The position numbers and the translations under genes were made by a program. Positions 1 to 32,000 of a stretch of 32,000 nt of DNA are shown here, one piece after another. The stretch lies in contig JAWKIT010000004.1 of assembly GCA_041394165.1 (NCBI GenBank), forward strand, positions 212,502 through 244,501, given 5' to 3'. The stretch comes from Acidimicrobiales bacterium. Its GTDB lineage: Bacteria > Actinomycetota > Acidimicrobiia > Acidimicrobiales > Iamiaceae. The notes beneath the pieces were generated by a model that ran no database searches, was not told the origin of the DNA, and saw only the letters and a program-made list of their open reading frames with translations. How positions within the stretch are numbered: the first letter of the stretch is position 1; each line of letters begins with the position of its first letter.

Positions 1-998
1 CAGAGCACCCCGCCCGACATGTTCACCGGCAGGTCGCCGTCGAGGGCGGTGGCCCCCGCCTCGGTCATCTTCCAGCCCTCGCCCGGCTCGGCGAACCCGA
101 GGTTCTCCAGCCACATCGGCTCGAACCAGGAGAACGGCACGTACATCTCGACGGCGTCGACCTCCTTGCGGGGGTTCGTGATGCCGGCCTGCTTGTAGAC
201 GTCGGCGGCGCACAGGGCCCCGCCGAGCGGCAGCACCGTGTCGCGCTCGGCCGACAGGGTCGGCTCGGAGCGCATCGCCGTGCCCTGCACCCACGCCGGC
301 TTGCGGCCTTGGGCGGCGGCCTCGTCGGCCACCTTCTCGGAGCCGAGCACGAGGGCGCAGGCGCCGTCGGAGCTGGGGCACGTCTCGGCGTAGCGGATCG
401 GGTCCCACAGCATCATCGACTCCTTGATGGAGTCGAACGAGATGTCGGGCTCGTGCAGGTGGGCGTAGGGGTTCTTCAGGCCGTTCTGGCGATCTTTCAG
501 CGCCACCAGCATCCCGATGTGGTCGGGGGCACCGGAGCGGCGGATGTAGGAGCGCACGTGCGGGGCGAAGTACCCGCCGGCGCCGGCGTGGAGCGGGGGC
601 GTGAACGGGATGGGCAGCGACAGCGCCCACATGGCCTCGGACTCGGACTGCTTCTCGAAGGCCACCGTGAGCACCCGCTCGTGGATGCCCGACGACACCA
701 GCTGGCTGGCGACGATGGCGGTCGAGCCGCCCACCGAGCCGGCGGTGTGCACCCGGAACATCGGCTTGCCCGTGCAGCCCAGCGCGTCGGCCAGGAACAG
801 CTCGGGCATCATCACGCCCTCGAAGAAGTCGGGGGCCTTGCCGATGACCACGGCGTCGATGTCGGCCCAGGTCATCTCGGCATCGGCGAGGGCCCGCTGG
901 GCGGCCTCGCGCACGAGGCCGGCCATGGACACGTCGCCTCGGGTGGCGGAGTGCTTCGTCTGTCCGATGCCGACGACGGCAACGCGCTCGTGACCCAT
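1..998 (-). CDS. thiolase-like lipid-transfer protein (SCP-x/Ltp type); 3' end runs off the window
   Basis: Not in the supplied ORF track, because there is no stop inside the window. My reverse-strand translation from ATG 998-996 reads MGHERVAVVGIGQTKHSATRGDVSMAGLVREAAQRALADAEMTWADIDAVVIGKAPDFFEG...FRVHTAGSVGGSTAIVA...ETCPSSDGACALVLGSEK...VNMSGGVL, with no stop down to base 1. This is a thiolase-fold pattern. The ATG overlaps the TGA (1000-998) of the upstream gene (ATGA). Confidence 0.85.
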   Translation of the reverse strand, partial: MGHERVAVVGIGQTKHSATRGDVSMAGLVREAAQRALADAEMTWADIDAVVIGKAPDFFEGVMMPELFLADALGCTGKPMFRVHTAGSVGGSTAIVASQLVSSGIHERVLTVAFEKQSESEAMWALSLPIPFTPPLHAGAGGYFAPHVRSYIRRSGAPDHIGMLVALKDRQNGLKNPYAHLHEPDISFDSIKESMMLWDPIRYAETCPSSDGACALVLGSEKVADEAAAQGRKPAWVQGTAMRSEPTLSAERDTVLPLGGALCAADVYKQAGITNPRKEVDAVEMYVPFSWFEPMWLENLGFAEPGEGWKMTEAGATALDGDLPVNMSGGVL

Positions 999-2056
999 CA
1001 GCTCTCTCCCTCGAGGACGCAGACCAGGTTCTGCTGGAGGCACGGGCCGCTCGTGGCGTGGGCCACGCCCCGGTCCGCCGTGCCCGCCTTGATGCGGTTG
1101 AAGACCTCGCCGATGCGGATGAGCCCGGCGGTCATCATCGGGTTGGCGGCGAGCGCCCCACCCGACGGGTTGACGGCGACGTCGTCGCCCAGCCCCATCG
1201 CCTCGGCCAGGATCAGCTCCTGGTGGGTGAAGGGGGCGTGGATCTCGGCCACGTCGACCTTGCCGGCCGCCACGCCGGCCTTCTCGGCGGCGATCCGGGT
1301 CGACTCGCTGACCGTGAGGTCGCGCAGGCCGAGGTGGATCGGCTCGACGCGGTGGTCGATGCCGCGGATCCAGGCCGGTCGCTCGACCTTGGCGCGAGCC
1401 ACGTCGCCGGCGGCGAGCACGATCGCCGCGGCGCCGTCGGTGATCGGCGGGCAGTCGTGCTTGCGCAGCGGGGCGATGTGGTACGGCTCGGCGAGCAGCT
1501 CGTCGGCGGGACGATCCCACGCGAGCTGGGCGTTCGGGTTGTCCATGGCGCTCTTGCGCGACCGGGCGGCCACCGCCGCGAGGTCGGCCTCGGTGGCCTT
1601 CCCCGACTGCAGCAGCGCCTGGGCCTGCAGGGCAGCCAGGCTCACCGAGTCGGCCCACAGCGGGCCCACCGTGTACGGGTCGAGCTGGCGGGTGAGCACC
1701 ATCGGCAGATCGCCGGGCGAGCTCTTGGCGTAGCAGTAGACGAGGGCGGTGTCGATCTCGCCGAGCTGGAGCTTGACCCAGGCCTCGTAGAGGGCCCAGG
1801 CGCCGTCCATCTCGACGTGGCTCTCCTGGATGGGAGGCCACGGGCCGACGCCGTCGAGCGTCGACACGAACGAGAAGGCCATGCCGGCCAGGTAGTCCGT
1901 GGACCCCGAGCAGGTGAACCCGATGTCGTCGATCGTCATGTCGAGCTGGTCGAGCACGCCGTGGATGGCGGGCATCAGCATCTCGACCTCGTTGAGGTCC
2001 TCGACCCGACGCCGCGCTGGCGTCTGGTGGAACCCGATGACGGCGATGTCGCGCAT
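998..2056 (-). CDS. thiolase-like lipid-transfer protein (Ltp-type, non-canonical thiolase)
   Basis: ORF 998..2224(-). I place the start at ATG 2056 (MRDIAVIGFHQTPARRRVEDLNEVEM...). The residues upstream are Arg/Pro junk, and this ATG overlaps the TGA of the preceding DUF35 gene (ATGA at 2056-2058). Thiolase-like segments are KHDCPPITDGAAAIVLAAGD and VNPSGGALAANPMMTAGL. Confidence 0.9.
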   Translation of the reverse strand: MRDIAVIGFHQTPARRRVEDLNEVEMLMPAIHGVLDQLDMTIDDIGFTCSGSTDYLAGMAFSFVSTLDGVGPWPPIQESHVEMDGAWALYEAWVKLQLGEIDTALVYCYAKSSPGDLPMVLTRQLDPYTVGPLWADSVSLAALQAQALLQSGKATEADLAAVAARSRKSAMDNPNAQLAWDRPADELLAEPYHIAPLRKHDCPPITDGAAAIVLAAGDVARAKVERPAWIRGIDHRVEPIHLGLRDLTVSESTRIAAEKAGVAAGKVDVAEIHAPFTHQELILAEAMGLGDDVAVNPSGGALAANPMMTAGLIRIGEVFNRIKAGTADRGVAHATSGPCLQQNLVCVLEGES

Positions 2057-2685
2057 CAGCCCTCTCCTCCGAACTCCGCGGTGCCGCCCTCGCCGGTGCG
2101 AGGGTTGCGGACGACCAGCTCCGTGGGGGCGACCCCGCCCGGCCACGAGCCCAGGCCCGTGCCGCGCTTCTCGCCCGGGATGCGGACGTCGGGGTCGTCG
2201 GGCTCGCCGTTGGGGCGGAACCACTTGATCGACTCGAGCGTCGGCTCGATGTCCTCGTCATCGCGCCACACGGCCTCGACGCGCATGCCGATGCGCACCT
2301 CGTGGGCGGGGATCTCCTGGATCAGGTGCATGATCGCCAGGTCGGCCCCGTCGAGCAGGATCAGGGCGCTCGTGTAGGGGATCTCCATCACCGAGCCGTA
2401 GAACTGCAGGTTGACCACGCAGAACGACACGACAGTGCCCACCTGGGCGACCTCGACCTCGATCGGGGTGGCGGCGCCCAGCTCCGGATCGGCGCCGCGC
2501 GGCGGCACGTAGACCCGGCTGTGCTCGTTGGCCTGCTGGCCGATGATCTTCTTCTGGGTGATGCCCCGGAGGAAGCGGGTGGTGGCGTCGCCGGCGGTGA
2601 ACTCGTAGTCGAGCTGGGCCGGGGTGCGCACGCTGCGGACGGGCTCGACGTCGCGGAGCGACTCGGGCAGCGAGATCTCGGTCAT
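2056..2685 (-). CDS. DUF35 OB-fold protein (acyl-CoA-associated, thiolase/aldolase partner)
   Basis: C-terminal 209 aa of ORF 2056..3156(-), starting at ATG 2685 (MTEISLPESLRDVEPVRS...FLRGITQKKIIGQQ...VSFCVVNLQFYG...ILLDGADLAIMHLIQEI...RIGMRVEAVWRDD). This is the typical DUF35 OB-fold layout. There are 4-nt ATGA overlaps with both neighbours. Confidence 0.85.
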   Translation of the reverse strand: MTEISLPESLRDVEPVRSVRTPAQLDYEFTAGDATTRFLRGITQKKIIGQQANEHSRVYVPPRGADPELGAATPIEVEVAQVGTVVSFCVVNLQFYGSVMEIPYTSALILLDGADLAIMHLIQEIPAHEVRIGMRVEAVWRDDEDIEPTLESIKWFRPNGEPDDPDVRIPGEKRGTGLGSWPGGVAPTELVVRNPRTGEGGTAEFGGEG

Positions 2686-3137
2686 GCGACCACCTCCCAG
2701 TGGGCGATGTCCTCGATGCGCCCCTCGCGCTCCTCCGCCCACACCGGCCGGACCTTGGTGCCGGCGGCGACGGCGTCCATGCCGGGCGCCTTCACGGCAC
2801 CGAGCATCGGCGTGTCGGCGCCGTCGGGCACGATCAGCGCCCAGGCGAACGGCTCGTCGAGCGGGTGCTTGGCGTGGGGCGCGGTCACCCACGCCCACGT
2901 CGAGACGGTGCCCTCGGGCCCCACCTCCACCAGCTCGGTGAGGTCGTCCCCGGTGACCGGGTCGAACTCGGCGGGCGGCACGATGACCCGACCGTCGAGC
3001 GCCTTGGACCCCACCAGGACCTGCTCGCGCAGGCCGGTGAGGAAGGCGCCGATGACCGGGCCGGTCGTCCGCTTGAACGGGTACTCGATGATGAGCGGGG
3101 CGCGGAGGATGTCCCCTGGTGCCTGCGGTTCCGTCAC
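2682..3137 (-). CDS. DUF35 OB-fold protein (second copy)
   Basis: C-terminal 151 aa of ORF 2682..4034(-). GTG 3137 starts VTEPQAPGDILRAPLIIEYPFKRTTGPVIGAFLTGLREQVLVGSKALDGRVIVPPAEFDPVTG...FAWALIVPDGADTPMLGAV...GTKVRPVWAEE. Everything upstream in this frame is Arg/Gly junk. The stop overlaps the next start (ATGA). Confidence 0.8.
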   Translation of the reverse strand: MTEPQAPGDILRAPLIIEYPFKRTTGPVIGAFLTGLREQVLVGSKALDGRVIVPPAEFDPVTGDDLTELVEVGPEGTVSTWAWVTAPHAKHPLDEPFAWALIVPDGADTPMLGAVKAPGMDAVAAGTKVRPVWAEEREGRIEDIAHWEVVA

Positions 3138-3148
3138 AGCACGCACAA

Positions 3149-3162
3149 TAGAACACGTTTCA
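3149..3162. promoter_or_regulatory. KstR-type operator (TAGAACACGTTTCA)
   Basis: Fits TnnAACnnGTTnnA exactly. It lies in the 75-nt divergent gap between the DUF35 operon (GTG 3137) and the STAND gene (ATG 3213). It is one of six related palindromes in the window, which also encodes a KstR-like TetR. Confidence 0.75.
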
Positions 3163-3212
3163 GTTTTCGCAAGTTGGCCGCCCGACGGCGCCCGGGCGCG
3201 ACCCCTGGCAGC

Positions 3213-6200
3213 ATGGGCGCCATGACCGACGGGGTGGGGACCGAGCGGGCGATCCGGGTGTTCGTGTCGTCCACCTTCCGCGACATGCAGGCCGAGCGCG
3301 AGGAGCTGGTCAAGCGGGTGTTCCCGCTGGTGCGGCGCCGCTGCGAGGAGCGCGGCGTCGGCTGGTCGGAGGTCGACCTCCGGTGGGGCGTCACCGACGA
3401 GCAGAAGGCCGAGGGCGCCGTCCTCCCCATCTGCCTCGCGGAGATCGACCGCAGCCGCCCGTTCTTCCTCGGCCTGCTCGGCCGCCGCTACGGCTGGGTG
3501 CCCGAGGAGCTGCCCGACGACCTCGCCGACCACCTGCCCTGGCTGCGCGAGCTCGACGGCACCTCGGTCACCGAGATGGAGGTGCTCCACGGCGTCCTCA
3601 ACGATCCCGACGCGGCCGGCCACGCCTTCTTCCACCTGCTCGTCGACGACGGCGCCCCCGACGCCGAGGAGACGCCGGAGGCGACGGCGAAGCAGGCCGC
3701 GCTGAAGGACCGCGTGCGCGCCTCGGGCCATCCCTGGGCCGACTACGCGTCGCCCGCCGAGCTCGGCGAACAGGTCCTCGGCGAGCTCCTCGCCCTCGTC
3801 GACCGGCTGTTCCCCGAGGACGACGCGCCGGACGTCGCCGCGCGCGACGCCGCCGCCCACCGCGCCTACGGGGCGGCCCGGCGCGCCGGCCACATCGACC
3901 GACCGGCGCTGCGAGGGCGCCTCGACCAGCACCTCGCCGGCGACGGACCGCCGCTGCTGCTCGCGGCGGAGGCGGGCGCGGACCTCACCCCGCTCGTCGC
4001 GTCGTGGGCACCGGAGGGCGCCGTCGTGCACCACGTGGGGGCGACGTCGGACGCCGCCGACTGGCGGAACCTGGCGGGCCGGCTCACGATCGCCCTCACC
4101 GTCGCGGCGGGCGGCGAACCGCCCGACCCGGCCACGCTGCCCGACGATGCCGTTGCCGGCGCCGCGCGCCGTTGTTCGGCGCGATCGAGCGCTTCGGGGC
4201 GAGATTTGGGCTCAGCTCGCCGTCGTCGTCGACGGGTGCGAGCTGCTGCTCGACGTCGACGGGGCTCCCGACCTGACCTGGCTTCCGCTCCAGGTACCGG
4301 CGGGCCTGCGCCTCGTGCTCACGAGCGCGTCGAGCCGGACCACCGACGAGGTCCTGCGCCGGGGCTGGGCGGTGGCCGAGGTCCCGCCGCTCGACGATGC
4401 CGAGCGGCGGGCGTTCATCGCCTCGTTCCTCGGCCGCTGGTCGAAGGGCCTCGACCGCGTCCACGTCGATCGCCTGGCCGCCGCGCCCCAGACGGGCACC
4501 CCGCTGTTCCTGCGCACCGTCCTCGACGAGCTGCGCCAGCACGGCGACCACTTCACCCTGGGCGAGGTCATCGAGCGGTACCTCTCGGCCCGGACGGTCG
4601 ATGACCTGCTCGAGCAGGTGCTCGAGCGCTACGAGCGGGACTTCGAGCGCGACCGCCCCGGGCTGGTCCGCGACGCGATGACCGCGGTGTGGGCCGCTCG
4701 TCGAGGCCTCGCCGAACCGGAGCTGCTCGACCTCCTCGCGTCGGGCGACGACCCGCTGCCCGGGGCGATCTGGTCGCCGCTGGTGCTCGCCGCCGAGGAC
4801 GGGCTGGTCACCCGCTCGGGCCTGCTCGGGTTCGCGACCCCGCTCCACCGCCGGGCGGTGGAGGACCGCTACCTGGCCGGCGAGGGCCAGCGCCAGGCCG
4901 CGCACGCTCGTCTGGCCTCCCACTTCGCGTCGCAGCCGCTCGGCCCGCGGGTGGTCGAGGAGCTGCCCTGGGCCCAGCTCGCCGCCGGCGACGTCGACGG
5001 GCTCGTGCGCACGATCGGCGACCTTGGGTACCTGGCGATCGCCTACCCCCACGCGCCACGCGACCTCCGAACGCTGTGGGCTCGGGCGTCGGAGGCGGGC
5101 CGCTCGGTCGTCGACGCGTACCGGCCGGTCCTCGACGACCCGGCCGCGCACCCCGACGCCGCGTGGGCGGTGGCCCGCCTGGTCACCGATGCGGGCCACC
5201 CGACCGAGGCCCTCGCCCTCAACCGGTTCCTCGTCGAGCACCACCGAGCGGAGGCTGCCGCCGGCGTCGAGCGAGGCGCCGCCCGCCTGCGGGGCTCGCT
5301 GCTGAACCTGGGCGCCGCCCTCTGGCTGCAGGGCGACCTGCTGGGGGCCGAGCCACCCCTGCGGGAGGCGATCGAGCTGGCCCGCGGCGCGGGCGACGAG
5401 GTCGTGCTGCGCGCCGCGCTCGGCAACCTCGGCCTCGCCCTCCGCGACCGCGGCGACCTCGACGGTGCGCTCCCCCTCCTCGAGGAGGAGGCGACGCGCA
5501 GCCGGGCGGCGGGCGACCTGGCCGAGCTGCAGGCCAGCCTCGGCAACCGGGCCGGGCTGCTGCGCCAGCGGGGCCGCTTCGCCGACGCCCGAGCGCTGAT
5601 GGCCGAGCAGGAGGCGATCGCGCGCGGCACGGGCGATGCCCAGGGCGTCGCCGCCGCGCTGGTGGGCCAGGCCACCGTGGCCGCCGACACCGGCGATCCG
5701 CTCGGCGCCCTGGCCGCCTTCGAGGCCTACCGGGCGTGGGCGGCCGAGGCCGGCGACCTCCACGCCGAGACCGAGGCGCTCGTGAACCTGTCGAACACGC
5801 TCCGGCAGGTGGGCCGACACGACGAGGGCGCGGCGCGGGCCGAGGAAGCCGAGGCCCTGGCCCGGCGCACCGACGACGGTGCCCTGCTCGCCCGGGTGCT
5901 CGACGGCCGGGCCCGCATCGCCTCCGAGCAGGGCCGGTGGCCGGAGGTCGAGCGGCTGGCCGCCGAGGCCGCCCTCACCGCCCGCGCGGCCGCCGCGCCC
6001 GCCGCCCTCGTGCTCGCCCTCGGCAGCCTGGGGACGGCTCGGCGCGAGCTCGGGAACCTGCCCGGCGCCACCGAGGCGGCCCAGGAGGAGCTCGCCGTGG
6101 CCCAGCAGCTCGGCGACCCCGCCGCGGTGGCCACCGCGCAGGTGAACCTGGGCAACGTGGCCATCGCGTCGAACGACCTGCGAGGCGCCCTCGCCTGGTA

Positions 6201-6891
6201 CGGCGCGGCCGAGCCGCCCCTGCGCGAGCGCGGCCTGGCCATGGTGCTCGTGCCCCTCCTCAACAACCGGTGGCAGGTGCACGCCGCCCTCGGCGACCAC
6301 GTGTCGGCCGCCACCGACCTGGCCGCGTGCACCCACCAGTGCGTCCTGGCCGGCGCCTGGCAGCAGGCGCTCCAGGTCGGCGCGCAGGCGATCCAGCACC
6401 TGCACGGCACCGGTCGCCCCGGCGAGGCCGGGCCCGTGCTGGAGGACCTCGCCACGGCTGCCCGCGCCCTGGGCGACGACGCATCGCTCCAGCAGGCGCT
6501 CGGCGACCACGCCCTGCTGGTGATGGGCCAGGGCGACGGGGCCCGGGCGGCGGCCCTCCTCGACGAGCAGGAGCGCATCTGCCGGCGCATCGGCCACCAG
6601 GTCGGTCTGGCCGCGTGCATCGGCAACCGGGCCATCCTGAAGCGCCAGCAGGGCGACCTGCCCGGCGCGCTGGCCGACGTCGAGGAGCAGCTCCGCATCG
6701 CCCAGGCGGCGGGCGACGGCCAGGGCGTGCTGTTCGCCACGGCCAACCGAGGCGAGCTGCTCGGTGCGCTGGGCCGCACGGAGGAGGCGCGCCGCGACCT
6801 CGAGTGGGCGCGCCAGGTCGCCGCGCAGAACGGGCTCGCACCGATGGCCCAGCAGCTCGACCAGATGATCGCCGCCCTGCGCGACCGCTGA
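3213..6891 (+). pseudogene. DUF4062 / NACHT-like STAND (degenerate P-loop) / TPR-array protein, frame-disrupted as sequenced
   Basis: Two ORFs join into one protein.
- Frame of 2700..4604 from ATG 3213: MGAMTDGVGTERAIRVFVSSTFRDMQAEREELVKRVFP...VDLRWGVTDEQ...LLGRRYGWVP (DUF4062 hallmark), then ...PPLLLAAEAGADLTPLVASWA...VVHHVGATSDAADW.
- Frame of 4147..6891: ...QLAVVVDGCELLLDVDGAPDLTWLP...RLVLTSAS...AAAPQTGTPLFLRTVLDELRQHGDH..., followed by about 12 TPR-like 40-aa units.
The frame switch lies somewhere in 4140-4215. The length 3679 nt is not a multiple of 3. Confidence 0.8.
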
Positions 6892-6895
6892 ACGG

Positions 6896-7405
6896 CTACC
6901 CGCGGTCGTGCAGGTGCTCGGCGGTGGTTCCGCCGATCTCCATCGGGTCCATGCCCAGCTTGCGGTGGTCCCAGGAGCGCAGCCGCTCGGTCCGCACCCG
7001 CACGGCGACGCGGTTGTGGAGCATGAACTCGACGAGGGGCTTGACCTCCTCGGAGTACGGGCCGTTGTAGCGCTCCCACACCTGCACGCCGACCTGCCAG
7101 AGGGCGTCGGCGTCGTCGACGATCTCGGCGGTGCCCTCGACGGCGACGCCGCGCAGCGAGTCGTAGGTCTCGCCGTCCTCGACCAGCACGGTGATTCGGG
7201 GATCGCGGCGCAGGTTCACGGCCTTCTGCGACTTGGCCTTCGTCTCGAACCAGATCGCGCCGTCGACCAGGCCGTACCACATCGCCACGGCGTGGGGGTG
7301 GCCGCTGGGGCCGTTGGTGACCATGATCGCCGTCCGGCTCTGCTCGAGGTACTCGACGATCTCGTCGTCGCTCATCTCGATCGTCTTGCGCTGGTTCGAA
7401 CCCAT
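6896..7405 (-). CDS. PPOX-class (pyridoxamine 5'-phosphate oxidase-like, probably F420/FMN-dependent) protein
   Basis: Last 169 aa of ORF 6896..8386(-), from ATG 7405: MGSNQRKTIEMSDDEIVEYLEQSRTAIMVTNGPSGHPHAVAMWYGLVDGAIWFETKAKSQKAVNLRRDPRITVLVEDGETYDSLRGVAVEGTAEIV. This is the typical split-barrel PPOX pattern. Confidence 0.8.
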   Translation of the reverse strand: MGSNQRKTIEMSDDEIVEYLEQSRTAIMVTNGPSGHPHAVAMWYGLVDGAIWFETKAKSQKAVNLRRDPRITVLVEDGETYDSLRGVAVEGTAEIVDDADALWQVGVQVWERYNGPYSEEVKPLVEFMLHNRVAVRVRTERLRSWDHRKLGMDPMEIGGTTAEHLHDRG

Positions 7406-7522
7406 GGCGCCGGACCCTACATTTCTCGGAAAAGTCCGCGCCGGGCGTCGATCGAGCAGGATCCCGTTCGTCGTCAGGGTGAGGACCGGCACCGAGTCGG
7501 CCCCGAACGAAGGGATCCAGCC

Positions 7523-7885
7523 ATGACCCAGTACCTCCTCTCCGTGCACTACGTCGACGGCCAGGGCGCCACCCCGCCCGAGGACATGCAGGCCGCGTTC
7601 GAGGCGGTGGACCGCTTCAACCAGAAGCTGCAGGACACCGGCGCCTGGGTGTTCGCCGGCGGCCTCGAGACGCCCGACACCTCGACCGTGGTGGACGCCA
7701 CCGGCCCAGAGGTGCTCACCACCGATGGCCCGTTCTCGGAGGCCAAGGAGCAGATCGGCGGCTTCTGGGTGATCGAGGCCCCCGACCTCGACGCCGCCCT
7801 CGCCCTCGCCACGGAGGGCTCGGCCGCCTGCCGAGGCCCCGTCGAGGTGCGCCCGTTCCAGTCCGAGCCGCCCGCCGCCGACTGA
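7523..7885 (+). CDS. YCII-related / DGPF-domain protein
   Basis: ATG 7523 is preceded by GAAGGGA. The 120-aa product is [13 protein letters not shown]...[33 protein letters not shown], containing the DGPF motif. The stop at 7883-7885 is one base before the sigma-factor start. Confidence 0.85.
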
Positions 7886-7886
7886 C

Positions 7887-9107
7887 GTGCCCGAGCGCCT
7901 CGCGCCCGGCGACCTCGACCGGATCTTCCGGCAGGAGTCGGGCCGCTGCCTCGCCACCCTGGTGCGCGTCCTCGGGAGCATCGAGCTCGCCGAGGACGCG
8001 CTCCAGGAGGCGGTCGTGGTCGCCCTCGCCACCTGGCCCGAGCGGGGCACGCCGCCGAACCCGGGTGCGTGGCTCACCACGACCGCCCGGAACCGGGCGA
8101 TCGACCGCATCCGACGCGAGTCCACCCGAGGCGAGCGCGAGGCCGAGGCCACGACGATGCTCGACCACGACGAGCCCCACGAGGTCTGGCCGGTCGCCGA
8201 CGACCAGCTCCGCCTCGTCTTCACCTGCTGCCACCCGGCCCTCGCCCCCGAGGCCCGGGTGGCCCTCACCCTCCGGCTGATCGCCGGGCTGCAGACCCCC
8301 GAGATCGCCGCCAGCTTCCTGGTGCCGGAGGCCACCATGGCCCAGCGCCTGGTCCGAGCCAAGAAGAAGATCCGCACCGCCAACATCCCCTACCGGGTGC
8401 CCGGGAGCGCGGAGCTGCCCGACCGCCTCCGGTCGGTGCTCGCGGTGATCTACCTCGTCTTCAACGAGGGCCACCGGGCCACGTCGGGCGAGGAGCTCGT
8501 GCGAGCCGACCTCTGCGACGAGGCCCTCCGGCTGGCGCGCCTGCTGGTGGACCTCATGCCCGACGAGCCCGAAGCCCTCGGCCTCCTGGCGCTGCTGCTG
8601 CTCACCGACGCCCGCCGCCGCACCCGCACCGACGCGGCGGGCGACCTCGTGCTCCTGGCCGACCAGGATCGCACCCGGTGGGACCGGGCCCAGATCGACG
8701 AGGGCCACGAGCTCGTCCGACGCTGCCTGCGGCGCGACCAGCCCGGTCCGTACCAGCTGCAGGCGGCCATCGCCGCCGTGCACGCCGACGCGGCGCGCGC
8801 CGAGGACACGGACTGGCCCCAGATCGTCGCACTGTACGACCACCTGCTGCGCCTGGCCCCCACGCCCGTGGTGCGCCTCAACCGGGCGGTGGCCGTCGCC
8901 GAGGTGGCGGGCCCCGACGCCGGGCTGGAGGCCCTCGACGGGGTGGACCTGGCGGGCTACGCGCCGTTCCACGCGACGCGGGCCGACCTGCTGCGCCGGG
9001 CCGGGCGCGCGGCGGAGGCCGTCGCGGCCTACGACGCCGCCATCGCGGCCGCCACGGCGCCCGCCGAGGTGCGGTTCCTCAGGGCGCGCCGGGCGTCGAT
9101 CGCCTGA
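7887..9107 (+). CDS. ECF42-type RNA polymerase sigma factor with C-terminal TPR-like extension
   Basis: ORF 7887..9107 with a GTG start.
- Sigma2-like region: [45 protein letters not shown]
- Sigma4-like region: [39 protein letters not shown]
- Then about 230 aa of helical extension.
It lies immediately downstream of a DGPF gene, the known ECF42 context. Confidence 0.85.
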
Positions 9108-10801
9108 CCGGCTCGAAGCCGTTGCACGCCAGCATCGCCTGGAGGTTGCGGGCGCTCTCGAGGTTGCTCGCCCGCCCCTCCGGCGTCAGCTCGCCCCACG
9201 GCCGCACGAAGGGGTTCTCCTTCTTGGCCTCGACCTTGTCGGGCCCGTAGGTCCACCCCTGCGCCTCGCGCATCGCCCGCCAGCGCTCGTGCTCCGCCTC
9301 GGCGAGGGCGTCGATGTCGACCGACGTCAGCTCGGTCTGCGGGGCGCCCCACCGCTGGAGCGGCACCAGGTCGCACCCGATGGCGTCGAGCTGGGCGATG
9401 ATCCCGTCGACCCGGGCCCGGCTGTCCTCGCGCTCCTCGTCGCTCAGCTCGATCCACGGCCGAGCCAAGCTCGACGGCGGGGCGTCGGGAGCCCGCTGGG
9501 CGAGGTAGTCCTCGTGCACCGCCTCCGCCAGCTGCTCCCGCACGCCGCCCTCGATGGTGGCGGGCGTGCAGGACCGCTCCAGGAACGGGAACCGGACGAT
9601 CCCGGGGAACGCCCCGCCCGCCCCGTCGTCGAGCAGGGCGCCGAGCCCACCCGAGGTCCGCGTGCGCACCACGATCGGCACCTCCTCGGGGAGGCGCTGG
9701 TGCAGGAACATGGCGTGGGCGATCGCCCTCGGCTCCTCCGCGAACACCGCCGCCACCCGCCGGCGGGTCCTCGGCGAGCAGGGCGGTGAAGCCCTGCACC
9801 TCCTCAGGATCAGGCGCGTCGAGGTCGAGGTCGACGAGGGTCGGCTCGCACACCTCGCCGAGCGCCGGGTGCTGGAGGCGCAGCGCCTCCCAGCGGCCCC
9901 GCGCCGCCCGGTCGACGACGGTGGGATAGAGCTTGGTGCCGGGGTGCAGGTCGGCCCACTGCTGGCAGAGGGCCAGCAGCAGGCTGCGCCCGAACCGCCC
10001 CATGCTCATCACCATCAGGTGGGGCGGCTGGTCGCCGGAGAGGTCGGGGCCGTGCGCCGACAGGAGGGCCCGGGCGCCACGCTCGTGCAAGCTGAACCAG
10101 CTGGTGCGCACGGCGCTCGACGCGTCGAGGTCGGTGGCCCGCAGGAGCACGGCGAGCTCGGCGTCGGTGAGCTGCACCGCGCAGCGCACGGGCGCGGCTC
10201 GCTTCGAGGTCGAGGCGGCAGCCGCGATCGCCTGGACGATCTCGACGTTGGCGGCGTCGTCGCCGCTGACGACGACGATCCGCGAGGCCCCGGCGAGGCC
10301 GGCCTCGTGGAGGGCCGCGGGATCGGCGGCGCTGGCCTCCACGATGTGGTCGAGGCGGTCCGAGAGCCCGGCGGCCGACGCGACGGGCGCCGACGGCTCG
10401 ATGGCGACCACCCGTTCGCCCGCCTCGAGGTAGGCGCTGGCGACGCGGGTGCCGGTCTCGCCGAGGCCGCACACGATCGTGTGGCCCGACGAGCGGGCGG
10501 AGCGGAGCCGGTCGAGCTCGCGGCGGAACACCACGGTGGCGCTCTGCAGCACGGTGGAGGCGGCCAGGATCGGGACCACGAAGCGGGCGAGCTGCAGCTG
10601 CCAGTTCATGGGCCCCGAGCTGCCGCTGTAGTCGAGCGTGGCCAGCTGGAGGGTCAGGTAGAGGTTGTCGAGGAACGTGCGCTCGATGTCGTCGGCCGAG
10701 CCCTGCTTCACGAAGCCGGTGATGCCGATGACCAGGATCACCAGCCACAGGACCGCGAGGGCCCACCAGCGGAAGCGGGCGCTGCGCAGCCACCGCTTCA
10801 C
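9079..10801 (-). pseudogene. K-channel-like 2TM / TrkA-N (RCK) / second Rossmann-like / double RyR-domain protein, one frame disruption as sequenced
   Basis: - N-terminal part, in the frame of ORF 9029..10801 (GTG 10801): MKRWLRSARFRWWALAVLWLVILVIGITGFV...FLDNLYLTLQLATLDYSGSSGP...LARFVVPILAASTVL...GHTIVCGLGETGTRVASAYLEAGERVVAIE...
- C-terminal part, in the frame of ORF 9079..9756: VAAVFAEEPRAIAHAMFL...LAEAVHEDYL...PWIELSDEERE...LAEAEHERWRAMREAQGWTYGPDKVEAKKENPFVRPWGELTPEG (RyR repeats).
The frame switch is at about 9757-9770. The length 1723 nt equals 3n+1. Confidence 0.8.
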
Positions 10802-11277
10802 GGCGCGCGCTCCACGTCGACCACCTCGACGGGCCGACCGCGCCGCCGGGCCTCGGCCACCAGGTCCGCGGTGCCGCCCCGCCCCCGACCGGGCCCGCCG
10901 TCCCAGAGCGCGACGAGCACGTCGGCGCCCTCGAGCACGGCCAGCCCGGCGCGCTCGTAGGCCGCCTCGCGGGAGCCGTCGTCGTCGGGGGGTGGAGCGA
11001 TCACCCTCACCTCGTCGGCCGCGTCGAGCAGTTCGTTGAACTCCTCGACCGAGGCCCCGTCGCCGAAGTCGGCGGCGTACTCGGCGGGCTCGAGCGGGAG
11101 CAGGGCGACCAACCGGCCGGCCGGCCGGTCGAGCACGGCCCGGGCCACCAGCCGGTCGGCCCCCTCGGCCAGGCTCGACACGGCGGTGAGGGGCGGGTCG
11201 AGGCGATCGAGCACCGCGTCGACCGACGCGCGCACGCCGGCGGGGTCGGCCAGCGACCGGTGCCCCGTGACCCCCAC
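10798..11277 (-). CDS. small SLOG / LOG-DprA-like (or N-deoxyribosyltransferase-like) Rossmann-fold protein
   Basis: Tail of ORF 10798..12549(-): VGVTGHRSLADPAGVRASVDAVLDRLDPPLTAVSSLAEGADRLVARAVLDRPAGRLVALLPLEPAEYAADF...AYERAGLAVLEGADVLVALWDGGPGRGRGGTADLVAEARRRGRPVEVV. The order b-strand/GxR, AEGAD, LP...Y, then D-hhhAhhDG...GGT...A...G.PV mirrors LOG/DprA/TIGR00725-type proteins. The start is ambiguous: GTG 11277 is chosen, and in-frame GTG 11310 is the alternative. The stop TGA overlaps the GTG of the channel gene (GTGA at 10798-10801). Confidence 0.6.
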   Translation of the reverse strand: MGVTGHRSLADPAGVRASVDAVLDRLDPPLTAVSSLAEGADRLVARAVLDRPAGRLVALLPLEPAEYAADFGDGASVEEFNELLDAADEVRVIAPPPDDDGSREAAYERAGLAVLEGADVLVALWDGGPGRGRGGTADLVAEARRRGRPVEVVDVERAP

Positions 11278-11290
11278 CCGAGAACGGCGA

Positions 11291-11319
11291 CTGCCGCCCG
11301 CGTCTCCCACGGGCGGCAG
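11291..11319 (-). terminator. GC-rich hairpin downstream of the ADH gene (possible terminator or attenuator)
   Basis: CTGCCGCCCG-9 nt-CGGGCGGCAG is a perfect 10-bp stem, 45 nt after the ADH stop (11364). On the minus strand it is followed only by a weak T-containing tract (tcgccgttct). Confidence 0.35.
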
Positions 11320-11363
11320 TCTGCCAGGGCTGGTGGCGGCCGGCTCGGGGCCGGCGCGATCGG

Positions 11364-12443
11364 TCAGAAGGTGATGACCGTGCGGATGACCTCGCCGCGC
11401 TTCATGGCGTCGAAGGCATCGTTGATCTCGTCGATCTTCATGCGCTTGGAGATCATGCCCTCGAGGTCGAGCTGGCCGGCCTTCCAGAGCGCCAGCAGGC
11501 GGTGGAAGTCCGAGCGGACGTCGACCGAGCCGTAGTAGCTGCCCATGAACGTCTTCTCGGAGAAGAAGATCTCGAACCCGTTGAACGAGACCTCCTGGTC
11601 CATCTTGCCGACGCCGATGATGACCGCGGTGCCGCCGCGGCGGATGGCGTCGTAGGCGGCTCGCATGGTCACGGGGAGCCCGATCGCCTCGAACGCGTAG
11701 TCGAAGCCGTCGCCGGTGAGCTCGGCCTGGAGGGCGGGCAGGTCGTCGGGGGTGCAGGCGTGGGTGGCGCCGAACTGCTTGGCGAGCTCGTGCTTGCCCT
11801 CGTTCAGGTCGACGGCGACGATCACGGCCGCGCCGGCCACGCGGGCACCCTGGATCGCCGCGACGCCCACGCCGCCCGCACCGAACACGACCACCTTGGA
11901 GCCGGGCTCGACCTTGGCCGTGTTGATCACCGCGCCGACGCCGGTGGAGACGCCGCAGCCGATGAGCGACGCGATCTCGAAGGGCACGTCGTCGTCGATC
12001 TTGATGGCTGCCTCCTGGGGCAGCGTCAGGTACTCGGCGAAGGTGCCGGTGCCGGCCATGCCGAAGACCGGCTCGCCGTTGCGGGTGAAGCGGGGCAGCC
12101 CGGCGATGGCGAACTGGATCATCACGCACAGGTGCGGCTGCTTGCGCTCGATGCAGTTGTTGCACTTGCCGCACGGCGGGCTCCAGGCCACGACGACGTG
12201 GTCGCCCTCGGCGAGGCCCTCGACGCCCTCGCCCACGGCGGTGACGACGCCGGCACCCTCGTGGCCGGGCACGAACGGCGCCCCCTGGGGCAGCGAGCCC
12301 TGCATGGCGTGGAGGTCCGAGTGGCACACGCCCGTGGCCTCGATCTTGACGGTGACCTCGCCCGGGCCGGGCGGGGCGATCTCGATGTCGTCGACGACCT
12401 CGAGCTTCTCGTCGCCGGTCTGGTGCAGCAGCGCAGCGCGCAT
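11364..12443 (-). CDS. zinc-dependent alcohol dehydrogenase (MDR family)
   Basis: ORF 11364..12443(-), 359 aa. It carries GVCHSDLH and PGHEGAGVV zinc-site motifs, the structural-Zn segment CGKCNNCIERKQPHLC, and NAD motif VVFGAGGVGVAAIQ. GAGGAG lies 6 nt upstream of the ATG. Confidence 0.9.
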   Translation of the reverse strand: MRAALLHQTGDEKLEVVDDIEIAPPGPGEVTVKIEATGVCHSDLHAMQGSLPQGAPFVPGHEGAGVVTAVGEGVEGLAEGDHVVVAWSPPCGKCNNCIERKQPHLCVMIQFAIAGLPRFTRNGEPVFGMAGTGTFAEYLTLPQEAAIKIDDDVPFEIASLIGCGVSTGVGAVINTAKVEPGSKVVVFGAGGVGVAAIQGARVAGAAVIVAVDLNEGKHELAKQFGATHACTPDDLPALQAELTGDGFDYAFEAIGLPVTMRAAYDAIRRGGTAVIIGVGKMDQEVSFNGFEIFFSEKTFMGSYYGSVDVRSDFHRLLALWKAGQLDLEGMISKRMKIDEINDAFDAMKRGEVIRTVITF

Positions 12444-12486
12444 GTGGACTCCTCGTGTTCCCCTGGGGTGTGCGGGGCGACCCTAG

Positions 12487-12500
12487 TAGAACGCGTTCTC
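12487..12500. promoter_or_regulatory. KstR-type operator (TAGAACGCGTTCTC)
   Basis: Core AAC-nn-GTT palindrome with the same flanks (GTTCTCGTT) as the sites at 20247, 21983 and 25463. The last base is C instead of A. It sits in the ADH / acyl-CoA synthetase divergent region. Confidence 0.65.
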
Positions 12501-12541
12501 GTTCCGGCACCCGGCCGCGACGGGCCGCGGCCGTCGAAAAA

Positions 12542-12555
12542 TGAAACACGTTCCA
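12542..12555. promoter_or_regulatory. KstR-type operator (TGAAACACGTTCCA)
   Basis: Fits TnnAACnnGTTnnA. It lies 9 nt upstream of a TATCCT -10-like hexamer (12565-12570), which is 8 nt before ATG 12579. Confidence 0.7.
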
Positions 12556-12578
12556 GTTTTCGCCTATCCTCCCCCGCC

Positions 12579-14126
12579 ATGGCTGATCTCGGATTCTGGC
12601 GACTCGCAGAGGCGGACCCGGCGCACCTCGCGCTCGTGGGCCCCGACGGCACGGAGCGGACCGCGGGCGAGCTGCTCGCCGCCGCGAACCGCGCCGCCCA
12701 CGGCTTCCGCGCCCTCGGGCTCGAGGCGGGCGACACCGTCGCCGTGCTGCTGCCCAACTCGGTCGAGCTGATCGAGCTCTACCTGGGCGCCCTCCAGGTG
12801 GGGCTGTACTTCACCCCCATCAACTGGCACCTCGTCGGTCCCGAGGTGGCGTACATCCTGGGCGACAGCGACGCCAAGGCGTTCGTGGCCAGCGAGCGCT
12901 TCGCCGAGGTGGCGACCAGCGCCGCGGCCGAGGCCGGGTTCCCCGCGGCGGCGTCGTTCGCCGTCGGGACCGTCGACGGGTTCCGACCCCTCGCCGAGCT
13001 GACCGACGGCCAGCCCGACACCGCGCCCGAGGGCCGCCGCACCGGCGCCGCCATGCACTACACGTCGGGCACCACCGGCCGCCCGAAGGGCGTGAAGCGC
13101 GGCCTGATCGAGATCGACCCGAGCGACATGGGCGAGCTGCTCGCCTACCTGCCGAACCTGTTCGGCATCGGCCCGCACGACGGCCACGTCCACCTCACCG
13201 TCTCGCCGCTGTACCACACGGCCGTGCTGATGTGGACGGGCAACGCCCTCCACCTCGGCCACACCGTGGTGCTGATGGACAAGTGGCTCCCCGAGGAGAC
13301 GCTGCGCCTCATCGACCGCTACCAGGTCACCTACTCGCACATGGTGCCGACGCAGTTCGTCCGCCTGCTCGACCTGCCCGAGGCGACCCGGGCCCGGGAC
13401 TCGGTCGCCTCCCTGCGCAACATGGTCCACGGCGCCGCCCCCTGCCCGCAGGAGGTCAAGCGCAAGATGATCGAGTGGTGGGGCGACACCATCCAGGAGT
13501 ACTACGCGGCCACCGAGGGCGGCGGCACGGTGATCACGGCCAAGGAGTGGATGGAGCGCCCCGGGTCGGTGGGCACCGCCTGGCCCGGCTCGGAGATCCG
13601 CATCTACGACGACGAGGGCAACCAGCTGCCCCCCGGCAAGATCGGCACGGTCTACATGCAGCTCATGGCCGACTTCGAGTACAAGGGCGACTCGGCCAAG
13701 ACCAAGGCGAACCGCATCGAGAACTTCTTCACGGTGGGCGACCTCGGCGAGATGGACGAGGACGGGTTCCTCTACCTCCGCGACCGCAAGGCCGACATGA
13801 TCATCTCGGGCGGCGCCAACATCTACCCGGCCGAGATCGAGGGCGAGCTCATCAACCACCCGGCGGTGCAGGACGTCGCCGTCTTCGGCATCCCCAACGC
13901 GGACTGGGGCGAGGAGATCAAGGCCGTGGTCGAGCTCCACGACGGCTTCGAGGCCGGCGACGAGCTCACCGACGAGATCATCGCCTGGGCCGGCACGCGC
14001 ATGGGCAAGTTCAAGCTGCCCCGATCGATCGACTACGTCGACGCGCTCCCCCGCGAGCCCAACGGCAAGCTGATCAAGCGCAAGCTGCGCGACCCCTACT
14101 GGGAGGGCGTCGACCGCCAGATCTGA
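12579..14126 (+). CDS. AMP-forming acyl-CoA synthetase (FadD family)
   Basis: In the frame of ORF 11502..14126, from ATG 12579 (MADLGFWRLAEADPAHLALVG...). It has AMP-binding motif MHYTSGTTGRPKGV, then YYAATEGGG, GDLGEMDEDGFLYLRDRKADMIISGGANIYP, and C-terminal PREPNGKLIKRKLR. Confidence 0.9.
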   Translation: MADLGFWRLAEADPAHLALVGPDGTERTAGELLAAANRAAHGFRALGLEAGDTVAVLLPNSVELIELYLGALQVGLYFTPINWHLVGPEVAYILGDSDAKAFVASERFAEVATSAAAEAGFPAAASFAVGTVDGFRPLAELTDGQPDTAPEGRRTGAAMHYTSGTTGRPKGVKRGLIEIDPSDMGELLAYLPNLFGIGPHDGHVHLTVSPLYHTAVLMWTGNALHLGHTVVLMDKWLPEETLRLIDRYQVTYSHMVPTQFVRLLDLPEATRARDSVASLRNMVHGAAPCPQEVKRKMIEWWGDTIQEYYAATEGGGTVITAKEWMERPGSVGTAWPGSEIRIYDDEGNQLPPGKIGTVYMQLMADFEYKGDSAKTKANRIENFFTVGDLGEMDEDGFLYLRDRKADMIISGGANIYPAEIEGELINHPAVQDVAVFGIPNADWGEEIKAVVELHDGFEAGDELTDEIIAWAGTRMGKFKLPRSIDYVDALPREPNGKLIKRKLRDPYWEGVDRQI

Positions 14127-14132
14127 GCTCGC

Positions 14133-14843
14133 TCAGCTCGCCGCGACCTCGAACTCGCCGGCCATGCCGAGGGCATCGTGCTGCTCGCCCGACGCCTCGT
14201 CCACGAGGATGCACCGGTAGCGGTAGGTGCCCGCCTCGGCGAAGGTGATCGTGGCGCCGCCCGTCTCGCCCGGCGCGACGGCGGCGACCTCGCCCACCGC
14301 ATCGCCCGCGGGGTCGAGGACCTCGAACTCGTGGGGCTGGTCGGCCGTGTTCGCCATCTCGAAGCGGATGGTGTCGCCCGTCGCGATCCCGTCGAGATCG
14401 AGGTCGCGGTAGTCGAAGTCGACGGCGTCGAAGCGGATCGTGCGATCGGGAGCGGCCTGCTCGGTGCCGCCCTCGCCGCTCACGGTGAACGCCGCGGTGA
14501 TCCCGTCGCCCTGCTGGCCGGGCTTGCAGCGGGCCCGGTACTCGCCGGCGGCGAGGTCGACGGTGAGCGTGCGCGCCGTGCCCGGGCCGACGTTCTCCAC
14601 CTCGCCCACGATGTCGTCGTTCTCGCGCAGCACGTAGAGCTCCGAGACCGTGGAGCCCTCGTTGGCGAACTCGAAGCCGATCGTCCCGGCCGGCAGGTCG
14701 GTCGACGCCAGCTCGCAGGCGTCGTCGGTGCCCGTGACCCTCGTGGTCGCGTCGGCATCGTCGGCGCCGCACCCGGCGACGAGCGCGCCGAGCGACAGGG
14801 CGACCAGCGAGACGGCGACGCGGCGGGTGCCGATCCGGGCCAT
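14133..14843 (-). CDS. lipoprotein with two cupredoxin-like domains (EfeO-Cup paralogue + blue-copper-like domain)
   Basis: ATG 14843 is preceded by GGAGG. The product starts MARIGTRRVAVSLVALSLGALVAGCG (lipobox).
- Domain 1 (DACELASTDLPAGTIGFEFANEGSTVSELYVL...EYRARCKPGQQGDGITAAFTV) parallels the EfeO N-terminus encoded at 16214..17377.
- Domain 2 has PHEFEV ... YRCIL ... HDALGM, a His/Cys/His/Met pattern. Confidence 0.8.
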   Translation of the reverse strand: MARIGTRRVAVSLVALSLGALVAGCGADDADATTRVTGTDDACELASTDLPAGTIGFEFANEGSTVSELYVLRENDDIVGEVENVGPGTARTLTVDLAAGEYRARCKPGQQGDGITAAFTVSGEGGTEQAAPDRTIRFDAVDFDYRDLDLDGIATGDTIRFEMANTADQPHEFEVLDPAGDAVGEVAAVAPGETGGATITFAEAGTYRYRCILVDEASGEQHDALGMAGEFEVAAS

Positions 14844-14931
14844 GGCGGACCTCCGAGCGGGGTGGACGGAGCGTCGATCCTCGCCCGGATCGGGCCGGCG
14901 GGGCAAGCACCGGCCCGCACCGGCCAGCCGC

Positions 14932-16217
14932 TCAGCGGAAGAGGGCCTCGCCGACGTAGCCACCGCGCGCCGGCACCCCGGGCGGGACGGCGAAGAGGCC
15001 CGAGCCGGTGTGCTGGAGGTACTCGCTCATCGCGTCGTCGCGCGCCAGGCGGGTCTGCATCGGCACGTACTGGCGCGCCGGGTCGCGGACGTAGGCGAGG
15101 AAGAACAGCCCGGCATCGAGGCGACCGAGGCCGTCGGACCCGTCGGTGAAGTTGTAGCCCCGGCGCAGCAGGGCGGCGCCCTCGTTCTGGTCGGGGTGCG
15201 CGAGGTGCACGTGGGAGGAGGTCGGGATCAGGGGCTCGCCATCGGTGCCGGTGGCGGCGAAGTCGGGGGTTGCGTGCTCGTCGCCGCCCGAGAGGGGCGC
15301 GCCGGCGCCCTTCGTCCGCCCGATCACCGCCTCCTGCTCCTGGAGCGAGGTGCGGTCCCAGGTCTCGATGTGCATGCTGATGCGTCGGGCCACCAGGTAG
15401 CTGCCGCCTGCGAGCCAGGCGGCCCGATCGTCGTCGGCCCTGTCGACCCACACGTGGCGATCGAGCATCTCCTGCTCCTCCGCCTTGAGGTTCGCGGTGC
15501 CGTCCTTGAACCCGAACAGGTTGCGCGGCGTCTGCTGCGACGTCGACGTGGACGAGGTCCGCCCGAAGCCGAGCTGGCTCCAGCGGACGCTCGCCGCGCC
15601 GAAGCCGATCCGGGCGAGGTTGCGCACCGCGTGCACGGCGACCTGCGGGTCGTCGGCGCACGCCTGGACGCAGAGGTCGCCGCCGCTTCGCGCGTCGTCG
15701 AGCTGGTCGCCCGGGAAGTGGGGCAGCTCGATCAGGCGCTCCGGGAGGCGATCGGCGAGGCCGAAGCGGTCGACGCCCTCGGCGGTCTGGAAGAGGCTGC
15801 GGCCGAGCCCGAAGGTGATCGTGAGGCGCGACGGCGGGAGGTCGAGCGCCTCGCCGGTGTCGTCGGGGGCGCCGCGTACGCCGTCGACCGCTCCCCGGGC
15901 CCGGCCGGGCGCCCCTCGGTCATCCGGGCGGCAGCATCGGTCCAGGCCCGGAGGAGGTCGACGAGCTCGTCGCGGTCGGACGTGATCACGTCGAAGGCGG
16001 CGAAGTGGAGGCGGTCCTGGGCCGGCGTGGCGATGCCCGCCTGGTGGGCACCGTGGAACGCCACCGGCTCGTCGGACGACGGAGCGGTCGAGCGATCCTC
16101 GGGCGCCGAGGCCCGACCGAGCGCCACGCCCGACGCCCCGGCCACGCCGGCGGTGACGACCCCGGCACCGGCGAGGCCGAGCAGCCGACGGCGCGACACC
16201 GCGGGCGCGCCGCTCAC
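14932..16217 (-). pseudogene. efeB: Dyp-type peroxidase EfeB (Tat-exported), one frame disruption as sequenced
   Basis: - N-terminus, in the frame of ORF 15732..17312, from GTG 16217 (GTGA overlap with the efeO stop): VSGAPAVSRRRLLGLAGAGVV... (twin-arginine signal) ...FHGAHQAGIATPAQDRLHFAAFDV...AARMTEGRPAG.
- The rest, in the frame of ORF 14932..16269: ...DDTGEALDLPPSRLTITFGLG...FGFKDGTANL (the DyP GxxDG motif)...HVHLAHP.
The frame switch is at about 15885-15912, in runs of C/G. The length is 1286 nt (3n+2). Confidence 0.85.
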
Positions 16218-17377
16218 CGCACCACCGCGGTGAGCTCCGAGAGCGGCTCGGCCAGCGCGTTGACCGCATCGGCGAGCGCCTTGACCTCCGCCTCGTCGAG
16301 CGCCGTGTAGGCGACGAAGCCGTCGCCGTCGCGCTGCTCGTCGAGGAGCGCCTGCACGGCGTCGAACTCCTCGTCGAGGGTGGCGGCGAGCTCCTCGCCG
16401 CCCCGCTCGACCAGCGCCGGCTCGAGCAGGTCGAAGGCCCGGCGCGCCCCGTCGACGTTGGCCTGGAAGTCCCACAGGTCGGTGTGCGACCAGATCTCCT
16501 CCTCGCCGGTGACCTTGCCGGTCGCCACCTCGTCGAGCAGCTCCTTGGCCCCGTTGCCGAGCTGGCTGGGCGTCAGCTCGAGCTCCGCCACCCGCCCCGC
16601 GAGGTCGTCGGTGTCGGCCACCAGCTGCTCGGACAGCTCGGTGCGCTCGTCGGCGGTGAGCGCCTGGTAGCCGGCATCGGCCGGCGGCCACAGGTCCTTC
16701 TCGATGCGGTGCCACCCCGTCCAGGTCTGGCCGTCCTCGAGATCGGCCTCGCGCAGGTCGAGCTTGGGGTCGAGGTCGCCGAAGCTCTCGGCGACGGGCT
16801 CGATGCGCTCCCAGTGCACCCGGGCATCGGCGTAGGACGCCCGGGCCTCGTCGTCGCGGCCCTCGGCGTAGGCCGTGGCGAACGCCTGCGTCTTGGCCTG
16901 GAGGGTGGCCACCTCGTCGGCGACGTAGGACCGGTAGCCACGGGTCGCCTCGTCGAGGAGCGCCGCCACCTTCGGATCGTCGGCCGCCGCCGCCTCGTCG
17001 CCTTCCGTGACGGTGAACGCCTCGCTGATGCCATCGCCCTCCATGCCGGGCTTGCACTGCGCCGTGTACTCGCCGGGCTCGGCCTCGACGACGAGCGTCC
17101 GGGTGAGGCCGGGCCCGACGTTCTCGACCTCGCTGACGATCCGCTCGCCCTCGAGGAAGTAGAACTCGGTGACCTCGCTCCCGTCGTTGGTGACCTCGAA
17201 CGAGATGGCGCCGGCGGGTGCCTCGGTCGCCGAGAGCTCGCAGGCCTCGGCCGTGCTCGACACCTCGATGGCGCCGCCGCCGGAGCTGGCGGCGTCCTCC
17301 TTGTCGGTGCACGCGGCGAGGCCGGCCAGCAGGGCGAGGGCGGGAAGGACGAGCAGGGCGCGAGCGCGCGAGGTCAT
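16214..17377 (-). CDS. efeO: EfeO-type iron uptake lipoprotein (N-terminal cupredoxin + M75/imelysin-like domain)
   Basis: ORF 16214..17377(-): MTSRARALLVLPALALLAGLAACTD (lipobox), then a cupredoxin-like domain, then ...ARVHWERIEPVAESFGDLDPKLD... (HxxE metal site of the M75 domain)...GKVTGEEEIWSHTDLWDF. Confidence 0.9.
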   Translation of the reverse strand: MTSRARALLVLPALALLAGLAACTDKEDAASSGGGAIEVSSTAEACELSATEAPAGAISFEVTNDGSEVTEFYFLEGERIVSEVENVGPGLTRTLVVEAEPGEYTAQCKPGMEGDGISEAFTVTEGDEAAAADDPKVAALLDEATRGYRSYVADEVATLQAKTQAFATAYAEGRDDEARASYADARVHWERIEPVAESFGDLDPKLDLREADLEDGQTWTGWHRIEKDLWPPADAGYQALTADERTELSEQLVADTDDLAGRVAELELTPSQLGNGAKELLDEVATGKVTGEEEIWSHTDLWDFQANVDGARRAFDLLEPALVERGGEELAATLDEEFDAVQALLDEQRDGDGFVAYTALDEAEVKALADAVNALAEPLSELTAVVR

Positions 17378-17452
17378 GGGAGCTCCGTGGGGTGGGTTCG
17401 ACGGCCGCCGGCCGTGCGGGGACGAGGGGTGGGCGAGCCGACGGAGGTCGGC

Positions 17453-18310
17453 TCAGGCGCCGCCGACCGGCTGGGGGTGGGCGGTGGACGGGCGCGGGGC
17501 GGGCGCCCGCGGGGGGCGCACCGTGCGGACGAAGAGGGTCATCACCGGGATCACGTAGGCGAGCCAGACGATGAGCTCGAGCCAGGTCGTGGCCGGCGAG
17601 AAGTTGATGGTGCCCTTGAGCAGCGTCCCGTACCAGCTGCTGGGCGGGATCTGCTCGGACACGTCGAAGGCCAGGGACCCCAGGCCTGGCAGGATGCCCG
17701 CCTCCTGCAGGTCGTGGACCCCGTAGGCCAGCACGCCGGCGGCGACGATGATCAGCGCCCCGCCCGTGTAGGTGAAGAACTTCGCCAGGTTGAGCTTGAG
17801 GGCGCCCCGGTAGATCAGCACGCCCAGCACGATCGCGGTGGCGATGCCGAGCAGGCCGCCGATCAGCGGCTGGGTGCTCGAGCCGGTGGCCTGGGCCGCG
17901 GTCCAGAGGAAGAGGGCGGTCTCGAGCCCCTCGCGCCCGACGGCGAGCACGGCGAGGATCACCAGGCTCCAGCCGCCGGCGGCGACCGCGACGTCGAGCC
18001 TCGACTCGAGCTCGCCCTTGAGGCTGCGCGCGGTGCGCGCCATCCAGAAGATCATCCAGGTCACGAAGCCGACGGCGAGGATCGACAGGATGCCGCCCAG
18101 CGCCTCCTGGGCCTCGAAGCTCAGCTGGCGGTTGCCGTAGGTCAGCAGCGCCCCGAAGCCGAGCGAGAGGGCGACGGCGATGCCCACGCCCGCCCAGATC
18201 CGCGGCAACAGGTCGCGCCGGTCGGTCTTCACCAGGTAGGCGACGAGGATGCCGACGACGAGGGCGGCCTCGAGGCCCTCACGCAGGCCGATCAGGAAGT
18301 TGGCGAACAT
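17453..18310 (-). CDS. efeU: FTR1/EfeU-family high-affinity iron permease
   Basis: ORF 17453..18310(-). It has two REGLE motifs ([10 protein letters not shown] and [10 protein letters not shown]) and multiple hydrophobic TM segments. Confidence 0.9.
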
Positions 18311-18370
18311 CGCAGGGCTGCTCCACGGTCGACGGGGCGTCGGACGCGGTGGTGAACGTACCCCGCCCCT

Positions 18371-18389
18371 CTTTGTTAGGCAAGCCGAA
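18371..18389. promoter_or_regulatory. possible IdeR/DtxR-type iron box upstream of efeU
   Basis: CTTTGTTAGGCAAGCCGAA matches the IdeR consensus TTAGGTTAGGCTAACCTAA at 13 of 19 positions by my hand alignment. It contains the imperfect inverted repeat TTAGGC-AA-GCCGAA and lies about 60 nt upstream of the efeU ATG (18310). Confidence 0.3.
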
Positions 18390-18404
18390 CGTCTGTGGCG
18401 CCGG

Positions 18405-18995
18405 TCACCCCGGTGGCTGCTCGAGGACGAGGTGGGTGGCCACCTCGAGCTCCGCCGCGACGTTCTCCATGCCCGACCAACCGTTGACCCACCCGATGAG
18501 CGCCGAGAACCACACGTGGCCGAGCGTCCGGGTGGCCTGCCGGGTGAAGTCGGGGTCGAAGTCGTCGCCCAGCGCCTGCGACATGATCCGGTCCATCGCC
18601 GCGGCGACGTCGCGCTGGCACTCGGCCGCGCCCCGATCGGGCGACAGCAGGGCGGTCACCACCGCCTCGGAGAGCTTGGGCTCCTTCTCCATCGCGCGCG
18701 TGGCCCGGCCGAGCACGTCGGCCACCCGGGCGGTCGTGGTCTCGCCCTTCGGCGGCTTCAGGCTCACCCGCCGCTCGAGGTCGTGGGTCCACTCCACCAT
18801 CGCCGCGGCCAGCAGGTGGTCCTTGGAGGAGAAGTAGCGGTAGATGGTGCCGAGGGCGACCCCCGCCGACGTGGCGACGTCGCGCATCTGCACGGCGTCG
18901 TAGCCGCCCGAGGCGCCGAGCTCGAGCGCGGCTCGCAGCACGCGCTCGCGCCGCGCCGCCTGGCTGCGGGTGAGCGTGGTGGCGTCGCCGTCCAT
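18405..18995 (-). CDS. kstR: TetR-family transcriptional repressor, KstR-like
   Basis: ORF 18405..18995(-), 196 aa, with the HTH segment [55 protein letters not shown]. From memory this closely resembles Mycobacterium KstR. It is co-located with six KstR-consensus operators and lies 9 nt downstream of a fadE-like gene that carries one of them. Confidence 0.8.
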
Positions 18996-19004
18996 CGCCG
19001 AACC

Positions 19005-20234
19005 CTACGAGCCGCTGCGGCCGAGCTCGCGGAACGGGACGTCGCGGTCGGCGCGGATCTCGCCGGGGAGCCCGAGGACGCGCTCGGCCATGATGTTGCG
19101 CTGCACCTCGTTCGAGCCCCCGGCGATGCCGATCGCCGGGGCGAACAGGAAGCGGGCCTGCCAGTCGGTGCCCGCCGGCGCGTCGTCGGCGTAGAGCTGG
19201 CCCTCGGGCCCGAGCATCTCGAGCGACGCCTTGCCCAGCCGGCGCAGGTACTCGGCGGCGAACAGCTTCATCACCGAGGTCTCCGGGCCCGGCGGCACCC
19301 CCTTCGACAGGGCGGTCTGGAGCCGGTACCCGAGGTACTTCTGGATCTGCTGGCGGCTCCAGCAGTCGACGAGCTGCTGGCGCAGCACCGGGTCCTCGTT
19401 GCGGCCGCGCTTCTGGGCCAGCTCGATGAGGGCGACGGAGTCCGACGACTTGTTCCCCCCGGCGATGAGGCCGCGCTCGTTGGAGAGCGTCGTGAGGGCG
19501 CAGGCCCACCCGCCGTTCACCTCCCCCACCACCATGTCGTGGGGGATCCGCACCTCGTCGAGGAACACCTCGTTGAAGTGCTCCGAGCCGGTCATCTGCC
19601 GCAGGGGGCGGATGTCGATGCCCGGGGCGGCCATGTCGAGCAGGAAGTAGGTGATCCCCTTGTGCTTGGGCACGTCGGGATCGGTGCGGGCCAGCAGGAT
19701 GCCCCACTGCGACTCGTGGGCGCCCGACGTCCACACCTTCTGGCCGGTGACCACCCACTCGTCGCCGTCGCGCACGGCCCGGGTGGAGATGTTGGCCAGG
19801 TCCGAGCCGGCGTCGGGCTCGCTGAAGAGCTGGCACCACACCTCCTCGCCGCGCAGCATGGGGAGCAGGAAGCGCTCCTTCTGGGCGTCGGTGCCGTGGC
19901 GCATGAGCGTGGGCCCGGCCATGGCGATGCCCACCGGGAACGGGTTCACCGTGACGCCCCACTTGGAGGCCTCCTGGGTCCAGATCTGGCTCTGCATCGG
20001 CGTGCAGCCCCGGCCCCCGTACCGCGTCGGCCACGTGATGCCGGCCCAGCCGTGGTCGACGAGCAGCCCGAGCCAGGCCTTCACCCGCCGGTTGAACTCC
20101 TCGGGTGCCATCGTCCCCTCGAGGTAGCCGGTCGAGAAGTCGTCGGGACCGCCCTTGACCGGCGCGTGCTCCTCGAGCCAGGCGCGCGCCTCGGCGCGGA
20201 AGGCGGCCTCTTCCGGGGTGTCGTCGAAGTCCAT
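19005..20234 (-). CDS. acyl-CoA dehydrogenase (FadE family)
   Basis: Within ORF 19005..20498(-), from ATG 20234: [23 protein letters not shown]... It has [35 protein letters not shown] and C-terminal [21 protein letters not shown]. Confidence 0.9.
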
Positions 20235-20246
20235 CGGCGCAGAGAT

Positions 20247-20260
20247 TAGAACACGTTCTC
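20247..20260. promoter_or_regulatory. KstR-type operator (TAGAACACGTTCTC)
   Basis: It lies 13 nt upstream of the fadE ATG (20234). Its terminal TA is the start of a TAATCT -10-like hexamer on the minus strand (20248-20243). The divergent WS/DGAT gene starts at 20343. Confidence 0.75.
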
Positions 20261-20342
20261 GTTCGGCGGCCGCCTCGGCGCTCGGGCACGGCACGCGGCG
20301 ATCGGTGCCAGAATGCCCCCGGACCCGATGAGGAGGACGCAG

Positions 20343-21907
20343 ATGGAACGACTGACCGGGCTCGACGCCGCCTTCCTCTACCTCGAGAACCCCACCAACC
20401 ACATGCACGTGGCGATGACGATGGTCCTCGACCCGTCCACCGTGCCCGGGGGCTACACGTTCGAGAACCTGAAGGAGTTCATCCGGGGCCGGCTCCACCT
20501 GGTCCCGCCGTTCACCCGGCGGCTGGTGGAGGTCCCCTCAACCTCGCCCACCCGGTCTGGGTGGAGGACCCCGACTTCGACATCGACTTCCACATCCGGC
20601 GCATCGGCTGCCCGTCGCCCGGAGGCCGCCGCGAGCTGGGCGAGATGGCCGGCCAGATCGCCAGCACGCCCCTCGACCGCAACCGGCCCCTCTGGGAGCT
20701 GTGGGTCATCGAGGGGCTCAAGCAGGACCGCATCGGCGTGGTCACCAAGGTCCACCACGCGGCCATCGACGGCAGCTCCGGGGCCGAGCTGATGGTGCAC
20801 CTGTTCGACCTCGAGCCCGAGCCGGCCGACCCACCCCCGCCCGGCGAGCGCGACGCCGAGCACATCCCGAACGACTTCGAGCTGCTCGGCCACGCCGCGG
20901 CGTCGCGCGTCCGCAAGCTGATCAAGCTGCCGAAGCTGCTGGGCGAGACGGTCGGGGCGGTGAACCGCGTGGCCCAGGGCCGCCGAGACCCCACGAGGAA
21001 GGTCGGCGCGGTGCCCTCACGGCGCCCCGCACGCCGTGGAACGGCCCGCTCAGCCCGATGCGCAACGTCGGCTTCGCCCGCGTCCCCCTCGACGACGTCA
21101 AGGCGCTCAAGACCACCTTCGGCTGCACGGTGAACGACATCGTCCTGGCCCTCTGCGCCGGCACGCTGCGCTCCTACATGCTCGACAAGGGCGAGGTTCC
21201 CGACATCCCGCTCGTGGCCGCCTGCCCGGTCTCGGTGCGCGGGCGGCGACAAGGAGGTGGGCAACAAGGTCTCGGCCATGTTCACCACCCTCGACAGCCA
21301 GCTCGACGACCCGCTCGAGCGCGTCCGCGCCATCCAGGCGTGCACGGTGGGCGCCAAGGAGGAGCACAACGCGGTGGGCGCCGCCATGCTCCAGGACTGG
21401 GCCGAGTACGCGGCGCCGAACACCTTCAACCTGGCGTCGCGCCTCTACTCCAGCTGGGGCCTGGCGGACTCGCACCGCCCGATCCACAACGTGATCATCT
21501 CGAACGTGCCCGGCCCGCCGTTCCCGCTCTACTACGCGGGCTGCGAGATGGTGGCGGCCTACCCCATGGGCCCGGTGATGGAGGGCGTGGGCCTCAACAT
21601 CACGGTGATGAGCTACCGCGGCTCGGTCGACTTCGGCTTCATGGTCGACCGCGAGCTCGTGCGCGACGTGTGGAACATGGCCGACCGGGTGAAGGACGCC
21701 CTCGCCGAGCTCCAGGCCGCCGCCGCCCAGCTCGAGGGCGGCGGATCGAGCGCCGGGCCCACCGAGCTCGCCGCCATCCCCGCCCCCGAGACCGCCTCGT
21801 CGGCGAACGGGGTGCAGGCTCCGAGCGCCGACGGAGCCACCGGCGACGACGACGGCTCCGACGTCCCCCGGGCCAAGCCCGCCCCCCTGCGCGCCGACCT
21901 GGCCTGA
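20343..21907 (+). pseudogene. wax ester synthase / diacylglycerol acyltransferase (WS/DGAT), three frame disruptions as sequenced
   Basis: ATG 20343 follows GAGGAGGA. The protein is spread over four ORF-track frames:
- [24 protein letters not shown]...RRLVEVP (20313 ORF)
- [19 protein letters not shown]...[12 protein letters not shown] (the HHxxxDG motif; 20561 ORF)
- [32 protein letters not shown]...ACPVSVR (20701 ORF)
- GNKVSAMFTTL...NVIISNVPGPPFPLYYAG (21257 ORF)
The switches are at about 20535-20538 (C run), about 21011-21018 (C run) and about 21238-21246 (G run). Confidence 0.85.
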
Positions 21908-21982
21908 CGTCGACGTCCTGGCGCCAGGCGGCCCGGATCGGGCACGACCGCTCCAGGAGCTCCGGCGGTGGCTTGTGAAAAA

Positions 21983-21996
21983 TAGAACGTGTTCTC
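21983..21996. promoter_or_regulatory. KstR-type operator (TAGAACGTGTTCTC)
   Basis: It lies 22 nt upstream of ATG 22019 of the FadD19-like ligase and is embedded in an A/T-richer patch (gtgaaaaaTAGAAC...). Confidence 0.75.
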
Positions 21997-22018
21997 GTCG
22001 GATGGTAGAAACCCACCC

Positions 22019-23677
22019 ATGGGGTTCAACATCGCTGACCTGTTCGAGCGCGCCGTCGATGCCGTGCCCGACCGCACGGCGCTGGTGTGCGGCGACACGA
22101 TCCTGACCTTCGCCGAGCTCGACGCCGAGGCCAACAAGCTCGCCAACCACCTGCTGGCCGAGGGCTTCGGCCACGGCGACCACATCGGCATCTACGGCCA
22201 GAACTCGGCCGAGTGGATGATCGCCATGCTCGGGATCTTCAAGGTCCGCGCCGTGCCGATCAACATCAACTTCCGCTACGTCGAGGACGAGCTCGTCTAC
22301 CTGTTCGACAACGCCGACCTGGTCGCGCTCGTGCACGACCGCGAGTACCTCGACCGCATCGAGGCCGTGGTGGAGAAGGTGCCCGGCGTGCGGCACTACC
22401 TCATGATCGACGACGAGACCGACCTCGACCCGAGCCGCATCGGCGCGGTCGCGTGGGCCGACGCCCTCGCCGGGCAGTCCGCCGAGCGCCCGCAGCTCGA
22501 CCGGTCGCCCGACGATCACTACGTCATCTACACCGGCGGCACCACCGGCATGCCCAAGGGCGTGGTGTGGCGCCACGAGGACGTCTTCTACGCGCTGGGC
22601 GGCGGCATCGACGCCTACACCAACGAGCGGGTCACCACCCCCACCCAGCTGGCCGAGAAGGCCGCGGCCGCCGAAGCGCCGATGGTCGCCCTCCAGGCCC
22701 CGCCCCTCATGCACGGCGCCGCCCAGTGGGGCGCGCTGCGCTTCTTCTTCGAGGGCAACACGGTCGCGTTCATCCGCAAGTTCTCGGCCGAGGCGGTCTT
22801 CGACGAGATCGAGCGGTCGCGGGTCTCCACCCTGCTGATCACGGGCGACGCCATGGCCCGCCCGCTGATCGAGTGCCTCGAGGCGAACCCCGGTCGCTGG
22901 GACCTCAGCTCGTTCTTCGTGCTGTCGTCGAGCGCGGTCACCTTCTCCCCCGCCCTCAAGACCCGCATGCTCGAGCTGCTGCCCGACATCATGATCGTCG
23001 ACGCGATCGGGTCGTCCGAGGGCGGCATGAACGGCATGGTGATCCAGACCAAGCACGAGACCATCTCCCACTCGGGCGGCGGTCCCACGGTGAAGGCCGG
23101 CCTCGACGCGACCGTCATGGACGACGACCTGACCCCGGTGCCCGCCGGGTCGGGGATCGTCGGCAAGCTGGCCCGCTCGGGCAACATCCCGATCGAGTAC
23201 TACAAGGACCCCGAGAAGACGGCGAAGACGTTCGTCACCGACGCCGCCGGCAAGCGCTGGGTCATCGCCGGCGACTTCGCCAGCCTCGAGGAGGACGGGA
23301 CCATCACGCTCCTCGGGCGGGGCTCGGTCTGCATCAACTCCGGCGGCGAGAAGATCTTCCCCGAGGAGGTCGAGCACGTCCTCAAGGCGCACCCGTCGGT
23401 CTACGACGTGCTGGTCGTCGGCGTGCCCGACGACCGCTGGGGCCAGGCCGTGTGCGCCGTGGTGCAGCGGCGCGAGGGCGTCGACGAGCTCACCCTCGAG
23501 GACGTCCAGGAGCACGCCCGCCGGCACCTGGCCCGCTACAAGGTGCCCCGCCACCTGGTGTTCGTCGACGCGATCGTCCGCTCCCCCAGCGGCAAGCCCG
23601 ACTACCCGTGGGCGACGGCGCTCGCTGCGGACCAGGTCGCGTCGCGCCTGAGGCGCCGGGCGCCCCGGCGCCGGTGA
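22019..23677 (+). CDS. AMP-forming acyl-CoA synthetase, FadD19-like (long-chain/steroid side-chain CoA ligase type)
   Basis: ORF 21989..23677. I prefer ATG 22019 (MGFNIADLFERAVDAVPDRTALV...) because the GTG at 21989 lies inside the operator. Motifs are VIYTGGTTGMPKGVVWRHEDV, GDFASLEEDGTITLLGRGSVCINSGGEKIFPEEVE and YKVPRHLVFVDAIVRSPSGKPDY. Confidence 0.9.
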   Translation: MGFNIADLFERAVDAVPDRTALVCGDTILTFAELDAEANKLANHLLAEGFGHGDHIGIYGQNSAEWMIAMLGIFKVRAVPININFRYVEDELVYLFDNADLVALVHDREYLDRIEAVVEKVPGVRHYLMIDDETDLDPSRIGAVAWADALAGQSAERPQLDRSPDDHYVIYTGGTTGMPKGVVWRHEDVFYALGGGIDAYTNERVTTPTQLAEKAAAAEAPMVALQAPPLMHGAAQWGALRFFFEGNTVAFIRKFSAEAVFDEIERSRVSTLLITGDAMARPLIECLEANPGRWDLSSFFVLSSSAVTFSPALKTRMLELLPDIMIVDAIGSSEGGMNGMVIQTKHETISHSGGGPTVKAGLDATVMDDDLTPVPAGSGIVGKLARSGNIPIEYYKDPEKTAKTFVTDAAGKRWVIAGDFASLEEDGTITLLGRGSVCINSGGEKIFPEEVEHVLKAHPSVYDVLVVGVPDDRWGQAVCAVVQRREGVDELTLEDVQEHARRHLARYKVPRHLVFVDAIVRSPSGKPDYPWATALAADQVASRLRRRAPRRR

Positions 23678-23717
23678 CGTCCCGGTTCGGGGCGGCACCG
23701 AGCGGGTAGCGGCGATC

Positions 23718-23828
23718 ATGGCCATCTGGTTCCGACGCCTCCTGATGCTCCTGATCCCCTGGGCGTGGCGGCGCTGGCGGCGCGGCCGGTCCGACGAGCG
23801 GGTCGACGAGGTCCCGGCGAGCGCCTGA
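23718..23828 (+). CDS. possible 36-aa small membrane/basic peptide (speculative)
   Basis: ATG 23718 to TGA 23826-23828 encodes MAIWFRRLLMLLIPWAWRRWRRGRSDERVDEVPASA. It is below the ORF-track size cut-off. Third codon positions are G/C in all but one codon. There is no convincing SD. Confidence 0.2.
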   Translation: MAIWFRRLLMLLIPWAWRRWRRGRSDERVDEVPASA

Positions 23829-23837
23829 ACGCCCGCG

Positions 23838-24637
23838 TCAGGCCTGCCGGGCGGATGCCAGCGCAGCGATCCGCTCCTGCTCGAACCGGCGGTTCTCCCA
23901 GCGACCGCAGGCGACGCGCGCGCCGATCCCGGTCGGGCCAGGGTCGATACGGCGTCGATCATCGTGCGGCGCGTCGCCCACGGCAGGAGCTCCTGCTCGA
24001 CGCAGACCAGGCCGTGCCGGACGGCGAGCGACGCGACCAGCTCGGCGTCCACGCTCGGATCGCGCCAGTGCACCTGCGGCTCGACCCGGCCCGCTCGCAC
24101 CAGGGCACGGTGCAGCGGGCCCACGCGGCGCAGCGCCGCCGAGCGGTCCCACCTCGACGCGCGCAGGTTGGAGTGGTGGATCCACGCCACGCCGTCGTCG
24201 GCGAGGACCCGGGCGAGCTCCGCGACGTAGCCGGCGATGGCATCCGCGTCGGCGTGCACCAGCGAGTCGAAGCTGAACACGAGCTCGACCGAGCTGTCGT
24301 CGACGGTCGGCAGCGAGCGGCCGTCGCAGGCCACGGCGCGGACGCCGCCCACCGCGGCGAAGCGCGCCGTGCACGCCTCGACGCACGAGGGGGTCACGTC
24401 GACGGCGATCACGTCGGCCGACCACCGGGCCAGGTGCTCGGTCCACCGGCCGTGGCCGCAGCCGATCTCGACGATCCGGGCGAACGTCTCGTCGCCGGCG
24501 GCGGCCCGGACGCGAGGCGCGATCCACGACGACCACTGGGAGGCGGGACCGCCCCACCCCGACGACCACTCGTCGCCGCGGTGGGCCCAGCGATCCGCCC
24601 GGCCCCAGACCTCCCGGTTGTCGTCGACCGACGGCAC
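23838..24637 (-). pseudogene. class I SAM-dependent methyltransferase, one frame disruption as sequenced
   Basis: GTG 24637 lies 5 nt after the hydratase stop. The product is VPSVDDNREVWGRADRWAHRGDEWSSGWGGPASQWSSWIAPRV...ARIVEIGCGHGRWTEHLA (motif I)...LVFSFDSLVHAD... This frame has no stop until 21107. The frame of ORF 23838..24569 ends with a plausible ...GARVACGRWENRRFEQERIAALASARQA*. The frame switch is at about 23910-23950, in a gcgcgcgcg tract. The length is 800 nt (3n+2). Confidence 0.7.
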
Positions 24638-24641
24638 GGGG

Positions 24642-25451
24642 TCAGGTGCCGGTGAAGTTCGGCTTGCGCTTCTCCTTGAACGCCCGGGGCCCTTCCTTGG
24701 CGTCGTTCGTGCTGAAGATGATCGGCTCGCCGATGGTGAGCTCGTGGGCGAGGCCGTCGGCCTCGCTCATCGCGGCGGTCTCGCGCATCGACCGGAGCAC
24801 GGCCGCCACGGCGAGCGGGCCGTTCTCGGCGATCATCTCGGCCAGCTCGCGAGCCTTCGCGAGGGCCTGGCCGTCGGGCACGACGTGGCCGATCAGGCCG
24901 ATGTCCTTGGCCTCCTGGGCCGAGATGAGCCGGCCGGTCAGCAGCAGGTCGGCGGCCACGGTGAAGGGGATCTGGCGCTGCAGGCGGACCGTCGATCCGC
25001 CGAGCGGGAACAGGCCGCGGCGCACCTCGGCGATGCCCAGCTGACTCGACTCGCCGGCCACCCGGATCTCGGTGGCCTGGAGGATCTCGGTGCCGCCGGC
25101 CACGCAGTAGCCCTCGACGGCGGCGATGATCGGCTTCGACGGCCGGAAGTGGCGCAGCAGCGCCTTCCAGTGGAGGTCGGGATCCTCGGCCATGCGGGCC
25201 ATCTCCTCGTCGGTGAACCCGGCGGCGAGGGCCTTGAGGTCCATGCCCGAGCAGAAGTCGCCGCCGGCGCCGGTGAGGATGCCGACGCGCAGCTCCGGAT
25301 CCTCGTCGAGCAGCTTCCAGGCGTCCGCCACGCCGACCAGCATCGAGGGGCTGAAGGCGTTCTTGGCCTCGGGCCGGTTCAGGGTGACGGTGAGGATGTG
25401 GCCGTCGCGCTCGACCAGGTAGTGCGGCGTCTCGGCGGTGGTGTCTGACAT
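24642..25451 (-). CDS. enoyl-CoA hydratase / crotonase family protein
   Basis: ORF 24642..25451(-), 269 aa: LTVTLNRPEAKNAF, ILTGAGGDFCSGMDLK, AAVEGYCVAGGTEIL, and a C-terminal EGPRAFKEKRKP. Confidence 0.9.
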   Translation of the reverse strand: MSDTTAETPHYLVERDGHILTVTLNRPEAKNAFSPSMLVGVADAWKLLDEDPELRVGILTGAGGDFCSGMDLKALAAGFTDEEMARMAEDPDLHWKALLRHFRPSKPIIAAVEGYCVAGGTEILQATEIRVAGESSQLGIAEVRRGLFPLGGSTVRLQRQIPFTVAADLLLTGRLISAQEAKDIGLIGHVVPDGQALAKARELAEMIAENGPLAVAAVLRSMRETAAMSEADGLAHELTIGEPIIFSTNDAKEGPRAFKEKRKPNFTGT

Positions 25452-25462
25452 GGCGGTCAGAC

Positions 25463-25476
25463 TAGAACACGTTCTC
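25463..25476. promoter_or_regulatory. KstR-type operator (TAGAACACGTTCTC)
   Basis: It lies 12 nt upstream of the hydratase ATG (25451). Its terminal TA begins a TAGTCT -10-like hexamer on the minus strand (25464-25459), 7 nt before the ATG. Confidence 0.75.
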
Positions 25477-25490
25477 GTTTCGATCCGTGG

Positions 25491-25865
25491 TCAGCGGCCG
25501 AGGACCCGGGCGAAGCTGAGCTCGTGGCCGTCGGGGTCGCGGAGGTGGAAGTACCGCTCGCCCCACGGGGCGTCGGCCGGTGCCATCTCCGGCGCCAGGC
25601 CGGCCCCCACGGCGCGGTCGTGCACGGCGTCGACGTCGTCGACCCAGAAGATCGCCCGGCCCCAGATCCGCGGGACGGGCGCGTGGGCCGGATCGAGCTG
25701 CAGGTTCACGAAGCCCGCCCCGGCGCGGAACGTCGTGAACGCGTCCGCGGGCCCGCCCGAGAGGCGCTCGAACCCGAGGGCCTCGTAGAACGCGACGGAC
25801 CGCGCCATGTCGGCGCACGCGAAGGTGACCGCCGAGATCGCCTCGATGGGACCTCGCTCGCCCAC
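25491..25865 (-). CDS. VOC / glyoxalase-bleomycin resistance family protein
   Basis: ORF 25491..25865(-) with a GTG start: ...ISAVTFACADMARSVAFYEALGFE...GRAIFWVDDVDAVHDRAVGAG...WGERYFHLRDPDGHELSFA. Confidence 0.75.
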   Translation of the reverse strand: MGERGPIEAISAVTFACADMARSVAFYEALGFERLSGGPADAFTTFRAGAGFVNLQLDPAHAPVPRIWGRAIFWVDDVDAVHDRAVGAGLAPEMAPADAPWGERYFHLRDPDGHELSFARVLGR

Positions 25866-25870
25866 GGGGG

Positions 25871-26251
25871 CTACTCGCCGAGCTTCGCCTCGATGCGACC
25901 GAGCGCCTCGACCACCCGGTCGGTCTGCTCCTGCTGCTCCACGATGAGCCGGGCGAGCCAGAACCGCAGGAGCCGGGCCAGCGAGAAGCGGAGGAAGAGC
26001 CCGAGGCCGATGATCGCCAGCCCGAGGCCGAGCACGCCGCCCGAGAGGAGCATCGGCACCTGGTCGGCCACGTACTTGGACCCCGACGCGTTCCAGTACG
26101 CCAGGAGGATCAGCACCACGCCGATCACCGGGAGCGCGACGCCGAGCTTCAGCAGCAGCGACTCGGCGTCGGCCGATGGCTCGGGGACGTGCAGCTCGTC
26201 GATGCCCTCGGTGAGGCGGTCGGCCGCGTTGGTGGGGGTGGGATCGCTCAT
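25871..26251 (-). CDS. small membrane protein, function unknown
   Basis: Last 126 aa of ORF 25871..26710(-), from ATG 26251 (ATGA overlap with the livF stop): MSDPTPTNAADRL...LLLKLGVALPVIGVVLILLAYW...MLLSGGVLGLGLAIIGLGLFLRF...IVEQQEQTDRVVEALGRIEAKLGE. It has two hydrophobic helices and a C-terminal helix. Confidence 0.6.
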   Translation of the reverse strand: MSDPTPTNAADRLTEGIDELHVPEPSADAESLLLKLGVALPVIGVVLILLAYWNASGSKYVADQVPMLLSGGVLGLGLAIIGLGLFLRFSLARLLRFWLARLIVEQQEQTDRVVEALGRIEAKLGE

Positions 26252-27003
26252 GGGGTTGCTCCGAGGTAGGCGGCCGAGAGCTCGGCCTCGAGGTCGGCGG
26301 GGGTTCCGGCGGCGACGACGCGGCCGTGCTGCATGATCACGGCGTGGTCGGCCACGCCGAGGACGGTGCGGGCGAACTGCTCGACCACGAGGATCGACAC
26401 GCCCTCGCGGGCGATGCCGGCCACGAGCTCGTACAGCTCGGCCACGATCAGGGGGGCCAGCCCCATCGACAGCTCGTCGATGATGAGCAGGCCCGGCTCG
26501 GTGGCGAGGCCGCGAGCCATGGCGAGCATCTGCTGCTCGCCGCCCGACATGGTCCCCGCGACCTGGTCGATCCGCTCCCCGAGGCGCGGGAACCGTCCGA
26601 CCGCTCGCTCGACGATGTCGGCCGCCCGCTGCCCGCGGTAGCTGGCCATGACGAGGTTCTCGCGCACGGTGAGGTTGCGGAAGATGCCGCGACCCTCGGG
26701 GATGGTGCACACGCCGAGGCGGGCCAGCGCCTCGGGCTTGGCCCCGTTGACGTGGCGTCCGGCGATGTGCACGCAGCCCGACGCCGCCGGGTGCTGGCCG
26801 GTGGCCACCAGGAGGGTGGTGGTCTTGCCCGCGCCGTTCGGGCCGAGCAGCGCCACGACCTCGCCGCGGGGGACGGCGAGGTCGACCCCGTGGAGCACCT
26901 GGATGCGCCCGTAGCAGGCCGTGACGTCGCGCAGCTCGAGCAGCGGGGCGCCGCGGTCGCCGTGGTCGTGCTCTTCGACGTGGGGGTGGGCCGGCGCGGT
27001 CAT
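26248..27003 (-). CDS. livF: branched-chain amino acid-type ABC transporter ATPase (LivF-like)
   Basis: From ATG 27003 (ATGA overlap with the livG stop): ...LLELRDVTACYGRIQVLHGVDL...LLGPNGAGKTTTL (Walker A)...MSGGEQQMLAMARGL (signature)...LLIIDELSMGLAP (Walker B). Confidence 0.9.
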   Translation of the reverse strand: MTAPAHPHVEEHDHGDRGAPLLELRDVTACYGRIQVLHGVDLAVPRGEVVALLGPNGAGKTTTLLVATGQHPAASGCVHIAGRHVNGAKPEALARLGVCTIPEGRGIFRNLTVRENLVMASYRGQRAADIVERAVGRFPRLGERIDQVAGTMSGGEQQMLAMARGLATEPGLLIIDELSMGLAPLIVAELYELVAGIAREGVSILVVEQFARTVLGVADHAVIMQHGRVVAAGTPADLEAELSAAYLGATP

Positions 27004-27728
27004 CCGGGTGCCCCCGGGTCCTGGCCGAGGTAGGCGTCGATCACCGCGGGGTCCTTCTGGACCTCGATCGGCGTCCCCGAGGCGAGGACCTCGCCGAAGT
27101 TCAGCACCGTGATCTGGTGGCACAGCCGCATGACGAGCGGGACGTCGTGCTCGACGATCAGGATGCCGAGCCCGTCGCCCGCCAGCTCCTGGAGGATCTC
27201 AGCGAAGCGGTCGGTCTCGCGCTCGTCGAGCCCGGAGGCCGGCTCGTCGAGCAGCAGCACGCGGGGCGTGCACGCGAGTGCCCGGGCCAGCTCGACCAGG
27301 CGGGCCGAGCCCGTGGAGAGCGAGTCGGCGCGCTGGTCGGCCACGTCGGCGAGGCCGACCCGCTCGAGGAGCTCGTCGGCGACGGTGGTGGCGGGCCGAG
27401 GCTCGGACCGGTTGAGCTCGGCCGCGGTGCGCACGTTGTCGCGCACGGTCAGCGACCCGAACAGCTCCAGGCGCTGGAAGGTGCGGGCGATGCCGCGCCG
27501 AGCACGCTTGTGGGCCGACATCGAGGTGATGTCGTCGCCCCCGAGCAGCACCTTGCCCCTCGTGGGCGGCTGCAGGCCGGTGATGACGTTGAACGTGGTG
27601 GTCTTGCCGGCGCCGTTGGGCCCGATGAGCCCGGTGATCTCCCCGGCGTCGACCCGGAGGTCCACGTCGTGGACCGCCATGTGGCCGCCGAACCGGACGG
27701 AGATCTCACGCGTCTCGAGGATCGACAC
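27000..27728 (-). CDS. livG: branched-chain amino acid-type ABC transporter ATPase (LivG-like)
   Basis: ORF 27000..27728(-) with a GTG start: SILETREISVRFGGHMAVHDVDL, GLIGPNGAGKTTTFNVITG, LSTGSARLVELARALA, VLLLDEPASGLD. Confidence 0.9.
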   Translation of the reverse strand: MSILETREISVRFGGHMAVHDVDLRVDAGEITGLIGPNGAGKTTTFNVITGLQPPTRGKVLLGGDDITSMSAHKRARRGIARTFQRLELFGSLTVRDNVRTAAELNRSEPRPATTVADELLERVGLADVADQRADSLSTGSARLVELARALACTPRVLLLDEPASGLDERETDRFAEILQELAGDGLGILIVEHDVPLVMRLCHQITVLNFGEVLASGTPIEVQKDPAVIDAYLGQDPGAPG

Positions 27729-29748
27729 GGCACCTCCCCCAGTCCAGGCCCAGCTCCCCGTCGAGCACGGCGAGGTCGGCGGCGGTGGCGGCGCCCGAGG
27801 TGACGAGCTGCTCGGGCGACAGCGGCCGGGGCGCCGGCAGCAGCAGGTCCATCGCCCGCTGGAACGTGGTGGCCGGGGCGTGGGAGCCGACCTCGGCCCG
27901 TCGGCGGGCCTTCTTCAGCCCCTCGACGGTCTGGGCGATCGCCCCGTTGGGGTTGTTGGCCAGGCCGATGCCGGCGAGGCCCGGCAGCAGCGTCATGAGG
28001 TCCTGGAGCGCCGGGTAGTACTCGCCGATCAGCGGCGACACGGCGAGCACGACGCCGCCGAACAGCGCACCGGCCACCGCAGCGATGCCACCCACCACCG
28101 TGAGCAGCACGAGCGGCAGCCCGGGGAGCGCGCCCTGGAGGAGCGAGAACTGCTCGGTGCCGACCTGGCCGCGCCAGCCGCCGTAGAGCACGCCGCCGAT
28201 CCCGGCGATCGCCGCCGACAGCGCGAACACCTGCACCTTGAGCAGCGTGAGGTCGAGCCCGAGGGTGGCGCAGGCCGCCGGCGAGTCCTTCATCGCCTGG
28301 AGCCGTCGTCCCATCGGGCCCTTGCGGAGCGCGGTCACGACCATGCCGAGCAGCGAGAAGGTGACCGCCATCAAGATCAGGTTGGCCCGGTCGCCGTCGA
28401 ACGACAGCCCACCGAGGTGGAGGCGGTCGATCTGGGCCACGCCCTGGGTGAACCCGTCGATCTCGGGGAAGATCGCCTTCTCGCAGAACAGGGCGAAGGC
28501 GAACGTGAGCAGGGCGAGGTAGAGGCCCTTGAGCCGCAGCGCCGGCAGCGACACGAGCGCACCGACCACCGCGCACACCGCGACCACCAGCAGCAGCACC
28601 GCCGGGTTGCCGTCGCTCCCCCACGTCGCCATCACCCCGGCCCCGATGCCGGCGAAGGCGAGCGGGGCCAGCGAGATCTGCCCGGCGTAGCCGGTCAGCG
28701 GGATGAGCGAGAGGGCGACGATGCCGAGGGCGAGGCCGTAGCCGACGCTGGTGAGGGCCTTGGCGGAGACGAGCTCGGGCAGCACGGCCGCCGCGGCGAC
28801 CAGCGCCGCGCTCGACAGCAGGACCGTGCGCCACGACGGGTCGGGCACGCGCGCCGGGTCCTTCGGCTCGCCGAAGACCGACGCCTTGTCCTGCGGGACC
28901 ACGATCAGCACGGCGAACAGCATCAGGGCGGGGACGGTGTCGACCGAGATCCAGGAGGGCAGGTCCTCCTGGTAGTAGCTCACGGCCTCCCGGGAGATGC
29001 CGAGGATCAGCGCGCCCACCGCGGTGAGCGGCAGCGATCGCAGCCGACCGACCATCGCCGCGGCGTACGCGTTGATCACGAGCAGCGTGAGCTGGCTCTG
29101 GTCGAGGGCGAGGATGGGGGCGATCAGCACCCCGGCGATCCCGGCGAGGGTGCAGCCGAGCGCCCACGAGAGGCTCGAGATCCGGTCGGGCGAGGCGCCG
29201 TTGCGGGCGGCGCGCCCGCGGTTGTCGACCACGGCCCGCATCGCCGTGCCCGTCCGCGACCGGTAGAGGAGCAGGCGGAGGGCGACCGCCACGACGATCG
29301 CCGTGGCGAACACGATCAGCTGGTGGTAGCGGATCACCACCCCGGCGATCTCGACGGTGCTGCCCTCGAAGAAGTACGGCAGCGAGGCCTGGACGGTGTC
29401 GGGCGGCCAGATCACCGTGGCCCCCTGGATCAGGGCGACGAGCAGGCCGATCGGCACCACGAGGCGGGTGATGGGCGCGGCGTCGTGCAGCCGGCGCATG
29501 AGGACGACGTCGATCAGCCAGCCGAGGCCGGGGGCGAACACGAGCAGGGTGAGCACGAGCGCGAGCGGGACCGGCAGCCCCCACGCGTCGGGCGAGCTGA
29601 GCTGCCAGTAGACGAACGCCGACACCATGGCCACCGCGCCGTGGGCGAAGTTGAAGATGCCCGAGGTGGTGTAGGTGACCACGAGCCCGCTGGCCGCCAC
29701 CGCGTAGATGGCGGCGCTGACGAGCCCGAGGACGAGGATGTCGGTCAT
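27706..29748 (-). CDS. fused LivH-LivM type ABC permease
   Basis: ORF 27706..29748(-), 680 aa, a single frame, hydrophobic throughout. The N-terminal half (MTDILVLGLVSAAIYAVAASGLVVTYTTSGIFNFAHGA...) is LivH-like. The second half (...LSLIPLTGYAGQISLAPLAFAGIGA...) is LivM-like. Confidence 0.85.
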   Translation of the reverse strand: MTDILVLGLVSAAIYAVAASGLVVTYTTSGIFNFAHGAVAMVSAFVYWQLSSPDAWGLPVPLALVLTLLVFAPGLGWLIDVVLMRRLHDAAPITRLVVPIGLLVALIQGATVIWPPDTVQASLPYFFEGSTVEIAGVVIRYHQLIVFATAIVVAVALRLLLYRSRTGTAMRAVVDNRGRAARNGASPDRISSLSWALGCTLAGIAGVLIAPILALDQSQLTLLVINAYAAAMVGRLRSLPLTAVGALILGISREAVSYYQEDLPSWISVDTVPALMLFAVLIVVPQDKASVFGEPKDPARVPDPSWRTVLLSSAALVAAAAVLPELVSAKALTSVGYGLALGIVALSLIPLTGYAGQISLAPLAFAGIGAGVMATWGSDGNPAVLLLVVAVCAVVGALVSLPALRLKGLYLALLTFAFALFCEKAIFPEIDGFTQGVAQIDRLHLGGLSFDGDRANLILMAVTFSLLGMVVTALRKGPMGRRLQAMKDSPAACATLGLDLTLLKVQVFALSAAIAGIGGVLYGGWRGQVGTEQFSLLQGALPGLPLVLLTVVGGIAAVAGALFGGVVLAVSPLIGEYYPALQDLMTLLPGLAGIGLANNPNGAIAQTVEGLKKARRRAEVGSHAPATTFQRAMDLLLPAPRPLSPEQLVTSGAATAADLAVLDGELGLDWGRCRVDPRDA

Positions 29749-29760
29749 GGGGTCAGGGCC

Positions 29761-31167
29761 TCATTCGCCCTTCGCCTTGGCGCCCTCGCCGTAGTCGCCC
29801 TCGAGCGGGATGGCGTACTCGGGCTTGCAGTCGAACGTCGCCGGCTCCTCGGGGAACAGGCGCTGGAAGCCGCCGTCGACCACCTGGGTGAAGGCGAGGC
29901 AGGGGGCGCCCTTGTTGGCGCCCGGGTCGCTCGTGCCGTGGAGGCCCCCGCCGTCCCACTCGTGGACGTCCTTCAGGGCGGCGAGCAGCGAGTCGCGCGT
30001 GAGGTCGTCGCCGAGGGACTTCACGGCCGTCGCGAACAGCAGCCCGGCCGACCAGGCCTGGACCCCCAGCGACGTCGGCTCGATCTTGGACCCGAGCTGG
30101 TCGTAGGCGTCGAGGTAGGCCTGCAGGGCCGGCGAGGCGTCGGCGTCCTCGAACGGGACCGTGTTGAGCTGGACCACCACGCCCTCGGCCGCCGAGCCGG
30201 CGTCGAGCAGCTGCGGGTCGTAGTACTGCTGGCCGAGCTCGATGACCTCGGGATCGACCTTCTGGGTCTCGATGTCCTTCAGGAGCTTGACGGCCTCGGC
30301 CGTGCTGTTGACGAAGTTGACGTACTGGACGCCCTTGTCCTTCATCGCCTTGGCCTCCGAGGCGTAGGACTCCTGGATGACCTCGGTCTCCTTCTCGTAG
30401 ACGAAGGTGAACCCGACCTTCTCGTAGGCCTCCTTGATCCGCTCGGCCTGGCTCCGCGCCGTGTCGATGCCGCCCCAGAGCAGCGCCGCCCGCTTCACCG
30501 CGTCGGGGTGGTTCTCGACCTGGTAGACGGCGGGCGCCGAGTTGAAGGTGGCCGACGGGTTGGGCAGCGGCTGCACGAGGCGGTCGCTGTCGGCCTTCGC
30601 CGTGGTGGCGGTGTAGGCGGGCACCTCGACCAGCCCGCAGTCGACCATGGCCTGGGCGCCCTGGTTGTCGGACACCGAGCCGGACCCGACGATGGCCCAG
30701 ACGCCGGCGTTGCACGCCTCCTGGGTGGCCTCGAGGTGGCTGAAGAGCTTGGAGTCGATCTTGGTCAGCGCCAGCGTGCGCCCGTTGATGCCGCCGAACC
30801 CGTTGCACCAGTCGACGAAGGCCTGCACCGACTCCTCGATGCCGGCGGTGGGCACCTTGATCTGGCCGGCGCGATCGGAGATCACCGCGATCTTGATCTC
30901 GTCCTGCGAGACGCCGGTCTCGCCGGCGGGCACCGCACCGGGGGCCGCGTCGCCCTCGCCGCAGGGCACCGGCAGGCTGCCCACCATCGGCCCCTCGTCG
31001 CCCTCCGTGGAGATGCCGGCGCCCTGCTCGGCGCTCGTCCCGCCCGGCGCCGCGGAGGCGCTGCCCGTGCCGCCGCCGGTGGCGAGCTCCTGGTCGGACA
31101 GGCGGCTGCCGCACGCGGTGGCCACGACGGCCAGCGCGCACAGCAGGGCTAGGCAGCGGATCTTCAC
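29761..31167 (-). CDS. ABC transporter substrate-binding lipoprotein (LivJ/K-like, type I periplasmic binding fold)
   Basis: GTG 31167 is preceded by GAAGGGGGA. The product starts VKIRCLALLCALAVVATACGS (lipobox), followed by a Gly/Ser/Ala/Pro-rich linker of about 70 aa. Then comes ...IKIAVISDRAGQ...WAIVGSGSVSDNQGA..., typical of Leu/Ile/Val-type binding proteins. Confidence 0.85.
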   Translation of the reverse strand: MKIRCLALLCALAVVATACGSRLSDQELATGGGTGSASAAPGGTSAEQGAGISTEGDEGPMVGSLPVPCGEGDAAPGAVPAGETGVSQDEIKIAVISDRAGQIKVPTAGIEESVQAFVDWCNGFGGINGRTLALTKIDSKLFSHLEATQEACNAGVWAIVGSGSVSDNQGAQAMVDCGLVEVPAYTATTAKADSDRLVQPLPNPSATFNSAPAVYQVENHPDAVKRAALLWGGIDTARSQAERIKEAYEKVGFTFVYEKETEVIQESYASEAKAMKDKGVQYVNFVNSTAEAVKLLKDIETQKVDPEVIELGQQYYDPQLLDAGSAAEGVVVQLNTVPFEDADASPALQAYLDAYDQLGSKIEPTSLGVQAWSAGLLFATAVKSLGDDLTRDSLLAALKDVHEWDGGGLHGTSDPGANKGAPCLAFTQVVDGGFQRLFPEEPATFDCKPEYAIPLEGDYGEGAKAKGE

Positions 31168-31271
31168 GAGCGGGTCCCCCTTCGCGGTGGATGGCGACAG
31201 TAGCGCGGCCCGCGACGGCCTCTGACGGCGCGTCAGATCGGTCGTCGGGCCGCCTCGGCGGCGAGCGCCCC

Positions 31272-32000
31272 TCAGCCGGCGGTGAGCAGCGTGCCGAGCC
31301 GCTGCAGGTGCGCCGTGCCCCCGCCGAGGGTCATCTCGACGTGCTTGGCCCACCGGAACGTGCGGTGCACCGGGTAGTCGAGATCGACCCCGATGCCGCC
31401 GTGGAGGTGCTGGGCGGCGTGCACGACGCGCTCGGCCCCCTCGGCGGCCCAGAACTTGGCGACCGCCAGCTCCTCGGCCGCCGGCAGCCCGGCGTCGAGC
31501 CGCCACGCCGCCTGCTGCGCGGTGAGCCGGATGGCCTCGGTGTCCATGTAGGCGTTCGCGCAGCGGTGGGCGACGGCCTGGAACGTGGCGATGGGCGTGT
31601 CGAACTGCTTGCGCTCGCTGGTGTAGGTGGCGGTGGTGCGCAGGGCCGCCTCGCAGACGCCGGCCTGCACGGCGCACAGCCCGGCGATGGCGCGATCGAC
31701 GATCCACGCCACGACCTCGGCGCCGCCGTCGACCTCGCCGACCACGTCGTCGTCGCCCACCGCGACGCCGTCGAGGGCCAGCGTGGTGAGCGGCTCGCCG
31801 TTCATCGAGGTGTTGCGCTCCTGGGCGACGCCGGGCGCGCCGGGATCGACGAGGAACACGGTGCTGGTGCCGTCGCCGGTGCGGGCGGGCACGAGGGCCC
31901 GGCCGGCGAGGTGCCCGGCGGGCACGAGCCGCTTGGTGCCCGTGAGCGCCCAGCCGTCGGCCGTGCGCTCGGCCGTGGTGGCGGGCACCTCGGGCGGCAG
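31272..32000 (-). CDS. acyl-CoA dehydrogenase; 5' end beyond the window
   Basis: ORF 31272..31988(-) continues open to the window edge: ...ERKQFDTPIATFQAVAHRCANAYMDTEAIRL...KFWAAEGAERVVHAAQHLHGGIGVDLDYPVHRTFRWAK. This is an ACAD C-terminal domain. Confidence 0.85.
   Translation of the reverse strand: MPPEVPATTAERTADGWALTGTKRLVPAGHLAGRALVPARTGDGTSTVFLVDPGAPGVAQERNTSMNGEPLTTLALDGVAVGDDDVVGEVDGGAEVVAWIVDRAIAGLCAVQAGVCEAALRTTATYTSERKQFDTPIATFQAVAHRCANAYMDTEAIRLTAQQAAWRLDAGLPAAEELAVAKFWAAEGAERVVHAAQHLHGGIGVDLDYPVHRTFRWAKHVEMTLGGGTAHLQRLGTLLTAG

Follow-up and report, generated by a model that had tools for sequence, protein, structure and literature searches.

Gene layout and domain content

The window, i.e., the whole 32,000-nt stretch of Acidimicrobiales DNA analyzed here, carries a gene for a three-part protein that comprises ~1,227 aa once two frame breaks are mended; the repaired single ORF contains zero internal stops, and an intact orthologue encodes 1,226 aa (L001:1191-4871). 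The order DUF4062, STAND module, tetratricopeptide repeats (TPR), proposed in the initial annotation, was borne out by Pfam searches, alignments, and the repeat register. The features of the locus are collected in Table 1.

Table 1. Features of the STAND gene, its upstream region, and the partner genes (window coordinates)
Feature	Position	Strand	Basis
KstR-type box TAGAACACGTTTCA, lying 12 nt before the minus-strand DUF35 start codon (GTG at 3137)	3149..3162		pattern scan, eight loci
Whole gene: DUF4062 (TIR-like, predicted NADase), degenerate STAND/NACHT-derived module, 13 TPR units	3213..6891	+	ORFs, repaired ORF, intact orthologue
TIR-like domain, predicted NADase, aa 13-199, five parallel strands	3249..3812	+	Pfam, PDB 11gz_A match, AF2 secondary structure
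Codon of E123 in SVTEMEV, counterpart of TEP1 catalytic Glu E1008	3579..3581	+	segment identical in TEP1
Degenerate Walker A LLLAAEAGADLTP, replacing hhhhGESGxGKSA	3954..3992	+	MAFFT alignments
Frame break 1 (from frame 0 into frame 2), within GCCGGCGCC; GGG in the orthologue	4156..4160	+	comparison with L001
Frame break 2 (from frame 2 into frame 1), at GAGATTTGGGCTC	4201..4210	+	comparison with L001
Walker B strand LAVVVDGCELL; D341 = 4231-4233	4216..4248	+	conservation among relatives
Codon of T543 at the winged-helix histidine position (canonical GFxHDYLR)	4837..4839	+	alignment
13 TPR-like units of uniform 40-aa length (aa 693-1212), the presumed sensor	5287..6846	+	Pfam, repeat register
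Partner gene 2: membrane protein with 2 TM segments, an RCK-type Rossmann domain (TrkA_N), and RyR	9079..10801	-	Pfam, PDB RyR repeat matches
Partner gene 1: SLOG-superfamily protein of 170 aa, resembling YpsA/YspA; intact	10798..11310	-	neighbourhood analysis, Pfam, AF2, Foldseek

The N-terminal piece (3213-4169) matches Pfam DUF4062 (PF13271) with an E-value of 2.5e-13 and 50.5 bits against a gathering cutoff of 24.7 bits, in accord with the signature noted earlier; the match spans aa 15-113 only, less than the full domain. A five-stranded parallel alpha/beta TIR-like fold is seen both in the AF2 model, with helices flanking strands 13-20, 50-55, 85-89, 138-143, and 175-178, and in matches to the TIR-like domain of human TEP1 (PDB 11gz_A; E = 1.9e-24 for the window piece and E = 2.7e-37, positions 12-228, for the family profile). 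The initial annotation rightly grouped DUF4062 with TIR and N-deoxyribosyltransferase folds; its description of DUF4062 as uncharacterised is outdated, as 2026 preprints report NADase activity, and DUF4062 proteins are now described as TIR-like NADases whose activity depends on a glutamate (bioRxiv 10.64898/2026.05.01.722283). The counterparts of the catalytic glutamate lie in an S-x-T-E-x-E segment (TEP1 E1008, KpSwz E97, Eva01 E87), and in the window family E123 is unchanged in 170/170 aligned relatives; R23 and R92, corresponding to TEP1 R908 and R976, are conserved as well. Judging from these residues, the window domain is probably an NAD+ hydrolase whose catalytic site is intact.

At the other end of the protein, the TPR units stand in perfect register, with Pfam TPR_12 found six times, so that the array of about 12 well-preserved repeats described earlier now counts 13.

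The central part adopts the NBD-helical-winged helix fold of STAND proteins: its AF2 model (pLDDT 90.8, pTM 0.85) matches MalT (8bob), APAF-1 (1z6t), Avs3 (8dgc), NOD2 (5irn), and NLRC4 (4kxf) in Foldseek with probability 1.00, with further matches to RPP1 and CED-4. The Pfam NACHT model (PF05729) found nothing at E <= 1 in the intact orthologue, and scored P0001 below threshold at 18.5 bits, whereas the canonical relative P0019 passes with 35.4 bits; hence the NACHT homology rests on the family link, i.e., 48% identity to P0019. The helical arm downstream of the NTPase core is conserved among the aligned relatives, as had been noted from the single sequence.

In MAFFT alignments with 40 and then ~180 relatives, AAEAGADLT occupies the exact GESGxGKS column of canonical members, which confirms that the P-loop substitutions proposed earlier lie in the right column. 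In place of GxxxxGK[ST], the window protein reads A-A-E-A-G-A-D-L-T, i.e., G252A, G257D, K258L, and S259T in the repaired numbering, with G255 retained. All 55 relatives lacking the Walker A lysine form one monophyletic clade with no GKS member within it (hereafter, the K-less clade). Nested in this clade is a monophyletic subclade of 18 DLT-type sequences with the fixed motif G-x-x-G-x-D-[LVI]-T-P (D257 in 100%, T259 in 100%, and P260 in 94%).

Partner genes and a candidate NAD-signal pathway

The SLOG protein (AF2 pLDDT 94.3) is most similar in Foldseek to YpsA (2nx2, TM 0.70), followed by DprA, ShosA, LOG, and ThsA; Pfam YAcAr was detected in 33/63 of its homologues. Its stop codon (10798-10800) is overlapped by the start of the TrkA_N-RyR gene, which is frame-broken at ~9758 in the window and intact in L079. 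The TM region of the TrkA_N-RyR protein gave no sequence match to solved channels; the 2TM and RCK architecture suggests that the protein may be a channel.

In 15/15 DLT loci with sufficient flanking sequence, the two-gene unit and the STAND gene are arranged tail-to-tail, and so they are in most of the remaining K-less loci and in the closest GKS loci; the adjacency is conserved in ~35 loci. A reciprocal look-up starting from the SLOG protein recovered the trio in 3/3 loci, all with a DLT-type P-loop and otherwise unrelated surroundings. A TIR-type enzyme is thus linked to a SLOG-domain gene by conserved adjacency, and this pairing of a SLOG and TrkA_N-RyR unit with a STAND gene is new here; literature searches on degenerate Walker A motifs in STANDs and on SLOG/RyR associations returned mostly irrelevant papers. 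The unit is convergent with the STAND gene and not co-transcribed with it, the gap being 2.2-4.3 kb in the window's lineage, and it is missing from one K-less group, the Propionibacteriaceae-type loci L029, L038, L040, L046, and L049. A pairing of the K-less gene as sensor with an adjoining canonical GKS paralogue as helper was also considered and dropped, as no such paralogue is present in the window or within +/-10 kb of any locus; an unlinked GKS helper may exist.

The Thoeris system pairs a TIR enzyme, which produces an isomer of cyclic ADP-ribose, with ThsA, whose SLOG domain detects this molecule. The adjacency of the three genes across divergent lineages suggests a pathway of similar logic (sensor, signal, effector) that uses an NAD-derived signal: a TIR-type, NAD+-consuming sensor stands beside a SLOG-fold protein in both systems, and the Foldseek matches include EcThsA. 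In contrast to Thoeris, the sensor in the window is a giant STAND-TPR protein, the SLOG domain stands alone in a 170-aa protein without SIR2 or Macro, the putative effector is a 2TM-TrkA_N-RyR protein, and the genes are convergent rather than in one operon. In the most likely course of such a pathway, ligand binding by the TPR array would relieve autoinhibition, the NOD scaffold would assemble without nucleotide exchange, the clustered TIR-like domains would cleave NAD+, and the SLOG-fold protein together with the membrane protein would read the output, a candidate signal being NAD+ loss, ADP-ribose, or a derivative. The full scheme, i.e., a vertically inherited actinobacterial trio in which a nucleotide-independent TPR/pseudo-NACHT sensor drives an NADase and the SLOG protein reads the product or the NAD+ drop and gates the 2TM-RCK-RyR protein, is put forward as a tentative and somewhat doubtful proposal. 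If it holds, the trio would be a prokaryotic counterpart of the NPHP3/TEP1 architecture and of the animal logic leading from ADP-ribose or cADPR to TRPM2 or RyR, and a natural experiment demonstrating that a STAND switch is workable without nucleotide. The SLOG and TrkA_N-RyR partners offer a concrete, testable downstream pathway.

The human proteins NPHP3, TEP1, NWD1, and NWD2 have the same order of a TIR-like DUF4062 domain, a STAND module, and repeats, and NPHP3 is TPR-ended too. The DUF4062-NACHT-TPR layout of the window protein is a bacterial counterpart of NPHP3, its relatives give sub-threshold matches to Pfam NPHP3 models, and its putative NADase domain is close to that of TEP1 (~50% identity over 116 residues, SVTEMEV being common to both). 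Unlike the human proteins, the window protein is bacterial, has lost the Walker A lysine and the winged-helix histidine, lacks TROVE and WD40 domains, and is accompanied by SLOG and TrkA_N-RyR genes. Full-length NPHP3, NWD1, and NWD2, with their DUF4062-NACHT order, had no NADase activity in vitro; the functions of NPHP3 and TEP1 are under re-examination after the 2026 NADase findings.

Two bacterial DUF4062 proteins that act against phage, Swarozyc and Evangelion (bioRxiv 10.64898/2026.05.01.722283, 10.64898/2026.06.25.731849), have in common with the window protein the DUF4062 TIR-like core, an aromatic N-terminal motif (STF), and an acidic-S-x-T-E-x-E region, and NAD+ hydrolysis would be the expected output here too. 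They are, however, small systems of a single gene that lack a STAND module, sense by a helical or AUX part, and are located on plasmids or in defence islands, whereas the window protein of 1,227 aa is chromosomal and syntenic. Avs and bNACHT proteins share the effector-NOD-TPR layout and the STAND fold; in contrast to them, the window protein has DUF4062 as its effector, matches no PADLOC system model, and is encoded outside defence islands and mobile elements.

A rival reading is that the trio is a housekeeping module for NAD/ion homeostasis or stress signalling rather than an anti-phage system, which we consider a serious possibility, if short of an even one. In Acidimicrobiales, the STAND gene keeps a stable chromosomal position between the DUF35-thiolase operon and PNPOx/YCII genes, and metabolic neighbours without defence islands were seen at L080, L081, and L083. 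Its divergence from L079 is moderate (5.5%, compared with 1.5% for thiolase/DUF35 and 12% for the region 8500-11250), the dN/dS of the TPR region against L001 is not elevated (0.17), and a 2026 STAND survey counts NPHP3 and TEP1 as non-immune. None of the three proteins matches a defence-system model in PADLOC (2023), the STAND protein matching a generic TPR model alone, and NCBIfam likewise yielded generic TPR matches and nothing further. With no PADLOC match and with metabolic rather than defence-island neighbours, an immune role is unproven. On the other hand, the bacterial DUF4062 proteins assayed so far work in phage defence, and the TPR sensors of Avs proteins, whose layout the window protein repeats, bind phage proteins. 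The divergence profile also disposes of recombination or a mosaic origin, suspected from 0 mismatches between the window and L001 in 2513-3119: divergence from L079 follows gene constraint.

Nucleotide dependence of the STAND module

In the prevailing view, STAND and NLR proteins rely on ADP/ATP exchange. Within the K-less clade, the changes extend beyond the P-loop: position 543, the site of the conserved winged-helix histidine that in STAND proteins touches the bound ADP, is placed by the AF2 model directly behind the wing hairpin, and is histidine in 114/115 canonical relatives and threonine in 18/18 members of the DLT-type subclade. The clade is actinobacterial and documents a single ancient loss followed by stepwise decay, in which the Walker A lysine went first, and the last P-loop glycine was then replaced by Asp and the winged-helix histidine by Thr. 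The best fit is a pseudo-NTPase that would signal without nucleotide exchange, because the loss is clade-wide and nested, the winged-helix histidine is also lost, and the proteins are intact under purifying selection. This alternative, raised in the initial annotation for the single gene, is now supported and extended to a 55-member clade with a new motif and the H543-to-T change.

The Walker B-like strand was earlier called preserved, and D341 is indeed conserved at 94-99% across all groups; the sensor-1 strand including R367 and R376 is conserved as well. The Walker B motif reads D-G-C-E-L, with one acidic residue compared with two in NACHT D[GAS]hDE, canonical relatives having D-A-L-N-Q. 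The retention of Walker B D341, R367, and R376 makes non-canonical nucleotide binding conceivable, and the module might then be a deviant NTPase responding to nucleotide through a non-canonical pocket rather than a pseudo-NTPase. The conservation of D341, D348, D354, R367, and R376 at 94-100%, the strong conservation of the degenerate loop, which implies constraint, and the acidic residue at position 344 across the K-less clade favour this reading, but we consider it unlikely: loss of the lysine goes together with loss of the last P-loop glycine and of the histidine in the winged helix, K-to-A or K-to-R in the Walker A of bNACHT01 destroys function, and the domain of the intact orthologue escapes Pfam NACHT detection.

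Some plant NLRs work without an intact P-loop. Walker loss has a precedent in KpAvs8, a reported case of degenerate Walker motifs, and inactive STAND NTPases are reported in prokaryotic conflict systems (Kaur et al. 2020/2021). In these proteins, as in the K-less clade, the STAND module is retained despite disrupted Walker motifs; what sets the clade apart is a single ancient loss with stepwise decay, a new fixed motif, a correlated loss of the histidine in the winged helix, and purifying selection measured as dN/dS. A pseudo-NTPase clade that dropped all three residues under purifying selection, with an apparently active NADase effector, is a ready system to probe what the STAND nucleotide is needed for.

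Integrity of the gene and its upstream region

The frame switch suspected in 4140-4215, perhaps with more than one indel, is real in the sequence and double. Relative to the intact L001, the window is 2 nt longer at ~4156 and again 2 nt longer at ~4201, or, in an equally good description, a 3-nt in-frame indel plus a 1-nt G-run loss at each site; the frame-2 stretch between the breaks, RRAPLFGAIERFGARFG, aligns to relatives. The gene is intact in L001 and L079, which have 94% nucleotide identity and the same degenerate Walker A, and ~40 further K-less loci encode full-length ORFs of 1,200-1,290 aa. The dN/dS between the window and L001 is 0.15 overall (74 non-synonymous and 168 synonymous changes) and 0.16 in the NTPase region, DUF4062 having 0 non-synonymous and 11 synonymous changes. 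Neither relaxed selection nor disrupted orthologues, as in a decaying pseudogene, were seen, and the suggestion of a relic NLR-like gene does not hold. The locus probably encodes a functional tripartite NLR-like protein, with a TIR-like NADase, a pseudo-NTPase predicted to be nucleotide-independent, and a TPR sensor, whose output would be read by the two partner genes.

Both breaks are most probably assembly or sequencing indels, since the window contains at least three further genes with breaks of this kind, namely, those for WS/DGAT (3 breaks) and a Dyp peroxidase (1) and the TrkA_N-RyR gene (1). Altogether, at least 7 frame breaks occur in 4 genes within 32 kb, with zero nonsense substitutions; Pfam profiles run on across the frames, and the majority of junctions are located in G/C runs. 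A homopolymer-only error model suits most junctions and fails at 9758, where the difference is 2 nt and no homopolymer is present. That the window copy is a real pseudogene of very recent origin, in a family functional elsewhere, is quite improbable. This reading would account for the two breaks that the sequence shows, and frame switches do recur in 12/78 related loci, among them two in the orthologue from the complete genome of Aquihabitans daechungensis DSM 27986 (L064). However, most of the frame-switched related loci come from long-read MAGs, selection is not relaxed, nonsense substitutions are absent, and the other broken genes are unrelated and well conserved. In a window so rich in frame-breaking indels, pseudogene calls are untrustworthy without reads.

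Promoter and terminator scans at both ends of the STAND gene found none. The 75-nt divergent intergenic region (3138-3212) does contain the KstR-type box, as the initial annotation stated when it described an upstream region and operator shared with the DUF35 operon; the region and the box are present, but the operator belongs to the DUF35 operon, because the box lies 12 nt upstream of the DUF35 start in all eight loci while the STAND gene is anywhere from 75 to 6,351 nt away. That the protein is a KstR-controlled part of lipid/steroid catabolism, with promoter and operator in common with the DUF35-thiolase operon, is therefore highly improbable in spite of the perfect TnnAACnnGTTnnA box, the more so as the STAND gene is found in unrelated contexts in Nocardioides and other lineages. 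The pattern TnnAACnnGTTnnA occurs three times in the window, compared with 0 expected.

Domain architecture and effector of the STAND protein

The first reading of this locus from sequence is borne out in its main features, as Pfam searches and alignment recover the DUF4062 domain, the Walker A column, the TPR units and the frame break. The N-terminal piece of the STAND gene matches Pfam DUF4062 (E 2.5e-13), the C-terminal piece contains six TPR_12 matches plus TPR_MalT, and the C-terminal 520 residues of the protein form 13 units, each of exactly 40 aa and all in register. The repaired 685-aa N-terminal part retrieved 1,166 relatives, and a later exhaustive search demonstrated that the DUF4062-NACHT-TPR family, some members of which carry the label "nephrocystin-3", is very large (3,283 clusters at 50% identity, E ≤ 1e-30). 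The AF2 model is confident (pLDDT 90.8), and its Foldseek matches (MalT, APAF-1, Avs3, NOD2, NLRC4) confirm the STAND fold at the level of the predicted structure. The protein is not a recognised Avs/bNACHT system. The G+C content of the gene (0.74–0.81 in 3500–6750) exceeds that of the flanks (0.67–0.73), but GC3 (0.94) is like that of other genes, so that the excess is probably due to the Ala/Gly/Arg-rich make-up of the TPR region and not to a foreign origin.

Features of the window encoding the STAND protein, its partners and other broken genes
Feature	Position	Strand	State in the window
STAND gene	3213-6891	+	single long coding region spread over three reading frames
TrkA_N-RyR membrane protein gene	9079-10801	-	break at ~9758
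SLOG gene	10798-11310	-	intact
Tat-signal Dyp-type peroxidase (EfeB-like) gene	14932-16200	-	frame break at ~15880-15930
Wax-ester synthase/DGAT (WS/DGAT) gene	20250-21907	+	four frame pieces

The initial annotation treated DUF4062 as uncharacterised, which no longer holds after three 2026 preprints; its grouping of the domain with TIR-type domains was correct. DUF4062 is a TIR-like NADase, active in human TEP1, where E1008 is the catalytic glutamate, and in the defence system Swarozyc, and it adjoins a NACHT ATPase in NWD1, NWD2, NPHP3, and TEP1 (Osinski et al., 10.64898/2026.05.01.722283). Conserved aromatic and acidic-S-Y-T motifs of the domain have been described in the Evangelion preprint (10.64898/2026.06.25.731849). 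A sequence match (E 1.9e-24) connects the N-terminal piece from the window to the TEP1 domain of known structure (PDB 11gz_A), the SVTEMEV segment being identical; in this register, E123, R23, and R92 correspond to E1008, R908, and R976, respectively. Since this match is so close and E123 is invariant in 170/170 relatives, including those without the Walker A lysine, the active site appears intact and the effector looks catalytically competent. By its sequence, the window protein thus belongs to the DUF4062 NADase family.

Loss of Walker A as a clade character

In the homologue alignment, the AAEAGADLT segment lines up with GESGxGKS of the canonical members, as the initial annotation had proposed. 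Among 170 well-aligned relatives, 115 retain G-x-G-K-[ST]. The 55 proteins lacking the lysine (hereinafter, K-less) all fall into one clade with no canonical member within it, as seen in a neighbor-joining tree under two rootings. Most of this clade has the P-loop G-x-x-G-x-G-[AT]-S, and a nested monophyletic subclade of 18 proteins (hereinafter, DLT-type), among them those of the window, Aquihabitans, Iamiaceae, Ilumatobacteraceae, and Nocardioides, has G-x-x-G-x-D-[LVI]-T-P, with the Asp and Thr conserved in 100% and the Pro in 94% of members. The conserved Asp (Asp257) might act as a phosphate mimic. The window and L001, an Acidimicrobiales MAG contig, have also lost the first P-loop glycine.

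A second position changes along with the P-loop. The histidine of GFxHDYLR, which in the AF2 model directly follows the wing hairpin of the winged-helix domain, is present in 114/115 canonical members and replaced by threonine in 18/18 DLT-type proteins, the intermediate group being mixed (T12, H12, S7). D341 of Walker B and D348, D354, R367, and R376 are all kept. Pfam NACHT is detected in canonical relatives and not in the intact orthologue. The window protein descends from NACHT-type STAND NTPases, while lacking a canonical Walker A, the winged-helix histidine, and a Pfam NACHT match.

Uninterrupted reading frames for proteins of 1,200–1,290 aa are present in about 40 K-less loci, and pairwise dN/dS within the DLT-type subclade is 0.2–0.4. 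Judging from the alignment and tree, the pattern appears to be that of a single ancient loss, after which more nucleotide-contacting residues were lost step by step, a new motif became fixed, and purifying selection continued; this has the look of a pseudo-NTPase rather than of drift in a dying gene. Of the two alternatives offered by the initial annotation, the pseudo-NTPase is therefore the one retained. Pseudo-STAND proteins as such are already known, as earlier reports of inactive STAND modules exist, from Kaur et al. (as reported in a paper citing them) and for KpAvs8. What is new here is the size and age of the K-less clade, the fixed replacement motif, the correlated loss of the histidine and the measured selection, as well as the conserved SLOG and TrkA_N-RyR partners described below.

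The other alternative was a relic NLR-like gene. The frame break is present in the sequence as given, and the suspicion of more than one indel was justified: alignment to relatives puts the stretch 4160-4210 in the third frame (RRAPLFGAIERFGARFG), and therefore the gene contains two breaks rather than one. The window is collinear, at ~94% identity, with L001 and with L079, a SPAdes-style (NODE) Illumina metagenome contig that comes from the same population as L001 (identity of 99.9%). In each of them the orthologue is intact, at 1,226 aa, and its degenerate Walker A is identical to that of the window. Compared with these contigs, the window gene contains two additional nucleotides at ~4156 and two at ~4201, each difference being equally well described as an in-frame codon indel plus one G lost from a G-run.

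A scan of GC3 phase combined with Pfam revealed other broken genes in the window. The WS/DGAT pieces have continuous Pfam WS_DGAT_cat coordinates (1–62, 64–203, 222–263), followed by WS_DGAT_C, with C-runs at two of the three junctions. The Dyp-type peroxidase is split at Dyp_perox_N profile position 49, which ends the match in one frame and begins it in the following one. The TrkA_N-RyR gene is 2 nt shorter than in L079, where it is a single 692-aa ORF. Altogether, at least seven frame breaks and no nonsense substitutions occur in four well-conserved genes within 32 kb, most junctions having G/C runs; the breaks are not a property particular to the STAND gene. Comparison of the window with L001 yields dN/dS of 0.15 for the STAND gene (74 non-synonymous, 168 synonymous), with no non-synonymous and 11 synonymous substitutions in DUF4062, and shows no relaxed selection in any domain.

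A relic does not seem plausible given the intact orthologues, the low dN/dS, and a clade-wide loss with continued purifying selection. Since the orthologues are intact, other genes are likewise broken, and selection is not relaxed, the breaks are most probably, with rather high confidence, assembly or sequencing indels. The STAND feature is real, and its frame break is probably an artefact. Frame switches were seen in 12/78 related loci, mostly long-read MAGs, one being the complete genome of Aquihabitans daechungensis. In this type strain (DSM 27986, CP172265, positions 10001-13687), the orthologue has two switches, at ~aa 500 and ~aa 750, the original frame being regained; either the gene is truly a pseudogene or the assembly is wrong here.

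Conserved partner genes and a possible role

Clustering of ORFs flanking K-less loci identified two recurrent neighbors; together, they make up an opposite-strand unit that faces the STAND gene tail-to-tail. The first encodes a ~165-aa protein and lies upstream of the second, overlapping its start; the second encodes a ~570–600-aa protein with two N-terminal TM helices, TrkA_N (RCK-type Rossmann), and a C-terminal RyR domain. The small protein matches Pfam YAcAr in 33/63 homologues, and its AF2 model (pLDDT 94.3) has YpsA as the best Foldseek match (TM 0.70), followed by DprA, ShosA, LOG proteins, and EcThsA; it is thus a member of the SLOG superfamily.

The unit is present in 15/15 DLT-type loci with enough flank, usually 0–180 nt from the STAND stop codon, and also in most other K-less loci and the nearest canonical loci. 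Flank clustering did not find it in distant canonical loci or in a Propionibacteriaceae-type K-less group. A reciprocal test took three small-protein homologues from different data sources (JGI, ENA, Logan) as starting points, and 3/3 loci contained the identical trio in otherwise unrelated surroundings, all with the DLT-type P-loop and Thr at the winged-helix His position.

In the lineage of the window, the unit is 2.2–4.3 kb from the STAND gene, with PNPOx, YCII, and sigma-factor genes inserted between. The insertion occupies 6896-9107 in the window and is seen in the Acidimicrobiales loci L002–L006, L033, and L080 (GFO_IDH in L080); outside this lineage, the unit mostly abuts the STAND gene. 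L020 and L021, both K-less loci, may represent a variant module, with a SLOG-like gene directly beside the STAND gene (at 8 and 114 nt, respectively) and without any TrkA_N-RyR gene detected.

Avs/bNACHT and Thoeris are published systems from which a mechanism may be drawn by analogy. Ligand binding by the TPR array would release autoinhibition, the NOD would assemble without nucleotide exchange, and the NADase would be switched on by proximity; the SLOG protein and/or the TrkA_N domain might then sense NAD+ depletion, ADP-ribose or a derivative and act on the membrane protein. The trigger could be either a protein of phage origin or a signal from within the cell. An immune role should be proposed with caution, since the chromosomal position among metabolic genes is stable, defence neighbors are lacking, and the rate of evolution is moderate.

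The KstR box and the DUF35 operon

The initial annotation assigned a KstR operator jointly to the STAND gene and the divergent DUF35 operon. The box exists, and TAGAACACGTTTCA (3149-3162) fits the KstR consensus, the window containing three matches to the KstR-type pattern with none expected by chance. In eight loci, its distance to the DUF35 start is fixed at 12 nt, while the STAND gene is 75 to 6,351 nt away, and hence the box is, on positional grounds, a predicted operator of the DUF35 operon and not a shared one. Should KstR act on the STAND gene as well, this would be incidental, owing to the adjacency found in the lineage of the window.

The two other exact matches to this pattern (TnnAACnnGTTnnA) are located at 11572-11585 and 12542-12555, the latter in the region from which a zinc alcohol dehydrogenase gene (11364-12482, minus strand) and the following gene diverge, suggesting a local KstR-like regulon. 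The minus-strand segment 998-3137 contains two tandem DUF35 (OB-fold) genes and an SCP-x-type thiolase gene; these are only ~1.5% diverged from L079, compared to 5–12% for the neighboring genes.

Follow-up and report, generated by a model that had tools for sequence, protein, structure and literature searches.

A SLOG and RyR-channel gene pair with a probable DUF4062 third component in an Acidimicrobiales genome, a candidate Thoeris-like module

The overlapping SLOG and channel-like genes

Two genes overlap on the minus strand of the window (the whole 32,000-nucleotide stretch of Acidimicrobiales DNA analysed here): a small gene for a SLOG-fold protein of the YpsA/DprA-like clade (10798..11310) and a channel-like gene (9079..10801). 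They share a GTGA stop/start overlap (10798..10801), in which the SLOG stop TGA occupies 10800-10798 and the GTG start of the channel gene 10801-10799, with a GGAG about 9 nt upstream of this GTG. The overlap had already been noted in an earlier sequence-only reading of this DNA; the same 4-nt overlap was observed in related loci (L001-L006), and the pair is kept as overlapping neighbours. With the NCBI start, a GTG at 11277, the small protein has 159 aa, and with the GTG at 11310 it has 170 aa; we favour the latter because the N-terminal GDAGG stretch is kept in relatives of 60-73% identity. It matches exactly a 'hypothetical protein' of an Acidimicrobiales MAG at NCBI and has at least 688 homologues. 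All sequence features listed in the sequence-only reading, among them the overlap and the small-protein motifs, were located where it had placed them. In an alignment of 71 sequences, the columns that hold these motifs (GVTGHR, SSLAEGADRL, LPLEPAEY, and ALWDG...GGTADLV) show no or almost no variation.

The assignment of the small protein to a SLOG/DprA-like fold was borne out by structure prediction from the translated ORF. The AF2 model has a pLDDT of 96.1, and a Foldseek search with it placed YpsA first (2nx2; E 1.3e-6, TM 0.72), followed by DprA (3uqz; 1.4e-4), the Moco carrier protein and LOG, while Pfam gave a weak match to YAcAr (E 0.051). On this model, the small protein is a YpsA/DprA-like SLOG fold.

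The channel-like gene encodes 573 aa once one frame break is repaired, and all of its domains are given here on the minus strand. The TM module (10502..10801) consists of TM1 (aa 8-36), a short helix resembling a pore helix (43-53), the loop TLDYSGSSGP (54-66) and TM2 (67-91), as judged from AF2 secondary structure and a collinear hhalign alignment. It is followed by an RCK1 or TrkA_N Rossmann domain with a GLGETG motif (10052..10489), matched by Pfam PF02254 at aa 109-201 (E 4e-15; 56.6 bits, cut-off 23.8) and by PDB entries of TrkA (4j9u) and GsuK (4gx0). A second RCK-like Rossmann domain (9565..10030), which holds the frame break, was recognised from the AF2 beta-alpha pattern at aa 262-410 and from Foldseek. 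The C-terminus carries two RyR repeats. Repeat 1 (9358..9546; aa 421-480) is degenerate, with a HEDY motif and without the GWTYG hairpin; it was recognised by Foldseek and by hhalign against repeat 2 (P 94%, E 1.4e-7). Repeat 2 (9103..9321) is canonical (HERW...GWTYG...NPFVRPW) and matches Pfam PF02026 at aa 496-562 (E 7.6e-12; 45.8 bits, cut-off 27.4). A PDB profile search with the channel protein returned RyR1/2/3 (E ~1e-31) and a Bacteroides RyR-like protein (3nrt, 1.7e-14), and in the family alignment H504, W507, W516 and W535 of the RyR repeat are invariant. The TrkA_N/RCK domain, second Rossmann domain and two RyR repeats described from sequence were thus all recovered by Pfam, AF2/Foldseek or hhalign.

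The AF2 model of the whole protein (pLDDT 89.2, pTM 0.82) gave Foldseek matches to TrkA, GsuK, MthK and RyR3 Repeat12, over about 400 columns to tandem-RCK TrkA and GsuK and 175-195 columns to RyR3 Repeat12. The 2TM K-channel layout claimed earlier stood in part: the order of elements in the model is of the GsuK/MthK type with a pore-helix-like element, but homology of the TM part alone to K or ion channels was not independently significant by sequence. Pfam Ion_trans_2 found no match in the channel protein, and hhalign against a canonical TTGYGD K channel family (Ion_trans_2 plus TrkA_N) was collinear from TM1 into RCK1 (P 97.6%). The K+ filter signature is absent from the pore, where TLDYSG replaces TVGYGD as the sequence-only reading had noted. 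In its modelled architecture the large protein resembles RCK-gated tetrameric cation channels such as GsuK or MthK. At least 193 homologues of the repaired protein were found, the 120 listed being 530-614 aa long and covering 91-100%, and a channel profile at E<=1e-30 retrieved about 2,800 cluster representatives (50% identity). The family is spread patchily across many phyla. In databases the large protein goes under the names 'NAD-binding protein' or 'voltage-gated potassium channel Kch'.

The DUF4062 gene and recurrence of the three genes

A gene of about 1,222 aa on the plus strand (3213..6891) combines DUF4062, a TIR-like NADase domain, with a NACHT-like module and TPR repeats, and was traced by tblastn, reading frames and Pfam on an orthologue. 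A tblastn search with the Nocardioides orthologue matched in two parts, frame +3 covering aa 3-329 and frame +1 covering aa 330-1220, with 61-66% identity, similar to the identities of the SLOG and channel proteins to their own Nocardioides orthologues (64% and 54%). Pfam on the Nocardioides protein gave DUF4062 (1.2e-12), TPR_12 (1.4e-28) and a weak NACHT match. The acidic motif SVTEME of the DUF4062 core, in the region of the putative catalytic Glu, is intact in alignment and sequence (3564..3581, plus strand). The P-loop of the NACHT-like module is degenerate, and since the Walker A lysine has been lost in the window's clade (EAGADLTP), nucleotide-driven activation of the STAND module may not apply.

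The DUF4062 gene lies 2.2 kb from the channel gene, with three inserted genes (a sigma factor, YCII and PNPOx) between them, an insertion that is a trait of the window's lineage. In most relatives within its closest clade, which spans two actinobacterial classes, the pair is directly adjoined by a convergent DUF4062 gene of about 1,220 aa. The earlier view of a two-component unit unrelated to its flanks was therefore given up, and the DUF4062 gene is a probable third component of the system. In L005-L007, L009, L010, L012, L018, L031, L038, L040 and L046 the gene immediately after the channel gene is a convergent DUF4062-TPR gene, and L014 has one within about 0.8 kb of the channel gene.

Counts were made on 80 species-representative loci, the best 80 of at least 410, using naive ORF calls and HMMs built for this analysis. 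Among these best 80, a RyR-domain gene was present in the locus for 41 of 49 standalone SLOG genes, and in the 44 loci with full flanks DUF4062 was present in 12 of 15 with a channel versus 5 of 29 without one. In 31 of the 80, members of the same SLOG subfamily form fusions with SLATT-like TM effectors. The three genes or their variants recur together across many phyla. Fusions join SLOG and channel in either order (SLOG first in P0380, 816 aa; channel first in L023, 787 aa) or a RyR protein to a following SLOG (L076). Among the variants, a TIR-NB-ARC-TPR gene adjoins a SLOG fusion (L055), SLOG is fused to SLATT_1 (L057), and one locus has the order X-AAA-RyR protein, SLOG, channel, DUF4062-NACHT-WD40 (L073).

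The locus lies in no recognisable defence island, its neighbours being housekeeping or catabolic genes (ADH and acyl-CoA synthetase; ispG/dxr in Nocardioides), and its synteny is stable across Acidimicrobiia. Searches of phage and viral collections did not find the system, and those of plasmids gave no full-length copy. PADLOC has no model for the SLOG, channel or DUF4062 protein beyond a generic TPR match.

Frame breaks in the channel and DUF4062 genes

The frame of the channel gene is broken within a G-rich run (9756..9765, minus strand), as seen by three-frame translation and by DNA and protein alignments. The frame changes between 9766 and 9756, and removal of one G from the GGG at 9756-9758 restores the 573-aa protein. 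A DNA alignment with L001-L004 shows the window to be 2 nt short at this point relative to three kin of about 90% identity; these have CCGCCGGTGTGGGTGGCG and the window has CCGCCGGCGGGTGGCG, and the corresponding protein motif in kin is EDPPxWVA. A 1-nt disruption had been reported here from sequence; its position was right, but the net change relative to kin is -2 (equivalent to +1). The DUF4062 gene is broken at ~4160 and ~4205-4213, and a fourth indel at ~15880-15906 splits an unrelated Dyp/EfeB-type peroxidase gene.

All four indels in the window fall within G/C homopolymer-rich stretches, and since one of them affects the unrelated peroxidase gene, assembly error is suggested over gene decay. 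We consider the indels in the channel and DUF4062 genes more likely to be assembly errors than pseudogenisation, and the channel frame break is probably not decay specific to that gene. If the breaks were real, the module would be a decaying relic, non-functional in this genome. Three of the four indels do lie inside the channel and DUF4062 genes, which make up 5.4 kb, and both genes are intact in relatives about 90% identical (the channel at 574 aa, compared with 569-574 aa over relatives generally). However, besides the sequence context of the indels and the break in the peroxidase gene, coding signal in the GC3 frame plot is strong on either side of the channel break (0.94-1.0), with codon signal undiminished and no in-frame stops accumulating, the contig has, at 376 kb, a length typical for MAGs assembled from long reads, and the channel gene is likewise fragmented in another MAG (L040). 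We therefore regard a relic as unlikely, while giving it real weight.

Proposed role and comparison with known systems

DUF4062 has been described as a TIR-like NADase active in defence, converting NAD+ to ADP-ribose in anti-phage systems, RyR R12-like domains of phage proteins are reported to bind or cleave 2'/3'cADPR, and SLOG senses 3'cADPR in the Thoeris effector ThsA (2025-2026 preprints). The R12-like domain of RyR3 is reported to bind adenine nucleotides, and the YpsA-like SLOG clade has been linked to cADPr sensing. We propose that the three genes form a Thoeris-like module in which an NAD-derived signal would gate a non-K-selective cation channel, leading to defence or cell death, a reading drawn from sequence comparison to which we assign a probability of about 0.5. 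No description of such a three-gene SLOG/channel/DUF4062 system was found in the searchable literature. The conflict or membrane-depolarising role already put forward for the pair remains the best reading.

The TPR/STAND protein would sense an invader or stress and oligomerise, switching on its DUF4062 domain. Either the SLOG subunit or the channel's RyR and RCK domains, or both, may then bind the resulting ADP-ribose or ADPR-derived nucleotide. Given the translational coupling of the two genes, SLOG probably joins the cytoplasmic gating ring in stoichiometric amounts. Ligand binding would open a pore without K+ selectivity, which might pass Na+ or Ca2+ through an Asp/Glu ring at the filter position, and the membrane would depolarise so that growth stops or the cell dies. 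Alternatively, the SLOG or RyR domain could process or terminate the signal.

The DUF4062-STAND protein could instead be a self-contained NAD+-depleting effector on the model of Swarozyc and Evangelion, with no dedicated signal passing to the SLOG/channel pair. The pair would then be a second effector driven by the ADP-ribose formed or by declining NAD+, or a brake in which RyR or SLOG hydrolyses or sequesters ADPR-type molecules and limits self-damage. In characterised systems DUF4062 is indeed an NAD+-depleting effector rather than a signal producer, the proteins being single genes that convert NAD+ to ADPR and nicotinamide and cause abortive infection. The RCK domains of GsuK bind NAD and ADP, and GsuK structures with NAD or ADP bound (4gx2, 4gx1) fit a second effector, and the RyR-domain protein RyDEP, a glycosidase or sponge for cADPR isomers, fits a brake. 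However, a membrane channel would be superfluous for a mere brake, and an effector role is favoured both by the fusion of this SLOG subfamily to pore-forming SLATT effectors elsewhere and by the closely packed operon and the channel fusions. We hold this alternative to be distinctly doubtful. That the pair is an ordinary physiological ligand-gated cation channel of the Kch/GsuK/MthK type, assisted by a nucleotide-binding subunit and serving redox (NAD/NADH) sensing or ion homeostasis, and that its proximity to DUF4062-STAND genes is meaningless, would suit the database names, the stable synteny, the housekeeping context and the lack of mobile-element association, but is improbable given the DUF4062 or TIR STAND genes that adjoin the pair in unrelated phyla and differing gene orders, the SLATT fusions, the lost K+ signature and the patchy family.

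Eukaryotic TRPM2 carries a SLOG-like MHR1/2 domain on an ADP-ribose-gated cation channel; the likeness is one of analogy, and the TRP pore has no sequence relationship to the channel here. Animal RyRs likewise bear the RyR domain on a channel, with a pore module unrelated in size and architecture. GsuK of Geobacter, which binds NAD and ADP, MthK and Kch, all K+ channels under the control of RCK rings in the cytoplasm, share the order of 2TM, pore helix and RCK with our protein (Foldseek E 5e-8 for GsuK, 3.5e-6 for MthK). They differ in having a T-x-G-Y-G-D filter where TLDYSG is found here and T-L-E-S-G in distant kin, and they lack the RyR tandem and obligatory SLOG partner gene.

RyDEP, phage RyR proteins and animal R12 share with the tandem PF02026, an H-x-x-W motif and a two-fold symmetric R12-like arrangement, and the HxxW pair of the channel protein agrees in spacing with H75 and W78 of RyDEP, which contact the ligand. 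RyDEP, a viral protein, counters defence as a small soluble homodimer, whereas the tandem here forms the C-terminus of a membrane-channel protein of the host, with a degenerate repeat 1 and putative ligand binding. Swarozyc/Evangelion and TEP1/NWD1/NPHP3-like DUF4062-NACHT-repeat proteins resemble the third gene in the N-terminal DUF4062 core, with a conserved aromatic motif (FVSSTF) and an acidic S-x-T...E motif, followed by auxiliary sensor regions. Swarozyc and Evangelion are described as NAD+-depleting single genes, in preprints that mention no RyR, SLOG, TrkA or TPR, whereas here DUF4062-STAND is linked to SLOG and channel genes, and the Walker A lysine is lost in the window's clade. Compared with SLOG-SLATT proteins (SLATT standing for SMODS- and SLOG-associating 2TM effectors) and TRPM2, the SLOG here is free-standing and its membrane partner is the RCK/RyR channel.

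Thoeris differs from the present system in several respects. The NAD-cleaving domain here is DUF4062 rather than a Pfam TIR. It is joined to a STAND-like module and TPR within one protein of about 1,220 aa, and the Thoeris survey, whose paper and tables contain no RyR, TrkA or DUF4062, set this class of architecture aside. SLOG is a separate small protein rather than fused to the effector, which takes the form of an RCK-gated 2TM channel bearing a RyR tandem. [quoted passage not shown] The pair, once thought not to be placeable in any characterised system, can be placed among modules built like Thoeris and other TIR-SLOG systems.

A coupled gene pair for a SLOG-fold protein and a channel-like protein

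The small gene, encoding a SLOG-fold protein, was placed by ORF calling and translation on the reverse strand, with its start at 11310 (or 11277) and its end at 10798, preceded on the same strand by a zinc-type alcohol dehydrogenase gene ending at 11364 and followed by the large gene, which encodes a channel-like protein and ends at 9079. The GTG start of the large gene (10801-10799) overlaps the TGA stop of the small gene (10800-10798), and a GGAG is located 9 nt upstream of this GTG within the small gene. The overlap and the internal GGAG make this a classical translational-coupling arrangement, and the coupled pair with its GTGA overlap, first noticed from the sequence alone, was confirmed. 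The G+C content of the window is 70-79%, and a promoter and terminator scan of 8900-11600 returned nothing, a result that is uninformative at 75% GC.

An NCBI 'hypothetical protein' (R2702_09440) from an Acidimicrobiales MAG has exactly the sequence of the small protein. Alignment of 71 homologues revealed 23 invariant residues, clustered in G-x-T-G-H-R, L-A-E-G-A-D-R, L-P...Y..D-F, R-E-A-A-Y, A-L-W-D-G and G-R-G-G-T. The protein itself carries G-V-T-G-H-R, S-L-A-E-G-A-D-R and G-R-G-G-T-A-D in columns that are invariant or nearly so, which we take to be the glycine-rich loop, the SxAxGxD-type motif and the GGxGT-type loop of DprA/LOG proteins. Its AlphaFold2 model was Rossmann-like with six beta-alpha units and very confident (pLDDT 96.1, pTM 0.90). 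Foldseek against the PDB returned YpsA (2nx2, E 1.3e-6, TM 0.72) and DprA (3uqz, E 1.4e-4), with further matches to a molybdenum-cofactor carrier protein (6y01), a type-II LOG (5zi9) and, weakly, ThsA, all of the SLOG superfamily; the model and these matches show that the earlier label 'SLOG/LOG-DprA-like' was right. Against the Pfam family YAcAr (PF10686, a YspA/cpYpsA-related SLOG family) the small protein scored below the cut-off (13.8 versus 28.2 bits, E 0.051), and a few of its homologues have a precomputed PF10686 match. Insignificant matches of its profile to TraI and GAPDH in a PDB sequence search were dismissed as chance. A LOG-type cytokinin-activating enzyme was also rejected, as the closest folds are YpsA and DprA; the exact PGGxGTxxE motif, which we assume to mark LOG-type enzymes, is missing. 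The small protein belongs to the YpsA-like side of the SLOG superfamily, a side tied in the literature to cADPr sensing.

The large protein, 573 aa after repair of its reading frame, had as best homologue a 574-aa protein (P0121) with 91% identity over 100% of the repaired length, and the other 119 homologues among the matches listed were 530-614 aa long and covered 91-100%. At E<=1e-30 the channel profile matched 2,821 cluster representatives (50% identity) from many phyla. Of the best 148 channel representatives, about 16 had lengths of 700-800 aa. Several of them, with 730-776 aa (P0366, P0367, P0371, P0375, P0392 and similar), matched the profile in two stretches and lacked SLOG; additional RyR repeats may account for their surplus of 150-200 residues.

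Pfam matched TrkA_N (PF02254), whose Rossmann fold carries GLGETG as its GxGxxG motif, at residues 109-201 (56.6 bits versus a cut-off of 23.8, E 4e-15) and RyR (PF02026) at residues 496-562 (45.8 bits versus 27.4), and NCBIfam gave only TrkA/Kch matches below threshold for the RCK part. Two Rossmann-type domains (approximately 105-250 and 262-410) followed by a helical C-terminal domain were seen in the AlphaFold2 model (pLDDT 89.2, pTM 0.82). The second RCK-like domain is backed by both this model and Foldseek, in which tandem-RCK TrkA and GsuK, including NAD- and ADP-bound GsuK entries, came first (E about 3e-8 to 1e-7), followed by MthK and human RyR3 Repeat12 (175-195 columns aligned, target TM about 0.56). 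A PDB profile search matched RyR1/2/3 at E about 1e-31 and a Bacteroides RyR-like protein at 1.7e-14. The degenerate RyR repeat 1 (421-480) proved homologous to the Pfam-matched repeat 2 (hhalign P 94%), so the 'double RyR' of the sequence-only reading holds. H504 and W507 (H-x-x-W), candidate residues for a putative binding of ADPR-derived or adenine nucleotides by the RyR tandem, were invariant in the RyR repeat among large-protein homologues.

Channel-pore homology of the N-terminal transmembrane (TM) module is not proven by sequence alone. Pfam Ion_trans_2 had no match in the large protein, and the TM module, searched as a profile against the PDB, had no significant match. The best match of that search (K2P, E 0.29, in a different register) places TM1 on the pore helix and filter, and was ruled out because AlphaFold2 predicts residues 8-36 as a single long helix. 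By hhalign, the TM module alone reached P 2.7% (E 0.017) against a canonical actinobacterial Ion_trans_2+TrkA_N family, and P 0.5-3.6% against KcsA, MthK, NaK and the NavAb pore (3.6% for NavAb). The full-length profile aligned collinearly with the Ion_trans_2+TrkA_N family (hhalign P 97.6%, E 3e-12) along a stretch spanning the end of TM1, the pore helix, the filter position and TM2 and continuing into RCK1, with A-T-L-D-Y-(S)-G opposite S-T-T-G-Y-G. After the long helix, the AlphaFold2 monomer has a short helix (43-53), a loop (54-66) and a further helix (67-91), at pLDDT 66-86 in this N-terminal part, and Foldseek aligned 505-594 columns with full-length GsuK versus 423-434 with the 375-376-residue chains of the same entries. 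The collinear alignment, the predicted topology and the fold matches to GsuK and MthK are, taken together, most simply read as a derived tetrameric cation-channel pore.

The K+ signature T-[VI]-G-[YF]-G-D is not present; the window has T-L-D-Y-S-G and the family T-L-[DENQH]-[YSG]-(S)-G, bearing out in window and family consensus the filter replacement that had been proposed. A ring of acidic residues at the filter would suggest Na+ or Ca2+ permeation. Distant channel homologues (L080 2038-3825, L033 1344-3161 and others; residues approximately 50-60) carried T-L-E-S-G or T-M-E-S-G at the filter position, the former presumably resembling the T-L-E-S-W filter of bacterial sodium channels, a likeness we treat as a lead only. 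A canonical Ion_trans_2+TrkA_N potassium channel of 369 aa with a TTGYGD filter was observed in Nocardioides sp. URHA0020 (L010 2791-3900), about 6 kb upstream of the pair and its DUF4062 partner gene; it is probably unrelated to these genes, and served as an internal comparison.

The DUF4062 gene, gene order and fusions

A tblastn search with the Nocardioides DUF4062 protein matched the window at 3231-4208 in frame +3 and at 4222-6879 in frame +1 (61-66% identity), and so revealed a third gene on the forward strand at 3213-6891. Its orthologue is a STAND-TPR fusion with a Pfam DUF4062 domain (PF13271, 48.3 bits versus a cut-off of 24.7). The DUF4062 core is intact in the window copy (FVSSTF, DLRWGV, SVTEMEVLHG), in which the acidic motif SVTEMEVLHG holds the putative catalytic Glu. 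Walker A (GxxGxGK[ST]) was missing from the window's clade, L005 and L007-L010 included, with EAGADLTP or GxxGxDLT, lacking the lysine, at residues about 250-265 of the reconstructed protein; Walker B (VVVDG) was retained. GxGK[ST] was kept by distant members (L031, L038, L069, L047, L084, L073, L068), with L014, L018 and L046 intermediate. The NACHT-like module of the window's clade may be a pseudo-NTPase STAND.

The contigs compared, which encode close and distant small-protein homologues, all had the channel gene immediately downstream, and the pair is indeed a conserved one. They also carried a gene with DUF4062 and TPR matches, whose product has about 1,220-1,230 aa. The sequence-only interpretation, a possible two-component ligand-gated channel, was largely right and yet incomplete: the two genes do form a coupled pair, but probably not the complete unit, since a DUF4062-STAND gene is a conserved neighbour of both. 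The DUF4062 gene of Nocardioides szechwanensis is convergent with the channel gene and overlaps its end. In the window's lineage (L001-L004, L008), and only there, three genes are inserted between the channel and DUF4062 genes. In the window they occupy 6896-9107 and encode a PNPOx-like protein (reverse strand), a YCII protein (forward strand) and an ECF-type sigma factor with DUF6596 (406 aa, 7887-9107, forward strand). The 3' end of the sigma-factor gene overlaps the 3' end of the channel gene by 29 nt, in convergent orientation.

A scan for small-protein relatives with one genome per species gave at least 410 loci, distributed over Actinomycetota, Acidobacteriota, Chloroflexota, Ignavibacteriota, Bacteroidota, Planctomycetota, Desulfobacterota, Armatimonadota and others. 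Counts from the best 80 of these loci, made with purpose-built HMMs and naive ORF calls, are indicative and carry no formal enrichment test: 49 had a standalone SLOG gene, 41 of the 49 with a RyR-domain gene in the locus; in the remaining 31 the SLOG had a fused C-terminal part of about 360 residues that matched SLATT_1, SLATT_3 or DUF4231 weakly; 30 of the 80 had the channel; and among 44 loci with full 10-kb flanks a DUF4062 gene was found in 12 of 15 with the channel versus 5 of 29 without it. DUF4062-NACHT-WD40 and DUF4062-NACHT-TPR proteins both occur among related loci. Such fusions, about 540-650 aa long with SLOG at the N-terminus, include L057 212-1849 and L015 9815-11776. In a Geobacter MAG (L055 6235-12906) the SLOG fusion was flanked by a TIR-NB-ARC-TPR protein (1,041 aa), a 197-aa protein and a TPR-S protein.

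A protein of about 880-945 aa was observed in several phyla, its gene lying immediately upstream of a standalone SLOG gene (L073 7290-9995, L013 7359-9992, L017 7152-9989, L026 7284-9995, L062 2922-5585, L077 7331-9976). Its N-terminal domain, about 400 aa long, is conserved and matched no Pfam family (motifs GDVTxDWN, GGAALL, SWERTAQD); an AAA+ module (GAPGSGKSF, WDEFD) and two RyR repeats come next. Single ORFs were found for SLOG followed by channel (P0380, 816 aa), channel followed by SLOG (L023 8183-10546, 787 aa) and this X-AAA-RyR protein followed by SLOG (L076 7223-10546), and these fusions physically tie SLOG to RyR proteins.

Frame breaks in the window

The reading frame of the large gene switches between 9766 and 9756, and removal of one G restores 573 aa. 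A DNA alignment with three contigs of about 90% identity showed the window to be short of two bases where its kin encode PPVWVA. The 1-nt disruption proposed near 9757-9770 was therefore correct in site; measured against the kin the break is a net -2, equivalent to +1. A frame plot showed the full GC3 coding signal on either side of the break. The frame of the DUF4062 gene is broken too, it seems at two sites (about 4160 and about 4205-4213). A Dyp/EfeB-type peroxidase gene (14932-16110, reverse strand) is split into two frames with the junction at about 15880-15906, one frame encoding a TAT-signal N-terminus (SRRRLLGLAG...FHGAHQAGI) and the other the C-terminal part (APDDTGEALDL...), and the junction is a GGGG/CCC/GGGG run. 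Four indels were thus counted in the 32-kb window, of which the DUF4062 gene has two and the channel and peroxidase genes one each, all within sequence rich in G/C runs, and the other window genes checked were intact. Further candidate frameshifts in 24.6-27.9 kb were rejected, translation giving separate intact genes.

True pseudogenisation would account for the same breaks; we consider assembly error the likelier explanation, and a probable one, because an unrelated peroxidase gene is also hit, the indels fall in G/C runs, the coding bias is undiminished, the contig is long (376,623 bp) and the channel gene of another MAG is fragmented. In that MAG (L040 10414-12327) the gene is spread over at least four overlapping ORFs, which suggests that frameshift errors are common in such high-GC MAG assemblies. 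Programmed frameshifting at 9756-9765 was rejected, as relatives are in frame and other genes have comparable indels. Intact orthologues were found in Nocardioides szechwanensis and Aquihabitans sp. McL0605.

A proposed signalling mechanism and related systems

DUF4062, SLOG and RyR R12 have each recently been tied to NAD+-derived immune signals (as TIR-like NADase, cADPR-isomer sensor and cADPR-isomer binder/glycosidase, respectively), and are here encoded together with a channel-like protein. With the domain identities, gene linkage, fusions and loss of the K+ signature directly observed, we propose a mechanism of four steps, to which as a whole we give a probability of about one half. The TPR/STAND protein would act as the sensor; its activated DUF4062 domain would turn NAD+ into ADPR or an ADPR-derived nucleotide; this ligand would be read by the SLOG subunit and/or by the channel's cytoplasmic RyR and RCK domains; and channel opening would lead to depolarisation and then to abortive infection or dormancy.

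Two 2026 preprints describe DUF4062 as a TIR-like NADase that converts NAD+ to ADPR and nicotinamide in anti-phage defence (Swarozyc, Evangelion), and the third gene shares their DUF4062 core, with FVSSTF and an acidic motif holding the putative catalytic Glu. DUF4062 might here too be a pure NAD+-depleting effector, with the pair answering ADPR or NAD+ loss or acting as a brake, the main rival reading, which we hold to be unlikely. Swarozyc and Evangelion are single-gene systems, whereas here SLOG and channel genes accompany the DUF4062 gene in a conserved way. The channel was not found on viral contigs, which held one distant SLOG (32% identity), INPHARED phages had no copies, and PLSDB plasmids had only partial matches below 32% identity and no full-length copy. 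A purely physiological channel would fit this stable, non-mobile context as well as the database names, but is improbable, as it leaves the recurrent STAND/NADase neighbours and the SLATT-fused paralogues unexplained.

The four-step mechanism from DUF4062 to the channel, if true, would add a widespread membrane-depolarising effector type to TIR-type immunity and give a function to cellular RyR-domain proteins, so far unexplained in bacteria. It would also provide a small, tractable channel on which the much-debated connection of cADPR with RyR-type domains could be examined, and a system-level name could supplant annotations such as 'NAD-binding protein' or 'hypothetical protein'. More tentatively, an NAD+-derived nucleotide from a TIR-like enzyme might directly gate a tetrameric cation channel via the RyR Repeat12-type domain and the SLOG subunit. 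Such direct gating would be a prokaryotic counterpart, and possibly the evolutionary source, of the animal cADPR-RyR and ADPR-TRPM2 paradigms, and a simple experimental handle on whether R12 domains act as cADPR-type receptors on channels. The locus is attractive because it may bear on how nucleotides gate RyR- and TRPM-type channels, an appeal tempered by the damaged window copy.

When the small, large and partner proteins were scanned with PADLOC, a generic TPR match was the sole outcome, and the combination found here is absent from the DUF4062, RyDEP and Thoeris preprints. Our literature search returned no relevant paper with both 'SLOG' and 'RyR'; Burroughs et al. 2015 (SLOG/SLATT), outside its coverage, may mention the association. 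According to a 2026 preprint, 2'/3'cADPR is bound, and by one protein also cleaved, by RyR-domain proteins of phages (RyDEP); these are homologues of the RyR R12 domain, and their ligand-contacting His and Trp are conserved across PF02026. Nucleotide binding is known for RyDEP and RyR3, and the H-x-x-W corresponding to the RyDEP His/Trp is invariant in the large protein (H504, W507). A 2025 preprint on Thoeris types describes TIR with SLATT (signal cADPR), a type X that pairs TIR with an ion channel and has no signal assigned, and binding of 3'cADPR by the SLOG of ThsA. As in Thoeris, where an effector with a signal-binding domain adjoins the NADase gene, a SLOG protein and a RyR/RCK channel are here encoded beside or close to it. 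The Thoeris signal producer is the TIR protein ThsB, whereas here a DUF4062 domain with no Pfam TIR is found in a STAND-TPR fusion; a true TIR (TIR-NB-ARC-TPR) occurs in some loci related to that of the window. The module belongs, as an undescribed variant, in the TIR-SLOG/Thoeris-like world, with a predicted effector in which an RCK-gated channel is combined with a SLOG subunit and with a domain of the RyR R12 type.
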